DNA of 64,000 nucleotides, from positions 1,810 to 65,809 of the IMG/VR virus record IMGVR_UViG_3300044971_003100. One strand, given 5' to 3'. Within the stretch, counting starts at the first letter, position 1. Every line of letters starts with the position of its first letter. Of this stretch, positions 1 through 64,000 are shown piece by piece. Origin of the DNA: a virus (lineage: Duplodnaviria > Caudoviricetes). The notes under the pieces were generated by a model. That model ran no database searches and had not been told where the DNA came from. It was given only the letters and a program-made list of their open reading frames with translations. Both the position numbers and the translations under genes were made by a program.

Positions 1-7290: not shown

Positions 7291-7728
7291 TCAGATGTTC
7301 ACCCATGAATATCTGTAAATAATTGCATACACGTTTTTGGCGCTGCAATTATAGATGCGTCCAAGCTGATCTGCGGCGGCATTTTTGGAGCCGCAGGCTT
7401 TTACGGTTGCGTCCCAGTTTTGTCTGATCTCCCTAACGTCTTGTTCGTTCAATCGACGCTGAGGCACGCGCTTGGATCTGCCCGCGAGTGCCACTGATGC
7501 GGACTTCTCAATCAGTCCAACCACAGCTTGCTGGCGGCCCGTTGCGACTGGTGTCACGCTGACAGTGTTTGTGATCGCTTTTACTGGCGGGTGGGTTTCC
7601 GCGAATTTATCAGTACCGATCCTGATTTTCGTGACAACATCTCCTTGAGACAACCTTAGTACCAGGCCTGGGCCGGACAGACTGAGATCGCAGCTTGTTA
7701 CGTCGCAGAAATCGAGGATTCGTTCCAT
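7291..7728 (-). CDS. hypothetical protein with C-terminal HTH-like segment
   Basis: RLNEQDVREIR...LGRIYNCSAKNVYAIIYRYSW. Confidence 0.6.
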   Translation of the reverse strand: MERILDFCDVTSCDLSLSGPGLVLRLSQGDVVTKIRIGTDKFAETHPPVKAITNTVSVTPVATGRQQAVVGLIEKSASVALAGRSKRVPQRRLNEQDVREIRQNWDATVKACGSKNAAADQLGRIYNCSAKNVYAIIYRYSWVNI

Positions 7729-7916
7729 GTCTTAATGATGGTAGTGGGATTTGATTGCATAACAACAGGTTGCTTACCTGTGTCTTAACCATAGACCCTG
7801 ATTTGTCATAGTGTCAAGACCTTCGGGATTTGTTCGGAATTGACCCAGGGCGCCTACGAGAAAACCTCCCAATGCGGGAGGTCTTACTGGGGCCCACCAT
7901 GAGGTCAGTCCGAGTT

Positions 7917-8156
7917 TTATTCGATTTGCTCCGCTGCGTCCTTGAGTGCTTCGACGACGGCCGAGCGACCAAATCCGCAACCAATCAGAAACGTAGCGAT
8001 ATTAGCAATAGAGTGATGAATAGTTGTATCAGCAAATCGCGTACAATTTACATTGCGACCAACGCGGTACTTGACAACAAAGCCATCTTTCTTGTGTTCA
8101 AGGTTGTTCGTCATTAGCAAGAGGGATCGCCCTTGCCGCACAGGCACCGGGCGCAA
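7917..8156 (-). CDS. hypothetical phage protein (likely start about 8114)
   Basis: Co-directional small ORF. Confidence 0.45.
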   Translation of the reverse strand: MRPVPVRQGRSLLLMTNNLEHKKDGFVVKYRVGRNVNCTRFADTTIHHSIANIATFLIGCGFGRSAVVEALKDAAEQIE

Positions 8157-8296
8157 AGCTGGGTGAACCGCATCATCTTAGCAGGGTGAACCGTGCTAGG
8201 CAGGTAACTGATCGCTGCCTTCAATACAATCAGCTCATCCCGCTCGTCTTGGGTCAGGTTATCGAGACACCAGGGTGTGGTTGAGGTAAATTGCAT
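8114..8296 (-). CDS. hypothetical phage protein
   Basis: LTQDERDELIVLKAAISYLPSTVHP pattern; in a co-directional run. Confidence 0.55.
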   Translation of the reverse strand: MQFTSTTPWCLDNLTQDERDELIVLKAAISYLPSTVHPAKMMRFTQLCARCLCGKGDPSC

Positions 8297-8408
8297 GGAA
8301 GATTCCGGTCAGGATTACCAAACCCAGAATACCAGACACGATGGCAACCCGAACCTCGTGGTTACGGATCTTAGCCTGGATTGTCTTTATGATTTCTTCA
8401 TCAGTCAT
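8259..8408 (-). CDS. small membrane protein
   Basis: MTDEEIIKTIQAKIRNHEVRVAIVSGILGLVILTGIFHAIYL; ATGA overlap with the upstream gene; not in the ORF track. Confidence 0.6.
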   Translation of the reverse strand: MTDEEIIKTIQAKIRNHEVRVAIVSGILGLVILTGIFHAIYLNHTLVSR

Positions 8409-8605
8409 ACCAGTCCCTCTAACCGATTCCTGATGGTTTCCAACAGTATCTTATCAACATTGCCATAGATCTCCTTGATGGCCACTTCGGCCATGACATA
8501 TGTTGCCAGCGGTGGCTCCAATGGATCATTACTTGATCGGCAAACTTCCCACATCTTTCTTGCTACCTTTTCCCTGAGTTCAGGTATATGCAATGGTTTA
8601 TCCAT
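8405..8605 (-). CDS. hypothetical phage protein
   Basis: 66-aa ORF in an operon-like run. Confidence 0.55.
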   Translation of the reverse strand: MDKPLHIPELREKVARKMWEVCRSSNDPLEPPLATYVMAEVAIKEIYGNVDKILLETIRNRLEGLV

Positions 8606-8607
8606 TA

Positions 8608-8790
8608 TTACGACTTGGCAATAGATATTGATCCGTCTTCATTTTCGGTCCATATCAACTCATCGTCTTCATTCCACCCAAGTTGCCCTATCAGATCATC
8701 CGAAAAGTTAAGAACAGCAAACTCTTCTCCATCCTGCTCTTCCCAGGAGAGCCAGCAATCATGACGACTTAAGCAGCTTCCGCCTGACAT
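8608..8790 (-). CDS. AbrB/MazE-like small protein
   Basis: VLNFSDDLIGQLGWNEDDELIWTENEDGSISI matches the AbrB swapped-hairpin pattern. Confidence 0.65.
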   Translation of the reverse strand: MSGGSCLSRHDCWLSWEEQDGEEFAVLNFSDDLIGQLGWNEDDELIWTENEDGSISIAKS

Positions 8791-9263
8791 TTCAAGTCCT
8801 CAATTGGTTTCAGGTTTGATTGTGGGATGCTGTAACAGGGCCTTCCTGGGGCGTACTCTTTTATGCATTCCCTGGGGATCATGGAACCATGAATCCACCC
8901 ATGGATAAATATACGCCTGTGTTGTATCGTAACTAGCACATAGGTCTTTTCAAGGTCGTCATCCAATTGTACCAATAAATCCCAGTGATGACAGGGCCTG
9001 CACTTTACGTCGATCTTTCCAGGTAAATCAGACGACCCCCTGACAGGATTTGTATCCTGAAATACAAATTCTTCAAGTCCAAGGTAAATTGCTACCGCTA
9101 ACTCTGCCCCAGCTCCTATTTTGTGCTTTTCTAGGGCCTCTGGGCCAGTTGCAGGCCCCTTGTTGCGACCTTTGCGCCCAAGCCTTTGATTAGAGTCTTG
9201 CCGCCTTGCGGCCTCTTCTAGAGCACGCTGGCGTTGCGCTGGTGTAAAGAAAAACTCGACCAT
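8769..9263 (-). CDS. hypothetical protein, possible PD-(D/E)XK-like nuclease fold
   Basis: GAGAELAVA...SDLPGKIDVKCR motif spacing. Confidence 0.55.
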   Translation of the reverse strand: MVEFFFTPAQRQRALEEAARRQDSNQRLGRKGRNKGPATGPEALEKHKIGAGAELAVAIYLGLEEFVFQDTNPVRGSSDLPGKIDVKCRPCHHWDLLVQLDDDLEKTYVLVTIQHRRIFIHGWIHGSMIPRECIKEYAPGRPCYSIPQSNLKPIEDLKCQAEAA

Positions 9264-9300
9264 AAAAAAGGGGGGAGCCCCCCACATTAGCTGTTCAATG

Positions 9301-9669
9301 TCAAGCGAGCCGCGTATAACAGACCTTGGCGGTTCCCTGCGAGGGATTGGCCACCTTCAGGAAGGCGCCGTAGCTCAGATCTAGCCCACGACCATGAACG
9401 TATGGGCCGCGATCATTGACACGAACTGTTACGGATTTACCTGTGTCAGCGTTGAAAACCAAGAGCATGGATCCGAATGGCAGGCGGGGATGAGCCGTGG
9501 TGATGCCGTGTCCATTGAATCGTTCTCCATTAGCGGTTTTTTTACCATGAAAACCATCACCATGGCCATAGTAAGAGGCCGTAGTGCATTGCTTGTTGAT
9601 TGCTTGTGCTGGATTGAATGACGAGAAGACCAGCGAAGCAACGCCAAGCAGACTGATTGTTTTAAGCAA
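9301..9669 (-). CDS. rlpA: RlpA-family lytic transglycosylase (DPBB)
   Basis: Signal peptide plus ASYYG...TANGERF...TAHPRLPFG...VRVNDRGPYVHGRGLDLS. Confidence 0.9.
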   Translation of the reverse strand: MLKTISLLGVASLVFSSFNPAQAINKQCTTASYYGHGDGFHGKKTANGERFNGHGITTAHPRLPFGSMLLVFNADTGKSVTVRVNDRGPYVHGRGLDLSYGAFLKVANPSQGTAKVCYTRLA

Positions 9670-10370
9670 TGATCGAAACAGAACTCTACACTACTGCCAC
9701 CCAGTAGTCAGGTCCAGAGATGATTGGAACCACTCAAAAAAAATGGTTGGTATTGACAGGCTACCGAAGCCCAACGATTTCTGTCTAAGGTGTCAGGTTT
9801 TGCTGACATTAGTCGGTGTCGGTATGGTTTCTGTGGTCACGCAATACGCGAGAAGTAAACTTAATAGACAGATAGCCGGTCAACAGCACGAGCAAGATTG
9901 GGGCAAGCGAATACCAGAAAGATTCTAATGTTGTCACCGGTGTCCACCAAAGTAAAGAATCAGGAAGATAGCTATACCTGCCATTAGGGACATATTCAAT
10001 GCGTAAAGTACAGCGTTCAGTTCTTCCATGAGTCGTCCAACTGAATAATGCTTTCGATTTCCTGGCCAGGCCAGTACTCTCTGGATGTTGCGTGTGCGTG
10101 TGTCATGCCACAGGCATACAGTACTCTAAAGGAGTCGTCCCTGTACAGCACTTTGTACATGTGCAAGGCCCTTGGGTAAGACTTTGTCGGTAACACCATC
10201 AGCAATTCTCTATGTAATATGAATGAGTGCAGACAGTTAGAGGCAGCAGATTAAGTTCCAACAAAAAATAGGGACACAGCATGCTGATCCCTATTCCGTG
10301 TTGTTTGCCAATCGCAAGACTGATTGAGGTATCAACATTTGATCCGCTTGGGTAACGGATCAACAGTAGT

Positions 10371-10664
10371 TCAAGCAGTGTCCACTTTCCGAGCTTTCCC
10401 AGGTTCTTCGCAATTGTTCTTGTTCTTGCGTACCTTTCTGTTTTCACGAATCTTATCCCGGATTGCACCCCAGTTTAAGAGATGACCAAAGTCACGTGGT
10501 TCTGTTACCATAACATTTCGCTTAGCGCAGATGCCACAATTTCCCTCATGATAGGTAGCGCAATTGTCGGACGGACCAGTATAAGAACCAGAAGCGTACC
10601 ATCTGCCATATTGGTGGCCACAATCATTGCAGATGTAGTCTGGGTACGGGATTTGCCTAGGCAT
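10371..10664 (-). CDS. Zn-finger hypothetical protein
   Basis: CNDC...CGIC...TEPRDFGHL. Confidence 0.65.
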   Translation of the reverse strand: MPRQIPYPDYICNDCGHQYGRWYASGSYTGPSDNCATYHEGNCGICAKRNVMVTEPRDFGHLLNWGAIRDKIRENRKVRKNKNNCEEPGKARKVDTA

Positions 10665-11265
10665 TGCGAGAGGCCAGCCTTTTGTTTTTCTCGTAAGTCA
10701 CGGTACCGCCAACCATCTTTTTCTTCATGATCTCCCAGTCTTGATTAACATCAGACGACTCGATCAACAGCTCGTCAGGATCCGACTTCAGGACAATGTT
10801 CCTGGCATGGCGCTGCCCAACGGGGGTCTTCTTTTCTCCTTTGCCAAAGAAGAAAGAACCACCGCCACTGGGATCCCTGAATATCCTGACCTTTTCGGGG
10901 ATCACGCCATGCGTACCAAGGCAGTCAAGCAGACCATTCAGCCTTTCCACCGTTGTCTTCGTGGGGCAGCCATCCGCAGTAAAGGTGGTACCAAGGGAGA
11001 TTTGTGTATGAATAACCTCTTCGTCGGGCAAGGAGATGGACAGTGCAAGGATTGTCTCACCATGCAGTCGAACGAACAGGCTTTTGCTGCGCTTGTCTTC
11101 CTGTACGACATCAATGGTCGTATTGTGAATCGAAGTACGGTGCGCCTCCGACTTACCAAGCAGAAAGTCCTCAACCTCTCGGACGGCGAACTGGGTCAGA
11201 GGACGGTTTGAACGCCTGACGGGTGCGCCACAAATTTCATCGGATGAAAGCGTGTCAATGGTCAT
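10657..11265 (-). CDS. hypothetical phage protein
   Basis: 202-aa ORF, VRLHG...TTVERLNGLL. Confidence 0.7.
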   Translation of the reverse strand: MTIDTLSSDEICGAPVRRSNRPLTQFAVREVEDFLLGKSEAHRTSIHNTTIDVVQEDKRSKSLFVRLHGETILALSISLPDEEVIHTQISLGTTFTADGCPTKTTVERLNGLLDCLGTHGVIPEKVRIFRDPSGGGSFFFGKGEKKTPVGQRHARNIVLKSDPDELLIESSDVNQDWEIMKKKMVGGTVTYEKNKRLASRNA

Positions 11266-11334
11266 GGGGTCTTCCCTCTAGAACAGGCTCAACATTAGCA
11301 CGACTGGTCCCCTGTACGAAAATTGTTACAAATC

Positions 11335-11580
11335 TCAACAAGCACCAACAAGTGAACCTGGGTCGTTCACCATGGTCCACGCCACCTCACCGAAGTAGTC
11401 GTCATCGTCCAACCATTTCCGCGACTCCTCCAGCAGGAACTCAAGCTCGTCGAGGCAGCCAGCATTTTCTGCCAATCTGATCAGTTTTTGATCGGGATTA
11501 TCGTAAATGTTGGAGATAATTTGAGCAGCACGCTTTAGTCGGTTATAGCGATCGGCAACAGCGGCTTTCATGTTCGCCAA
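11335..11580 (-). CDS. hypothetical phage protein
   Basis: 81-aa ORF. Confidence 0.55.
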   Translation of the reverse strand: MANMKAAVADRYNRLKRAAQIISNIYDNPDQKLIRLAENAGCLDELEFLLEESRKWLDDDDYFGEVAWTMVNDPGSLVGAC

Positions 11581-11685
11581 ACCTGGCAGGTAACTGACAC
11601 AGTATAGCTATTCACTTAGCATCCTTTTCTCTTTTTATCTTTTCTACTGTTTCCTGGTAGCCGGGCGCCTCCAGGTTCGCCTTCC

Positions 11686-12069
11686 TTAGAATACTTGTCC
11701 AGTTCTGACCTCTGAGAGGTCTGCTGGTAGTGATGGATACTCTTTGTTCGTTGGCTTTCTCGTTATCCACCAATCCTTTTCCACTGGCGTCAACTTTCTG
11801 TTGTAAATTGTCAAGACCTGGGTCCATTGGTGTCCAGTCTGATCTGTTGCTATGACAGCATAGCTCGGACACCTGGACGCGGCTACATCTGGAACAAAGC
11901 GTCGACCTACTCGGTTCCAGCTCGGCTCCTTGCCCTTCCAGCTCAGGCGACAGCAGGGCCAGGGCAACTCTTCTCTGTCATACAAGCGACAGACCGGCCC
12001 TTGGATGCAGTACAGGAAGCTGCCACCAGGGGATCTGATGAATTTGCCGTTATTTAACGGATGATTCAC
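11686..12069 (-). CDS. hypothetical phage protein
   Basis: 127-aa ORF; 4-nt overlap with 12066..12314. Confidence 0.6.
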   Translation of the reverse strand: MNHPLNNGKFIRSPGGSFLYCIQGPVCRLYDREELPWPCCRLSWKGKEPSWNRVGRRFVPDVAASRCPSYAVIATDQTGHQWTQVLTIYNRKLTPVEKDWWITRKPTNKEYPSLPADLSEVRTGQVF

Positions 12070-12314
12070 GTAGTCTTGAATCCGCTCAAGGAAATCAGTC
12101 TACCATTGATGTCTGCCGTGCAATCTTTGATTGCGTACTCGAATTCCTTAAGGACTGCGATCAGCTCTTCTGGTGAATCGAACTGCATCTCCGCAAACAC
12201 AGGCTGGCTGCCATCTTCTCCTTGTTGCACGTAGGAATGGGCGTGCTCTTGCAGGAACTCGATACGAGCGATGACCATGGGCCTGGTTTTCTGCCTTATA
12301 TTCCAGTATAACAT
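12066..12314 (-). CDS. hypothetical phage protein
   Basis: 82-aa ORF downstream of the portal gene. Confidence 0.55.
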   Translation of the reverse strand: MLYWNIRQKTRPMVIARIEFLQEHAHSYVQQGEDGSQPVFAEMQFDSPEELIAVLKEFEYAIKDCTADINGRLISLSGFKTT

Positions 12315-12343
12315 TGAACTAAACAGACTCTTTAGTGGTTTAC

Positions 12344-13837
12344 CTAAGGATTTCGTGCCGGCGGTTCGGCTACCTGGGTTCGGTTATTGGCGGTTCTGAT
12401 TGGCGGCAAACTATCGCTACCGCCGCTTGATGCGGCCTCCTCTTTCGAGATTCTGTTCATTTCCTCTTTGATCTTCATGTCTGGATCTAAAATTCCACCA
12501 CGCTGCAGCTCCGCAAGTACTGTCTGACCGCTAAGCAGTTTCGAGTTATACAGATTAACAAGTTGAGCGATGCCACTTGGATCAATGGGTCGATTTATCA
12601 AGCTATCGTTAAGTGCTATGCCAGATTCCGCCGTCAGTTTTGCTAGCTCCCCAGCATAGACAGCCCACAGTCGCATAACAGTGTTAAAGGAACTGGTCTT
12701 ATTGCGCACCAGAGATGCAACCTGTGACGCTATCTGAGAAGCCCTTAGTGATGCTTCTGTTGCCGTCTTGATATTTGCTCCATACAGGAAATTGAGACCA
12801 GACCTGTCCATCAGGGCTTCCAGGTGCGTTACTTCCGCTTGATGGCGCTCAAGGCTGCGGCCAGTCGGCTCAGCAAAAGCGAATTCGCCGCCATCCGCTG
12901 GCAGGTCAACCGCAGTATTTGGCCCCAGGATCAGTGGTGCAGTGCGTCCGTCCGGGCCAACGGGGGCACCTTTTCTGACCGGCACCGGCATGGCGCATTT
13001 ATGCAGCAATTCCGTTAGGTCGGATCGCATTTGGTAGTGCTGAATGCTCAGTTCAGCAAGACCATTCATTGGTAAATCACCTTGAGCAAATCTGCTAGTT
13101 GATGCGCCATACCATATCAACGGAACAACAGGTAGTGTCGTTGGCACGGAGCTGACCAGTGTCTGTCTCCATTTGCCATCTTTCTTTTCCATCCTATATT
13201 CTTCTACAAGATTTGGCTTCAGTACATAGTAAACAGGCTCCAGCCTGACGCCAAACCCATCATCCATTGGCATCGACTTGATCTGGCGAATTGTTGCATG
13301 CTGGATAAATTCGCGTCCGCCATTATAAGCAACAGACCAATTTATGACATCTTTTCTTTCTATCAAAATCACATAAGGCCTGCGGCCATCACGCTGTTGA
13401 TCCAAGAAATTCGATGTTTGGTCCTGCTCCGGCATCATATCAACCATCACGAAGACACCACCGTCCCGGATGGCTAATTCGTCACAGCGATTCCAAAAAC
13501 TCTGGATACTGGATCCTTGCAGGTCGATATTGCTTTCCGAATTGCTAAGACTGGGGGGCGCATCAACAAGTTGAAAGCGATTCAGCAGGCCCGCATATGC
13601 TCGGATCGAATCTCTGAAAATAGGCGTATAAGTAGACCTGTGCAGTCTGGCCTCGTAGGCTTTCTTGGGCTCAGCCGGTTCCTGTACCAGATATTTAGGC
13701 TTAGCCGACCCCCTGCCGTTTGTATCCAACAAATTCCAACAATCTAGTGCCAGTTCCAGACCAGGCAGCAGATCAACCAGCTCTGGCCGGTGGTAGCTGA
13801 CCAGTCCTGGATTGTCAGTTGGATGTACGACCTTCAT
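12344..13837 (-). CDS. portal protein (DUF4055-type)
   Basis: 497 aa; YLVQEPAEPKKAYEARL, NIDLQG, RRPYVILI..DVINW, LAELSIQHYQMRSDL, KTATEA, LAELQRGGIL. Confidence 0.85.
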   Translation of the reverse strand: MKVVHPTDNPGLVSYHRPELVDLLPGLELALDCWNLLDTNGRGSAKPKYLVQEPAEPKKAYEARLHRSTYTPIFRDSIRAYAGLLNRFQLVDAPPSLSNSESNIDLQGSSIQSFWNRCDELAIRDGGVFVMVDMMPEQDQTSNFLDQQRDGRRPYVILIERKDVINWSVAYNGGREFIQHATIRQIKSMPMDDGFGVRLEPVYYVLKPNLVEEYRMEKKDGKWRQTLVSSVPTTLPVVPLIWYGASTSRFAQGDLPMNGLAELSIQHYQMRSDLTELLHKCAMPVPVRKGAPVGPDGRTAPLILGPNTAVDLPADGGEFAFAEPTGRSLERHQAEVTHLEALMDRSGLNFLYGANIKTATEASLRASQIASQVASLVRNKTSSFNTVMRLWAVYAGELAKLTAESGIALNDSLINRPIDPSGIAQLVNLYNSKLLSGQTVLAELQRGGILDPDMKIKEEMNRISKEEAASSGGSDSLPPIRTANNRTQVAEPPARNP

Positions 13838-13908
13838 GGGGCATCGCGCCTAAAGTTCTGCCGGCGTCTCGCCTTTGGCTCCCCTAGGGTTCCAGGAATA
13901 CTATGAAT

Positions 13909-14423
13909 TCAGGAAATAAATCCAAAAGCATTCACCTTAGAGGCGGTTACTTTGTTGTCGTTGTGATAATGCCCCTTTTGTGAGTACGGAATCCGGCAGG
14001 GCTGATCCGTTTTCATAAATCTGAGCTGTCCAATCAACATGTCTTTTACCAAATACAGGGTCGTATATCGATTCACGTTAACCAACTCCAGCGTCACTTT
14101 TCCAGAAAACCCTGGATCGATGTAACCAGCAAGAACATGCTCGTAACCTTCACGAGCCCTGGAGGATTTCAGTTGAAATACCGCCTCCATATCAGATGGA
14201 ATATTTACCCACTCTTCAGTGCAACCAAGAATAAATTCACCCGGCGCCAGTGAATATGGTAAAGACTCCTCAATCCAACCACCTTCTGGTTGCTCTACTA
14301 GAATCGTCTCGCCGAGCCTTACATCATAAGAGGCAGGGTTCAACTGGCTGGCGTGAAAGGGTTCGATTAACACTTCCCTCGAAAGGCACATGGACAGTAT
14401 TTGAGAATCAACGATTGTGGACA
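13909..14423 (-). CDS. dcd: dCTP deaminase
   Basis: QLNPASYDVRLG, KSSRAREG, AGYIDPGFSGKVTLEL, IGQLRF. Confidence 0.93.
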
Positions 14424-14689
14424 TTGTTGTACTGCTCTGGTGTAAGATAGAACCCGCTGCCAGTTTCTTTCTTTCTGGCGCGAGCAAGTGCATCCCAAGC
14501 GCTTTGTATAGTGTCCAAGCGGTTTGAGTTCTCCTTGAACTTAATCCAGGTGATGTTGTAATAGCTTTTGAACAGATCCTGGAATATGCTCAGCTTTTCT
14601 TGAACCTCTGGGCCATAGTGACTATGATCCAGAGGTTCTTCAGAAGAAGAGATCATCTGATGGGGCCGGATAGCCCAGTATAGCATCAC
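14408..14689 (-). CDS. hypothetical phage protein
   Basis: 93-aa ORF between nrdJ and dcd. Confidence 0.55.
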   Translation of the reverse strand: MMLYWAIRPHQMISSSEEPLDHSHYGPEVQEKLSIFQDLFKSYYNITWIKFKENSNRLDTIQSAWDALARARKKETGSGFYLTPEQYNNVHNR

Positions 14690-14701
14690 CGGCCCCTTGG
14701 A

Positions 14702-17700
14702 TCACTTGAGCAATCCAGCTTGATCAGAGTCTTTCTCTGATTCTGTTAAACACTTAGCTGAATCACAGCCAGCAGCACCTTTCAGTTCATAGTCCGCATT
14801 GTCGTATTTCTTCAATAGGTCAAGAAATGTAACATCTTCCGGCAGCATTGAGCGAACGATTTTCACCGTAGCCATGCGACGTTCGTACATCTGCTTGTCG
14901 ATTGGTTCAAACGGCAATCGTGGGAATGTTTCGTTTGCATCGAACCTGGCAAGCAGAGCAGCCGAAATGTATCCACCATCCGACTGGATTGACTGGTGGA
15001 CTAAATTAGCCAGTTGGTCTATTTCGTCTTGACGAAACTCCAGGGTTGCGGATGTGTTGTGCTGGGTGTATTCTTTTTGAACCTGCATATAGAGTCCCCA
15101 CTGAGCGCTAACTGGTAACTTGCTAAGGTCGAACTCATCGCAACCAGGTAAATTAGCCCACGATACTTCTGTGGGGATTTCAACCAACACTTCGCGAACC
15201 CTGGGATCGCTGATGTCATCAAGCAGGTTACCGTCTTCGTCCCTGGCGCTTTGTGCTGGAATTACGTTGTAGCCGTAATCACGCAATGCACTGACCAGTG
15301 GATCATTTACGCCAAAGGTAATCCGGCGGATGAAGCGCTGTGCCTTCGGCGGATGCCAGCCGCTGCTAGCGCCGGTCAACAGGCTCTTGGAGCCAGCAGG
15401 TTGCACTGTGGTGAACCTGTTTGGGACACGAATACCGTGCTGCTCGCAGTAGTCCCTGACACCCTGCTCGGCAGCAATCCTCCAGCCCCTGAGGAATTTC
15501 TTTTCCCTGGCATCGTACTTCTTGCACTCAGCACCACCAGGGCGACCTTTCATCATCCACTTCAGCCAAGGGGCACCAAAAGCATGCACAAAAAAGTCAA
15601 ACAGGCCAGTAAAACTGACGCCAACAATCGGATCGTTTTCACGGCTATAAGAAAGGCGCTCGGGGACAAATTTGTGTTGTAGCAGGGCCGCAACTTGCAG
15701 ACCACCGGCATAGAATGCCTGACGTTGCAGCTCTGAATCACTTGGATCGATAGTATTCAGATGGACCTCACTGAGGTTACATACGTTGTCACGCATAAGG
15801 ATTTCACCGCACTGTGCCACTAACAAAAGTGCCCCAAGGGTAAAGGCATGACTTCCGGGTACGGTGCAGCAGTACACTTCTGGCGCTGTGTACGCAAATT
15901 CAATGGAAGAGACAACATTGGATTTACTCTTTACAGAGTGGGAGGTCTCTCTGCCTGCAAAAGATTTAAGGCGTTCAAATCTTACCCGTCTAGCCAGAAT
16001 AATAGAGTTATATTGAGAAATAGCAAGCCGGTAGGTGTCTTTAACTTGACATACTCCCCCTTTGTCTGGACCAAAATCTTTGATGCCACCTTCGCGAACC
16101 GGACCGATTTTTGAATTGATGCCCATGGTGCGCAGTAAGGCCACTAGTCCACGCAAGAATGGCAAACTTACGCTGGTAAGTTGATAAGAAAAACCCTTTT
16201 TGCTATCCATCGCAGTGCCATCTGCATCGAATAATCCGGCTATAAACTCACCTTTCGCCTCGTCTGTCCAATTAAGCACCTCGTCGGGAAATGTGTGCTT
16301 ATATTTGTAACACCATTGATTCATGTCTTCGCAAGTAGAAGACAGTCCACGGATGTAACCAGCCCCGGTCAGCACTTCTAGATCATCAAATGCTCCAAGC
16401 TCAATGAGAGATGCACGTAATCGATCCGCGCAAACTTTTTTTGGTGCGTACACCTTACAGAAAGCGCCTTTCCCTTTATTTGACGTACCATCTCCGATCA
16501 GGAAGCCCTTCAGGTATGCGCCCTTTGCGTTTACTGAACCCTTGACCGGTTCAATCGTAGCAGCCAGTAGCTCATTGCCGGGCTTCAGGTCCTTCAGTTC
16601 TCTTCTGGTTCCATCTTTCAGGATAAACTTGTGGTATTCAGTAGCTGTAATAACTGTCCCATCATGCAATATTACATTGTAAACATCTTGATCATTAGCA
16701 GTAACCCGGAAATTGTCAATGACGCGCCACTCGTTCCCATCATGAATTTCAACAGTCTCGCCAACCAGTGATTCGATCGGGAAATAACCTTCCCTGGTCA
16801 TCACAATAGTGCCCGGAGCAAAGCACGGATTAAGCCCGTACCTATCCATCCGATGCTGAATGATGCGTTCATCGGTTGGTTCACCAGCTTTTTCCGCTAG
16901 TTCGGTCAGCATCTGACGTGCATCATCCTGACTGCGCACGTACAAAGCAAGGAACCGCTTCTTTAGTTGTTCTGTATTCAACAGGTCGGCATTTGCCCTG
17001 GCGATCGACTCTGGCACATACATGATGGCACCTTCGCCGGACCAAAACTGCTTTTCGATACTGGCCCTGATCGTTTTATGGTCAGGTTTCGCATGGAAGC
17101 ACAGGGTGTGATTGGCCATCCTGAGTGCTTCTTTTTCGGGATCTACGCTCCAGTTGCCGTTTTCATCCTGCTTATACAGGCCATCTTTGGCCGAAGCGGC
17201 CTCATTGTCGCAGGACGAAAATTGGCGCATGCCGGCGCTGCGGCGGATGTTGCCGGCCACTACTGCACTGGCTGCTTCATCAATCAGCAAGCAGCACTCA
17301 ATCGATGTCAGCTTGCGCCCCTTGGCCTTGCAGAGCACTTTTGCCGCCCGCTCAAACGTCTCCCGCAGCCGAACAGGGTTAGCAGTGCCACCAAAGCCCT
17401 TGAGGGGTTCACCCGCCTGGCGGACGTGACTCAGATCCAGCACTATTTCGGCATCGCAGTGGACTGTGTCCTCTTCCTCGTCTTGAGCCGGGTACCCCAT
17501 AGCTAGGGTAATTAAACCCTGGTAGGCACTAGCCCAGCCCTGACGGGAATCGCCAACCTTGATTGTGATGATTGGCTTTTCATCAACAATCCCAGTAAAC
17601 CTGATGGTTGTATCTGCATCGCCACCCTTGATTCCTTCGTTGTTCCTGATATTGCTAATAGAAACTTTTCTTTGAATTGGCGGCATGTTGTTTACAACGT

Positions 17701-18067
17701 CTTCCTCCATGACGGCGCCAGTGCCTGTTCCCATCATGGCCAGCTCCATCAGCAAGCCAAACATCGAGGGATCGTTTGCGTGCATCGAGCAGCAGTTGTA
17801 GTACCCAGGGAAGTTCTCTTGCTTCTTGGACCACTCCGTACCTGCAACCCACAACGCACGCCCGCTAGGGAAGCATTGCTGTCTCAGTCCAGCTTCAATA
17901 CATAGCGCCTTCTGCTCCTGAGTAAATTTACCTACCTCTGCGATGGCAGATATTGTACGCGTAATTGCCTCTTCAAAGTTTTCACGCGACCCGTCTGCCT
18001 TACGCCGGGAGTACGAACGATAGAAAACCGCAGGCCCAGAAGGAGCGAATTGACCGAATTCCGACAT
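14702..18067 (-). CDS. nrdJ: class II (B12-dependent) ribonucleotide reductase with intein
   Basis: PSGRALWVAGT, YNCC, DSRQGWA, VVAGNIRRSA, NP[intein]CGEI, CNLSEVHL, TTVQPAGSKSLL, C-terminal CDSAKC; likely start MSEFGQF. Confidence 0.93.
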   Translation of the reverse strand: MSEFGQFAPSGPAVFYRSYSRRKADGSRENFEEAITRTISAIAEVGKFTQEQKALCIEAGLRQQCFPSGRALWVAGTEWSKKQENFPGYYNCCSMHANDPSMFGLLMELAMMGTGTGAVMEEDVVNNMPPIQRKVSISNIRNNEGIKGGDADTTIRFTGIVDEKPIITIKVGDSRQGWASAYQGLITLAMGYPAQDEEEDTVHCDAEIVLDLSHVRQAGEPLKGFGGTANPVRLRETFERAAKVLCKAKGRKLTSIECCLLIDEAASAVVAGNIRRSAGMRQFSSCDNEAASAKDGLYKQDENGNWSVDPEKEALRMANHTLCFHAKPDHKTIRASIEKQFWSGEGAIMYVPESIARANADLLNTEQLKKRFLALYVRSQDDARQMLTELAEKAGEPTDERIIQHRMDRYGLNPCFAPGTIVMTREGYFPIESLVGETVEIHDGNEWRVIDNFRVTANDQDVYNVILHDGTVITATEYHKFILKDGTRRELKDLKPGNELLAATIEPVKGSVNAKGAYLKGFLIGDGTSNKGKGAFCKVYAPKKVCADRLRASLIELGAFDDLEVLTGAGYIRGLSSTCEDMNQWCYKYKHTFPDEVLNWTDEAKGEFIAGLFDADGTAMDSKKGFSYQLTSVSLPFLRGLVALLRTMGINSKIGPVREGGIKDFGPDKGGVCQVKDTYRLAISQYNSIILARRVRFERLKSFAGRETSHSVKSKSNVVSSIEFAYTAPEVYCCTVPGSHAFTLGALLLVAQCGEILMRDNVCNLSEVHLNTIDPSDSELQRQAFYAGGLQVAALLQHKFVPERLSYSRENDPIVGVSFTGLFDFFVHAFGAPWLKWMMKGRPGGAECKKYDAREKKFLRGWRIAAEQGVRDYCEQHGIRVPNRFTTVQPAGSKSLLTGASSGWHPPKAQRFIRRITFGVNDPLVSALRDYGYNVIPAQSARDEDGNLLDDISDPRVREVLVEIPTEVSWANLPGCDEFDLSKLPVSAQWGLYMQVQKEYTQHNTSATLEFRQDEIDQLANLVHQSIQSDGGYISAALLARFDANETFPRLPFEPIDKQMYERRMATVKIVRSMLPEDVTFLDLLKKYDNADYELKGAAGCDSAKCLTESEKDSDQAGLLK
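15812..16825 (-). mobile_element. intein (338 aa) with LAGLIDADG homing endonuclease
   Basis: Begins CFAPGTIVMT; block B ATEYHKF; LAGLIDADG motifs YLKGFLIGDG and FIAGLFDADG; block F VYCCTVPGSHAF; ends LLVAQ before extein Cys. Confidence 0.92.
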
Positions 18068-18138
18068 GATTGAAATTAAAGGGACTTTAGATTGCCGCAA
18101 GTGACGCGAAAATAGCCGTACTCAAGCCGTAAATCGAC

Positions 18139-18441
18139 TTAATCCAGCAACTCTTGATACGGATCCTGATGAAGCAAATCAGAGAGGCCCGGTATCACCC
18201 TGGCGGACTCAGAAAGTGTGCTTTTCTTTGATGCATCCAGTACGGTAGCTATTGTTAGCAGCGACCTGGAGTCTTGCGCCGAAGCAAGTAGCTCTCGTTT
18301 TACGCACACCCATTCCATTATATGGTTTTTGTGCATAAAATATAGCAAACTTACTGCATCTGCAAGTCTTCCTTCTGCTATGGCTTGCTTAGCAGCCACA
18401 GTAGATCTCCAGACCTGTTGTTTAGATACCGGATGCTCCAT
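18139..18441 (-). CDS. hypothetical phage protein
   Basis: 100-aa ORF. Confidence 0.55.
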   Translation of the reverse strand: MEHPVSKQQVWRSTVAAKQAIAEGRLADAVSLLYFMHKNHIMEWVCVKRELLASAQDSRSLLTIATVLDASKKSTLSESARVIPGLSDLLHQDPYQELLD

Positions 18442-18444
18442 TGC

Positions 18445-18588
18445 CTATCGCCCTTGACCACGGTAACGCTTGTGCCCTCTCTTGGGCTTAGACCGGAGAC
18501 CGGCGCCTTGTGCCGTCTTTTTCCCGATACGCTCCAACGGGCGATTGTTGCCGCTTAGTGTCTTTTTCACAGAGGGTGCCTTCGCCAT
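18445..18588 (-). CDS. small basic protein ending KRYRGQGR
   Basis: 47 aa MAKAPSVKKT...HKRYRGQGR, a common cyanophage microprotein pattern; not in the ORF track. Confidence 0.7.
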   Translation of the reverse strand: MAKAPSVKKTLSGNNRPLERIGKKTAQGAGLRSKPKRGHKRYRGQGR

Positions 18589-18716
18589 GTTGGAGCGAAC
18601 CAGGGAACGGTGCTGACGGGTCCATCTTAGTCATGACAACTCAAATTTGTTCGTAAGTTATCCATGCCTTAAGGATTTAACAGCAATCAAGCGTGGACGG
18701 AAATTCCGATCACGCC

Positions 18717-18947
18717 TCATAGCCCATCCTTGTACGAGTATTCGGCCAGCTCGGAAAAGCCACCTATCAACTCCGGGCCATCGTCTGTGATTTTGTAGAT
18801 ACCAGGGAAAGTATCCCAGTCGGGCGCTTTCTCGTATTTCACCTGATACCTGACATTATAGTGATCAAATAATGCCTTTGCTTGATTGCAATAAGGGCAA
18901 CCAGCCAGTGTGTACATCAAGAATTGCGGTTTCCCTTCAGATGCCAT
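18717..18947 (-). CDS. glutaredoxin
   Basis: CPYC active site, TFP, LIGGFSEL. Confidence 0.9.
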   Translation of the reverse strand: MASEGKPQFLMYTLAGCPYCNQAKALFDHYNVRYQVKYEKAPDWDTFPGIYKITDDGPELIGGFSELAEYSYKDGL

Positions 18948-20520
18948 TTACGACAAGCTCCTGCGACAAGATGTTCTTGATATGATCCATTATACCAGAA
19001 TCACTGTGTACCTTGATCGTCGGCATGGCTATCGATCTAAGTTGTCTCGTGTAATGCGGTTCCGAAACGCAGTACACCGCCAAAAGGGTTTCGACCATGC
19101 TTACGCCATCGCTGAAATCTTCGATTTCCCGCAACCTTTGCCATAACCACTTATGCGCGGGTGAATATAGTCTGTCCATCAGACCGACAAGATCTGGCCT
19201 TAGTTCAGGGAAGTGAATGTACAACCTGAGCAGTCTTCGCTCTACCATCATCCTGGTCTCAAGTGGGCTTGGCTTCAGCCACCTTTTCCTGCTTTTTATC
19301 GTTGATGTATTCTTGAACCAATCTTTTGCAGTTTTTGCGGCTGACTCTGGGTCCTGCGATAGGGCCAGTGATGCTTTGTCGATATAATATTGCCTCAGGG
19401 TTGGGGAGTGTATCGATTCAACCAAGGCACGTATCCTGGCTTCTATCTCCGTGTATCGCGCAGTGTCTGACCTGTCTACAGATTTTAGCCACACATCAAG
19501 CTGCCAGTCGAGCCACGGTTTTGCACTTTCAATTATGGAAAACAGGTCTAACCCGCTGTTGATACAGTCCTCTGGATCCTTGCCGTCCGGTAACTGTGCA
19601 ACCGACAAGCTTAGATCACCGCGACATGCCATCGGACCGGCGGACTTAATAAACGCCTCCGTTGCCTTTAGGCCACCTTCATCTGCATCGAAACACAGTA
19701 TGAATCTCTTTGTCCTTCTGGCTAGTCTATGCAGTATGGAATCACTTGGCGTCGCTGTACCCTGAAGGGCTACTACATTTTTGATGCCAAATTGCCATAG
19801 TGATATTACATCAAAGTGACCTTCCACAAAAACAAGACTATCGGCTTCCCTGATGTGTTGAATAGCCCTGTGCTCATTGAACACTAGCTTTGATTTATCG
19901 AAATATTCACTGTTCTCAGAATTCTTGAACTTTGGCTTAACTGTATTGCTTGTGGCCCTACCGGCGAAACCGACCAGTGTACCAATGTGGTCGTGAATCG
20001 GTACAGTGATCCTATCGCCAAAAAATCCACGAGGACAATAACCAAGCTGAAAGTGCTTAGAAGTAGCTGGTTCTATGTCCCTGGCATCCAGAAAGTCTCG
20101 TATCCTTTGAGCCCTTGGGTCCTTCAGAAATCTGCGGTAAGATTCGTGTTCGGTTGTCAGTTGGTTCATCAACTGAACCTTTCGCCTTGCTTCCTTTAGC
20201 GCAAGTTCTGGATTCAGGTTTTCGTATATTACCTCTATGTTGTTGGAAATAGCTATCTTTTCTACCGCTTCCGCAAAAGACAGTCCAAGCTTTGCCTGGA
20301 TGAAGCCTATACCATCATCACCCGTCTGGCAAACAAAGCAATAACACAGGCTTTTTTCATCGTTTATGGTTAACGATGGATTTCTGTCATTATGCCAAGG
20401 GCATAATGTTATCGCTTCTTTTCCTATCTTTTTGTACTCTACATGCTGACTGTCTAGTACGTTTGTAATTGGTATATCTTTGACCGCCTTTATTGTGTAA
20501 TCACTAATTACAGATTTCAC
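18937..20520 (-). CDS. dnaG: DNA primase (DnaG-type)
   Basis: CHC2 zinc finger CPWH...CFVC, FAGR, KFKNS, TOPRIM VEGHFDV and FDADEGG, KDPED. Confidence 0.95.
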   Translation of the reverse strand: MKSVISDYTIKAVKDIPITNVLDSQHVEYKKIGKEAITLCPWHNDRNPSLTINDEKSLCYCFVCQTGDDGIGFIQAKLGLSFAEAVEKIAISNNIEVIYENLNPELALKEARRKVQLMNQLTTEHESYRRFLKDPRAQRIRDFLDARDIEPATSKHFQLGYCPRGFFGDRITVPIHDHIGTLVGFAGRATSNTVKPKFKNSENSEYFDKSKLVFNEHRAIQHIREADSLVFVEGHFDVISLWQFGIKNVVALQGTATPSDSILHRLARRTKRFILCFDADEGGLKATEAFIKSAGPMACRGDLSLSVAQLPDGKDPEDCINSGLDLFSIIESAKPWLDWQLDVWLKSVDRSDTARYTEIEARIRALVESIHSPTLRQYYIDKASLALSQDPESAAKTAKDWFKNTSTIKSRKRWLKPSPLETRMMVERRLLRLYIHFPELRPDLVGLMDRLYSPAHKWLWQRLREIEDFSDGVSMVETLLAVYCVSEPHYTRQLRSIAMPTIKVHSDSGIMDHIKNILSQELVVNGI

Positions 20521-20540
20521 AATGGCGCTGGGAACTGGCC

Positions 20541-21209
20541 TCAGTCTAGCCGGGTAACCGGGTCTGGTATTGATAATTTTTGTTGCCTCAGGCCACTGGT
20601 CATCGACGTGAACTGCCTGACCGGTGGCTTCGACAGGTCGCCCCTGCAGTAAGACGCCATAGAGTTGTAATCCTTGGTGGACAGCGCCTCAACCATTTCC
20701 CTCGCCTTCTCTCGATAGTCTATTTTGAAGTCCATCTCTTCTGGCTCCAGCGGATCCGTTGGCATCGCTTGATCTTTTAGCTCAAGCGGCGGACCAGAGC
20801 ATGCTGATCTGGTTTCCTGCCACTCTCCAAGCGATATACCTAGCTTTTCGGATATTGCTATGTCATTAGATCCATTGAATAGCAATCTGCGTCCTTTGAC
20901 CCAATTCTCCCGCATGCGATGTGACAAACGCATTGCATAAGTGCGATCCCTTACCCAGTGCAAGATTTCGCCTCTTATTGTTGGCGTTGCTAAGCTAGAA
21001 AATTTGTAGCCCGATTCCGGGTCATACCGATGGCATGCCTTACATAAACCAAGGAATGCAGCACCCTCCAAGACCGAATATTCGATGCCTGTCGTCCTCT
21101 GAACACGCCAAGCTTCCCTTCTTGCCAGGTTTATATTCTCCGCAGCCATTTCTTGCTGCTCTGGTGTTAACTGGAAGCTTTGCGGTTTCTTTGCCATAAC
21201 CTTAGTCAA
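20541..21209 (-). CDS. alternative sigma factor (SigF/SigB/FliA-like)
   Basis: ENINLAR, GLCKACHRYDPESGYKFSSLATPTIRGEILHWVRD (region 2 of SigB/F type). Confidence 0.85.
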   Translation of the reverse strand: MTKVMAKKPQSFQLTPEQQEMAAENINLARREAWRVQRTTGIEYSVLEGAAFLGLCKACHRYDPESGYKFSSLATPTIRGEILHWVRDRTYAMRLSHRMRENWVKGRRLLFNGSNDIAISEKLGISLGEWQETRSACSGPPLELKDQAMPTDPLEPEEMDFKIDYREKAREMVEALSTKDYNSMASYCRGDLSKPPVRQFTSMTSGLRQQKLSIPDPVTRLD

Positions 21210-22719
21210 TCCTGTACGGTGTTGCCGGTAAGGCAGTTCCTCTCCCCCAGCTTACCTCAGTCATAACAGGAACAGTGCGCTGTGACATGTAGTTAATAGC
21301 CATGCCAATTGAGTCTATTATGTCATCATTTTTTGCGGCAGGAAACAGGCTGAATTCGTTCATAAATACGTCCAGCCAGGTGGCACTTGCTGGCAAATAG
21401 ACATTACCAGCCTCTACTATTGGTACGATGCCAGCAGCACGAGCTACTTTTGATTTTTCTGGCTTGAAACCAATAAGGCCAGGTACTTTCTTTTGAAGTA
21501 ACTGATATGCAGCATATCCAGAAGCAGCTAGCTCGATAACCGTTCCGCTTAACGCGTGCTTTTTGTACATCCTTGATATCATGCTGATAGTACCAATAAT
21601 GTCCAACTTCTCTCTGACCATATCCAGTACGTAGAAACTGTTACCAGCTTGTCCTACGATACTGCCAACGACATAGTCACTGGAGCTTGTATTTGTAAAG
21701 GTACAGTCAACGCTAAGGATGACGCGCTGAAACTCAGGCAGTTCCTTAAGCTGGTCGTAATACTGCCACCAGCTCGGGTCAAACATGTTACCGCCCTCTG
21801 GCGCCGGTCTTTGCTGAAACAAGGCTGCGAAATCCCTTGTGCCAATTGCTTCGCGGATGCGCTCATATTCGTCGATTCCATATCGCTGTGGACATAATGC
21901 AAGGCCTGGCTCCTCTCGCCAATCAGTTATTATATTGCAGTGCTCCGGCAAAGGTGGCCTGGAGCCCGGATCCTCCGATATAGCGGGCAAATCAAGAATT
22001 GTCCAGCCCTCTCGACCTTTCTCGGATACATTCATCTCTGATTCGATCAATCGTCCGATCAGGTCATTTTGACTCCATCTCGTCTGAATAATGACAATCG
22101 AGCCGACATTTGGCTCAAGCCGTGTATACAGGGTTGACGTATACCAATCCCACAATTTTTCCATCACCCTGGGGCTGTCGGCATCTTCCCTGTTTTTGAC
22201 AGGGTCATCGACGATCAACAGGTGACCCGATCGACCAGTAATAGCACCGCCAACACCCGCTGCCCACAAACCACCACCGCCCTGTGTTCCCCAGTCGTTG
22301 ACAGCTTGCTTATACGGATCAAATGTGCCTCCAGCCTGCCTGTAGTAGTCCCGCGCTGACCTAGAGAAGCCCTCCGCAAGTTCAGCGCTATAGGATACTA
22401 GGCCGACATACCTATCTGGGTGGGCCAGTAGATAAGCAGCAGGAAACAACTTAGAGGACAGGTACGACTTTCCAATACGTGGCGGCACCTGTATGATAAG
22501 CCTCTTGCATTTTCCATCGATGATGGCTTGCAATTGTTTTGTCAGTTCTGCGTGTACTTTGTAGAACTTGTAATTGGGAGATACTGATTTTATGAATTGA
22601 TGCAGGACTATTTGCTGCCCGCCTTCTTTCTTTTGGGTTTTCACCCTTCTTAACTCGCGAACCATCTCGCGATCTGAGCCAGCTTTTTCTAGGAATTGTT
22701 TGCCAGCTCTGGTAGCCAT
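21202..22719 (-). CDS. terminase large subunit
   Basis: PPRIGKS Walker A, LLIVDDPVK Walker B, QTRWSQNDL, SVDCTF, KNDDIIDS nuclease. Confidence 0.95.
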   Translation of the reverse strand: MATRAGKQFLEKAGSDREMVRELRRVKTQKKEGGQQIVLHQFIKSVSPNYKFYKVHAELTKQLQAIIDGKCKRLIIQVPPRIGKSYLSSKLFPAAYLLAHPDRYVGLVSYSAELAEGFSRSARDYYRQAGGTFDPYKQAVNDWGTQGGGGLWAAGVGGAITGRSGHLLIVDDPVKNREDADSPRVMEKLWDWYTSTLYTRLEPNVGSIVIIQTRWSQNDLIGRLIESEMNVSEKGREGWTILDLPAISEDPGSRPPLPEHCNIITDWREEPGLALCPQRYGIDEYERIREAIGTRDFAALFQQRPAPEGGNMFDPSWWQYYDQLKELPEFQRVILSVDCTFTNTSSSDYVVGSIVGQAGNSFYVLDMVREKLDIIGTISMISRMYKKHALSGTVIELAASGYAAYQLLQKKVPGLIGFKPEKSKVARAAGIVPIVEAGNVYLPASATWLDVFMNEFSLFPAAKNDDIIDSIGMAINYMSQRTVPVMTEVSWGRGTALPATPYRID

Positions 22720-22950
22720 CTATTCCTTGGGAAGGTGCTCTTTCTTTATTCTATCGTATTCCTCTTCGCCAATCACATCTTTACAGCCATTCAGTATTGA
22801 ATCCAGGAAGTCCTTTTCGGTCCATGTATTGAAAACTGATGTAACTGGATGATTTTCGTCCCACTCAATTGTAATCGAGTCATCCTCGTTTACCGTAACA
22901 AAAAGAGGGAAGTCTTCACTCATCGATTGGGATTTCGTAGGCGTCGACAT
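22720..22950 (-). CDS. hypothetical phage protein
   Basis: ITIEWDENHP...WTEKDF; small acidic ORF. Confidence 0.6.
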   Translation of the reverse strand: MSTPTKSQSMSEDFPLFVTVNEDDSITIEWDENHPVTSVFNTWTEKDFLDSILNGCKDVIGEEEYDRIKKEHLPKE

Positions 22951-23554
22951 CGGTTACATCCTCAACATTTGCTTTGGTCATCTCGGAATCAACCATCTCA
23001 AGCATCTCATTGATGCCCAATGAGTTGGCCCAAGACTGGCGTGATTGCTCGCTTATGTTAGCAGCGGCACGCAACAAGCCCGAGACCAGTGCCATCGGCA
23101 CCTCTTCGCCTTCGTCTTCCGCCTTTGCGATGCGCTTGCCAAGCACGCGCAACAGGTCTTCTGAAACGCGTGCCATCATCCTGGCTTGGCGTTCGGATGA
23201 CTCCCTGAATTCTACGATTGCTTCCCTGTGGGTATTTTTCTGAAACTTCTCAGCTTCTTTCCATACAATAGCGAGTTGATCCTTGTCATAAGCCGCAGCA
23301 CGGCGTTGCCAGTTGTAAGTTGAAGCCCATCTTGATAAAGATGGAGCGCAATGGCCGGTTACAGTTTCCAGGTCAGAGAATGCCCTGGTACCTTGAAGCA
23401 ACAGGAATTTCTGAAAGCAATTGAATTGGTCAGCACTTTCGTGGCGGCCAGCATCCTTGACACGATAGCCACGCCGAAACCCATAAATAGGGCCAGCGTC
23501 ACCTTTTATTGGCTTAGATTCTGGCCAGTCGGACACTGGTTCTTTTTCATTCAT
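22916..23554 (-). CDS. putative terminase small subunit
   Basis: HTH-like LSRWASTYNWQRRAAAYD followed by a helical region; lies upstream of the large subunit. Confidence 0.6.
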   Translation of the reverse strand: MNEKEPVSDWPESKPIKGDAGPIYGFRRGYRVKDAGRHESADQFNCFQKFLLLQGTRAFSDLETVTGHCAPSLSRWASTYNWQRRAAAYDKDQLAIVWKEAEKFQKNTHREAIVEFRESSERQARMMARVSEDLLRVLGKRIAKAEDEGEEVPMALVSGLLRAAANISEQSRQSWANSLGINEMLEMVDSEMTKANVEDVTDVDAYEIPIDE

Positions 23555-23583
23555 CTGCGTAAACTATTGTACCAATACTGGTT

Positions 23584-24360
23584 TTACGGTGAAAGCCTGG
23601 CCTTGTGCAAGCGTTTCGCTTCATAATAACCCCACACAGATGGGGCCCAATCCCTCAGGATTGGTATAAACTGCTCACATAGTGCCTCGATCTCCAGTTG
23701 TGCATCTAACTTGGATCTGAGATCCATGAAATGCAACACGGACCTCAGGTTAAATGATACAACAAAGTTTTGCCTGATGCCTTGAGGCAGGTAATCGCGA
23801 ATGTGCTCTTCGGAGCAGCCATTTTTGTAATCTTTGGCGTAATCCTCGCAGGCAAGAATTATTTTGCCTCTTTTATCTTCAATGTTTTCTTTGGTCCACT
23901 CATACTTCTTGCCCTGTCGGTTTGTGTAAAGACCAGGCGGCCTGATGTAGAAGACGTCTTCCACATCAATTTCGCGGTCAGCGACCTTCAGGACACGCTT
24001 GCCGGTGTACCGCTGAGATTGAACATCCCACGAAGTGCCGATTCGATGCGTGCGTGCTTGCACTATGACATTGTGCACATAACCGGCACAAGACAGTGTT
24101 ATCTGTGGGTGTTCCAGTGGGCCGTAGTGCCCCTTTTCGCCCGACAGCAAGTGGTCGACAATCCACTTACCAGCCTCTTCTCGTTTCAGGGGCTTGACCT
24201 CGTGGATGGGAACTTCGGAGTAATCATTCTTACCAGCCTGCCAGATCACCCTTTCGGGGTCGGCGTAGCAGTCCAGAACTTTTACCGTCAGCCTTTCGTC
24301 CAGGCCAAGAAGATCAGAGGCGCGAACTGGTCTGATGGTTTTTTCTGTGGCCATGATCAC
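23584..24360 (-). CDS. thyX: FAD-dependent thymidylate synthase
   Basis: GHYGPLEH, QARTHR...VQSQRY, NLRSVLHFMDLR, AQLEI. Confidence 0.95.
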   Translation of the reverse strand: MIMATEKTIRPVRASDLLGLDERLTVKVLDCYADPERVIWQAGKNDYSEVPIHEVKPLKREEAGKWIVDHLLSGEKGHYGPLEHPQITLSCAGYVHNVIVQARTHRIGTSWDVQSQRYTGKRVLKVADREIDVEDVFYIRPPGLYTNRQGKKYEWTKENIEDKRGKIILACEDYAKDYKNGCSEEHIRDYLPQGIRQNFVVSFNLRSVLHFMDLRSKLDAQLEIEALCEQFIPILRDWAPSVWGYYEAKRLHKARLSP

Positions 24361-24563
24361 TTCTTACCGATAGAGGCTACTGCGTAAACGATAAAGGCAA
24401 GGAGGGCCAGGGCCAGCACTATTGCCAGGGGCAGCCAGAATGGAGACAACACCCACACCCACGGCCAGTTAATGTAACCAGTCAGCTTCAATCCAACAAA
24501 CAGAACACCAAGCAGTGTGGTTCCACTGGCGCTACCTATGTTCACGCTTTGTTGATTGCTCAT
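24357..24563 (-). CDS. small membrane protein
   Basis: LFVGLKLTGYINWPWVWVLSPFW; two hydrophobic segments. Confidence 0.75.
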   Translation of the reverse strand: MSNQQSVNIGSASGTTLLGVLFVGLKLTGYINWPWVWVLSPFWLPLAIVLALALLAFIVYAVASIGKK

Positions 24564-25414
24564 CAGAACAAGTCCTCAAATTCGGGGCTGTAGGTCGAAA
24601 CTGGTGAGCGGTACCAAGTTGGCAGGCTCAGTACATTATAGCAAACCTCTGGTCGAGGCCAATCCTTGGCATCTAAACACTTTTTTAACAACTGCCGCGC
24701 TCGCTTGATCTGACGATTACCTTCGTCCATCATCTCATCCGAAATCTCAAACAGAGACAATGTCCACGGTTCCGTCCTTTCGATTGCGGCAAAAACAAAC
24801 TTGCATGGTTTGTTATACGCAAGACTAGCGGCCTCTGCGTACCATGCCGACTGAAACAGATAATTCATGCCACCTACCAGCTTCTTAAGGAAGGTGCTGT
24901 ATTCGACCGAATCGGTGCTCTTAAGATCCAGTATCATCAAATGATCACCCATGTCAACCAGTCTGTCAAGTCGCCCCTTACAGGGAATACCATCCACTTC
25001 CCAGTAAATAGACAGCTCGTTGTATTTGCGATAATCGGGCTGGGATTGGTTAAACCACTCCAAGCGCAGCAATGATTCGGCCATGCCGTGAACACTATCC
25101 CAAGCCTTTTCTTTTTCATTATTCGTCAGGATTGTTTTACCTTTCTGGCTTGCCTTCCATTCTTTTCCCTCCTTGGTGGCCAGGGAGATGTCTTCCGGTT
25201 TCAGGATGTAGCGACGATCAAATTCTTCCTTGCCCTCCAGGACCAGGCAATGCAGAGCAGAGCCGATCTCCATGTTAATAGTAGGAGCGAACTTTCTCTT
25301 TTTGCCAGCCCTGTAATGAGCTGGACTTACTAAGATATTCTTAAGGTAGCTTTGGTTCTCTCCAAGCTCTCTGCGGTAGTCGGGGTCAGGCTGGTTGTAG
25401 GCTACCGTCGCCAT
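24563..25414 (-). CDS. RecE/exonuclease VIII-like PD-(D/E)XK nuclease (DUF3799)
   Basis: IGSALHCLVLE, CKGRLD, ILDLKST, YLFQSAWY, FVFAAIE. Confidence 0.88.
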   Translation of the reverse strand: MATVAYNQPDPDYRRELGENQSYLKNILVSPAHYRAGKKRKFAPTINMEIGSALHCLVLEGKEEFDRRYILKPEDISLATKEGKEWKASQKGKTILTNNEKEKAWDSVHGMAESLLRLEWFNQSQPDYRKYNELSIYWEVDGIPCKGRLDRLVDMGDHLMILDLKSTDSVEYSTFLKKLVGGMNYLFQSAWYAEAASLAYNKPCKFVFAAIERTEPWTLSLFEISDEMMDEGNRQIKRARQLLKKCLDAKDWPRPEVCYNVLSLPTWYRSPVSTYSPEFEDLF

Positions 25415-25436
25415 TGTGTGTTGCTTATAATCTACA

Positions 25437-25856
25437 TTATACGGACACGTGGTGAATGATTACGACCCATTCCGAATTAGCCTTGGCTGCCTTTTGCCAT
25501 TCAATTGACAGCTTTGGTATTACGCTGACCCGATCATCGATCCACAGGATCCCCTGGGCGGCATCCATGAATGCCCCAGCTATGTTGTCCGTGTCTCCTC
25601 GACCTTCACCCCTGACGATCAGCTTCAGTGACACAGGACCCTCCAAGGGGCCGTACTCCCACTGCTCACGAATCAGCTTACGCATCTCCGCTTGCGCTAG
25701 CTTGTAGGCTGGCGGCATGAATGCGTGACCAGTTCTAGTTAACCTTGGACGTGCCTTTGAAAACAACGGCATCCTGATGACTAATACGTGATCAGCCGAA
25801 TCTATCGCCGGAAGTGTGCAGTTCAAGTACTTCTGCGTCATCTGAGCTAAGTGCAT
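25437..25856 (-). CDS. rusA: RusA-like Holliday junction resolvase
   Basis: SKARPR, GDTDNIAGAFMDA, WIDDR. Confidence 0.85.
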   Translation of the reverse strand: MHLAQMTQKYLNCTLPAIDSADHVLVIRMPLFSKARPRLTRTGHAFMPPAYKLAQAEMRKLIREQWEYGPLEGPVSLKLIVRGEGRGDTDNIAGAFMDAAQGILWIDDRVSVIPKLSIEWQKAAKANSEWVVIIHHVSV

Positions 25857-26268
25857 CCACTCGACGCCTGTCTTGAGTATTCCAGAATTCGGCCCAGCTC
25901 TTCATATATGGCTCAATATCAGAGCCATCCCACTGGTCAACCGGCGCCGGTTGAGCTGCTTTTGTGTTGCCATCTCTGGAGATGGATATTTTCAACAGAA
26001 CGAGATAGCCAATCAGATCCTGCAAGACATCCTCATCTGTTGCCAGCAAACCAGCCCCCTTAGCAATGCGCGACAGTTTGTCATCTATCCTGACGCACAA
26101 CTGCTCCGAAGTGTCCGCCTTGCTGAAGATCCTGGATGGATTCAGCGCAGAATCTCCGTACTTCTTGTTCTTTTGCAGCAACAAGTTTTTAACATCATCG
26201 CAAACCCTAGAGATTTGCTGTTGTGTATCAGTCATTGCTTTCAGTTTGGCGAATCGACCTGGCATCAA
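25792..26268 (-). CDS. DUF1599 / nucleotide-modification-associated domain protein
   Basis: LLLQKNKKYGDSA...VRIDDKLSRI...EDVLQDLIGY. Confidence 0.75.
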   Translation of the reverse strand: MMPGRFAKLKAMTDTQQQISRVCDDVKNLLLQKNKKYGDSALNPSRIFSKADTSEQLCVRIDDKLSRIAKGAGLLATDEDVLQDLIGYLVLLKISISRDGNTKAAQPAPVDQWDGSDIEPYMKSWAEFWNTQDRRRVDALSSDDAEVLELHTSGDRFG

Positions 26269-26488
26269 ATACGGTAATTGTTCGATTACCCATCGTTAGC
26301 GTAACCTGGCAGTGATCCTGCTTGCTAGCTATAACGCGCCCAGTACTCCAGCCAGCTCCCAAGTAGACCTGAACCATCGTTCCTTTGCGAAAGATCGGCA
26401 AGGGAAAAGATGGCCCCGCCAGCCTTTTATGGTCAGGGACTGCCCTAGACTTTGACTTCTTGGTTGGTTGCGTAGTCTGGCTTGACAT
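26228..26488 (-). CDS. hypothetical protein (SH3-like)
   Basis: 86-aa ORF, FRKGTMVQVYLGAGWSTGRV. Confidence 0.55.
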   Translation of the reverse strand: MSSQTTQPTKKSKSRAVPDHKRLAGPSFPLPIFRKGTMVQVYLGAGWSTGRVIASKQDHCQVTLTMGNRTITVFDARSIRQTESND

Positions 26489-26954
26489 AGTCTGGGATAC
26501 GGTTGAATCGCTTATTGGTTAACTCCATTATAAGATGCTGAGGCAACTTTGCTCCGGTGGCCGCAGCCCAGGAAATAATTGTAGAAATATTGTCCCCAGT
26601 TAGAACCCAGAAGTCTTGGCTTTCGTTGTATCGAAGAATACCTTCGCTGACAAAGTCGCCAAGTGCTTCGTCGATCAACTCTTCAAGTCTGGTATTTTCG
26701 CAGTAGTCTTCGTTGAACGGATCCCATCCACCAACTTTCAAGTCGCTGGTCGAACAATGGGGTACTAAACTAGCTTGAATTTCGTGGCGACGTACGGCGC
26801 CGCGATGCAACAGTATTGCAATCACGTACGGCTTTACATTCGAAGCTAATAATATCGGCGTTTCATCCATCAGCAATCCACACGCCCCAGGCGCAATCTC
26901 ATCGATTCTCGGCGACTGATACATGACTACTCCAAAAAGAAAACAGCCAGGCAT
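26445..26954 (-). CDS. hypothetical protein (winged-helix-like)
   Basis: 169-aa ORF in the operon. Confidence 0.6.
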   Translation of the reverse strand: MPGCFLFGVVMYQSPRIDEIAPGACGLLMDETPILLASNVKPYVIAILLHRGAVRRHEIQASLVPHCSTSDLKVGGWDPFNEDYCENTRLEELIDEALGDFVSEGILRYNESQDFWVLTGDNISTIISWAAATGAKLPQHLIMELTNKRFNRIPDYVKPDYATNQEVKV

Positions 26955-26986
26955 AGCCTGGCCGTTGTGTCTAAGTCTAGGATACC

Positions 26987-27337
26987 TCAGAACGGAACTT
27001 CCTGTTCCTCGCCTTTAGGTCGATCATCAAGGAAGGTAACGGAAGCATTCTTGATGTCCAGGAACAGCTTTTCGTTGTACATTCGTTGCACAAGCTGACC
27101 GGAAACGCCAACCTTGTCGCCGCGCTGGATCCGTTGCATTACGATTTCAGCGGTCTTGCCTCGCACTTCGCATCGATAGAACTGTCCCTGACGCTCAGAG
27201 CCAGGTTTCGTATAAACGTAAGCGCGGTCAGCGACGGAGAAACTGACAACAGGGTCGCCAGTCTCAAAGGTCTTCACGGTTACCGGCGATTCACCGGGGC
27301 GGCCAGTTACGGTTCCTGCAATACTAATGGTAGCCAT
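26987..27337 (-). CDS. ssb: single-stranded DNA-binding protein
   Basis: OB fold (FSVA, FYRCEVRGK, GDKVGVSGQL) and acidic tail ending VPF. Confidence 0.9.
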   Translation of the reverse strand: MATISIAGTVTGRPGESPVTVKTFETGDPVVSFSVADRAYVYTKPGSERQGQFYRCEVRGKTAEIVMQRIQRGDKVGVSGQLVQRMYNEKLFLDIKNASVTFLDDRPKGEEQEVPF

Positions 27338-27403
27338 CGTTTAAGTTGGGGCCTACAATACATTATATCGAGTTTTGGTGAACTGGTTAAAGTCCACCGG
27401 CAG

Positions 27404-28201
27404 CTATACCGCAGTGGCAATCAGCCTGAGTTTCTCAAGGGCAGTTTCACGCAAAGCAGCAACCTTTCCCCTGGAGATCGAATTGGCGTGCATTATGTCT
27501 TTAACTTTCATCTCATCTATAAACAGGCTTTCCAGTACCTTGACCTGATCGTCACTTAGCCCTGCCGCCTGGATCAGGTCATCCATTTCACACGAAAAAC
27601 GAGCCGTGCTTTCGGTGCTGGGCGGATACTTACTTTCTAGGCACTCAATGATCGAAATATCGCCATCTTCGCCTATTGGTGTATCGACAGAGATTACCGC
27701 TTGAGCGGAGCGCACAAGTCTTGTTAACGCTTCGCCCGCTTCGTGGCTTTTGTTTTTAACGAATCCGTACTTTTCAAAGGAATAGGCATCACGACAGGCG
27801 TTTTCCGGTATATGAAATATACTAGACGCCTTGATCGCGTAACGACCGACAAAAGACCTGATCCAGTAGGTTGCGTATGTGGCAAAAGTATAACCAGTTT
27901 CTGGGTCATACTTTTCTGCAGCCCTTATCAGGCCGAGCGCTCCTGTTTGCAGCAGATCGAGTGTCTCCGGGCCTCCCCATCCTTTCTTCATCTTGCCGTC
28001 CATGTACAAATGGACCGACCTGATAACCAGTCTCAAGTTATGAGACACCAACTTGTTCACATAGAACTTATACTTTGGGCTCCCGACCTCGTGTGACTTA
28101 ATCTTCTTTGCGATGATCAGCATTTCTTCTTTACTCAAGACCGGCTTACTGCCTGCGGCGTTCATCCAGGCAGTAATTTCGTTGCTCAAGCTTTTCGACA
28201 T
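27404..28201 (-). CDS. sigma-70 (RpoD/RpoS-like) factor
   Basis: LVSHNLRLV, DLLQTGALGLIRAAEKYDPETGYTFATYATYWIR, ISVDTPIGED, region 4 ALEKLR. Confidence 0.92.
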   Translation of the reverse strand: MSKSLSNEITAWMNAAGSKPVLSKEEMLIIAKKIKSHEVGSPKYKFYVNKLVSHNLRLVIRSVHLYMDGKMKKGWGGPETLDLLQTGALGLIRAAEKYDPETGYTFATYATYWIRSFVGRYAIKASSIFHIPENACRDAYSFEKYGFVKNKSHEAGEALTRLVRSAQAVISVDTPIGEDGDISIIECLESKYPPSTESTARFSCEMDDLIQAAGLSDDQVKVLESLFIDEMKVKDIMHANSISRGKVAALRETALEKLRLIATAV

Positions 28202-28233
28202 TGGTCGGGAACAGTCAAGAGAATGATAGACGA

Positions 28234-28260
28234 GAAAAAGAGCCTGTCTAAGGCTCTTTA
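28234..28260. terminator. putative (bidirectional) intrinsic terminator
   Basis: AAAAAGAGCC-tgtctaa-GGCTCTTT. Confidence 0.5.
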
Positions 28261-28378
28261 TAATCTCTTATGATCACACCATGGAATTCCTTTGCAAAGA
28301 ACTGGGTTGCCCAGTCAATGAAGTCCACCTTGGTGCGTTGCTGCGGATCGTCGAGCCTTGGGAAGTGCTGAGCGTTCT

Positions 28379-29152
28379 TCAGTACGCCTCTGGATTCGAC
28401 TTCTGTGTGGGAGTCTTTTTTGCGGCCTTGGTGGGCTTCTCCTGTTGAGGCTGCGCCGATTCCTCGGGATTCGCCTTCTGGTTTTGCTCAATCACCCATG
28501 CTTCTGTCTTGCTGGCAAGGGTTTTGATTCCTCCGGCGTAATTTGAGCCAATCACCTCAAGCAACTTATCCGCTGCCAGTGTGGACAGCCCCTTCTCCAG
28601 GCAGGCCTCCAGGAAGTCCTGCATAGTGGCTTGTTTTTCGGCCGCAAAGGCCTCTGCGGGGGCTGTAGGCGCAGTGGTGGCACGGATGCTGCTTACAGGG
28701 CTCACAGGGGCCGTAGCGTCGCTCTCAGAGGCCTGTGAGTAGCCGCTTTCCAGTGGCATCTTCGCCCACAGCTCAACCGCCAGGCCAAATGTCATAGCAG
28801 CAAGCATGCAGCCGCCACGGCGGTGCGTGTCGGTCACATCCCTGGCGGCAATCTTGTCAAACGGAATGGATCCGTTCCGGTTGTCCATGATTGCCTGCGG
28901 CGCTGGAGCCAGACACGTGCCATCAACATGGCAGAACCGCAGCATCAGGTAACCGCCATTGCCGGGTGCCCGCCAGACAGCAGCTCCTTCCGGCGACAGG
29001 ACCACGTCCAGGTACCAGCCGGGAGCATGCTCGTGCAGCAGGTTAAACGTCCGAGCCCAGTTGATATAACTTGCTTTGTAGCTGCCAGTTCCAATCGTCT
29101 CAACAAGATCCTTAGTTGCGACACCTGCGAGATTGGGGATACAGTCGGGCAT
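28379..29152 (-). CDS. Sak3/DUF1071-like single-strand annealing protein
   Basis: SYINWA, AIMDNRN, DVTDTHRR..CM..AMTFGL..LW. Confidence 0.75.
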   Translation of the reverse strand: MPDCIPNLAGVATKDLVETIGTGSYKASYINWARTFNLLHEHAPGWYLDVVLSPEGAAVWRAPGNGGYLMLRFCHVDGTCLAPAPQAIMDNRNGSIPFDKIAARDVTDTHRRGGCMLAAMTFGLAVELWAKMPLESGYSQASESDATAPVSPVSSIRATTAPTAPAEAFAAEKQATMQDFLEACLEKGLSTLAADKLLEVIGSNYAGGIKTLASKTEAWVIEQNQKANPEESAQPQQEKPTKAAKKTPTQKSNPEAY

Positions 29153-29175
29153 GACGATTTGTCAGATGATTCACC

Positions 29176-29511
29176 CTAGCGGTTTGTCCTGGCATTTAGC
29201 AACTCAAGGGCTTCTTTGATTTGGTCACGTTTTGTGAACTTTGATTTTCGCTGCGCCAGCCAGTCCCTGCTGGGCCCTTCTTTCGCCTTTGTAGCTGGCG
29301 AATTCAGCTCAGGATGTTCCTCTTGATACCGTTCGACCCAGAGATCAATCATCCATCGCTTGTACAACCCAAGCGGTCCAATCAGGCTCCATGCCCATTT
29401 TTTTGTGCGTTTGCCGACCAGGACCATGCCAGCCAGGGATTCCCCGATTTCCAGCCACCCCTCCTCAAGGGCTGCCTGCTCTGCGGCTGTCAGTGGCTTG
29501 GTCTTTCCCAT
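29176..29511 (-). CDS. hypothetical phage protein
   Basis: 111-aa ORF, first gene of the leftward unit. Confidence 0.6.
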   Translation of the reverse strand: MGKTKPLTAAEQAALEEGWLEIGESLAGMVLVGKRTKKWAWSLIGPLGLYKRWMIDLWVERYQEEHPELNSPATKAKEGPSRDWLAQRKSKFTKRDQIKEALELLNARTNR

Positions 29512-29549
29512 GTCACCACCATACCAACCCGCTCCAGCGCGTACGCGCT

Positions 29550-29772
29550 TTCTTTTCTTAATATTTTCTACTCTTTTATAGTAAGAAGTAAACCTAAAAC
29601 CGTAGACAAGTATCTTAAAGCTAAGAGTTTCTTTTTAAGTGACGCATTTTGCAACGCGATCCCGTCTGGCATGTTGCAAAAAGCGTCAACCCGTGTTGTA
29701 AAAAGCGACAGCCTTTGTCGCACTATGCAACGTGTTTTTGTCGCAAAATGCAACGCTGTCGCAAAATGCAAC
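29550..29772. repeat. putative replication origin: AT-rich tract plus six 16-bp iterons
   Basis: TGWCGCWNWWTRCAAC at 29640(+), 29673(-), 29695(-), 29716(+), 29739(+), 29757(+); directly upstream of the initiator gene. Confidence 0.8.
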
Positions 29773-29816
29773 CTGTTTTTGCAGTAACTCTTAACAAAGG
29801 TTCGTTGCCTGCCTTG

Positions 29817-30845
29817 ATGCCGGTCGCTAGTGTGGATACACAACTGCCCCCGCTCGTGAAGATCTCTGTCTCCAAGGACACGCCATGGGAACCAGTTGTC
29901 TACGCAAAGGCGCCCTTGGAGCTGTTGTTGTGCGACGATCTGACGCCAAACAGCAAACTGCTCTGGATTGTTCTTGCTAACCAAGTGCAGTTTGGTCCGA
30001 TCTGCAGGACAGTCCTTGATCGCAGGATAGGCATACACAGGGCGACCAGGATTCGTTGCATGGCCGACCTGAAAGAACTTGGCCTAGTGTCCGGTACTCC
30101 AGAACATATCATTCTACATGATCCAGTACCGATACTGCGCCGCCTAAGGGAAGTTGACGCGGAATCAAGGGCAATCGTAGAGCAACAGATGCTTCAGCCC
30201 TACGAGGAGGTAAAGAAGAAAGTCGCTCCACCAAAAGCGCAGGCAAATTACTTCGATGAAGCTACAAATGCGTGGAATGAATACAGACCAGTTAATTATG
30301 CGAAAATCAACAGACTTAGCGCTCAACTACTGAAAGCAGTGGATTTGCATATAAAAGCACTTGGGCACAAGTCGCATGACTACAAGGGGTTCTTCTCTGT
30401 GCTCAAGGCCGGAGTTGATCACTCCATTTTCTGGTCAAAAGAGAATACCAGTAAAACACTTCAAAGCATCGTTGGTATTGGCCAGCCTCAAACTAAAAAG
30501 TATCAGAACGTCTACTCACTTTACAATGAAGGGTTGAACTACGAAAAGCCGCAAGCGGTAAAAGAAGAGGATCGCAGTGACGAAGTCATTATCAAGGCAG
30601 CCATGAGAAGGACTATTGATGAATATGAAAATCTGCACTACATGTACTTCAATACATCAAGGACAGATCCAGGCAAGGAGCACGTGTTCAACGATAGGAT
30701 CATAGAAACAGAACAACGCATCCGTGACGCTGGCCTGGACCCCGCCAGATTCAGGATGAAATACCAGTTGACTTCATGGCCAACAGATGTACCAGAGCCC
30801 GCAGATAGCCGCAAGGTTACCTGGATATACGACGACGAGCTGTGA
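29817..30845 (+). CDS. putative replication initiator (N-terminal winged HTH)
   Basis: DLTPNSKLLWIVL...RRIGIHRATRIRCMADLKELGLV; precedes the helicase and follows the iterons. Confidence 0.7.
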   Translation: MPVASVDTQLPPLVKISVSKDTPWEPVVYAKAPLELLLCDDLTPNSKLLWIVLANQVQFGPICRTVLDRRIGIHRATRIRCMADLKELGLVSGTPEHIILHDPVPILRRLREVDAESRAIVEQQMLQPYEEVKKKVAPPKAQANYFDEATNAWNEYRPVNYAKINRLSAQLLKAVDLHIKALGHKSHDYKGFFSVLKAGVDHSIFWSKENTSKTLQSIVGIGQPQTKKYQNVYSLYNEGLNYEKPQAVKEEDRSDEVIIKAAMRRTIDEYENLHYMYFNTSRTDPGKEHVFNDRIIETEQRIRDAGLDPARFRMKYQLTSWPTDVPEPADSRKVTWIYDDEL

Positions 30846-30846
30846 C

Positions 30847-32616
30847 ATGACACTGCCCTATTATCTACAAAAGGCCGTTGACCTTGGCCTGCTTCAAACA
30901 GATGGCAGCAAAATAGTAAGCTGCATGACAAAGGCTGTTACATCTGCCATGGATGTAGCACGTATAGTCGACAAGCTGCAGCCAACCAGTACACAAGAAA
31001 GGGAAGACACACTGACACAGGAAGCAGTTGTGCTAAGTCGCACCCTGTCCTCCCCATCTGGCCTGGCAAGAGAGCTTTGGGGTGAGCTGAGAACAGGATT
31101 TGGCATGGGACACGGTCAACTGGTGCCCATATCGCTGTGGTCAGATGATTGTTTCAAGGCAATTGCGAAAGAAATAGACCTGACCTTTACTGGCCAGCGA
31201 TCTAATCAATTGATATCCAGGGAATCGCTGATCGCAAGTTACACAAACTTGAACGACGCCTCAAGGTCGGTGTCGATCATGGATTTCAACCAAACCATAA
31301 CCCAGTTAGCCGATCCAGAATTGATCAATTGCTACGGTGACGTCAAGTCGGAGTGGCACACAGCTCTTGATGTGTTGAAGCAAGTGCGCGTCAGAGCCTT
31401 GTACCTAGAGACACTGCATGCAGCAAAGCAAAACATAAAGGCAGACACGAAACTTGAAGAGGCACTTGAATACCTGCAGCAACGTGCCATGGAGGGTGTT
31501 GGCATGATGCGTGGCAGCATTGGCAACCAAGGGCAGGCAGTGGGCCTGTTGGATGTAATCATCGGCGACCCCGGAGGGCAACGTCAAAACTGGATCGATC
31601 GTGTTTCCGCATTTTCTCAGTTGGCCAGACCGGCGTCTACTGGCATAGATGCAATCGACCTTGACATAGAGGGTGGCGTTGAGTACGCAAAACCGAATAA
31701 GGCGTGCGGCGGCAGGTTGTTCACATTGGCCGCCAGGACCAGTATTGGTAAAACGCAAATTGGCTGCCAGATAGCAACTGCTTTGTGCAGCAAAGGGTTG
31801 ACCGTTGGCTTCATATCGGCCGAGCTTGATTATACTCAGATTGAAGCTAGGCTGCTGTCGTCACTTAGCCGCAAGTTGCTTGGAAAACATGGTTATCACT
31901 GGCGGTCATCAGGCAATGGTGTTGGCTACGTGAGTATCGGCGAACTTCAGGTACCGAATCCCGAGGACAAAGAACAGATCACCAACTTGTTGGGTACACT
32001 GGCGTGCGAACTGCAGAATTGCGACGGGGAATTGATCATTGAAGCTCCCTGGGGTGCCTGCGTGGATACGGTGGTGAACTCGATGAGATCCATGAAGGCC
32101 CGCAAGCCGGAACTCAGGGCCGTCGTACTGGACCACTTCCACGTACTGTCACGCCATAACAAGGCAGCCAGGGATGGTGCTGCCATGCTTGAGGAACGAG
32201 CTTATCGACTGATGACAGCAGCCAAGGAGCTGGACATTGATTTGTTCGTACTGGCGCAGATGAACACCGTTGGGATCAAGAGGGAACAGGATGACATGAA
32301 GTCCCAGCCAAAGCCACCTGAGCTTGACCAGATTAGGGGTACGGACGCCTTGTCCCATGTATCGCATGCCGTATGGCTTGTTCGGAAGCAACGCCAGGTA
32401 GAAGGAGAACCGTCAGATCAAAAGCTTGAGCTTTGGCATTCTAAGGTACGCGGCCGACAGGCGTTCTGGGAGGGATCGCCGCCACAAGAACAAATCACAA
32501 CAGTACAAGGATTTGTCCAAATGTCAGTCATTCAGTTGGATTATCACACCGCTAGTCTGAAGGCAGACGACACTATGCAGCATGTTAACGTGTTCAAAAG
32601 CTCGCGGTTTAAGTGA
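30847..32616 (+). CDS. DnaB-like replicative helicase
   Basis: STGIDAID, AARTSIGKT Walker A, FISAEL, VVLDHFH Walker B, LAQMN, KVRG. Confidence 0.88.
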   Translation: MTLPYYLQKAVDLGLLQTDGSKIVSCMTKAVTSAMDVARIVDKLQPTSTQEREDTLTQEAVVLSRTLSSPSGLARELWGELRTGFGMGHGQLVPISLWSDDCFKAIAKEIDLTFTGQRSNQLISRESLIASYTNLNDASRSVSIMDFNQTITQLADPELINCYGDVKSEWHTALDVLKQVRVRALYLETLHAAKQNIKADTKLEEALEYLQQRAMEGVGMMRGSIGNQGQAVGLLDVIIGDPGGQRQNWIDRVSAFSQLARPASTGIDAIDLDIEGGVEYAKPNKACGGRLFTLAARTSIGKTQIGCQIATALCSKGLTVGFISAELDYTQIEARLLSSLSRKLLGKHGYHWRSSGNGVGYVSIGELQVPNPEDKEQITNLLGTLACELQNCDGELIIEAPWGACVDTVVNSMRSMKARKPELRAVVLDHFHVLSRHNKAARDGAAMLEERAYRLMTAAKELDIDLFVLAQMNTVGIKREQDDMKSQPKPPELDQIRGTDALSHVSHAVWLVRKQRQVEGEPSDQKLELWHSKVRGRQAFWEGSPPQEQITTVQGFVQMSVIQLDYHTASLKADDTMQHVNVFKSSRFK

Positions 32617-33104
32617 TGAAAAACATCATGTATGATATAATCGGCGACTTCGGCGAAGAGCTGATTCAGCTCCTGGAAACAGTGTTCAATTCACTGATCT
32701 CAGTGGTTTATTTTATAGCAAATTCCTCTTCTTCGTTGATAACCGCTGTCGGCAATAGCATTCTTGCAGCCATAGCAAATGTATTCAAGATGTCGCTGTG
32801 GCTAATCGACAGGGACAGAGTAAGTCATACCGAGCTGGTGATTGATCAGTATGACATCAATACCGAGCTTGAAATACTGATGAATGTAAACAGGGTCAAG
32901 GAAGACGCCCTGGAGCGTAAAACGTGGACCGGCAACCATTCTATGGCGCTGAACGAACTAAGCTCTAGGTTGTACAATGAGTGCAACTGGGATGAAACTC
33001 GTATTCATCAATACATGAGAAATCTCGTTGAAGCTATCCCAGGATTGTCTTACGTTTCAGGTAACGACTCGGAGTCGGACGATTCCATAGACCTGGAAGA
33101 CTGA
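32613..33104 (+). CDS. hypothetical protein
   Basis: 163-aa ORF coupled to the helicase gene. Confidence 0.65.
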   Translation: MMKNIMYDIIGDFGEELIQLLETVFNSLISVVYFIANSSSSLITAVGNSILAAIANVFKMSLWLIDRDRVSHTELVIDQYDINTELEILMNVNRVKEDALERKTWTGNHSMALNELSSRLYNECNWDETRIHQYMRNLVEAIPGLSYVSGNDSESDDSIDLED

Positions 33105-33313
33105 CTGTTTACCCAGTCCACTATGCCAGCGTGGCGGATGTACATGCCAACATAGGTTCCGCCGTATCTGAAGATTGGCCTGACATAGTACACCAGTTCT
33201 CCTGTTTCCGGGTGTATATGTTGCGTTGGCTGTAGCGCAGTTCCAGTCGACACGATTCGCGACCCGTCGAACATGTACCCAGGCAAGAAAGGTAGGACGA
33301 ATTGCGATTTCAT
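33050..33313 (-). CDS. hypothetical protein
   Basis: ATGA-coupled to the endolysin stop (MKSQFVLPFLPG...). Confidence 0.55.
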   Translation of the reverse strand: MKSQFVLPFLPGYMFDGSRIVSTGTALQPTQHIHPETGELVYYVRPIFRYGGTYVGMYIRHAGIVDWVNSQSSRSMESSDSESLPET

Positions 33314-34449
33314 TGTCTTTTGTTCTCGCTTAAATCCCAATACCAGCCGTCAGAACTGTTGCTGATTAGCCAGCGCTTCATCAAGTTCTTGCGGGTATAT
33401 TTCTGTTGCTTGCCATCGGTTGGTCCAGCCAGTGGATATCCACCATTGATCAAATCTAGTTCACCGAATGGATCGTTTACATAGAAGTATTGGTCGTCAT
33501 AAGCAGTAACAGTAACCCAATGTCCGCCACCAGTTGGATCTGTGATCGATCCTTTGTGCAATATTCCGATCGGAACTGGATAACCTGAATCCAGGATACG
33601 AATAAGGTCCTTTTCTGAGCCGTTCATGCGGAAGCTGTGTTTCAGCCCAAGGTTGTCTAGTGCCTTTTGATGTGCTGACTGGGATACCGTGTCGCCATAC
33701 CTAAGCACAAGCCGCAGGTAATTGTCGTCATCAGTGATTAACTTTGGATTCAAGTACTTGATCACCATTGCAATAGCTGACGACTGGCACGACCTTTCAC
33801 CATGTCCAGTTTTGCTGTCGCGCTGATAGAAATATGGAACATTGGCTGGTTGCTTTTTACCGTCAATCGGCTTCTGGGTGACTGATGTCTGCCGGAACTC
33901 CTTAGCAAAAGCGAGCAATTGCTCCTTCGTTAGCGTTGCTTGCAGGTTCTGCCATGCCTTCCTTTGATGCGGCAGGCCCGTATCCCACTTGGCAGCCTCC
34001 GACAGGGAAATCGTCTGACTAGATTGCGTGGGAGCTTCCACGGGGGCGCTATTCTTGTTGATTATTTCGATCAACTTGTTTGCATACTTGGGATCAGTGG
34101 CATAGCCTTCGGATGCAAGCATCTTTGCAGCGCCCTTGAGGTCTTCTGCATTATTCACGCCTTTGTAGCCACGGAAATCTTTGTACCACCTGTCCACTAA
34201 GTATTTGATCGCCTCTGATAGATCATCAAAATCAGCAAACTCATCAACTAGCTTGATTTCTTTGTTATCGATAAATTCGGTGGTCTCGACAGACTGACCC
34301 TTGCCCTTTAGCCCAAATGGATTATTCTTGCCACTCATGGTTTTGCCCCAATTGCTTTCCAGGGCCCACTGAGCCGCAACAAGTTCGGGGTATTTAGCGC
34401 CAGCTATACCAGCAAGTCTAGCAACTTCACCCCAGGTTGTGTAAGTCAT
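33310..34449 (-). CDS. endolysin: glucosaminidase (GH73) plus peptidase C39-like domain
   Basis: AQWALESNWG, NNPFGLK, GYATDPKY; C-terminal VPYFYQRD, CQSS, GGHW, VNDPFG. Confidence 0.88.
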   Translation of the reverse strand: MTYTTWGEVARLAGIAGAKYPELVAAQWALESNWGKTMSGKNNPFGLKGKGQSVETTEFIDNKEIKLVDEFADFDDLSEAIKYLVDRWYKDFRGYKGVNNAEDLKGAAKMLASEGYATDPKYANKLIEIINKNSAPVEAPTQSSQTISLSEAAKWDTGLPHQRKAWQNLQATLTKEQLLAFAKEFRQTSVTQKPIDGKKQPANVPYFYQRDSKTGHGERSCQSSAIAMVIKYLNPKLITDDDNYLRLVLRYGDTVSQSAHQKALDNLGLKHSFRMNGSEKDLIRILDSGYPVPIGILHKGSITDPTGGGHWVTVTAYDDQYFYVNDPFGELDLINGGYPLAGPTDGKQQKYTRKNLMKRWLISNSSDGWYWDLSENKRQ

Positions 34450-34477
34450 GCTTAACTATCTTGCGGGATAGTTTACC

Positions 34478-34774
34478 TTAAATCCTGTTGATTATGGATG
34501 CCTTTGGCGGCAGGTCTTTTTGTTCAAATCTCATGTGGAAGCCGCTGCTGATTATATTTATCAGTATCGGTACAAGTGTACTTATGACGACTGCCGCACC
34601 CATTGCCCACGCCATGCGGTTTTCTACTTTCGTCAGCCTTTCGAATGCAGTTTGCAGGTCGTTACGGTATTCAGTTGTCCTGGTAATCAGCGCATCTAGC
34701 TTACCCTCAAGCGTTCCCAGTTTGTGATATATCTCAATATGAGATACCGATGGTTCCTGAGGGTTCATTGCCAT
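34478..34774 (-). CDS. coiled-coil plus transmembrane lysis-module protein
   Basis: IYHKLGTLEGKLD...RMAWAMGAAVVISTLVPILI. Confidence 0.65.
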   Translation of the reverse strand: MAMNPQEPSVSHIEIYHKLGTLEGKLDALITRTTEYRNDLQTAFERLTKVENRMAWAMGAAVVISTLVPILINIISSGFHMRFEQKDLPPKASIINRI

Positions 34775-35061
34775 GGGTCGACCATAATATCAGTCTTCCT
34801 ATAATGAGCATGAATACTGATGGCGCCACCCAGCAATGCGGGGTCACCCGTCTGTATGCTCTTATCGATTTCATGTTCAATTATTGTTGGCTTTTCTGCT
34901 GGCTCATTCTGCTCCATCTCAGCCTTTACGCGGGCGATTTCCGCCGCCATGCGTGAGCTAAGTGTTTTGTAAAATACAGCTTTTTCAATCAGACGCTCGG
35001 CTTCCTCCCGTTCGCTGCGTGTAGAAAAGCGCAGCAGCCAACGTTCATCCGATCGGCTCAG
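34765..35061 (-). CDS. hypothetical protein, possible -1 frame extension of the upstream holin-like gene
   Basis: Frame open from 35097 to 34765; no ATG/GTG/TTG before 34950; a CTG overlaps the holin stop. Confidence 0.5.
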   Translation of the reverse strand: MSRSDERWLLRFSTRSEREEAERLIEKAVFYKTLSSRMAAEIARVKAEMEQNEPAEKPTIIEHEIDKSIQTGDPALLGGAISIHAHYRKTDIMVDPWQ

Positions 35062-35258
35062 TCCTTTGACAGGCGCGTAACAATACCAGCCAAGATCTCA
35101 AGGATGCGGTAGTATTTAGCCACCACATCATTGTCTTTCGGCGTTGGCGTGAGGTTTACGATTGCCAGGGCCGCCGCGTGAACAGCAAATAGTACACCGA
35201 GGATCTCGGGGCCGTTGGTCACGATAAAAGCGATGATTCCAGTCATGCTGCCACCCAA
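35058..35258 (-). CDS. putative holin
   Basis: Small hydrophobic protein, ALAIVNLTPTPKDNDVVAKYYRILEILA; located in the lysis module. Confidence 0.65.
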   Translation of the reverse strand: MGGSMTGIIAFIVTNGPEILGVLFAVHAAALAIVNLTPTPKDNDVVAKYYRILEILAGIVTRLSKD

Positions 35259-35454
35259 TTCCGTTATTAGTTTGCCAGTTACTAAGTTTTCTTCTTCTTT
35301 TTCTGTGATGTCTTTGCTGCAGCGCGAAAATCAGCAGCACTGGGGGCACCTTTGCTGCCGGGACGCCTCATTTTTTCGTCGCTTCCGTTTTCAATTCGAT
35401 CCCGCTTGCGGCGGATGTTCTCATACAGTCCACGGGGCTTTGCCATAACAGACC

Positions 35455-35751
35455 TCAGCGTTTTGATTTCTTGGTACCCTTGCCAGGCGCAAGGCGCTTG
35501 TTGTCACCGTGTCCGTTTCTGGCGCGGTTTGTCTTGGGGTTCTCCAGCTTGAACTTGCCATCGGTGGTATGGCTGACGTCAGGCCCTCCTTTGCCCATGA
35601 TGCCGCGTGCGCGGCGTTCACGTGCCAGCTCGGCGCGATACTCCTTGCGATCGGGCTTGGCGTTACGCTTCTTATCATACGCCAGCTTCTTTTTATACGC
35701 CTCTGGGTTGTTGGCGTAAAAATCAGCGGTACTGCGTTTCTTGGCAGCCAT
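35455..35751 (-). CDS. basic conserved phage protein (HNH-like C-terminus)
   Basis: GKGGPDVSH...ENPKTNRARNG. Confidence 0.7.
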   Translation of the reverse strand: MAAKKRSTADFYANNPEAYKKKLAYDKKRNAKPDRKEYRAELARERRARGIMGKGGPDVSHTTDGKFKLENPKTNRARNGHGDNKRLAPGKGTKKSKR

Positions 35752-35846
35752 TAGCGTTTACCCGATCCTTTTGGTTTTGCTTTGCCGCCTTTCTTCATCG
35801 GCTTCTTACCGTTGAACTGTTTAGCAATAGCCAACGGTAATGCCAT
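35751..35846 (-). CDS. 31-aa Lys-rich microprotein
   Basis: MALPLAIAKQFNGKKPMKKGGKAKPKGSGKR; promoter motif at 35871 and TAATG overlap with the next gene. Confidence 0.5.
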   Translation of the reverse strand: MALPLAIAKQFNGKKPMKKGGKAKPKGSGKR

Positions 35847-35894
35847 GGCGACAGCAGCAAAATCTTTTACTAGTGTTCCTGAAGATTCCGCAAC

Positions 35895-36080
35895 TTACAG
35901 TTCAGAACCATCAAGGTTTCTTTGTCCTGGCTGATACCCCGGATCGCCCAGACTACCGTCACCAACAGGATCAGTAATGCTGCGATGTTGAATTCGCGGC
36001 ACAGCAGAAATAATGTCCTTGTCCAGATTCGTGCCGTCTTCCAGGATTCTGGGGCCTTCACTGTGGGTGAACTCAACCAT
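35895..36080 (-). CDS. hypothetical protein
   Basis: MVEFTHSEGPRILEDG...; overlaps the upstream stop. Confidence 0.5.
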   Translation of the reverse strand: MVEFTHSEGPRILEDGTNLDKDIISAVPRIQHRSITDPVGDGSLGDPGYQPGQRNLDGSEL

Positions 36081-36435
36081 TTTGTGCCGCCAGGCAGGCC
36101 TCGATGATGTCAGACTTTGTTGCATACTGCTTGAATTCGACGCCCTTGCTTTGAGCAAAGACAATCAGCTCTGCTTTTGTCATTTGATCAATCCCCTTGA
36201 CCTGTTCCTCCTCTTCGATTAGCTCTTCCTCGGTTGATTCAAATGGGATAGCTTCTTCGAGCGATTCGGGCACCGTGCTGGCGACATGCTCCGGTGCTAG
36301 AGCTTCTGGTTGCGAGGAGATTTCCTGCTCCTGTGTCCATCCATCGGCGATCAGTTCGCGCATATGCACCGTATAATATGCCGCCTTGCGGCGAGAGCCT
36401 TTCACAAAATAGACAGGCCGATTGTTAAGATGCAT
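36073..36435 (-). CDS. hypothetical protein with C-terminal HeH/Rho-N-like domain
   Basis: IDQMTKAELIVFAQSKGVEF...TKSDIIEA; promoter motif at 36456. Confidence 0.7.
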   Translation of the reverse strand: MHLNNRPVYFVKGSRRKAAYYTVHMRELIADGWTQEQEISSQPEALAPEHVASTVPESLEEAIPFESTEEELIEEEEQVKGIDQMTKAELIVFAQSKGVEFKQYATKSDIIEACLAAQNG

Positions 36436-36505
36436 GACCGTAGCACGAACACTAGTATTATTCCTAGGCTCACGAGTTACCTGGCCTGAGTGATCTGATT
36501 GCATT

Positions 36506-36528
36506 AAAAAGCGCCCCCGGAGGGGCGC
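36506..36528 (-). terminator. intrinsic terminator
   Basis: GCGCCCC-tccg-GGGGCGC followed by T5. Confidence 0.8.
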
Positions 36529-36545
36529 CATCCGCAACGGCATTA

Positions 36546-36896
36546 TCAGCCGACGTTGTCCACGGCGTCGATGTAGCAGGCAACCAGGGTTGCGGTGCCA
36601 CCGAGATCGTAGTCAACGTTGTTGTTAGCGTCGCACAGCGAACCACGGATATGGGCGATGCCAACGCCGTTGACATCCAGGTCGTTGGCGTTGAAAACAA
36701 CAGACTCACCACCCACGTTGACGGTGATCTTGTTGGTACCACCATTGTCAATGCCACCGGCACCGATAACCACCACGCGAATAGTTTTGATGGTCTTCAG
36801 GTCGAGACCTGCGGCGGTCGGGGTGGCGGTCACTGCCATGGCAGCATCCAGGTCAAACTTCTCGCGGGGAAAAACACCAGTAGAACGTTGAGCCAT
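36546..36896 (-). CDS. putative capsid decoration/cement protein, copy 1
   Basis: Beta-rich 116 aa; paralog of 36987..37346; strong terminator downstream. The function is inferred. Confidence 0.6.
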   Translation of the reverse strand: MAQRSTGVFPREKFDLDAAMAVTATPTAAGLDLKTIKTIRVVVIGAGGIDNGGTNKITVNVGGESVVFNANDLDVNGVGIAHIRGSLCDANNNVDYDLGGTATLVACYIDAVDNVG

Positions 36897-36986
36897 GATA
36901 ATCTCCTAGAAAGAAAGAAAGGGAATGAAGGTAAACAGAATCCGCCTCGTGGAGTAGTGACGCGATTCCTAATTTAGAGTACCTAT

Positions 36987-37346
36987 TCAGCCGACGTTGT
37001 CGACAGCATCCAGGTAAACCGCCTCTGCGGAAGCTCCGTTGTAATAGTCCCACGATGTTCCGTTTTGGCCATCTTCGATGCTGGACCCACGAACGTGAGC
37101 AATTCCGACACCATTGGCGTCGATGTCTTCACCATAAAAGACCGTTTGCTTGCCGCCAGTGCTGACGCGGATGTAGCCGCCTTCACCGCCTTCTCCAAGA
37201 CCGTCTGCCCCGAGGACAATAATCCTCCAGGTGTTAACGCTGTTCAGGGGGATCGGCGACTGCGTGGTGTTATCCCACTGCACTTCCATTGCGGAATCCA
37301 GGTCAAACTTTTCCCTGGGGAAGACACCGGTAGAGCGTTGAGCCAT
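36987..37346 (-). CDS. putative capsid decoration/cement protein, copy 2
   Basis: Same N-terminus MAQRSTGVFPREKFDLD and C-terminus DAVDNVG as copy 1. Confidence 0.6.
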   Translation of the reverse strand: MAQRSTGVFPREKFDLDSAMEVQWDNTTQSPIPLNSVNTWRIIVLGADGLGEGGEGGYIRVSTGGKQTVFYGEDIDANGVGIAHVRGSSIEDGQNGTSWDYYNGASAEAVYLDAVDNVG

Positions 37347-37439
37347 GATAATTTCCTAGAATAGAACAAAATCCGCCCCGTGGAGTAGTGGCGCGATTCC
37401 TGTTATATGCTTCCTATTTGAACAGCGCGTAAGGCGTTG

Positions 37440-37856
37440 TTACGAATGACTGAATAATCTATTGTCGCCGCCAAAATCAAGAAACAAGCTGTTGCCGCTA
37501 TCGAGTGTTAAACTAGAACCGAAATCATACCACCCAATCAAGCGATCCTGATCGGAGCTGGAGTCATAAATCACAATATAGCGGAATGGCCCGCAGGTAC
37601 CGGTGGCGGTAAATGTAACATCCGAAACAATTAACTTGTATGTACCACTGGTCTGACTGGAAGAAGTAACAGGTAAAGTTATTCCGCCGGCATTGTATCC
37701 GCCACTTGGTGTAATCTCGGTAATATCAGAAAGTAGATTGTTTGATGTATTAGGGGCCGTGTTAGTAAAGGCCATCTTGATTACGGCCGTGGCAAAATTA
37801 TGCTTGCCCTCGTAAACATTTTCCGCGAAACAATTGAACTTTTTGTAAGTGGCCAT
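37440..37856 (-). CDS. virion structural (tail-associated) protein
   Basis: EITPSGGYNAGGITL...DVTFTA...YDFG; paralogous to 52244..52669. Confidence 0.7.
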   Translation of the reverse strand: MATYKKFNCFAENVYEGKHNFATAVIKMAFTNTAPNTSNNLLSDITEITPSGGYNAGGITLPVTSSSQTSGTYKLIVSDVTFTATGTCGPFRYIVIYDSSSDQDRLIGWYDFGSSLTLDSGNSLFLDFGGDNRLFSHS

Positions 37857-37862
37857 GGCGAT

Positions 37863-38657
37863 TTACACTAAAGGAAATGGTTCGGACGGTGGTGTGAACG
37901 TTCCCGTATAACGAGCTACGCCCTTGGTGATTCGAAACTCATCAATGTAGCCCTTGAAATTTTGTCCACTGGTGTGCGTCGAACTTGCGATCCTTAATGC
38001 GTTCGAACTAGAATTTATGGAGCCGCCAATGGTAGCTGTTTTGTTTGATACGCCGTTTATGTAGCAAACTATATTAGAACCACTGCGCACAAATGCTACA
38101 TGATTCCACTGCTGTTGAGGAAGATCAGTAGTGGAGAAATCACCAATGGAAATGTTGTTTATCCAGAGACCACCTCCACTGTGATATGGCCGGAACAACA
38201 GGCCGTTATGGTAATAACCAAGTTCAAAGACGGTCGGATATGAAGTCACTTGCGGACTGCTGCCCCACACCCAGCACTCTACTGTAAAATCTCCAGGAAA
38301 AGTAAAATCACTGGACCCACTGTATTCCAAGTAGGGACCACCGTTGGCAAAAAAGCTGGTGTCACCCTGTCTGGCTTGCGTATTTACAATAGTCGGACTG
38401 CCGACAAGTGTTGCGGTCTTGTTCCCTGAACTACGGTCTATGAAGGTACCGCTACCATTAGGGCCTTCCATGTCCAGCAGTAATACCACTGAACTAAAAT
38501 AAGGATCTGGTGTTATGGCATCACTTGTCACCGCAGGGTTTGAACCCACCAGGGAATACGACCCAGGATCAAGCGCCAACCTGTACCTGTTTGTACGTTG
38601 AGCTTGGGGGCGACCTAGCGGGTATATCTGGCCAACAAGTGGAGTGTATGGTGCCAT
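37863..38657 (-). CDS. LamG/ConA-like lectin domain tail protein
   Basis: DPYFSSVVLLL, DFTVECWV, WNHVAFVRSG, GYIDEFRITKGVARY. Confidence 0.85.
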   Translation of the reverse strand: MAPYTPLVGQIYPLGRPQAQRTNRYRLALDPGSYSLVGSNPAVTSDAITPDPYFSSVVLLLDMEGPNGSGTFIDRSSGNKTATLVGSPTIVNTQARQGDTSFFANGGPYLEYSGSSDFTFPGDFTVECWVWGSSPQVTSYPTVFELGYYHNGLLFRPYHSGGGLWINNISIGDFSTTDLPQQQWNHVAFVRSGSNIVCYINGVSNKTATIGGSINSSSNALRIASSTHTSGQNFKGYIDEFRITKGVARYTGTFTPPSEPFPLV

Positions 38658-38842
38658 CAGACTAATCCGAGGGGCCAGATCTGACCGACCAAGGGAAGTT
38701 CAGGGGGGGCACCCATTGTTATCTTGGTTGATAACGAGGCACTTATTGTCTTGACTCTGATCGCATTAACAGAAACTGCGGTCAGTTGGTTTGAGACATT
38801 CTGGTTAACGGATGGGCCGGAGATGTTGAATATCGCCATCAC
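38657..38842 (-). CDS. small structural protein
   Basis: 61 aa, coupled to both neighbours. Confidence 0.55.
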   Translation of the reverse strand: MMAIFNISGPSVNQNVSNQLTAVSVNAIRVKTISASLSTKITMGAPPELPLVGQIWPLGLV

Positions 38843-39885
38843 ACCACCCTCGCCAGGAACACAGGTGAGGCCCCGTCATTAACGGCGCCATTGTTTTCAT
38901 AGGTTACGGTTTCCCATTCCTCGACACCCGAACTGACGACAAATGTATCAAGCAGGGTGATATTGTTATTGGCGTAGTGCATGTACATGCCAAAATCAGC
39001 AGCCAGTGGGGTCGATGCAAATGCCGACCACGGCACCCCCGAGCAAATTGGGACGTAGTCCGAGGTAAAGGCTGGGTTGGTGCTGGAAAATCCTATGGGC
39101 AGGAGGGTGCAGGCGAGATAACCACTACCCATGTTTGAATAGTTAGGACCTGCCGAGTTATTCTGATACCCCAGGGCGCCATAAGAGTGGGTATAAAAGT
39201 TTATATTGTGGAAAATACCATTTCCGCTGCCACTGCCGGGACTTCCTCTTAGTGCGTAACCCGTAAGCAGTGATCTGCGTATGTTCTCGGGCATCCTGAA
39301 GCTTAAGAATCCACTCCTATTAGAGACGAAGGTATACAACTCGATAAATCCGCTGACAATTCCCTTGTTAAGATCCAGCCAAGAGTAGAGCGAGGTGTTT
39401 GCATGCAGTATGGTAAAGGGTCGGCTACGAGAAGTACCTGAGTGGTACAACATAAACCAACTCTGGTTAACATCAGCACCCGATGTATACCGAACGAGCC
39501 TTAACTCGGCTCCGGCGTTCGTGTTAAGCTCGATCCTGCTAGTAAACAGAAGGCTGCCTACGGTATAAACACTGTTGGGCAGTACGTGGTAATCGAGAGA
39601 CTGAGTTCCAGTGGGGACATGGTTGGTTGCATCCCACCCGCTGCACACAGACACCCCGACCCAGGTTGTCCCCTCAAAGTAAAAAACGTAGTAGGTTTTT
39701 CCGTAGGTCTTTGTGGGGTCGTAATCCACCTCCAGTACTCTGACCGGAAAATTATTTGAGTTGTTGAATGAGTCGTACCACTCGGTCATCAACCCAGCGT
39801 CGATGAACGCCGACCGGTAAATACCAGTCAGTTGTGAGGCTGTCCAGCCTGCCGAGAGCGTGTAGGTTTGCTTGGTAACAGCCAT
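38839..39885 (-). CDS. putative tail fibre / receptor-binding protein
   Basis: 348-aa Ser/Thr/Gly/aromatic-rich ORF in the fibre cluster. Confidence 0.6.
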   Translation of the reverse strand: MAVTKQTYTLSAGWTASQLTGIYRSAFIDAGLMTEWYDSFNNSNNFPVRVLEVDYDPTKTYGKTYYVFYFEGTTWVGVSVCSGWDATNHVPTGTQSLDYHVLPNSVYTVGSLLFTSRIELNTNAGAELRLVRYTSGADVNQSWFMLYHSGTSRSRPFTILHANTSLYSWLDLNKGIVSGFIELYTFVSNRSGFLSFRMPENIRRSLLTGYALRGSPGSGSGNGIFHNINFYTHSYGALGYQNNSAGPNYSNMGSGYLACTLLPIGFSSTNPAFTSDYVPICSGVPWSAFASTPLAADFGMYMHYANNNITLLDTFVVSSGVEEWETVTYENNGAVNDGASPVFLARVV

Positions 39886-39887
39886 GA

Positions 39888-41042
39888 TCAGGATTCCAGA
39901 GTCAGAACAGTAAAGTCGATTTCTATTGCCTGTGCAGAGTCATCCAGGTTTTTGACCCGCACATAAGCATTCCCAGATGTTCCCTGTACCACTGGTACCG
40001 GGGAAAACCTGATGGTTTGAGGGGATGCAACAGTTGCCAATTCGGCATAGTAATCATTTCCCGACCCAGGAGGAATTCCCCCAGGGGCGGTTCTGGTATC
40101 GGCAGCTCTAGCGGTAGATGTTCCGTAAACACGAATCCATGCGGGCGTAGATGCGCCAATCGCCAGCAGGTTAAATACATTGCCACCCGCCAGGGTGATG
40201 TCATCGTAGTCCCCGGCAGCAAGTAGTGGCGTGGTATAAGACAGGGTTGTGGAGCCTAGCGATCCACCACCACCACCACCTCCTCCTCCATCTTGGCCAC
40301 GCGCCGCGAGCTTGGTCCAGAAAGTTCCCTCGGATGGCGTGTCACCGACGTTGCCACCATTGGCGTTGATCCGGTACCAGGTCTCCCCGTCATAGGTCGC
40401 AACATCGCCGACTGCGTAGTCCAGGCCACCGTTATACGATCCCCGGAAGTTCCAGAGTGCGTCGGCACCTGGGTCGCCGGTCATACCAACGCCAGTTGCA
40501 CCAACAGCGCCCGTAGCGCCAGTAACACCAGCAACACCCGTGGCACCAGTTACGCCGACGCCGGTAGCTCCGGTCACGCCAACGCCGGTTGCACCAGTGG
40601 GACCCGCGACGCCTGTAGCACCTGTAGTACCTTGAACACCTGTTGCTCCCGTAATTCCAACAACTCCTGTGGCACCTGTTATTCCTACACCTGTGGCACC
40701 TGTTGGTCCTGTGATTCCCACACCAGTGGCACCCGTGACTCCCGCTATGCCAGTAGCGCCAGCGTCACCCGTAACACCAGTGGCTCCAGTGATACCAGTG
40801 GCACCGGTGACACCAGTAACGCCGGTCACGCCCACGTCGCCGGTAGGCCCGACAGAGCCGGTTGCCCCCTGGGCACCAGTAGACCCCATCACGCCGGTTG
40901 CACCCTGTACGCCAGTGGGCCCAGAAGCACCCTGTGGGCCTTGCGGGCCAACGTCAGAAATCGTTACTGTTTCAACAACGGCATCAGCGCCAACTGCAAC
41001 AGCAGCGACATTGGTGACAATTTGTACGGTAATATCGGGCAT
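39888..41042 (-). CDS. collagen-like (G-X-T) fibre protein with carbohydrate-binding-like module
   Basis: Long [12 protein letters not shown] triplet run, then [15 protein letters not shown] and poly-Gly. Confidence 0.85.
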
Positions 41043-41374
41043 CAGCCTGCATCCTCTGGAGCGGTTAAACCAGGATCAATGGAAACAGAGCCTTCCAGCC
41101 AGTAATCCCTGCTGTTATCTGCGTATTCAACCATTAAATCCCAAACAGCTCCTTTCCTGAGTGGCGTCGTATCTTCCCAGCTTAGTGCCATCAAAAACTC
41201 ACCAGTGGCGGCATTCGTTATCGTTATTTCAAAATCAGCTATTTTCTTTCGTCTTTTTAGTGAGTCCCAGATCTGTGCGTAAACAGCATGGCCACTCAGG
41301 TCGATACCAAGAGTGATTTGGCGCTCAAAGGTTGCCCTTTGATGGACTGTAATATCGTATCGACCTGGAACCAC
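41042..41374 (-). CDS. tail-associated structural protein
   Basis: [11 protein letters not shown]...WDLMVE...YWLEGSV pattern. Confidence 0.65.
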
Positions 41375-41435
41375 AGAAATATTTCAACTAGATTAGTTTA
41401 CCGTATAGCCAGTTACTTTCAATTCTAACCAGTAG

Positions 41436-43034
41436 TTATGGCTTTTTGAATATCATTGCATTTTGAACAAACCATCCCATATGGTAACCGTTTGATAAAT
41501 ACTCGATCATTTCAGTTTCAAGCTTTTCGTCACGCACAAGACCATTGGCTTCCAACAGTTCCTGCCAGAATTCCTTTGGTTGGCAGTTAACATGTCCGAC
41601 GCCGCCTTGACCTGGGTGGGCTGCAGACCATATCAAGATACCCGGTCTCCTGACGCTATCGCATACAGAGCGAGCAACCTCTGCCGATAGTTCCTTGTCA
41701 ATATGTTCGGCGACCTCAAGACATAGCACCAATTCTGCCGTCGCCTTGCTGTCAAACATGCTACGTCGATACAGATGCGGTATGCTGTCGACGCGTTCAT
41801 CGATATCAATACCAACGGCTTCCAATCCGAGATTACGAAGTGAGCGAACATACGTCCCTGGACCGCATCCAATATCCAGGCAATGGACTGGACCGATGTT
41901 TTCTTTTATCCATGCCGCCAGGCGATCAGCAAAGGGCTTTTCTTCTGTTTCGATTTCCGTATAGTTGAAATAACTTACTTCGTACCATCCCTTACGATAC
42001 AGATCATTTATTTGCCTGAAGATTTTGTCGTATTTGGCACCACACGCTTCCAGGCTGTATTTGGCACGGGCGGTATCGGCGATAAACTTCCTGTCCAGGT
42101 CGCCAACCGCATCGGCTGCTTCCAACCAGTCCTGCAGGGTGTGACAACGGAAACCCATCCCCGGCTGCACGGTTTCCGTCATCGCCCCGTAATCCACTGA
42201 GATGACAGGCGTCCCACACAACATTGCCTCAACGGCCATGCCACAAAATGGCTCAGTAAATACCGTTGGTGCAAGCAGCGCCCTGGCACCACCCAAGAAG
42301 TTACTGCGGGCACGACCACTCAGGGGGCCTTTGTATTCGATGTTGGGATGAGCCCACTTGTCTGGGCTCCCTTGGCCGTGCAGGACGATTGGATACCTCA
42401 GGTAGTCAGCCATGGCACGCAACGTATCCATGCCCTTCAGGCTGGTGATACGTCCCAAGAACGCGTAGTATTGACCAGGCTCGTAGTTCGGATCCCAATC
42501 ATCCAAGTCGTAGTAATTTGGTACAACCCATTCATAGTTGCGACCATTTCTGTTTTCCTTGCCCTGATGGTAGTGCATCCAGGCATAGCTTTCAAATATC
42601 CTGAAGCTGGATGGCATCAGCGTCGGATATCCAATACCGGTTTCTACATGTTGGTTATCGGGGAATTCTTCCATCAGGCGCTGGTGGGCGTGGCCAAACG
42701 GATGACACACGATGTCCTGAGGTTGAATGCGTTCCCTGAGTTCATCAACCAGGCGAGATTCAAAAGCAGTATGTCCAGCGCTTCCTATAGTGGCATCGTC
42801 GCCATAAAAGTCAGTTGACTTGCGTGATCCATACAGTGCATCAAACTCACTGGCATTCAGTATTTGCACGTGTTCGTCCGCCGTGCTTTCACTGCCTTCG
42901 TTGCTGTATTCAATGACATGATGACCATATTTTTGCATCATCTTGGGAAAGCGCAGCGCTTTACCGGTAAAGGCGCAGTGGCTAAATGATGCTTTATGCT
43001 TGGTGTGGAATATGCCGACCAAATGTAAGCGCAT
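41436..43034 (-). CDS. GT-B (GT4-like) glycosyltransferase fused to a class I SAM methyltransferase
   Basis: FLGRITSLKG, EPFCGMAVEAMLCGTPVI; C-terminal CLDIGCGPG and CLEVAEH. Confidence 0.88.
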   Translation of the reverse strand: MRLHLVGIFHTKHKASFSHCAFTGKALRFPKMMQKYGHHVIEYSNEGSESTADEHVQILNASEFDALYGSRKSTDFYGDDATIGSAGHTAFESRLVDELRERIQPQDIVCHPFGHAHQRLMEEFPDNQHVETGIGYPTLMPSSFRIFESYAWMHYHQGKENRNGRNYEWVVPNYYDLDDWDPNYEPGQYYAFLGRITSLKGMDTLRAMADYLRYPIVLHGQGSPDKWAHPNIEYKGPLSGRARSNFLGGARALLAPTVFTEPFCGMAVEAMLCGTPVISVDYGAMTETVQPGMGFRCHTLQDWLEAADAVGDLDRKFIADTARAKYSLEACGAKYDKIFRQINDLYRKGWYEVSYFNYTEIETEEKPFADRLAAWIKENIGPVHCLDIGCGPGTYVRSLRNLGLEAVGIDIDERVDSIPHLYRRSMFDSKATAELVLCLEVAEHIDKELSAEVARSVCDSVRRPGILIWSAAHPGQGGVGHVNCQPKEFWQELLEANGLVRDEKLETEMIEYLSNGYHMGWFVQNAMIFKKP

Positions 43035-43125
43035 GCGCTGGTCTGAATCTGGTTACAGTGTAGCGGATGGCGACTATACTGCGGTAACTGGCTGTCACCG
43101 CAGTTTTTGCATCAGGCTTTCCGGC

Positions 43126-44070
43126 TTACCACGAGTGAATCAGCACTAGGCCGGGGCCGCCGTTGCCGCCCGCGCCACCGCCGCCTGTTGTTCCACCAGC
43201 GCCGCCACCGCCACCGCCGGAGCCAGGCCCGCCGGTGCCGCCGTGACCGCCGAGCGCATTGCCGCTATTGGAGCCGCCGCCACTTCCACCACAAGACAGC
43301 AGGGGAGTATGTCGCCGGTGCCCAGGAGAGCCGTTGCCCGCGGTTGCGCCAGCGGCGCCTCCTGATAATGCTGTGAAAAGGATTAAAGTATCAAATTGAA
43401 GGGAGGGCGCTGCGATAGCGCCGCCCGCGCCAGTTGAACCCCCACCTCCTCCAGCACCGCCAGATAAAAGTATCCCGGTTGTGGGATAGGTAATTGAGGC
43501 ACCTGCTCCGTTAGCAACTGCGCCGCCTGCAGCACCATTCTGTCCAGCGAAGCTAGTAAAAATTCCTAGCGAGGCCATGCGGCAACTACCAGCTACCGTA
43601 ATAGCGCTGCCCGCGCTGCCGCCGCCGCCGACAACTGTTGCACTTGCTGCGCCACCCGGACTTCCGTTATTCCCGACACAAACGTTGTAAAAAGCCGTAT
43701 TGATGGGAGCTATGGAGACAATACTGTTCGAGCCATTTACTCCAGCATTACTGGTAGTTGTTGAAGACGCGCCTCCTCTTCCTCCAGCTCCAGGCTGAAC
43801 GTACAAAATATCAGGCAATAGTGCGGCCGGAATTAGCGTGGTTGAAACGCTGCCACTTCCACCACCACCGCCTCCTCCCCTGGCGGTATTGGTAGCGCTT
43901 GGAAATCCACTGCTACCACCACCACCAGGGCCAATGCACATGATGTGAATCATGCTAATCCCGGCAGGTTTCTCCCAAGTCAGCCAGTTCTCGTTGGTAG
44001 TGTAAGAAGAACCCGGAAAAGCGCTCAAGTAACCTGTTTGAGCTTTTGGAATGTCAAATAGGTTGAGCAT
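43126..44070 (-). CDS. glycine-rich tail protein
   Basis: TWEKPAG...MCIGPGGGG and extensive Gly-rich repeats. Confidence 0.8.
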   Translation of the reverse strand: MLNLFDIPKAQTGYLSAFPGSSYTTNENWLTWEKPAGISMIHIMCIGPGGGGSSGFPSATNTARGGGGGGGSGSVSTTLIPAALLPDILYVQPGAGGRGGASSTTTSNAGVNGSNSIVSIAPINTAFYNVCVGNNGSPGGAASATVVGGGGSAGSAITVAGSCRMASLGIFTSFAGQNGAAGGAVANGAGASITYPTTGILLSGGAGGGGGSTGAGGAIAAPSLQFDTLILFTALSGGAAGATAGNGSPGHRRHTPLLSCGGSGGGSNSGNALGGHGGTGGPGSGGGGGGAGGTTGGGGAGGNGGPGLVLIHSW

Positions 44071-44522
44071 TAGTAGTTACCCCCGATTACAACTGCGTGC
44101 CAGTTGGCGTTGGTGGTTTGAGCAACGGACTGGGTTACTAAGATGTACCTGCTGGTCGGGATTGCAAAATTCAAAGGAATTTCAATCGGGTATGGTGCTG
44201 CTGTGACCAGCGTAATTGTTTGCGGTGCGGCATGGACTTGAGCGATCAAGTCAGTGTTGGCTGAAGTTGTCGCACCAGTGTTGATGGTGGACAAATACAC
44301 CTGCAATGTTGTGGCGACGGGAGAGATAACACCAGTGGTTGAAACGAAGGAGAAGCGGATCTTTTGCAGATAGGAGCCGTCTGCGCCGGAAGTGAACGCC
44401 AGGAAGCAGTTGGTCCCGATGGTGCCGGGGGCGCTGGTGTTGACGTTTGCAACCGTGTTTGTGATGTCAGCGCCTGAGACGTTGGGGGTCAGCGTCCAGA
44501 TCGGTGAGGTGTTTGCGGCCAT
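44070..44522 (-). CDS. virion structural protein
   Basis: MAANTSPIWTLTPN...VIGGNY. Confidence 0.65.
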   Translation of the reverse strand: MAANTSPIWTLTPNVSGADITNTVANVNTSAPGTIGTNCFLAFTSGADGSYLQKIRFSFVSTTGVISPVATTLQVYLSTINTGATTSANTDLIAQVHAAPQTITLVTAAPYPIEIPLNFAIPTSRYILVTQSVAQTTNANWHAVVIGGNY

Positions 44523-44540
44523 GATGACTACAGGCGGGGG

Positions 44541-47132
44541 TCAGGGCATTGCTGCACCGTACTGGGCAGCAAGAAGTCGGCCATAAACGACCGGATTAAC
44601 TGTTAATAACATACCATTACTTGAAATGGTAATATCTCCTTTATTGCCATCCGCTATGACGCCAGTGGGACCGGTAGCACCGCTTACGCCAACAACACCC
44701 GTTGCTCCAGTGACTCCATCGACCCCTGTGGCGCCCGTTACACCAACAGCCCCAGTGGCGCCGGTAATGCCAACGACACCTGTAGCACCAGTTACGCCAA
44801 CAACGCCGGTCGGTCCGGTCGCGCCAGAGACGCCAATTGCTCCGCTAGGACCAGTCGGTCCATCTACGCCAGTTGGACCAGTTGGGCCCCCTGGACCAGT
44901 CGCTCCAGTAATGCCAACAGGGCCAGTCGGTCCATCTACGCCAGTTGGACCAGTTGGGCCCTGGGGGCCCACATAGCCCAACGTAACAGCGGTCCTCCAG
45001 GAGCTAGGCGTTGTACCAGAATGCACAAAGTGTGCAGTTATATTGCTGCTGCTGGTGGTCTTTGCGTATACTTTTGTTACAATACGGTCGCTGGGGTCGA
45101 TTACATTGGGCTGAGTGTTGACCAGGATTTCATTATAGTAACTGGCTGCAGTTGCATCAATCTCAGGTGAATCCAAATAGAATAACTGAGTTTCGGTGCC
45201 ATTCGTAGCACGTCTGTAGACACGGAACACAAGCCGCGTGTCGCCATCGTTGCTCGATACATAGCCCCAAAAGCGAATCTCATACTCACCGGTTGGCAGT
45301 TCTTCGAGATCGGGGTCACCAACGGCGGTGGCAAACTCATTGATCAGTACCTCACCACTGGAGCTAGTGACAACAGCGGTCATATCATCTTGCGGCGCCG
45401 AATCGGGCGAATCTGGCTGCAATGTTTCATATCCACTGATATCAGAAGCTGCTTGCGCAAAATACCAAATTCTGCCACTTGCGCTGATACCAGCAACACC
45501 AGTTGGGCCAGTTGAGCCAATCGGACCGGTAGGGCCAGTGGGACCACTGGGACCGACAATGCCGGTGGCGCCGGACACGCCAACTACACCAGTGGCGCCA
45601 GTAATTCCAATTGGTCCAGTTGGACCCGTGGGGCCCGTAGGCCCGGTGGGGCCGCTTGGTCCTTCGATACCAGTGGCGCCAGTGATACCAATAGGGCCTG
45701 TAGGGCCAGTTGGCCCAGTGGGTCCGCTGGGACCGACCACACCAGTAGCACCAGTGACACCAATGGGCCCAGTCGGTCCAGTTGGGCCACTTGCTCCAGT
45801 CGGACCATCCACTCCAGTTGGCCCGGTAATGCCAATCGGCCCAGTCGGGCCCACGGGTCCGGTAATACCTGTTGGTCCCTCGATGCCGGTAGGACCGGTC
45901 TCTCCGATGCCTGTTGCACCAGTGGCACCGATAGCACCGGTAGCGCCCACTGGACCCGTCGCACCCACCTGGCCGGTAATTGAAATACCTGCTTGCGTGT
46001 AACGCAGATCAGAGACACCCCTGAGCCTGGCGGCGATTGCGTTGCCGTATGCACCGCATTGATAGATCAGTTGATATAATGGTCTGAATTCAAGCGAAGG
46101 GAATCCCGTCAGGTTAAGCGTAGACCAGGTCTCGGTTTGAGCGGCAGCTAAGTTGTTGTGCTGCTCCTGACCAAGAATACAGACAACAGGGTGGTTTAAG
46201 TTGTTTGTAGCAATAACAAATACGCAGACATATTTGTTAGCAGCAACATCAACTGCGCTCCATGATCCACCAATCCCCTCTAGGTTATATTGTGGCCTGA
46301 GGGTACCAGCCTTCAGTGGATATTCAGAAGCGACATCAAGTGTCCACGAAGTAGCATTTCTCCATAAGACTGGGATCAGCGCGGGCCCCTGTAAATCTTG
46401 TTGCCATGTATTAGGAACAGGATCGGCGGAATGGGTGACATCTATTTCAATGTCTTCATCAAAAAATACTCCATTTTCCAGGCTGACTTGCGCATCTGCA
46501 TTTATTGCACCGCCGCCAGTTACGGTGTAACTTACCAGCTCCAGCCCTCTTGCAAACGCAGCACCGCGTGTCCTGTGCAGGTATTCATGCGTCTGCCAGT
46601 CCAGCACAATGCCGTGACGCTCATCGCCAAAATATACAGCTTGGTTTGTATCGCCGTTCCAGTAAATGTAAGCCGTTGGCGCCTGGTATTCCAGATCAAA
46701 AAATGATGTCTGGTATTGCAGGTCACCATTTTCATCAAAATACACATAATACAGCCCAGTCGCATCAGGTATAGTTACAGTTTGCTCGCTGAAGTATGTG
46801 TGCTTGATGCCGCGACACCATACGTCAAATGATGCACTGGTCGGCTCAATTGTAAATACTCGCTCGCCGCTGTCAAATGAAATGTTGCTATCTGCGCGAT
46901 TGGCGTGACCCATCGGTTCGCCAGTTTGGTCAATGCCAATTATTTCACGCACCAAAGATGAACTGACGCCACCAGAAGCCAGTGTCAGGGCGCCATTCTC
47001 TTTTACATATAACGTATCTTGATCTTGCGCAAAACAAATTTCACCTTCCCAAAGATCCGCTACAGATGCCAACAGATCTGCATACAGACCACGGGCAATT
47101 CTGATTGGATTTCTGGGCGAAGGCGTGGTCAT
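44541..47132 (-). CDS. collagen-like tail fibre protein
   Basis: 863 aa with two G-X-T/G-P-X collagen tracts separated by globular domains. Confidence 0.85.
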
Positions 47133-47161
47133 ACTTTTCGTGAATCAGAATAGTTTTCCTG

Positions 47162-47995
47162 TTATTGACTGAAATCTCCACCATCGAACTGGCTGGAGTT
47201 ATTGGTATCTGCTAGGCCAGTCGTGAAATCACCAGCATCAATATTGCCAAGGCCAGCTAACGCATCAATCAGGTTGACCCATTGGCCGTCTTGTCTGACG
47301 TAATAGTTACCGTCAATGGGCGCTTCTTCAATTCCGCCGCCCGTGCCACCGCCGCCTCCACCGGCTCGGATGATCTGCGGAACGAACCGAGCGACCCAGG
47401 AGGCGCCATCAAACATCAGGAACTGACCGCGTTGGGCGTCACTGGTGAAGACGTCTTTCAGGTCATTCAGTTCAGCTTCAGTCGCAATTAAGTCCTGGCC
47501 GTTGGCGCCATCCTTACCATTCTTGCCATCTTTGCCATCACGACCTGGTTTCCCGTCCTTGCCAGCCCTGCCGGGGCCAACAATCAGCATCCGATCTTCT
47601 ATTGACTGCTTCAGCTCATCGAATCTTGCCTGCAGCAAAGCAAGCAGGCCTTGCTCGCGATTAACTTCTGGTACTGGTGCGGTTTCAGTATTTGCAGACC
47701 TGAGCGTTGTTACGGTTGCCTTTATAACGATGCCATTATCAGTAACAGTAAATCCTGGCAGCAGTTTTTGTAGTTGCGCCAGGATTATATCCAGCGGTTC
47801 ATTCGAAATATCAGCAATCCAAATATTCCAAGTAGCTTCGAAATCTGAAGTGGTTGGATATTTCCCAATGTAAATGATGGTATTATCAACAGTCTCGATC
47901 GGAGGCTTGGTTTCAACTATTTTTACGCGTGCCGATACCCGGATTACCGGATCACTGGAAACAATCCTAAGGATATCAGAAGACGATAAAATCAC
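47162..47995 (-). CDS. structural protein with short collagen tract
   Basis: GKDGKPGRDGKDG; EAPIDGNYYVRQDGQW fibritin/foldon-like motif. Confidence 0.7.
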   Translation of the reverse strand: MILSSSDILRIVSSDPVIRVSARVKIVETKPPIETVDNTIIYIGKYPTTSDFEATWNIWIADISNEPLDIILAQLQKLLPGFTVTDNGIVIKATVTTLRSANTETAPVPEVNREQGLLALLQARFDELKQSIEDRMLIVGPGRAGKDGKPGRDGKDGKNGKDGANGQDLIATEAELNDLKDVFTSDAQRGQFLMFDGASWVARFVPQIIRAGGGGGGTGGGIEEAPIDGNYYVRQDGQWVNLIDALAGLGNIDAGDFTTGLADTNNSSQFDGGDFSQ

Positions 47996-48128
47996 TGAAT
48001 TTGTTCATTCCAGTTAGTTTTCCGTTACGTGGCTCGACCAGATTAGTGTTCCTAGTTGTGGATTTGTCATACAACTAAACAGTGCCACCAGTGACTACCG
48101 ATATTTCGCATGGATCAAGTAACTGGAC

Positions 48129-48153
48129 AAAAAAAAGGGGCCCTGCGGCCCCC
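48129..48153 (-). terminator. intrinsic terminator after the major capsid gene
   Basis: GGGGCC-gcag-GGCCCC followed by T8. Confidence 0.85.
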
Positions 48154-48169
48154 GGAAGCTTCGGTAAGA

Positions 48170-49072
48170 TCAGGACGCAAGCGAGGCAGTAGCGTCCACG
48201 TTGGCGAGACGGGCAGCGGCCCTACCATTGATTAAAGCAAGTCCGCAATACCATTCAACGCGAGTAACCAGAGTGGGCGAATCGGTCGCTTCACCAAGGT
48301 CACGCACCTGAGGGCCGCCGTTCTGCAGACCGGTCAGCAGATCGTTGCCGAAGGCCACCACGTAGATGGACTGATCGCTGGTGTCGCTATCCAGGATAGC
48401 AACGTTCTGGTGGTCGCGATCCAGTTCAAGCACCGGAATGCCACCGTAGAACAGTTGCTGATAGCCGAAGTCGTTGCGCTCGATGTCGATCTGACCGTTG
48501 GCGCGAGCCACCTTGCTCAGATGACGACGAGCGGACTTGGACATCACAAGGTACTTGGTGCCACCTTGTGCATCCACTGCGTCAATAGCTTCGTCCAGGG
48601 CGCCGGTGTCCAGAGCAGCGGGGGAAACGCCGTTGGCGATATACTGGCTGGAGCCAGCGGGCAGGCGGTTTGCCAGGCCATCGAACTCAGCGCCACTGGC
48701 GTTGGAGTCACCGTTGATGAACAGGCCTTCGAAGGCCAGGCGCATTGCGCGGGTCTTGGCTTGCACCTGATAGGCGCGAGCCTCGGGGCCCTCCAGGTCG
48801 ACGATAGCGCGGTCAACCTTGATGTCACCACCGAACAGCTTCAGCGCTTCGCTGTGCTGCTTGACGGTGGCATAGCTTTCGGTATAACCAGCGTTAAACG
48901 TACGGAAACCCACGTCGCCGAGGGACTCCTCACGCTTCCAGAACAGACCGTTGCCCTGAACTTCACGGAACGGCAGGTTTTGCAGCAGGGGACCAGCAGC
49001 AAGCTCGGTGATAATCGCGAGTTCCTGCGGGTTAGTAGAATGCTTCTTGGCTTCAGCAAGAGTTAATGCCAT
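48170..49072 (-). CDS. major capsid protein
   Basis: MALTLAEAKK, GGDIKVDR, FINGD...EFDGL, RVEWYCGLA; follows the scaffold gene and has a strong terminator. Confidence 0.88.
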   Translation of the reverse strand: MALTLAEAKKHSTNPQELAIITELAAGPLLQNLPFREVQGNGLFWKREESLGDVGFRTFNAGYTESYATVKQHSEALKLFGGDIKVDRAIVDLEGPEARAYQVQAKTRAMRLAFEGLFINGDSNASGAEFDGLANRLPAGSSQYIANGVSPAALDTGALDEAIDAVDAQGGTKYLVMSKSARRHLSKVARANGQIDIERNDFGYQQLFYGGIPVLELDRDHQNVAILDSDTSDQSIYVVAFGNDLLTGLQNGGPQVRDLGEATDSPTLVTRVEWYCGLALINGRAAARLANVDATASLAS

Positions 49073-49213
49073 GATTCCTATGGGGGTAGATGAACGTAAA
49101 CAGGAAAGGTAAATCGCTACATGAATGTCTCATCCATTAGCGCTAGACCCTCCCCGATAGGTCATCACAACCAACTCAGGGCTGGGTACTCAAACTTATG
49201 ATACCTAAAAATT

Positions 49214-49239
49214 AAAAAAGGGCCAGCAAAAGCTGACCC
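49214..49239 (-). terminator. intrinsic terminator after the scaffold gene
   Basis: GGGTCAGC-tttt-GCTGGCCC followed by T6. Confidence 0.75.
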
Positions 49240-49261
49240 ATTGTGTATATTTAGGCTTGAA

Positions 49262-49999
49262 TCAGCCAAATGCCTTCAGGAACAGCTCATCACTGCTAAG
49301 CGCACTCAGGTCTTCACTGGTCATGCCATTCATGTCAGTGCCGCCGTAGCCGATACCAGCACCAGACCCCTTGGAGCCCTTGAAGAAGGTGCCATAGATT
49401 GGATGCGTTTTGAATCCACCCAGGTAGTCTTCAGGGTTGATGCGACGGCCGGACTCCTTGTCCAGGATCGGTACACCGTTGGAATCAACAACAGTAATAC
49501 TGTTGTCGGGCTCCAGGCGGAAGTGGCCACCGATTTGATTGGCCAACATGTCAAAAAATGACACGCCATCTGCCGAATCGGTGCGACCGCCAGCGGAGAA
49601 GAATACCTTCTCCAGTGAATAACGCTTACGGAACTCCAGCAGTTCCTTGTAGGCACCATCTCGCTGCTGGACAGCTTCCGCTGCCTGCTTGCCGTACTTT
49701 TCCTCCAGCAATGCCGTGCGCTCATCGGCCGCAGCCTTTTCACGCGCAGCGATAGCTGCTTCCTCCTGCAGTTTGCGGTATTCGTCTGGGTTGATTTGCG
49801 CAAACTTCTCCAGTTGGGCGCTTTTCTCTTTTACCTCTTTCTCGTAGATCTTGCGCGTTTCACGTTCGGATTTCAGCGCCTTCAGCAGGTTCTGAACTTC
49901 TTCTTCGGAATAACTGCGATCATCTGCGGCTTCCGTCGCTTTCTGCTCTTCCGTGTTATCTACACTCGTCTCAAGTGCATTGTTGTTGTCTTCGGGCAT
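49262..49999 (-). CDS. capsid scaffolding protein
   Basis: Acidic N-terminus, coiled coil LKALKSERE, GSGAG linker; directly upstream of the major capsid gene. Confidence 0.8.
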   Translation of the reverse strand: MPEDNNNALETSVDNTEEQKATEAADDRSYSEEEVQNLLKALKSERETRKIYEKEVKEKSAQLEKFAQINPDEYRKLQEEAAIAAREKAAADERTALLEEKYGKQAAEAVQQRDGAYKELLEFRKRYSLEKVFFSAGGRTDSADGVSFFDMLANQIGGHFRLEPDNSITVVDSNGVPILDKESGRRINPEDYLGGFKTHPIYGTFFKGSKGSGAGIGYGGTDMNGMTSEDLSALSSDELFLKAFG

Positions 50000-50393
50000 T
50001 GTTACCAGGCATCACGCCATTTAGTGCCCGCTAGTATGCCAAGAACTAGAACCTTTTAGCGATTTCTGCCGCTGTTTTTTTATTCAGTTGCTGTTGGTTG
50101 AATATATACCTGTTTACCTTTGTTTGCAATTGACTTTGGGTCAACAGATTAATTTTTTGGTAATCGTTTGGCAGTGGCATACTGAACTCCAGCTATTATC
50201 AGTCTCTATATTATTCCTTGCATGATTAAGGTGTTGATGGCACCTGACGTAGTAGAGTTTCTGTCGTGAAGCATTTTGCTGGTGGGTCTAATTTCCTGGC
50301 AAATATCAACCAGATCAAGCGAGGCGCCTTATCCTGTTAAATGTAAGAATTGATCCGTGCTTGTGCTTGGATTCAATGGGCCTGTCGCTAGGC

Positions 50394-51779
50394 TTACGCT
50401 AAGGATGTAAGGTCAGTTGGTGGGTTGAACGAGTTTCCGGTATAAAGTATCTTGTTCGTCCAGCGCAAGGCTTTCAAGGTTGACTTGCCGGGGTAACCTG
50501 TCGTAATCGAGCCACCCGAGCCGCTGGAGAGGACTCTGTTGGCATCGTCCATAAATAATTCTATATTGAAAAATCTGGATCGTCCATATTGTATTTCATC
50601 AGGCGGGAAGGTAATAGAGTCACTGATGTTGGTTACTCGCTCTCCATTGACGTAAGCTGTGGTGTACACGGGACCTTCATATTTCACAACAAAGGCAAAA
50701 TGAATAAAGCTACCGTTCCGATACCAGTTTTTATCGCTTTTTGTACCCATTATGTAGCCATTAAACGTAGTGCCAACTCCGTTATCGTTAAGTTGATCAA
50801 TTGCCTCCACATAGAACGATATACTGAAGGCATTTGCGGAGTTGTAACCGTACTCGTCAGAGGCGAAAACACTTGCAATGACCCTGGAATAGCCGACGCC
50901 CGTCTCGGAGGCTGCGAGTTTAACAATAAATTCAAGTGTGAAGCCTTTGCTGTTCGAGCTGCCTGGCACTGATCTAAGCGGTTCTCCAGACGCATAAGTT
51001 AATTGAAAGCCTCCGCCTTGGGATTCAGTCCACTTTGTGCGTATCGCGCTGCCCGCAGCAATTAAGTGATGTAAATACAGAAACGAGACTTCACCGTCCG
51101 GCAGGTTGGACAGCGGATTCCTTGGGTAGGTCAAATAGCCGCCTTGGTAGCCGCCATCGCTAGAATAAAGAGGACGTGCGTCAACAATGGTGTTAGCGCC
51201 ATCCGGTTGATAACCATCACCCCAGGCCACCGCCTGGCTGGTCACAAAGTTATTTGTATATCCTTTCACTCTGGCAAAAAAAGCCCCGTCTCTCATTAGT
51301 TCCGTGTGTGACAGCCCGTTGGACGAGCCTGACACGGGCGCAAACGGTCCCTGAATGGAAGTGTCAAATGTCAGGCCAGAGGGCAGCAAGAATCCCAGTT
51401 CGCCGTCTCGTCGAGGCCCTGCTCCTATTTTGGATCCGCGATAAAAATCTTTTTTGGGGGCGCCAATATTTTGATTTGCCATGGACCCAGATGATGTTGT
51501 CTGGGTTCGAAGGCTTGTATTTATTGTACTGGGTGTGCCGGTATTAACGCTGGGGCGTGATTGCGTTGGTGCTTGCGTTGGTGGAAATCCTGGGGGTGGC
51601 GCTACGGGGTAAGTCTGACCCAGTGTTTTATTTTTTGTTGCTATAGTTGTGCTGGCTGCATTCCTTACCGCAGTCGAATTATCCCTTCTGGTTATTTTTT
51701 GCCTGTTTGCTTTTACCAGTTGACGTGCTGATTCCAGTAAGCCATCAAAGTCAACATTGATATTCAGATTTAACGACAT
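50394..51779 (-). CDS. tail protein with C-terminal LamG-like domain
   Basis: FTLEFIVK, FIHFAFV, AYVNG, LRWTNKILY. Confidence 0.7.
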   Translation of the reverse strand: MSLNLNINVDFDGLLESARQLVKANRQKITRRDNSTAVRNAASTTIATKNKTLGQTYPVAPPPGFPPTQAPTQSRPSVNTGTPSTINTSLRTQTTSSGSMANQNIGAPKKDFYRGSKIGAGPRRDGELGFLLPSGLTFDTSIQGPFAPVSGSSNGLSHTELMRDGAFFARVKGYTNNFVTSQAVAWGDGYQPDGANTIVDARPLYSSDGGYQGGYLTYPRNPLSNLPDGEVSFLYLHHLIAAGSAIRTKWTESQGGGFQLTYASGEPLRSVPGSSNSKGFTLEFIVKLAASETGVGYSRVIASVFASDEYGYNSANAFSISFYVEAIDQLNDNGVGTTFNGYIMGTKSDKNWYRNGSFIHFAFVVKYEGPVYTTAYVNGERVTNISDSITFPPDEIQYGRSRFFNIELFMDDANRVLSSGSGGSITTGYPGKSTLKALRWTNKILYTGNSFNPPTDLTSLA

Positions 51780-52183
51780 CAGTCGTCCTGCCTTAGGCTG
51801 ATGCGGTAGGTTTGCGCTTGACCTGGTGTCAGCGAAATTGTCGGGTTTTCGGAAAGCATGCTGTGGATATATGTCTCACCAGTAAAATATATAATGATCC
51901 TATCGTAACTTAACGGAGTTGTGTCGCATTCAAAGGCAGCATCAATATTTGGTATGACGTAAGAAGCCAATCCAGAGTTGTAGCTACCGGCCTGCACGGT
52001 CTGACTGAACCTGACGTAGCCACTCCCAGTCACTTCTGCCGTTTGCCAGTCGGCTACAGTGCTTTCTGCGGTGAAGCTGTTGCCACTCGAATTGCATAAC
52101 ATTACATTGACTGTATTACCCTCAAGGCACAATTCCGCCTGTCTTTGCAGTTCTTTCGTGCTAATCAATGCGGATAATGCCAT
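51779..52183 (-). CDS. tail structural protein
   Basis: 134 aa, AEVTGSGYVR; distantly similar to 52244..52669. Confidence 0.65.
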   Translation of the reverse strand: MALSALISTKELQRQAELCLEGNTVNVMLCNSSGNSFTAESTVADWQTAEVTGSGYVRFSQTVQAGSYNSGLASYVIPNIDAAFECDTTPLSYDRIIIYFTGETYIHSMLSENPTISLTPGQAQTYRISLRQDD

Positions 52184-52243
52184 AATAACAACAGAAGAAA
52201 CGCCTGTACTGCTTAGCTATAATTCCTATATTTTGTAATCTCG

Positions 52244-52669
52244 TTACGGTGTATCCAGCACAATTATTCCATCTGGATCCCATTCGATGAGGAATGAACT
52301 TCCCGATGAAACTTCAATCGATGCTCCAAAATCGATATGCAGCAGTGGCGGGTTGGTATTTCCATTAGAGTAGTACAGAATAGCACTATCTGCGGTTATG
52401 CTGCCGCTGGTTACTGGCCATTCAACATCGTCAGCCAGGAACTTGGCGTTGTTCGTATTTACAGTCGTAATCGCTTTATTCATCAATTCTTGTCCGCCCG
52501 TCGTGTAGCCATTGCCGTCTGCCACCTCGGTCTTTGTTATATCAGCTAATGTTGCATCAGTTGCGTCAAATGTACTGCTGGCGCATAGCATCAAATAATA
52601 TGAGAATCCGTCAAGGTCAAGATCCATGACATATGAGCTGGTATGGTTATATAGAGATACGGTCGACAT
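52244..52669 (-). CDS. tail structural protein
   Basis: TEVADGNGYTTGGQEL...IDFG; paralog of 37440..37856. Confidence 0.7.
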   Translation of the reverse strand: MSTVSLYNHTSSYVMDLDLDGFSYYLMLCASSTFDATDATLADITKTEVADGNGYTTGGQELMNKAITTVNTNNAKFLADDVEWPVTSGSITADSAILYYSNGNTNPPLLHIDFGASIEVSSGSSFLIEWDPDGIIVLDTP

Positions 52670-52704
52670 TTTGTTGAAACGGCTTATCTATGGTTCCAAA
52701 TTTT

Positions 52705-55293
52705 CTATGGGCCCAACGGGGGTAATGCCGTTAGAGTGACTTGAACTGCACCAGCTTTTACCGGATGCAGCGTCGTCACCGGTGGTGCTGTTACGGTAAT
52801 TTGAACTGCAGAGGTTTTTATCGGATGATTTACCGTGACAGGCAAAGCAGAAAGCCCGATTTGGACAGAATCCAACCTGAGCCCAATTACTGTAGTGGCC
52901 ACAATCTCAGTATGGACTGGTACGCTTGCCTCGGTCAGCAAATTCAAAGAGTATTGAAATCTTGTAACGACTACTTTCGTTCTAGTTGAGGCTGTAATTG
53001 ATATAATTTCCAGCCAACTAGGGGCAACATAAGGTACGGTTACCTGCCCGTCAACAGCAGGTGGCGTGCTTGGAAGTGACGTTATACCAGGAGCAACCGG
53101 GAACCAGAACTGTCCTGTTCCACCCACTGCGCCCCAGAATAGCCCATCGCTGCTGACAACAACTCCGCTACTGTCAATAGACCATGATGTACCATTTAAT
53201 CTGTACATCGCCGACAGACCATTGGCTTCGATGATTATCGGATCAAAAGGGTTGTTTGGCAATAATTCTGGAACTGTTGTTACATTTAGTCCCGACCTAT
53301 TTGCCAGCAATAATCTGTTCTGTACGCGACCAAAAGTATTGGCTTTTGAGCCTGCCCCGGAACTTACCGAATAGTACTCATCACCTGATTTTATGAATCT
53401 ATCATCTGGGGCATATGGCATACTGAATTCGGTAATTCGTTTTGCGCCATAGTTGCCGGAAATAAATTCTATTTCCGACACACCTTCTGTCCTGTAGTCT
53501 GCTGACGTTGCTGCATTGTCAGCAAAGCCTATTTTGCGTTCCTTTCTAGGTGAGGGTAGCCCAGGGGTTGGGTCAGGTGGTGGCTCGAGCGTTGCAGGCT
53601 TAGTAACATTAGCGGGTGCGGCATACCGGGTAAGTACACTGGTGGTTCTGGTGACATTACCTGTTGGGAAACTGCTCTTGTAGCTGATGCTGGTGGTCAT
53701 ATAGTCAAAAACAACCCCCGGCCTAGTGCCGCCAGCAGCGGTATACACGGATCTGTTGAAATAGTTAGACGCAGCCTGCGCGTTGTCGATTTTGCCAGAG
53801 TTTGAAGCCATGGCTGTAGCTATTTGTCCACTTATCGTTTGATGCCATAGCCTGTAATAATATGTATAAGTTGACTCAATACCAGCGGTAACTTTCTTCA
53901 CTGTAGTTACCTGTTCAACGGGAATCATGTCAGCGCCAAAACTCACATACGCGTATCCGTTCGTGACTGGATAGGCCCAGTCTAGGTTCATCTCAGCAGC
54001 AACATGAGTTGAACTCTGGTACTTAATTTCGTTCTCTACTGAGTCGCCGTTGTCGAAATACTCAAATGTTTTTTGAACAATAGTTGGCGAACCTCCACCC
54101 AGATTAGAGTTCGGTGGAGCAAGTCCTACGGATGCAGCCACATCGGCTATATTTTGAAACAACGAACTGGCAGTAATACCCAGGACATTTGTCGAAACAG
54201 TTCGCTCATATGTTTGCCTTTCGTTTTCGTAAGATATAGATCCGTCGCTTTGATTTTTAACTTGAACTGCTGAATAATTTTTCCTTGTTTCGGTAATGGG
54301 TGCATGCGTTGTGACTATTGTCACCGTTGATTCTTGCAACGTCCCAGGGTTTTGCTTGTAGTTATACACACCAAAGGCTGGAGCCCCCACCTCTGTGTTA
54401 GCTTCATTTCTGGCTACCAGTATTCTTTGGTAAGCGTCCCTAACTTCCGTGGTAAGTGTTTCTGGAGCTGTTTCATTTGCAATTGCCTGCGCGGCAAGTA
54501 CTTCCGCCTCGGGAACTTTACTTGAAGGGTCTGGCGTCTCTGCAGGAACCTCCTGGCCAGCTTCGTTTATCTCGGTTTTTAATTCGGCTGAATTAAACAG
54601 TTTCAATGTATTGTACTTTACGATTACGCCCTCGCCCGGAATTGCGCCGGAATTTATGCTGCCAATATCAATTACCTTATCTTCGGACAACAGTGGACCG
54701 GTGCCACCTTCCTGAGATAAATCAATTATAACCAATTCGTCGTTCATGTTCAGGTATCCGCATTTTGACTCCGAATACAGCAAATCGCTCAAGATGTTGA
54801 CATACCCTGAACTGAAGTCAAATGTTTCGATACTAAAGCTATTGGTCAATCCAGGATCGTTGAATGGAACTATTTCCAGGCCCGTTAGGCACCTATAGGC
54901 AATAGAACTTGCGCTTATTGGTATCACAATGATATTCTTGTCTTCTTCGGTATAATTGCTATTTCTTGGATCGTTCAGTGCGCTCCATTCGATTGGTTCC
55001 CTCGCATCCGACAGGAACGTCAGCAAACAACCCATTTGTACTTCTGTCGTCCTGCGATACGGATCAGCAAAACTGCTGAGCACCCGCATTTTGCGCGGAA
55101 TACTCCTGGTTACACCGTCCTTTGTGTAATCAAAAGTAACAACAGTGCCGACAGGTGGTGTTATGAGTCCGTCTATCAGGCAACTGCCTTGCGTTTTGAT
55201 CAATCCATTACCCTGGATGTAGTCATCACTCAGGCTAGCACTGATCACCTCACCCAAGCTGCATTCTACTGTTGCTCTAATGTCTAGAGTCAT
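52705..55293 (-). CDS. tail tip / hub protein
   Basis: 862 aa, second gene after the tape measure (siphovirus synteny). Confidence 0.7.
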   Translation of the reverse strand: MTLDIRATVECSLGEVISASLSDDYIQGNGLIKTQGSCLIDGLITPPVGTVVTFDYTKDGVTRSIPRKMRVLSSFADPYRRTTEVQMGCLLTFLSDAREPIEWSALNDPRNSNYTEEDKNIIVIPISASSIAYRCLTGLEIVPFNDPGLTNSFSIETFDFSSGYVNILSDLLYSESKCGYLNMNDELVIIDLSQEGGTGPLLSEDKVIDIGSINSGAIPGEGVIVKYNTLKLFNSAELKTEINEAGQEVPAETPDPSSKVPEAEVLAAQAIANETAPETLTTEVRDAYQRILVARNEANTEVGAPAFGVYNYKQNPGTLQESTVTIVTTHAPITETRKNYSAVQVKNQSDGSISYENERQTYERTVSTNVLGITASSLFQNIADVAASVGLAPPNSNLGGGSPTIVQKTFEYFDNGDSVENEIKYQSSTHVAAEMNLDWAYPVTNGYAYVSFGADMIPVEQVTTVKKVTAGIESTYTYYYRLWHQTISGQIATAMASNSGKIDNAQAASNYFNRSVYTAAGGTRPGVVFDYMTTSISYKSSFPTGNVTRTTSVLTRYAAPANVTKPATLEPPPDPTPGLPSPRKERKIGFADNAATSADYRTEGVSEIEFISGNYGAKRITEFSMPYAPDDRFIKSGDEYYSVSSGAGSKANTFGRVQNRLLLANRSGLNVTTVPELLPNNPFDPIIIEANGLSAMYRLNGTSWSIDSSGVVVSSDGLFWGAVGGTGQFWFPVAPGITSLPSTPPAVDGQVTVPYVAPSWLEIISITASTRTKVVVTRFQYSLNLLTEASVPVHTEIVATTVIGLRLDSVQIGLSALPVTVNHPIKTSAVQITVTAPPVTTLHPVKAGAVQVTLTALPPLGP

Positions 55294-55294
55294 G

Positions 55295-56044
55295 TTACAT
55301 CACCAGCCCAAGTTGAATCGACACCGTGTAAATATCCGCCGGACTTCCGCTGATTATCTTGCGCTCAGCCGTCGCAGTTGGTGGACTTATTGGAAAATAG
55401 CTGCCAGTAAGTGGTACTGCCACAATTTGACTTTCATACCAACTGCGTACATCATCCCAGCCTGCCAAATTTGTAGTTCCCTCGACGTCTTTTATTTTGT
55501 ATACTGTCAAAGGGCCAGACAGGTAATGAGTACCGGCGGCCGTCAATTCCAGAGTCGGACCTGGACCATAGGTATCAACCGGTTTTGTTAATGTTAAAGT
55601 CGTAGAGCCAAGCGTAATAGTACCAAAATCAGGCTTCAGTTCGCTCTGCCCTGACTCGTCTAATTGTTGCTTTAATATTACTTCTAAGGCTTGCCCTGCG
55701 TCTACTAGTTCGACATTTACAGACAGCCATGCACCCGCTTGCTCAGCACTTGGCGCACTGATAAACCAGCATTCAATATCAGTCCATGTCTGACCGCCTG
55801 GACCGGTACCACTGAAGCCAACGGTGCTACCGAGTACACCAGAGATGGCTGGATCCTGTTCGTCTATTCTGGTGTTGCGCCAAGTATCGTAAATATCTAC
55901 GAGATCCAACCATTCACTAGGCGTAACCAGTCCGTTTATGCTGAATTTGCGCGAAGTGCGACCTACCAGAACCCCTTGATCGTCATACCCAAATGGCTGC
56001 GCCGTTAATTTATCTATGGTCAGACTGGAGATGGTTACGGTCAT
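55295..56044 (-). CDS. putative distal tail protein
   Basis: 249 aa immediately downstream of the tape measure gene. Confidence 0.65.
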   Translation of the reverse strand: MTVTISSLTIDKLTAQPFGYDDQGVLVGRTSRKFSINGLVTPSEWLDLVDIYDTWRNTRIDEQDPAISGVLGSTVGFSGTGPGGQTWTDIECWFISAPSAEQAGAWLSVNVELVDAGQALEVILKQQLDESGQSELKPDFGTITLGSTTLTLTKPVDTYGPGPTLELTAAGTHYLSGPLTVYKIKDVEGTTNLAGWDDVRSWYESQIVAVPLTGSYFPISPPTATAERKIISGSPADIYTVSIQLGLVM

Positions 56045-59000
56045 TACAGTCTCTGGTTTAAGGCGTCCAAGTAAGCTGTACTACCAGTATTCCTGACTTT
56101 TACATCAACGTTCCAGTTCTTTCTTGTTAATTCGTTTATGGCCATGGTTAGCTTGCCCAATTGCTGCGCTTGGGTCGCCTGGGACCGTGCCAAGTAACCG
56201 GTGTCCATATTCACGGCAATTGCCTTGACGGCATCGGAGACATTACGACTGCCGCCGGTGGCACGAGATGCCCTGTGCAGACGAGAAGAAGCGCCAGATG
56301 GCAACTTGATTCCACCTCGTGGGATGTCAAGCGCAGCAGTCAGATGTGCTGGTATGATCGTACCAGAAGTAGGCGGTCTCCATGTGCTGTTTTCCGGTCG
56401 GTTGATAACAGACAACCTGCCGCCAGCGGACAGGAACGATTCTTTTCCTAGTTCGTTTACTCGATACATTGTCCCAGCCGATACCGGACCGCCAGCCCAT
56501 CTTGCGGGCACTCCACCCTCAACGCCAACTTTGACATTAACTGTTAAACCATCAAGCTCTAGTAACTTTGATCTGATACCATCGACAGCCCCCTCGGCCC
56601 CTAACATGCTGTCCCTGAATACGCTACTGTTTCTTGTTGCTGCACCAACGGATCCACCAATATCAGCACTAGCTATCAGGCCTGCACTGATTGCCGCTCC
56701 CTCGAATGAGTCAGAAAGACCGGCCGCAGCATCTGTTGGTAGTTTAGATATTGAATCGGACAGGATGTTTGTGGCATCCTTGGTGGCGCTTATGCTGTTA
56801 GTAAAGGGCTGAATAGACGAAGCCAGAGCACCGCCGACTGAACCAGTATTTGCAAGCTCTGCAGCAACATTAGATGCTTCTTCCTTAGAGTCCGAAAGAG
56901 TGGTTTTTAGTTCAGCCAAACGCTGAGTGTTAATAGCCTGGACTGCACTGCTGATACCACTGAACCCGGAAGAGGCTCTAGCGGCTTCCCCAGCAACCCC
57001 GCCAATGTCATCTCCCAGTTGGCCAATGCTGCTTCTTGCGCTGTCGTTGGATGATATAATGCTACCGGCTAAAGCGGCAGTAGCGCTGGTCGCTGCATTC
57101 GCGCCGGCCGAAACCCTGCTATAGGCTTCCGCAGAGCCCAGCACAGCGGCAGTAGCAGTGGCGGCGCTTGTTTGAATGCTGGAGCTAGCAGCCTGAACCG
57201 AGGCAGGGAGTTGTTTTATCTGATCGCCGACTTGAATAAAACCACTGGATACTGCCTGGGTGGCACTACTTATCAATCCCGTCGCTACTGCGGTTTGAGC
57301 TGTTGCTTTAGCTGTGTCAAGTTGTGCTACCTTAGATCTTAAGGTAGCCTCCTCGGTTTTTTGCTTTATCCCCAGTGTTTCAGTTTCTATTGATTGCGTT
57401 TGCCGCAATGAATTCAGCCTTGATTTTTCGGCGTTCAATATATCAAGCTGAAGGCCATAGTTTTCTTTCGCTAAATCAACATTACGCTGATAACCTTGAA
57501 GCGCTTCACCCGAAACACCCCTGTTGACGGCTTTATTTCGCTCAGCTTCCGCTTGATTGATTACTTGCTGAGCTTCATTTAACTTAATATTTGCTTCGCG
57601 GACTTTGTTTTGAATATCTAGCGCGGCCTGCTGCTGCTTTAACCGCAGCACTTCTTGCTCTAGTTTTTGCGATTGACCAAGACTGTTCAGCCTATTGACC
57701 AACCCCGCACGTTCAACACTATCCGCCTGTTTCTTGAGTGCCTCAATTTCTTCTTCTTTTGCTTTTATTGCACCCGAGGAGGCCTCTCGGTCCTTCAATG
57801 TATCTAACTCATCCTTGGCGGCGGTAATTCGTGCTCCAATCTCAGCCTTTAGAATGTCATACCCTGATTCTATTAAATCCCGGCGAGCTTTGAATTGCTC
57901 AACCAATGCCTGCGCTTGACTTACGGCAGATTCCAGTTGCCCTTTACTTATGTCGTAATTGACTTTTATTCGGACTTCGGTTGGGTCTGATTCAAGTAGC
58001 TTCAGCAAGCCTTCCAGGCTTTTAATTTGTGCCTCAGCCTCCTTGTAGCCCTTTGTTCCAATCGTTGCCTCTGCTTTTGTTGCCTTCAAGGTCTTGATTC
58101 GTTCCTGTAGCAACGCAAGACTTTGAGTGCCTATTTTTAATTCGTTGTCATTTACCTTTACGTTTATTCCTTTGTTTTCTGCTTCTTTTCTCAGCGCTTC
58201 TCTCTTGGCCTTAGCATCATCCAGCAGCTTGGATAATGACATCAATTGGCCCGCTTCTTGCCGAGAGAGTCCACCTCCACTGGATTTGGCTTCTTTCAGT
58301 TTTTCGGCCCTGAGTTGCCCCAGCTTTTGAATTACAACATCATATGATTTCACCTGAGCTTCCACCCTGGCTTTCAGTAATGCCGTCGCTCTCTCATCGG
58401 CGGTCTCGGAGTTGTAATCCTTCAGAGCCGTCGTTACTCTTCGGGCTTCAACATCTACTTCTTCTAGTTGAGTCTTTACCTGACCAATGTTATTCCTTAT
58501 GTCGGAGATGGTATCGGAATCGGTTTTATTAAATAGCGTGAAGCCAGGAATCACAATTCCAGCAATAATAAAAAGATTCCTCTTTAAGGAATCGGTTTCT
58601 GCGATAGACTCTCGAAGATCCTGCTTAAAGGTTTCCGCCCCATCGGCAGTATTTTCTAGTGCCGTCTTTTGATTTGCCAGTTCTTGGTTTATTGATTTTA
58701 AGCCTTCCTTCAGTGTATCACCCGTCTCCCAGGAGCTCTTTAGGGTTTTTTCATATGCAAGCCATGCGCCACCTGCGACAATGGCAGCAACGCCCAACGC
58801 AGCTAGGCCCTTACCACCTAAGCCAGCAGCGGCAGCGGCGCCCTCAGTGGCATTAGCAGCAGCACTGGTGGCATTAGCAGCAGCACTGGTGGCCTGCGCT
58901 GCTGCACCTGCAGCTTTACCCTGCTGGCCTAGTTTGTTTCTTTGTTTGTCGCTGCTATTACTAAGCGCTTCTTGGGCGGCAACAGCATCAGCAAATGCCC

Positions 59001-60813
59001 CAGGTAAAACGCCCAGTATGTTAGAAAATTCATTGGTTGCACCCTTTGCCGCACCGGCTGCACCCTTCGTCTTTCCAAGCTGGAAGTTGAATCCGCCAAT
59101 ACCATTGGCCAACCCCTTGAGGCCGTCAAGGAAGTTGCCCTTGAGTATATTTGTCAGACCAGTTACAGCAGCATTGAAGCCAGCTATGCCACCAACAAGG
59201 GTCGATTTCAGTACAGTGCCGAACAATAGAGCCGATTGAGTAACGGCCTTGAAGCTAAGGGCAGCGGTAAGTAGTGTCCTGACAAGATTTGCGGCGATAA
59301 CCACGCCAATAAGAGTTACAATAGGCTTGAAGCCAATTAACTTGCTAAGTAAGCTATCGACAACATTTATTACACCCAAGAATGGGTTAAGGAGGGATCC
59401 AACAATTGTTATCAGCTTCGTGATGGCTACAGTGGTGGTAGCAATGATAACAGCTAGGCTATTGAATACCGATATCAGGGTCTTGGTTACCTCTAGCTTT
59501 AATATGTCGGTAGTGAAATCTGTTACGGCGGCTTGAATAGCCAGAAATGAGCCCAGTAACGGCTTAAACAGATTAGCTAAACTCTCCAGGTTTAGTTGAT
59601 TCAGCGTAGCGATTTGATTCTTAACCTGTTCAACTGTTACTGCATTCCTGAGCAATGCAACAGACGCGCTAAGTGCACTGTTGCCCAGGGCGCCAAAAGT
59701 TGACGAGGTTTTCCCCATCGCAGGCAGCACCTTGAGCAGCACATCGTTTGTTAATTCCCCATTCTTCACCATTTCGCCTAAGCCGGCTGTGGTTAATTTC
59801 AGCTTAGGATCTAGCTTGTTTAAGGCATTTACCAGGTCAATGCGAAACGCAGGGTCGGCTTCTGCTATTTGCTGGTTTAATTCTTCAGCCATCAGCTTGC
59901 CTTTACCAAAGGCCTGGATGACGCCATTCATTATGCGCTGTGTTTTGTCAGCGCTAAGTCCAAAAACAGCAAATCTGCTTGACAAAGCAGCCACAATGCC
60001 AGACACATCGTTGATATTGCCGCCGGCGGCAACAACGGCTGGCGTTAACTGGGCGAAGCCCTCTCGGATTACATTAAGACTGGTGCCATATGTCAGAGCA
60101 ATCCTGGTTGAATCGCTGAAAACAGTGGCAACATCCGCTGGTCCTTGGCCAATACTTTTGAACAGCAGGTCAACTTGCTGTACTCTGCCCAGGGAATCAA
60201 TAAAAGTATTAAATACGCCCTGTACTTGTCCAAATATAATAGACAAACTTTGGAACGTATTGACCAGGTCGCTTACCGCACGCCCGGCCGCCAGTAGTGG
60301 GCCCAGGTTCAGTTCCGCTTTAATGCGATCCCAGAAATTAGACGCTCCAGCTATGTTCAGTAAGCGGCTGAATTTTTCTACTTTGGCATTCGCATTCGCC
60401 CACTCTTGGTTTACAATGTTTACCCTTCGGCCAAGGCTGTCAGTGGCAGTTAACGTTGGCGATAGGGCGTCTCGCTGCTGTTTGTATGTGTTTACCAGCG
60501 CCCTGAGGTTTGTCAGGCTGCCCTTCTCTACGCCTTGAAGGCGCTCCGCTTTCTTCGCTAGCTCGTCTTGTAATGAACCAGTTTCCTGAAGGGAATAATT
60601 CCAACCCTTGAATACCTTATCTAGGTCCTCTCCCTCAAAGGCTGGTTTGATTACTAATTGAAGATTAGCCTTTTTTCCCGCTTTGTCACCAAGCGCATTA
60701 AGTAATGCGTCACGCGCTTCTGGACCCGCCTTTTCCAGTGCCTGGATAAGCCCAGCCGCTGCACCACGATCCTCTGTCTTTATGCCAAGGACTATGGAAT
60801 CGTTGGCAGCCAT
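56044..60813 (-). CDS. tape measure protein
   Basis: 1589 aa Ala-rich helical; QAFGKGKLMAEELNQQIAE; C-terminal RWAGGPV...YRVNELGKESF. Confidence 0.95.
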   Translation of the reverse strand: MAANDSIVLGIKTEDRGAAAGLIQALEKAGPEARDALLNALGDKAGKKANLQLVIKPAFEGEDLDKVFKGWNYSLQETGSLQDELAKKAERLQGVEKGSLTNLRALVNTYKQQRDALSPTLTATDSLGRRVNIVNQEWANANAKVEKFSRLLNIAGASNFWDRIKAELNLGPLLAAGRAVSDLVNTFQSLSIIFGQVQGVFNTFIDSLGRVQQVDLLFKSIGQGPADVATVFSDSTRIALTYGTSLNVIREGFAQLTPAVVAAGGNINDVSGIVAALSSRFAVFGLSADKTQRIMNGVIQAFGKGKLMAEELNQQIAEADPAFRIDLVNALNKLDPKLKLTTAGLGEMVKNGELTNDVLLKVLPAMGKTSSTFGALGNSALSASVALLRNAVTVEQVKNQIATLNQLNLESLANLFKPLLGSFLAIQAAVTDFTTDILKLEVTKTLISVFNSLAVIIATTTVAITKLITIVGSLLNPFLGVINVVDSLLSKLIGFKPIVTLIGVVIAANLVRTLLTAALSFKAVTQSALLFGTVLKSTLVGGIAGFNAAVTGLTNILKGNFLDGLKGLANGIGGFNFQLGKTKGAAGAAKGATNEFSNILGVLPGAFADAVAAQEALSNSSDKQRNKLGQQGKAAGAAAQATSAAANATSAAANATEGAAAAAGLGGKGLAALGVAAIVAGGAWLAYEKTLKSSWETGDTLKEGLKSINQELANQKTALENTADGAETFKQDLRESIAETDSLKRNLFIIAGIVIPGFTLFNKTDSDTISDIRNNIGQVKTQLEEVDVEARRVTTALKDYNSETADERATALLKARVEAQVKSYDVVIQKLGQLRAEKLKEAKSSGGGLSRQEAGQLMSLSKLLDDAKAKREALRKEAENKGINVKVNDNELKIGTQSLALLQERIKTLKATKAEATIGTKGYKEAEAQIKSLEGLLKLLESDPTEVRIKVNYDISKGQLESAVSQAQALVEQFKARRDLIESGYDILKAEIGARITAAKDELDTLKDREASSGAIKAKEEEIEALKKQADSVERAGLVNRLNSLGQSQKLEQEVLRLKQQQAALDIQNKVREANIKLNEAQQVINQAEAERNKAVNRGVSGEALQGYQRNVDLAKENYGLQLDILNAEKSRLNSLRQTQSIETETLGIKQKTEEATLRSKVAQLDTAKATAQTAVATGLISSATQAVSSGFIQVGDQIKQLPASVQAASSSIQTSAATATAAVLGSAEAYSRVSAGANAATSATAALAGSIISSNDSARSSIGQLGDDIGGVAGEAARASSGFSGISSAVQAINTQRLAELKTTLSDSKEEASNVAAELANTGSVGGALASSIQPFTNSISATKDATNILSDSISKLPTDAAAGLSDSFEGAAISAGLIASADIGGSVGAATRNSSVFRDSMLGAEGAVDGIRSKLLELDGLTVNVKVGVEGGVPARWAGGPVSAGTMYRVNELGKESFLSAGGRLSVINRPENSTWRPPTSGTIIPAHLTAALDIPRGGIKLPSGASSRLHRASRATGGSRNVSDAVKAIAVNMDTGYLARSQATQAQQLGKLTMAINELTRKNWNVDVKVRNTGSTAYLDALNQRL

Positions 60814-60881
60814 CAGCAGTTATACAATCCTATGTTTTATAGTGCCGATATCAAGCCAAAATAAACTGATATTTTACCAAT

Positions 60882-60904
60882 AAAAAGCCCCCCGTTAGGA
60901 GGGC
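60882..60904 (-). terminator. intrinsic terminator after the tail tube gene
   Basis: GCCCTCC-taac-GGGGGGC followed by T5. Confidence 0.7.
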
Positions 60905-60934
60905 CATTAAACAGACTGACCTCAGGCCTGTATA

Positions 60935-61546
60935 TCACGCATTGGCATCGATGTCGATGCGATAAGGGCCGTAACCCTGCACGGTTGCTTCCCAGGACAC
61001 GATAGAACCGGCTTCAATCGATTCCGTGTAACCCTGGAGGGTGCCATAGCCATACACCGTCTCCTCGGTGCCTGTGGGGCCACGACGCACGAACTTCACA
61101 CGCAGGCCGTCTGCCACCGTATTCTGTTCCGTCAGACGCAGGATCTGGTAGCCAGCGTCCTTGAAGTCGGCCACGCCAGATAGCGAAACGCTCCAGGTCT
61201 TGGAAGTAGCGATACTGACGTTGAAACCTTTGGTCTCAGAGTCGTAAGTAACGATATCCTCGGAGTTCGTATCAGTCTCCAGGCTGGCATTGGTCAGGCC
61301 ATACAGACGCACGATTTCATCAGTGCCATCCATGGCGAATGCACTGCCTTCAACGGTGAAGATACCGTCAGAATAAGCGACGGTACTGTTGGCTGCCAGG
61401 ACATTGGCATTGCTGGTGCCAAGATCGATGAAACCACCGCTGGCGCCAATACCGGTAGTAACGCCGGTGAAAGCCGTGTCAACAGAGGAAAGGGCCAGGG
61501 GTACCATGTACACATCGTACCCAAAAGCTGCACTATAATTAGCCAA
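60935..61546 (-). CDS. major tail tube protein (probable TTG start, ANYSAAFGY...)
   Basis: LTNASL...TSKTWSVSLSG...YGYGTL..YTESIEAGSIVSWEATVQGYG; terminator downstream. Confidence 0.8.
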   Translation of the reverse strand: MANYSAAFGYDVYMVPLALSSVDTAFTGVTTGIGASGGFIDLGTSNANVLAANSTVAYSDGIFTVEGSAFAMDGTDEIVRLYGLTNASLETDTNSEDIVTYDSETKGFNVSIATSKTWSVSLSGVADFKDAGYQILRLTEQNTVADGLRVKFVRRGPTGTEETVYGYGTLQGYTESIEAGSIVSWEATVQGYGPYRIDIDANA

Positions 61547-61683
61547 GAGGGTCCTGCCGGAGATCATCCGGGGCGAAGGGACAATCCGGGGCAGTACCAC
61601 CCCGTTACCCTAGAGTTCCAAAATATGCTTGATTACTGGCGATTACGTGGTTAATTGTTGATTTTGGAATACTAAGTGGTGTG

Positions 61684-62136
61684 CTATTGTGGAATCACAA
61701 TAGAATTCTCAGGAATAGTAACCAAAATTTGTGTTAATGCTCTTAATTCCGATCCAACTGCGTCAATACTGGCTGGCGTAATTTCAATTGATCGCGCACC
61801 ACTGAATAGTTCAATCATGCGGCGCATTGCTGCTGTCAGTGTGCCGCCAGTTGCTCCTTCCCATGCTATTAAATAGCACTTCCATGTAACCAGGCTGGTC
61901 GATGCATCACTTATGTAATCAATTCGATTGATTGGACCGACGTCATGTATAACTACTTCCATGCCGTTGACTGATTTCAGACGTGGCAAGTCCTGACCGG
62001 GGCTTAAAATGCTGATGGAGTCAAGAGTTGTGTTGCTATTTGTGAACACATAGCTCCCAACATAGCTCATAAAAGTACTGTCACCAGTCAAGGTGTCGTA
62101 TATCACCTCTGGTGATGTTACCAGTTGTTGCGTCAC
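61684..62136 (-). CDS. tail completion/terminator-like protein
   Basis: 150 aa upstream of the tail tube gene. Confidence 0.55.
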   Translation of the reverse strand: MTQQLVTSPEVIYDTLTGDSTFMSYVGSYVFTNSNTTLDSISILSPGQDLPRLKSVNGMEVVIHDVGPINRIDYISDASTSLVTWKCYLIAWEGATGGTLTAAMRRMIELFSGARSIEITPASIDAVGSELRALTQILVTIPENSIVIPQ

Positions 62137-62214
62137 TGCATATACCTATCGGGATGCTCTATGTTTCCTGTTCTGCAGTGGATTATTGGTTAACTATTGT
62201 GTTGCTATTAACTT

Positions 62215-62478
62215 ATGGATACTCCCGCTGACCTGGAACCGGTAATTTCTTGCCCCGATCCACTAAGTTCCCCCGCCGCCGCAGAATATAGCACCAATTT
62301 AGATGTTGGCACAATTGTCACAGATTACGGTTCTATTAAAGTCGTAGAAGTAACACGAGAGCAGTCCGCCGAGCTGGAAAAACAGGCACAATTGATAAAT
62401 TTCAGACGAGAAAAATTAGCAAAAAGATTACAGGAAAAACAGGTAAAAATAAACAGTAATCGGCCTGCGGGCGACTGA
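62215..62478 (+). CDS. hypothetical protein
   Basis: 87-aa ORF on the opposite strand to the tail genes. Confidence 0.45.
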   Translation: MDTPADLEPVISCPDPLSSPAAAEYSTNLDVGTIVTDYGSIKVVEVTREQSAELEKQAQLINFRREKLAKRLQEKQVKINSNRPAGD

Positions 62479-62611
62479 TCGCTAGGAATCATATATCAAC
62501 AGTCGAATACCAAGCCATGGCTAACCTAGAGCTTCACTTGGTCCGCTATATCGACACTTGCCATACAGTATTGCAATTAACGGATAAGTATTTCACAGAC
62601 AAGTAACACAA

Positions 62612-63013
62612 ATGAATGGACGGCTAAATGGCATCGTTGATTTGCCATTGTACCAGTACCCATCTGATTATTTGTCGAACATGTCTGCTTTAACACGCAA
62701 AGAGGCACGCAAACAATGGATAGAATCAATCAAAAGGGCATGGGATTATCGTTGCGCTTATTGCGGCAAACCGCCAATAGATGATCTGAGTCTGACAATA
62801 GATCACATCAGGCCGAAATCCAGAGGTGGTCCAGATCGCACCAATAACATAACACCAGCTTGCGTATCCTGTAATCACTCAAAGGCCTCCCAGGATTGGA
62901 AAACGTGGTACCGCCAGCAATCATTCTACAGCCCAATCGCTGAATGGCGCATTGGACAGTGGCTTAATGGTAACTGGTCACCACAAATGGCACCAGAAAA
63001 AGACGCAGCTTAA
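62612..63013 (+). CDS. HNH endonuclease
   Basis: CAYCG...LTIDHIRPKSRGG...NITPACVSCNHSK. Confidence 0.9.
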   Translation: MNGRLNGIVDLPLYQYPSDYLSNMSALTRKEARKQWIESIKRAWDYRCAYCGKPPIDDLSLTIDHIRPKSRGGPDRTNNITPACVSCNHSKASQDWKTWYRQQSFYSPIAEWRIGQWLNGNWSPQMAPEKDAA

Positions 63014-63652
63014 CTAGGCTATTATCCTGAGTTGCGCGTCCTCGTTTGCCGTGACCTGGCCTTCGATGGATGGCATCCTCAGTATCATAGTGTTTTCACC
63101 CGTGATATCAGAAAACTCCAGGATACGATTGCTCGCATCACGTAGCGCCAACAACATCCCGTGACACGTACCATCGATAACCTTGGGCGCTAGTATGACT
63201 GCTGTGTCATTCATCAGCACTAGATCATCGTCACTTGGTGCCTTACAGTTCTTTGCATTTACTTTCAAGTCGTTGTACACAAACAACGCCCAACTCGGGT
63301 ATTTGCCCAGTTCAATTAACCGTTTTGCCGCAGCACCATAGATACCATCTGGCATGTCTGATGTATTGCTGTCTACATATAAGTAAAAATCATTCAAATC
63401 GAACGGTTTGCGCCTTTTCTTTGCATCGCGATTCATTTCCGCTTGCTGTGCTGCTAACATCGCAAACGGCCTTTCGTATTCATGTAACCTTTGGAACCGT
63501 ATCTCATTTACAGCCCTGACGGCTCCTATGATGTACTCATACGGTAATAACCAATAGTTGTTTACGCTGAACTCAGGGTCGCCCGGAAACGAATACTTCA
63601 GTGTCCAGTAATATTCCTGGAATGGTATCAGTTCGCTCGGGTCACCTTGCGC
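63014..63652 (-). CDS. tail assembly chaperone -1 frameshift extension (GT-like)
   Basis: Frame open from the slippery site into MLAAQQ...; no upstream ATG of its own before 63460. Confidence 0.75.
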   Translation of the reverse strand, partial: AQGDPSELIPFQEYYWTLKYSFPGDPEFSVNNYWLLPYEYIIGAVRAVNEIRFQRLHEYERPFAMLAAQQAEMNRDAKKRRKPFDLNDFYLYVDSNTSDMPDGIYGAAAKRLIELGKYPSWALFVYNDLKVNAKNCKAPSDDDLVLMNDTAVILAPKVIDGTCHGMLLALRDASNRILEFSDITGENTMILRMPSIEGQVTANEDAQLRIIA

Positions 63653-63999
63653 TTTTTTTCGATCTTCTCGATATTAACTGCCTCATCAGCTTTCTTGTCA
63701 GCAGTATCCTCGGAATCACCCAGTAACCGTGTAATTGATTTCATTTCTTCTTCACGGTATAATTCCGCCAGTGCGCTGATAATATCAGGATGCACCTCCA
63801 TGATGTCTGCTGTTTCAAAATCACGGTTGACGCGATGCGTGATCAGACACGCCGCCATCACCAATTCTTCCCTTGATTTCGAAATTGCAATCTCTTTGAT
63901 TACATCCTGTACCTGGGTGCTGTAATCTTTCGTAATGTTACCAATGATTTCCGTTTCCCGTACACCTTCTCGCACCTGATTCGTGATTGATGCTATCAA
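63628..63999 (-). CDS. tail assembly chaperone (G-like), 5' truncated by the window edge
   Basis: Ends IEKKRKVTRAN with the A AAA AAG heptamer at 63652-63658. Confidence 0.7.
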   Translation of the reverse strand: MIASITNQVREGVRETEIIGNITKDYSTQVQDVIKEIAISKSREELVMAACLITHRVNRDFETADIMEVHPDIISALAELYREEEMKSITRLLGDSEDTADKKADEAVNIEKIEKKRKVTRAN

Positions 64000-64000
64000 T

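Follow-up and report, generated by a model that had tools for sequence, protein, structure and literature searches.

We identified, in an S-CBS2/P-SS2-like cyanosiphovirus, a small sense-strand RNA hairpin with a fixed loop that is conserved in related phages, covaries in its stems, occurs in pairs and is restricted to head-assembly genes. Judged by sequence comparison, which supports it well, the motif appears to be a new one of a familiar kind, namely a cis-acting RNA hairpin in phage messages.

Gene content and layout

The DNA analysed (the window) comprises 64,000 bases of a virus record that is 65,809 bases long. At the DNA level its portal region shares 65-72% identity with the Synechococcus siphoviruses S-CBS2 and S-CRES1-3, and its capsid protein belongs to the tailed-phage major head family (PHROG, Pfam). 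PHROG and Pfam scans placed the following genes:

12344..13837, minus strand: portal gene (phrog_145, E = 1.1e-84; DUF4055), with its ATG at 13837
13909-14493, minus strand: dCTP deaminase
14702-18100, minus strand: intein-bearing ribonucleotide reductase (RNR)
20541-21209 and 27404-28201, minus strand: two sigma-factor genes
21202-22719, minus strand: TerL
22916-23554, minus strand: TerS
48170..49072, minus strand: major head protein gene (phrog_212, E = 7.1e-75)
49262..49999, minus strand: scaffolding protein gene (phrog_206, E = 6.7e-26)

On this map the portal gene is displaced, as the initial annotation had claimed, lying about 35 kb from the scaffold and capsid genes and among genes of nucleotide metabolism. 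The gene order of S-CBS2 is likewise RNR, dCTP deaminase, portal.

Two hairpins precede the portal gene

Direct inspection of the sequence located both of the minus-strand hairpins that had been proposed between a promoter-like motif and the portal ATG:

13885..13895, minus strand: promoter-like motif CTGGAACCCTA before the portal leader, of the class GG-N-A-N3-TA and conserved in portal loci
13873-13863 (core) and 13860..13879 (extended form), minus strand: portal hairpin 1, GGC-GAGAC-GCC
13840..13850, minus strand: portal hairpin 2, GGC-GCGAT-GCC, with 2 nt between it and the portal ATG

Both hairpins lie downstream of CTGGAACCCTA (13895-13885), in the 71 nt that separate the dCTP-deaminase stop (13909) from the portal ATG (13837). 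The stem of hairpin 1 can be lengthened by a GCC...GGC pairing over an AAA bulge (-7.4 kcal/mol, z = -1.88), and hairpin 2 by itself reaches -3.5 kcal/mol. Each of these 3-bp hairpins is weak when taken singly. The whole portal leader folds no better than shuffled sequences (z = -0.66), so thermodynamics alone gives the portal hairpins no support, and the minimum-energy fold of the leader pairs differently and includes neither of them. No T-run follows either hairpin and neither was listed in a terminator scan, which argues that they are not intrinsic terminators or attenuators.

We compared 14 portal loci on viral contigs (portals 65-100% identical), 13 of which had upstream sequence. Both hairpins were present in 10 of these 13, nine by a strict rule and one (L012) as a variant with a G-U outer pair in hairpin 1 and the loop ATGAC in hairpin 2, while L007, L010 and L013 had a single different hairpin instead (GGYCG-N8-9-CGRCC). 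None of the four fragmentary records behind L013, L010, L011 and L004 contained a capsid gene match. Across the ten aligned leaders, 14 of the 16 invariant columns lie inside the two hairpins and the spacers vary; all 60 cells pair, with the outer pair of hairpin 1 being G-C in six sequences, A-U in two and G-U in two. Hairpin 2 is nearly invariant in the relatives, S-CBS2 and S-CRES2. The alignment is almost devoid of covariation (two double-change cells, a value as high in 70 of 500 shuffles), and by itself the portal set demonstrates conservation, not covariation.

The cultured phages S-CBS2 and S-CRES2 have the same two-hairpin arrangement at their portal genes, in S-CRES2 directly after an intrinsic terminator. 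A third copy, GCA-GYGAY-TGC, abuts the portal ATG in S-CBS2, S-CRES2 and L012.

Covarying hairpins at the scaffold and capsid genes

The same pair of loops had been claimed to recur at the scaffold and capsid genes about 35 kb away. We found it there, in the scaffold leader and the start of the scaffold coding region and again in the capsid leader:

50008..50018, minus strand: scaffold hairpin 1, GGC-GTGAT-GCC, 8 nt before the ATG
49961..49979, minus strand: scaffold hairpin 2, TGCACTT-GAGAC-GAGTGTA, within the coding region (+21..+39), its loop on Glu-Thr codons
49103..49187, minus strand: structured capsid leader, with ACCC, hairpin A, GGGT, hairpin B and ACCTTTCC in that order
49187-49184, minus strand: ACCC of the capsid leader
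49172-49160, minus strand: capsid hairpin A, GGTT-GTGAT-GACC
49150-49147, minus strand: GGGT of the capsid leader
49137-49121 (core), minus strand: capsid hairpin B, ATGGAT-GAGAC-ATTCAT, long and irregular with a GAGAC cap
49110-49103, minus strand: capsid-leader block ACCTTTCC

For the scaffold gene, a scan that required a promoter-like motif, a hairpin and an ATG yielded 50 distinct leaders; loci outside this set duplicated another exactly, were cut short or had a more distant scaffold gene, and six further scaffold leaders were seen beyond the 50. The presence of hairpin 1 in these leaders follows from their selection, but its covariation does not. In alignment A1, 98.6% of 217 cells pair, compared to 42-59% in slid controls, and 62 cells change on both sides versus 20.5 ± 5.0 in shuffles (0 of 500 as high), although shuffle controls overstate significance here because the sequences are related. 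The closing pair of hairpin 1 is C-G in 25 leaders, A-U in 18, G-C in 4 and U-A in 3.

Scaffold hairpin 2 occurs in 40 of the 50 distinct relatives, at +20..+40 and with its loop on Glu-Thr or Glu-Met codons, such that the scaffold AUG is flanked by two hairpin copies. In alignment A4, 83.3% of its cells pair, versus 65.2% in shuffled and 38-43% in slid controls, and 86 cells are double changes versus 34.9 in shuffles, with the flanking codons shifting while the stem is kept.

The capsid leader folds to a minimum energy of -43.3 kcal/mol (z = -2.43). Its relatives were drawn from the best 80 of 168 loci (capsids 73-99% identical), 68 of which were distinct, and an 85-nt structured leader was found in all 56 distinct aligned 150-nt upstream regions. 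The order of elements is the same across relatives (ACCC, hairpin A, GGGU, hairpin B, (C)ACCUUUCC), with the same loop on both hairpins. Pairing holds in 97.6% of the cells of hairpin A and 99.4% of those of hairpin B, and all six pairs change on both sides. At least two hairpins lie within -200..-20 of the capsid gene in 65 of the 67 distinct loci with 200 nt upstream, and the other two loci have one; at the scaffold start, at least one hairpin is present in all 59 loci with enough sequence and at least two in 53. On the proposed check for conservation, the hairpins are thus kept in related phages, with covarying stems at the scaffold and capsid genes and as conserved sequence at the portal gene.

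The pattern extends to P-SS2 (capsid 53% identical), in which the scaffold pair and both capsid hairpins are present. Caulobacter phage phiCbK (capsid 36% identical) has no such hairpins in its capsid or upstream-gene leaders, which sets a limit on the family. One 341-nt metatranscriptome contig (run X1, 0.08 word share) covers 48826-49167, and this contig could be DNA carry-over.

The capsid leader also bears on the distinctly unlikely reading that these hairpins are processing or sensing elements, acting either as endoribonuclease cleavage or entry sites or, in the capsid leader, as a ligand or factor switch in which the loops would be tertiary-contact caps. Two mutually exclusive helices are open to the invariant GGGU, one with the ACCC upstream of it (99.6% of cells) and one with a downstream (C)ACC(Y) (85.7%); the 3' block UUUCC could pair with the SD-like AGGAA, and the phage already uses a glutamine riboswitch. 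However, neither alternative helix varies and so neither has covariation support, and the isolated portal and scaffold hairpins are too small for ligand sensing.

A shared promoter-like motif and separate terminators

Promoter-like motifs and terminator-like sites delimit the scaffold and capsid genes:

50032..50040, minus strand: promoter-like motif GGCATACTA before the scaffold leader, nearly invariant in the 50 scaffold leaders
49220..49239, minus strand: terminator-like hairpin and T-run after the scaffold gene (terminator scan)
49197..49205, minus strand: promoter-like motif GGTATCATA upstream of the capsid leader, immediately following the scaffold terminator
48136..48153, minus strand: terminator-like hairpin and T-run after the capsid gene (terminator scan)

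The scaffold and capsid genes look monocistronic because each ends at its own terminator-like site. The class GG-N-A-N3-TA precedes the portal, scaffold and capsid genes as GGAACCCTA, GGCATACTA and GGTATCATA, respectively, and also stands before several other late genes that have no hairpin. It is found directly 3' of terminators at the capsid gene here and at the portal gene in S-CRES2.

One of the two phage sigma genes adjoins TerL, as in P-SS2, whose TerL-adjacent sigma factor is described in the genome paper as group 3 and "likely" specific for a regulon (PMC2784084). The -12 element of SigF, a cyanobacterial group 3 sigma factor, is given as GGTAA (PMC2532724). By analogy, the motif may be a -10/-12 element for a phage sigma factor, with transcription starting a few bases after the TA, which we offer as a lead only. 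Readings of the motif as a sigma-54-type promoter, an extended -10 element or HIP1 (GCGATCGC) were dropped on inspection by eye.

A loop tighter than stability requires

We tallied 229 distinct loops from six hairpin classes. The loop is G-H-G-A-Y in about 94-99% of cases: G stands at position 1 in 228 loops and at position 3 in 225, and A at position 4 in 224, while position 2 is U in 113, A in 101, C in 15 and G in none, and position 5 is U in 142, C in 73, G in 11 and A in 3. Three of the departures from this consensus reflect a local misalignment. The GNGAY consensus proposed from this single genome therefore holds across the 229 loops, except that the last base is not strictly a pyrimidine, being G or A in 14 of them. 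G1 and Y5 could pair to leave an N-G-A triloop, as both RNAfold and RNAalifold draw it; this pair lies beyond a covariation test because G1 never varies.

These frequencies weigh on an explanation that needs no specific reader, in which the hairpins are passive RNA architecture that blocks 5'-end-dependent decay and keeps the AUG open, with the loop conserved as a stable GNRA-like or pseudo-triloop cap. Consistent with this idea, a promoter-like motif and a separate terminator enclose the scaffold gene and likewise the capsid gene; G-N-G-A fits the GNRA pattern, and in the RNAfold structures G1 pairs with C5. Should the motif's GG sit near -12, as in SigF promoters (PMC2532724), the hairpins would also lie some 5-25 nt from the 5' end of the message. 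However, a GNRA loop selected for stability would also use A at position 3, which is almost always G, and G never stands at position 2; stability by itself would allow a looser consensus. Passive architecture also fits poorly with hairpins that are paired at three functionally linked genes, that are missing from other late genes with the same promoter-like motif, and that include one copy maintained inside a coding region through covarying codons. Overall, we regard it as unlikely.

Placement and strand bias

Using a general class (stem of at least 3 bp with G-U allowed, loop G[ACT]GA[CT]), we scanned the whole window for enrichment at head genes, as the initial annotation had suggested. Six of the 33 matches are paired at exactly the portal, scaffold and capsid genes, and 11 of the 33 lie within -130..+70 of the start of a sense-strand ORF. 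Under random placement of 33 matches, only 0.126 genes are expected to have at least two within -130..+70 of their start, and three or more such paired genes arose with P = 0.0002 (0.02% of 20,000 trials), in a placement test that is post hoc for genes chosen beforehand by that annotation, the independent evidence being that from relatives. The exact word GGCGNGAYGCC occurs three times, versus 0.25 ± 0.56 in 100 dinucleotide shuffles (none of which reached three), and all three copies are on the minus strand, two before the portal gene and one 8 nt before the scaffold ATG.

In the relatives (68 distinct loci, 453 kb), a scan for stems of at least 4 bp with a GNGAY loop returned 243 sense and 27 antisense hairpins, a roughly ninefold bias. 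Of the sense matches, 86 fell at scaffold starts and 111 in capsid leaders; the remainder were mostly further leaders of scaffold genes, a coding site conserved within a single lineage, and isolated matches. Across these 453 kb the hairpins are thus not equally frequent at non-head genes but concentrated at scaffold and capsid starts.

The complete S-CBS2 genome has 27 matches on the plus strand and 10 on the minus strand, and those near gene starts precede the portal gene, terS, the capsid gene (in its leader) and the gene before it. The last of these genes, which is annotated otherwise than as a scaffold, has a hairpin 9 nt from its ATG, and terS has GGA-GTGAT-TCC 5 nt before its ATG. In the window, no G-H-G-A-Y hairpin lies within -130..+70 of the TerS start (23554); the only candidate is AAGC-GAAAC-GCTT, upstream of the TerS promoter-like motif.

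Could the repeats be palindromes that arose by chance, or an operator in the DNA to which a dimeric protein binds? GGC-N5-GCC is a palindrome in DNA, and the general class is not over-represented genome-wide (33 observed versus 31.4 ± 5.3 in shuffles). However, G-U pairs are frequent in the stems (capsid hairpin A, for instance, has 19 + 19) and become A-C mismatches on the other strand, so that the hairpin structure exists on the sense strand only, that is, in RNA. The strand asymmetry of 243 to 27 points the same way, as does an asymmetric loop that is conserved between freely varying stems. The G-U pairs and strand bias exclude a DNA-level site in practice, and we consider this reading, chance included, highly improbable.

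We therefore define the head-gene class by a stem of at least 3 bp capped by G-H-G-A-Y, located on the sense strand, paired, at the start of a head gene and after GG-N-A-N3-TA. The portal copies have every one of these features, as do those of the scaffold and capsid genes.

A candidate translational operator of procapsid genes

We infer that the hairpins are present in mRNA, where they are bound by a factor and act on translation. More specifically, their most likely role is that of a common post-transcriptional operator of the procapsid genes, working at the level of translation and with one reader for the paired hairpins, a proposal to which we would give an even chance of being right. The portal hairpins would be copies of a small RNA module, a short G+C-rich stem with a G-H-G-A-Y cap, that stands twice at the 5' end of each of the portal, scaffold and major-capsid messages. 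Each message would begin at its own GG-N-A-N3-TA, possibly read by a phage sigma factor, and the module would act after transcription, at translation initiation. At the portal and scaffold genes it would occupy the place of the Shine-Dalgarno sequence, with the scaffold copies flanking the AUG. A shared reader (in the simplest case an RNA-binding protein, from phage or host, that is dimeric or has two sites) would set the output of the procapsid genes together despite their separation by 35 kb.

Two observations led us to place the action at translation. An SD-like 4-mer is absent from the last 18 nt of all 50 scaffold and all 10 portal leaders, where a hairpin sits in its place, but is present in 35 of the 56 capsid leaders; and the scaffold copies flank the AUG, one of them being kept in the coding region at a cost in codon choice. 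The case for a common reader comes from a loop that is tighter than stability needs and from the paired layout, which suggests a two-site protein. At the capsid gene the hairpins are 50-100 nt from the AUG, too far for simple occlusion to apply. No RNA-binding regulator emerged from Pfam and PHROG scans (94 and 59+18 ORFs, respectively).

A covariance model of the scaffold leader (R1), run over the window with filters off, scored its own scaffold leader at 42 bits but the portal hairpin at only 6.2 bits (E = 3), and at the lysin gene it matched through the promoter part only (E = 0.058). The information content of the hairpin alone is too low for this model to tie the leaders together, and their assignment to the same family rests on loop consensus, pairing and position instead of model score. 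The earlier proposal of a shared RNA operator linking the portal gene to the other head genes is accordingly upheld as regards a shared element, in the form of conserved, sense-biased hairpins, while "operator" is unproven and the scaffold model does not significantly detect the portal leader.

A more specific possibility, which we consider quite unlikely, is that the paired loops are address tags of an assembly-feedback circuit, bound by an unassembled procapsid component or a dedicated two-site reader that throttles or co-localises head-protein translation. The tagged messages would be those for portal, scaffold and capsid and, in some relatives, the small terminase. If true, a dsDNA phage would possess an RNA regulon that serves to make procapsid assembly stoichiometric and possibly co-translational.

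A further idea, that the loop stands in for a Shine-Dalgarno sequence (GUGAU being complementary to AUCAC at the 16S 3' end), was rejected, given that 116 of 229 loops have A or C at position 2 and 73 have C at position 5.

Comparison with known RNA elements

In the nut sites of lambda and P22, boxB hairpins are read by N protein and have an A-rich pentaloop that ends in A. The hairpins described here likewise have short stems, a GNRA-like pentaloop and a promoter-proximal position, and several copies tie separate units to one factor in boxB systems. They could accordingly be signals for transcription elongation, at which a phage N-like factor on the nascent hairpins modifies RNA polymerase. 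The loop fits poorly, however, being G-H-G-A-Y with G at position 3 and A at position 5 in only 3 of 229, and the copies stand at late head genes, where they abut or flank start codons. In addition, each of the scaffold and capsid units starts at a promoter-like motif and ends at a terminator-like site of its own, which leaves nothing internal to read through, and no N-like Pfam family was found among 94 ORFs (E <= 1e-3), a search in which small arginine-rich proteins are easily missed. Given the differing loop and each unit's own motif and terminator, antitermination of the boxB kind is less likely, and we judge it improbable.

The coat-protein operator of MS2 and PP7, which a dimer of the capsid protein binds, is a single hairpin that contains the replicase start and a bulged purine, and T4 encodes autogenous translational repressors. 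These systems share with ours a small hairpin at the ribosome-binding region, through which a phage protein could link synthesis to the state of assembly. In contrast to MS2 and PP7, the present host of the element is a dsDNA tailed phage, with paired hairpins of a different loop on three messages; the AUG lies outside the hairpins (by 2 nt at the portal gene and 8 nt at the scaffold gene), and the core stems have no bulge. As Wyckoff and Casjens are said to have found in 1985, the scaffolding protein gene of P22 is autoregulated, providing a precedent for an unassembled head protein that feeds back on head-gene expression after transcription. To our knowledge no RNA target has been defined for P22, whereas here an RNA element is defined and no protein.

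ANTAR targets consist of two tandem hairpins with hexaloops carrying A1 and G4, and are bound by a dimeric RNA-binding regulator. Our element resembles them in having two small tandem hairpins with conserved loop positions, but its loops are pentaloops with G1, G3 and A4, there is no overlapping terminator, and Pfam revealed no ANTAR domain among 94 phage ORFs. Hairpins of the CsrA/RsmA type carry GGA in the loop, which does not occur here since position 2 is G in 0 of 229 loops.

Rfam 15 contained no family matching the three leaders at the gathering threshold in a search of the whole window, and permissive scans of 48900-50200 and 13780-13960 gave only chance-level matches far below gathering. 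A literature search found no description of a G-H-G-A-Y head-gene motif, and neither "hairpin" nor "stem-loop" appears in the available part of the P-SS2 genome paper (PMC2784084). A survey of structured RNAs in viruses reported 10,006 candidates, five of them upstream of a major-capsid family (PMC10690425); the capsid leader described here could be among these candidates, although no such motif, loop or head-gene regulon is named in the portion of the survey's text available to us.

Relevance to head assembly and to metagenomic contigs

The amounts of portal, scaffold and capsid protein that tailed phages need differ widely yet stand in fixed ratios to one another. How these ratios are controlled is largely unexplained for head genes that are scattered and separately transcribed, and the element marks exactly those messages. 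It is compact, easily mutated and distributed across a wide range of marine and freshwater cyanosiphoviruses, including the cultured P-SS2, S-CBS2 and S-CRES phages, which makes it directly testable. The element also provides a sequence signature by which genes for head assembly can be found in cyanophage contigs from metagenomes and their correct start codons assigned; in S-CBS2, for instance, the annotated portal start runs through the leader.

Promoter-like motif and sigma factors

A promoter-like motif, GG[ACT]A-N3-TA, recurs 5' of many late and structural genes on the minus strand of the window. Among the starts that carry it, G-H-G-A-Y hairpins (short RNA stems with a fixed pentaloop) follow the motif only at the three head genes, encoding portal, scaffold and capsid. 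The lysin leader (34447-34483) was matched by R1, a covariance model built from scaffold leaders of relatives, through the motif alone (E = 0.058).

Motif sites and sigma-factor genes
About 10-45 nt upstream of starts 13837 (portal), 49999 (scaffold), 49072 (capsid), 47132, 47995, 52669, 61600, 62136, 41374, 34449 and 35258, minus strand: GG[ACT]A-N3-TA motif sites
20541-21209, minus strand: phage sigma-factor gene 1 (phrog_36098, E = 4e-75)
27404-28201, minus strand: phage sigma-factor gene 2 (phrog_351, E = 5e-29)

Both sigma-factor genes have a Sigma70_r2 domain match. The first adjoins the large terminase gene (TerL), a placement shared with the group 3 sigma of the related cultured cyanophage P-SS2, and its product is a candidate for the factor that recognizes GG-N-A-N3-TA.

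Other hairpins and leader elements

ORFs 6799-7203 and 6406-6642 are separated by a stretch that contains, at 6723-6745 (minus strand), a strong 9-bp hairpin whose loop, GTGAT, is of the head-gene type; this hairpin is present in one copy, lacks a T-run and lies away from the head genes. Upstream of the promoter-like motif GGTACAATA of the small terminase gene (TerS) is AAGC-GAAAC-GCTT, a hairpin with a GNRA-type pentaloop (23610-23622, minus strand), whose loop differs from that of the head genes at position 3.

The leaders of two adjacent small ORFs (36546-36896 and 36987-37346) have in common a block of ~40 nt that starts with AGGAATCGCG and contains an internal inverted repeat. This block is a second repeated leader element, distinct from the head-gene hairpins.

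Repeated block and other RNA elements
About 36900-36985 and 37350-37430, minus strand: leaders with the AGGAATCGCG block
6073-6137, minus strand: glutamine riboswitch aptamer (RF01739, 51.3 bits; gathering score, 35)
2263-2336, plus strand: tRNA gene (Rfam, 63.8 bits)
3656-3728, plus strand: tRNA gene (Rfam, 50.8 bits)
3752-3825, plus strand: tRNA gene (Rfam, 43.8 bits)

A 58-aa ORF (5875-6051) lies downstream of the riboswitch aptamer.

Portal start in S-CBS2

In the related cultured cyanophage S-CBS2, alignment with other portals points to an ATG ~70 nt downstream of the annotated start of the portal CDS, and the CDS as annotated reads through the leader hairpins (leader stretch, S-CBS2 record 66329-66401, or 2273-2345 of portal locus L096); the annotated start is probably placed too far upstream. 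The word that forms portal hairpin 2, GGCGCGATGCC, also occurs unchanged at 63863-63873 (plus strand) of the same record, within the ribonucleotide reductase coding region; this occurrence may be due to chance. An intein that contains a LAGLIDADG domain splits the ribonucleotide reductase gene of the window (14702-18100, minus strand), with matches to Intein_splicing and LAGLIDADG_3 at residues about 461-755.

Follow-up and report, generated by a model that had tools for sequence, protein, structure and literature searches.

The portal, scaffold and capsid genes of the phage analysed here each carry a pair of small RNA hairpins, in which the loop is constant while the stems vary, and these pairs are probably a shared control signal for the virus shell. 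The stretch of DNA that was analysed (64 kb, hereafter the window) comprises nearly all of a 65.8-kb viral record. The phage, a siphovirus of picocyanobacteria, has a capsid protein with ~70% identity to its counterparts in Synechococcus phages S-CBS2 and S-CRES1-3 and 53% identity to that in Prochlorococcus phage PSS2. Lake-water metagenomes contain its DNA. What is new here are putative cis-regulatory hairpins of the operator type, which are well supported as structures.

All three genes lie on the minus strand, as do their boxes, hairpins and terminators. The portal gene (12344..13837) encodes a protein of 497 aa (phrog_145 portal, E 1.1e-84; Pfam DUF4055), the scaffolding protein gene (49262..49999) one of 245 aa (phrog_206, E 6.7e-26) and the major capsid protein gene (48170..49072) one of 300 aa (phrog_212, E 7.1e-75). 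Intrinsic terminators are located 3' of the scaffold gene (49220..49239, at the same place in most relatives) and 3' of the capsid gene (48136..48153). Each of these two genes thus has its own promoter-like box in front and its own terminator behind.

Four hairpins had been predicted at the scaffold and capsid genes, and all four were found at the positions given; the further pair mentioned for the portal gene was located as well. In the portal leader a promoter-like box of the extended -10 type, GGAACCCTA (13885..13893), precedes the pair (13873-13840), which consists of GGC-GAGAC-GCC (13863..13873), with homologous hairpins in relatives, and GGC-GCGAT-GCC (13840..13850), located 2 nt 5' of the portal ATG (13837). 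The scaffold box TTGGCATACTA (50032..50042), conserved in the scaffold leaders of relatives, is followed by hairpin 1, GGC-GTGAT-GCC (50008..50018), which lies 8 nt 5' of the ATG (49999). Scaffold hairpin 2 lies within codons 8-13, spanning +21 to +39 relative to the AUG; its core GCACTT-GAGAC-GAGTGT (49978-49962) can be extended to a stem of 7 bp, TGCACTT-GAGAC-GAGTGTA (49961..49979). Neither scaffold hairpin has a conserved bulge. Downstream of the capsid box TAGGTATCATA (49197..49207) a first domain (49147..49187), closed by the helix P1 of ACCC (49187-49184) with GGGT (49150-49147), encloses hairpin B, GGTT-GTGAT-GACC (49160..49172). It is followed by hairpin C, CGCTA-ATGGAT-GAGAC-ATTCAT-(G)-TAGCG (49115..49142), the core of which (49137-49121) is extended by CGCTA/TAGCG with one bulged G (49120). 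The pyrimidine box ACCTTTCCTG (49101..49110) has a potential pairing partner in the purine run CGGGGAGGGT (49156-49147). The first structured element starts ~9-13 nt 3' of each box, and the distance from the last hairpin of the leader to the AUG is 2 nt in the portal, 8 nt in the scaffold and ~45 nt in the capsid leader; the start codons lie outside the hairpins in all three. The two loops of a pair are separated by about 19-35 nt in portal, 35-43 nt in capsid and 39-61 nt in scaffold leaders. The recurrence itself, two hairpins per leader with a constant loop on varying stems, is thereby confirmed. The claim that such a pattern is expected of a protein-bound motif stands in a more general form: a common recognition element would be expected to show such a pattern.

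The original prediction distinguished GYGAT loops from GAGAC loops. This split proved to be artificial, as either form is used at each position of a pair in relatives, and the loops belong to one class, G-N-G-A-Y. Loop positions G1, G3 and A4 are invariant (sets A2 and A3), position 2 is free (mostly U, A or C), and C or U prevails at position 5, where G or A is found at times. The loops read GTGAT, GTGAC, GAGAT, GAGAC, GCGAT or GCGAC, and counts with G at position 2 represent off-register matches. Over several hundred independent hairpins the loop is always GNGA and never GNAA, mostly with a 3' pyrimidine. By its letters, G-N-G-A-Y is the sequence of a GNRA tetraloop with one extra 3' nucleotide. 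GNRA-like pentaloops with an insertion after the A exist among solved RNAs, and in pentaloop variants protein contacts are made by the bases that are looped out (PMC12550061); a pentaloop family C-GCAAY-G is described in PMC9830547. Pairing of the loop with a downstream CACC box or with the 3' end of 16S rRNA was ruled out by eye, because GAGAC-type loops do not fit.

Over the whole window, hairpins with such loops are no commoner than chance predicts; only their placement is non-random. Both strands together hold 18 G-N-G-A-Y hairpins with a stem of at least 4 bp. On the minus strand 21 hairpins with a stem of at least 3 bp were counted against 27.3 +/- 5.4 in shuffled sequences, and 10 with a stem of at least 4 bp against 10.2 +/- 3.4. 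This agreement with chance is what speaks for the view that the hairpins have no function and arose as palindromes by chance or as a side effect of coding for protein. The positions tell otherwise. When loosely defined, promoter-like boxes number 38 on the minus strand, and exactly three of them, at the portal, scaffold and capsid genes, are followed by at least two hairpins within 120 nt. With the 17 hairpins placed at random, such boxes numbered 0.0175 on average, and three were reached in 0 of 20000 placements. Co-location with the box, together with the covariation, codon bias and strand asymmetry described below, contradicts the absence of a function, which is considered extremely improbable.

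The box is itself overrepresented: the pattern T-N-G-G-H-A-N-N-M-T-A has 17 matches, against 8.4 +/- 3.0 in shuffles, and 12 of the 13 strict minus-strand copies lie within 100 nt upstream of the start of an ORF. It reads as an extended -10 promoter element and would act as a promoter, so that the portal, scaffold and capsid mRNAs each appear to start at a box of their own. Transcription would begin ~7 nt downstream of the box, with the first hairpin following a few nt further. One loose copy of the box precedes the glutamine riboswitch. A metatranscriptome contig (run X20) covers positions 48826-49167, which include the start of the capsid gene and its leader up to hairpin B, and differs by an A-to-G change that leaves a base pair intact; this single contig is a weak indication of transcription as such, irrespective of RNA ends, strand or level, and carry-over of DNA may account for it.

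Conservation was analysed in relatives found by a capsid-protein scan of IMG/VR. From the 168 relatives that the scan yielded, the best 80 loci were taken further; together with S-CRES3 and the window these gave 58 distinct capsid leaders of 153 nt. Trimming from box to ATG left 55 distinct leaders, without S-CRES3 because the box pattern missed it. The ~55 distinct relatives are S-CBS2, S-CRES and PSS2-like cyanosiphoviruses, in which compensatory substitutions alter the stems and the loops stay the same. At least two G-N-G-A-N hairpins were counted in 53 of the 55 distinct capsid leaders (best 80 of 168 loci), compared to 0.37 in shuffles, and their loops start at fixed distances of 34-41 and 71-82 nt from the box. 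Of the 58 distinct scaffold leaders from the same best 80 of 168 loci, 56 have hairpin 1 (shuffles 1.4/58); the exceptions are L074 and L047, the latter with a deletion. For hairpin 2, an uninterrupted stem of at least 3 bp is seen in 43 of these 58 (shuffles 2.7/58), and all 49 distinct 25-mers around it (49/49) pair at no fewer than 5 of 7 flanking positions. For the portal gene 17 distinct leaders were compared, 13 from IMG/VR and those of S-CBS2, S-CRES1, S-CRES3 and PSS2. The box was found in 17/17 and at least two hairpins in 13/17; in the remaining four (L089, L092, L095 and PSS2) one hairpin with another kind of loop takes their place.

Among the named phages, S-CBS2 shows the same arrangement at its scaffold gene gp036, capsid gene and portal gene, and so do S-CRES3 and S-CRES1. 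In PSS2 the arrangement occurs at the scaffold and capsid genes and in addition at gp085 and gp086, not at the portal gene, and S-CBS2 has an additional single hairpin 4 nt 5' of terS. The supposed restriction of the motif to head genes is therefore not strict. Microcystis phage Mwe-JY26, Mesorhizobium phage Cp1R7A-A1 and Caulobacter phage CcrPW, the capsid genes of which are homologous at 37-40% identity, have no such hairpin in either leader. The hairpins are thus a real, clade-specific RNA element, since they are conserved in relatives with covarying stems, and their original observation was correct and not due to chance.

The covariation proposed as a check of the prediction was indeed found, with all three sets of stems scoring above shuffles. 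Covariation reached 0.495 for the capsid leader (shuffles 0.249), 0.567 for scaffold hairpin 1 (0.180) and 0.701 for scaffold hairpin 2 (0.296); in each case 0 of 500 shuffles reached the observed score. These scores call for some caution, as the shuffles ignore kinship among the sequences and the 25-nt segments had been chosen as the best-pairing G-N-G-A-N site in the expected range. Controls with slid partners scored at most 0.216. RNAalifold, applied to 56 capsid leaders (the 58 without the near-duplicates L029 and L055), predicted P1 (ACCC:GGGT), hairpin B and hairpin C, and 8 of the 13 predicted pairs change on both sides. At pair 49-57, for instance, 30 sequences have UA and 26 have CG, and pair 96-104 is GC in 32, AU in 18 and UA in 4. 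In hairpin C 97.3% of the cells are paired and 4/4 pairs change on both sides.

Scaffold hairpin 2 lies within the coding region, and here selection on the protein can be separated from selection on the RNA. Its loop is in phase 0 in 58/58 leaders, and the loop codon is GAG in all 57 of the 57 cases that encode Glu (best 80 of 168 loci), whereas elsewhere in the same scaffold genes GAA and GAG are used 912 and 617 times (40% GAG). The codon that follows specifies Met in 32, Thr in 22, Lys in 2 and Asn in 1 case, and its first base is always A. One relative (L064) encodes PGVTPG at this site, yet forms CCAGGA-GTGAC-TCCTGG. Scaffold hairpin 2 is held at the RNA level. Over the four helices 124 G.T pairs were counted versus 19 A.C pairs, and this excess of G.U over A.C means that the structure forms on the sense strand. 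Compensatory changes, the codon bias in the loop and the excess of G.U pairs point to selection on RNA structure.

The capsid leader is more elaborate than the scaffold and portal leaders. Single-sequence folding was significant for this leader (z -2.86) and not for the scaffold (z -1.71) or portal (z +0.81) leaders. In its long-range part two pairings compete: P1, in which 85.2% of the cells are paired (pair 29-77 is AU in 19 and GC in 11 sequences), and the purine:pyrimidine helix, with 74.4% of the cells paired and up to 10 bp in the clade of the window. In the window this helix joins the purine run, by 10 bp, to the pyrimidine box located 3' of hairpin C. The purine run ends in GGGT(G). 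The two pairings are mutually exclusive, and the minimum-free-energy fold of the window's leader uses the purine:pyrimidine helix. A riboswitch-like capsid leader would account for such an arrangement: P1 would compete with the purine:pyrimidine helix enclosing hairpin C, the GNGAY loops would make tertiary contacts, and the hairpins at the scaffold and portal genes would be unrelated look-alikes. The conservation of both exclusive pairings and the significant fold agree with this. Pairing of the pyrimidine box with the Shine-Dalgarno region, which exceeds the shuffle mean in 39 of the 55 capsid leaders, may be counted in its favour as well; as a proposal in its own right, sequestration of the Shine-Dalgarno by the pyrimidine box was judged weak, on that same count and because many of the leaders have no Shine-Dalgarno to sequester. 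Both long-range pairings are conserved but nearly invariant, and therefore covariation cannot choose between them. Moreover, the same class of loop occurs at the scaffold and portal genes without any larger fold, and the leader has no match in Rfam. That the capsid leader works as a riboswitch is thus improbable.

A simpler role for the hairpins would be that of 5' stabilisers or insulators that need no factor. The GNRA-like loop would nucleate the stem, which would shield the mRNA from RNases that depend on the 5' end, and the flanking hairpins would keep an AUG region without Shine-Dalgarno single-stranded. The position of the first structure, ~9-13 nt after the box and by prediction only a few nt from the transcription start, fits this role. 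So does the scaffold AUG, which in all relatives lies in an unpaired stretch of ~30 nt between hairpins 1 and 2, where no Shine-Dalgarno is visible in the leaders compared. (A helix between a GC-rich box downstream of the scaffold promoter and the start codon, present in the minimum-free-energy fold of the window, was discarded, as its conservation was not seen in relatives.) A loop may also be conserved for the stability of the fold, with nothing bound to it, which counts against an operator. Stabilisers would allow for the varying distance between the hairpins, and no binding protein was found among the 94 ORFs of the window. Stability alone leaves unexplained, however, why the third base is a constant G (GNGA, never GNAA) and the 3' base a pyrimidine, and why the hairpins occur at only 3 of 38 boxes and always in pairs; the hairpin in the coding region, moreover, is not a 5' stabiliser. 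An appreciable but minor chance is given to this role.

The loop is identical over three leaders and hundreds of stems, which indicates a common reader of the loop. The reading favoured here, a serious possibility albeit short of probable, is that the hairpins are a shared operator for one RNA-binding factor which tunes the translation or the stability of the head-gene mRNAs. Each mRNA would start at its own box, upstream of a hairpin pair, and the loops would be the recognition site of a single trans-acting factor of phage or host, probably a dimeric or multivalent RNA-binding protein. The variable distance between the loops argues against a rigid dimer. By binding two loops, the factor could tune translation initiation and/or the lifetime of the mRNAs of the head genes together. 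Control might be graded, as the order of the distances between hairpin and AUG (portal < scaffold < capsid) would be inverse to the copy number needed. Counted in favour of an operator is also that the phage has two sigma-factor genes (20541-21209 and 27404-28201, minus strand) and that the box is enriched. Against it count the lack of a recognised RNA-binding domain, the other loop in 4 of the 17 portal leaders, the variability of position 5, the similar hairpins at terS of S-CBS2 and at gp085 and gp086 of PSS2, and the fact that the scaffold and portal leaders do not fold significantly as single sequences.

A search for the factor among the 94 ORFs of the window revealed no RNA-binding domain in PHROGs and Pfam. 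Comparison of all ORFs by tblastn with S-CBS2 and PSS2, which have the motif, and Mwe-JY26, which lacks it, resulted in core genes without assigned function at 11686-12069, 26228-26488 and 26445-26954. The conserved 86-aa protein encoded at 26228-26488 has a basic N-terminal tail and is predicted to fold as a small SH3/Tudor/KOW-like barrel (pLDDT 79); its matches in the PDB are weak (E at least 0.009), and it matches no antiterminator family in PHROGs and Pfam. For the 127-aa protein encoded at 11686-12069 (pLDDT 72) no meaningful fold match was obtained (E at least 0.066, TM at most 0.24). Neither protein thereby emerged as the binder.

A more specific form of control, in the spirit of the original prediction that one head protein sets the stoichiometry, would be a post-transcriptional regulon dedicated to the building of the head of a dsDNA phage, in which one protein reads a GNRA+1 pentaloop twice on the portal, scaffold and capsid mRNAs. 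This is held to be rather doubtful. If it is true, the reader might be one of the three head proteins (scaffold, portal or capsid) before assembly, or else an uncharacterised small protein of the phage, and translation of the head genes would be coupled to the state of capsid assembly. The distance between hairpin and AUG would then set a stoichiometry of 12 : hundreds : hundreds, and the capsid leader would add a structural switch. In tailed phages the proportions of portal, scaffold and coat proteins are largely attributed to the strength of promoters and ribosome sites, and to our knowledge autoregulation of the P22 scaffolding protein is the only classical post-transcriptional case.

The work adds a structured RNA class not described before and a candidate late-promoter box for cyanosiphoviruses, the gene regulation of which appears to be little studied. 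The proposed Rfam comparison yielded no family match for the hairpins, either at the gathering threshold or in an E-value scan. At the gathering threshold only three tRNAs and the glutamine riboswitch were found in the window, and a scan of 48900-50300 against Rfam 15 up to E=10 gave nothing on 49072-49207 or 49961-50042. In a literature search no description of these hairpins was encountered; the more than 10,000 candidate viral structured RNAs of PMC10690425 could include the motif. RNA sites have been mapped to the nucleotide, natural compensatory mutants are available in ~55 relatives and members of the S-CBS2/S-CRES/PSS2 group are in culture; the question is therefore directly testable.

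Several phage systems resemble the proposed operator in part. The T4 proteins RegA, gp32 and gp43 act as translational repressors on several mRNAs of the phage, at the start codon or close to it (PMC3014915). T4 operators, in contrast, are mostly unstructured or gene-specific and do not have a pair of pentaloop hairpins in common. Unlike in the coat-protein operators of MS2 and PP7, the start codons in the window lie outside the hairpins and the scaffold hairpins have no conserved bulged purine. The P22 scaffold gene is likewise under post-transcriptional control, but we know of no RNA site defined for it, whereas here it is the RNA sites that are defined; the N-terminal region of the scaffold protein of the window phage is acidic.

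The lambdoid N-boxB system, with the P22 N peptide as example, also has phage-encoded, promoter-proximal hairpins with differing stems and recognition of a GNRA-like pentaloop, in which a looped-out base contacts the protein (PMC12550061). By analogy, a small phage protein could act on the nascent hairpins as an antiterminator and allow read-through of the terminators of the scaffold (49239-49220) and capsid (48153-48136) genes, both of which are strong. The 86-aa protein, with its basic tail and SH3/KOW/Tudor-like barrel, would be a conceivable candidate, although its structural matches are weak (E about 0.01). The likeness ends there in several respects. No boxA-like element is present in the three leaders; the pattern YGCTCTTTA, which we take to be the boxA consensus, has 24 matches in the window with at most one mismatch, against 24.9 by chance. 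The sites have two hairpins each, one of them within the coding region, and the extra base of the loop follows the A, whereas in P22 boxB it is inside the GNRA sequence. Directly behind each of these terminators comes another promoter-like box, which makes read-through dispensable, and no N-like protein was identified among the 94 ORFs. Antitermination accordingly has only a slim chance of being what these hairpins do.

Bacteria have dual-site systems of a comparable kind. In CsrA/RsmA operators two hairpin loops with the same motif are present per mRNA at variable spacing, one of them near the start codon, and a homodimer bridges the two. The GGA core that defines those loops is absent here, the loops being G-N-G-A-Y. 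In the E. coli thrS operator the ribosome-binding region lies between two hairpins that share a conserved loop and to which a dimeric protein binds; its loops of 7 nt mimic anticodon loops, whereas those in the window have 5 nt and no likeness to tRNA. In their logic, N-boxB, the dual sites of CsrA, the thrS operator and the autoregulation of the P22 scaffold gene would be the closest analogues of the hairpin pairs at the portal, scaffold and capsid genes.

The promoter-like element of the extended -10 type (the box) that is found in the portal, scaffold and capsid leaders also occurs, as GGTATACTA, at about 6149-6141 on the minus strand, upstream of a glutamine riboswitch (RF01739, 6073-6137, minus strand, 51.3 bits) that is followed by an ORF of 58 aa (5875-6051, minus strand). 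Because the same box precedes this riboswitch, its location supports the reading of the box as a promoter. The window encodes two phage sigma factors (Sigma70_r2; 20541-21209 and 27404-28201, both minus strand), which are both conserved in Synechococcus phage S-CBS2 and Prochlorococcus phage PSS2 and which may read the box.

A pair of small paralogous genes, at 36987-37346 and at 36546-36896 (minus strand), have leaders (37416-37350 and 36985-36900, respectively, minus strand) in which the box is followed by a conserved hairpin. In this hairpin the arms AATC-G-CG(C/T)C and GGCG-GATT enclose a loop of 12 nt, and a single C-to-T change keeps the pairing as G.U; it is a second leader motif, distinct from the G-N-G-A-Y hairpins of the head genes. 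At 6745-6723 (minus strand), probably inside an ORF and with no box upstream, lies a hairpin with a perfectly paired stem of 9 bp and the loop GTGAT, ATCCTCCCA-GTGAT-TGGGAGGAT.

Elsewhere in the window, the ribonucleotide reductase gene (14702-18100, minus strand) contains an intein that includes a LAGLIDADG domain (Pfam Intein_splicing and LAGLIDADG_3), and three tRNA genes are located on the plus strand (2263-2336, 3656-3728 and 3752-3825). Immediately downstream of the portal operon lies a gene (11686-12069, minus strand) for a Trp- and Arg-rich protein of 127 aa, which has 631 relatives in aquatic metagenomes and matched no Pfam family and no known fold.

In several relatives (loci L023, L026, L030, L072, L073 and L081, and gp037 of S-CBS2) an HNH endonuclease or other gene separates the scaffold gene from the capsid gene. 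In every case the insertion lies upstream of the box and leader of the capsid gene and leaves both intact. In locus L047 (1557-1676) a deletion removes the 3' arm of the hairpin before the scaffold gene together with the scaffold start codon; this variant may be defective, or the deletion may be an artefact of assembly.

In S-CBS2 the homologue of the scaffold (57% identity) is gp036 (29477-30208), which is annotated as 'host specific protein J'. For the portal CDS of this phage (66329-68002), the start given in the annotation is probably too early: homology begins at 66407 rather than at 66329, and both leader hairpins fall within the annotated CDS.
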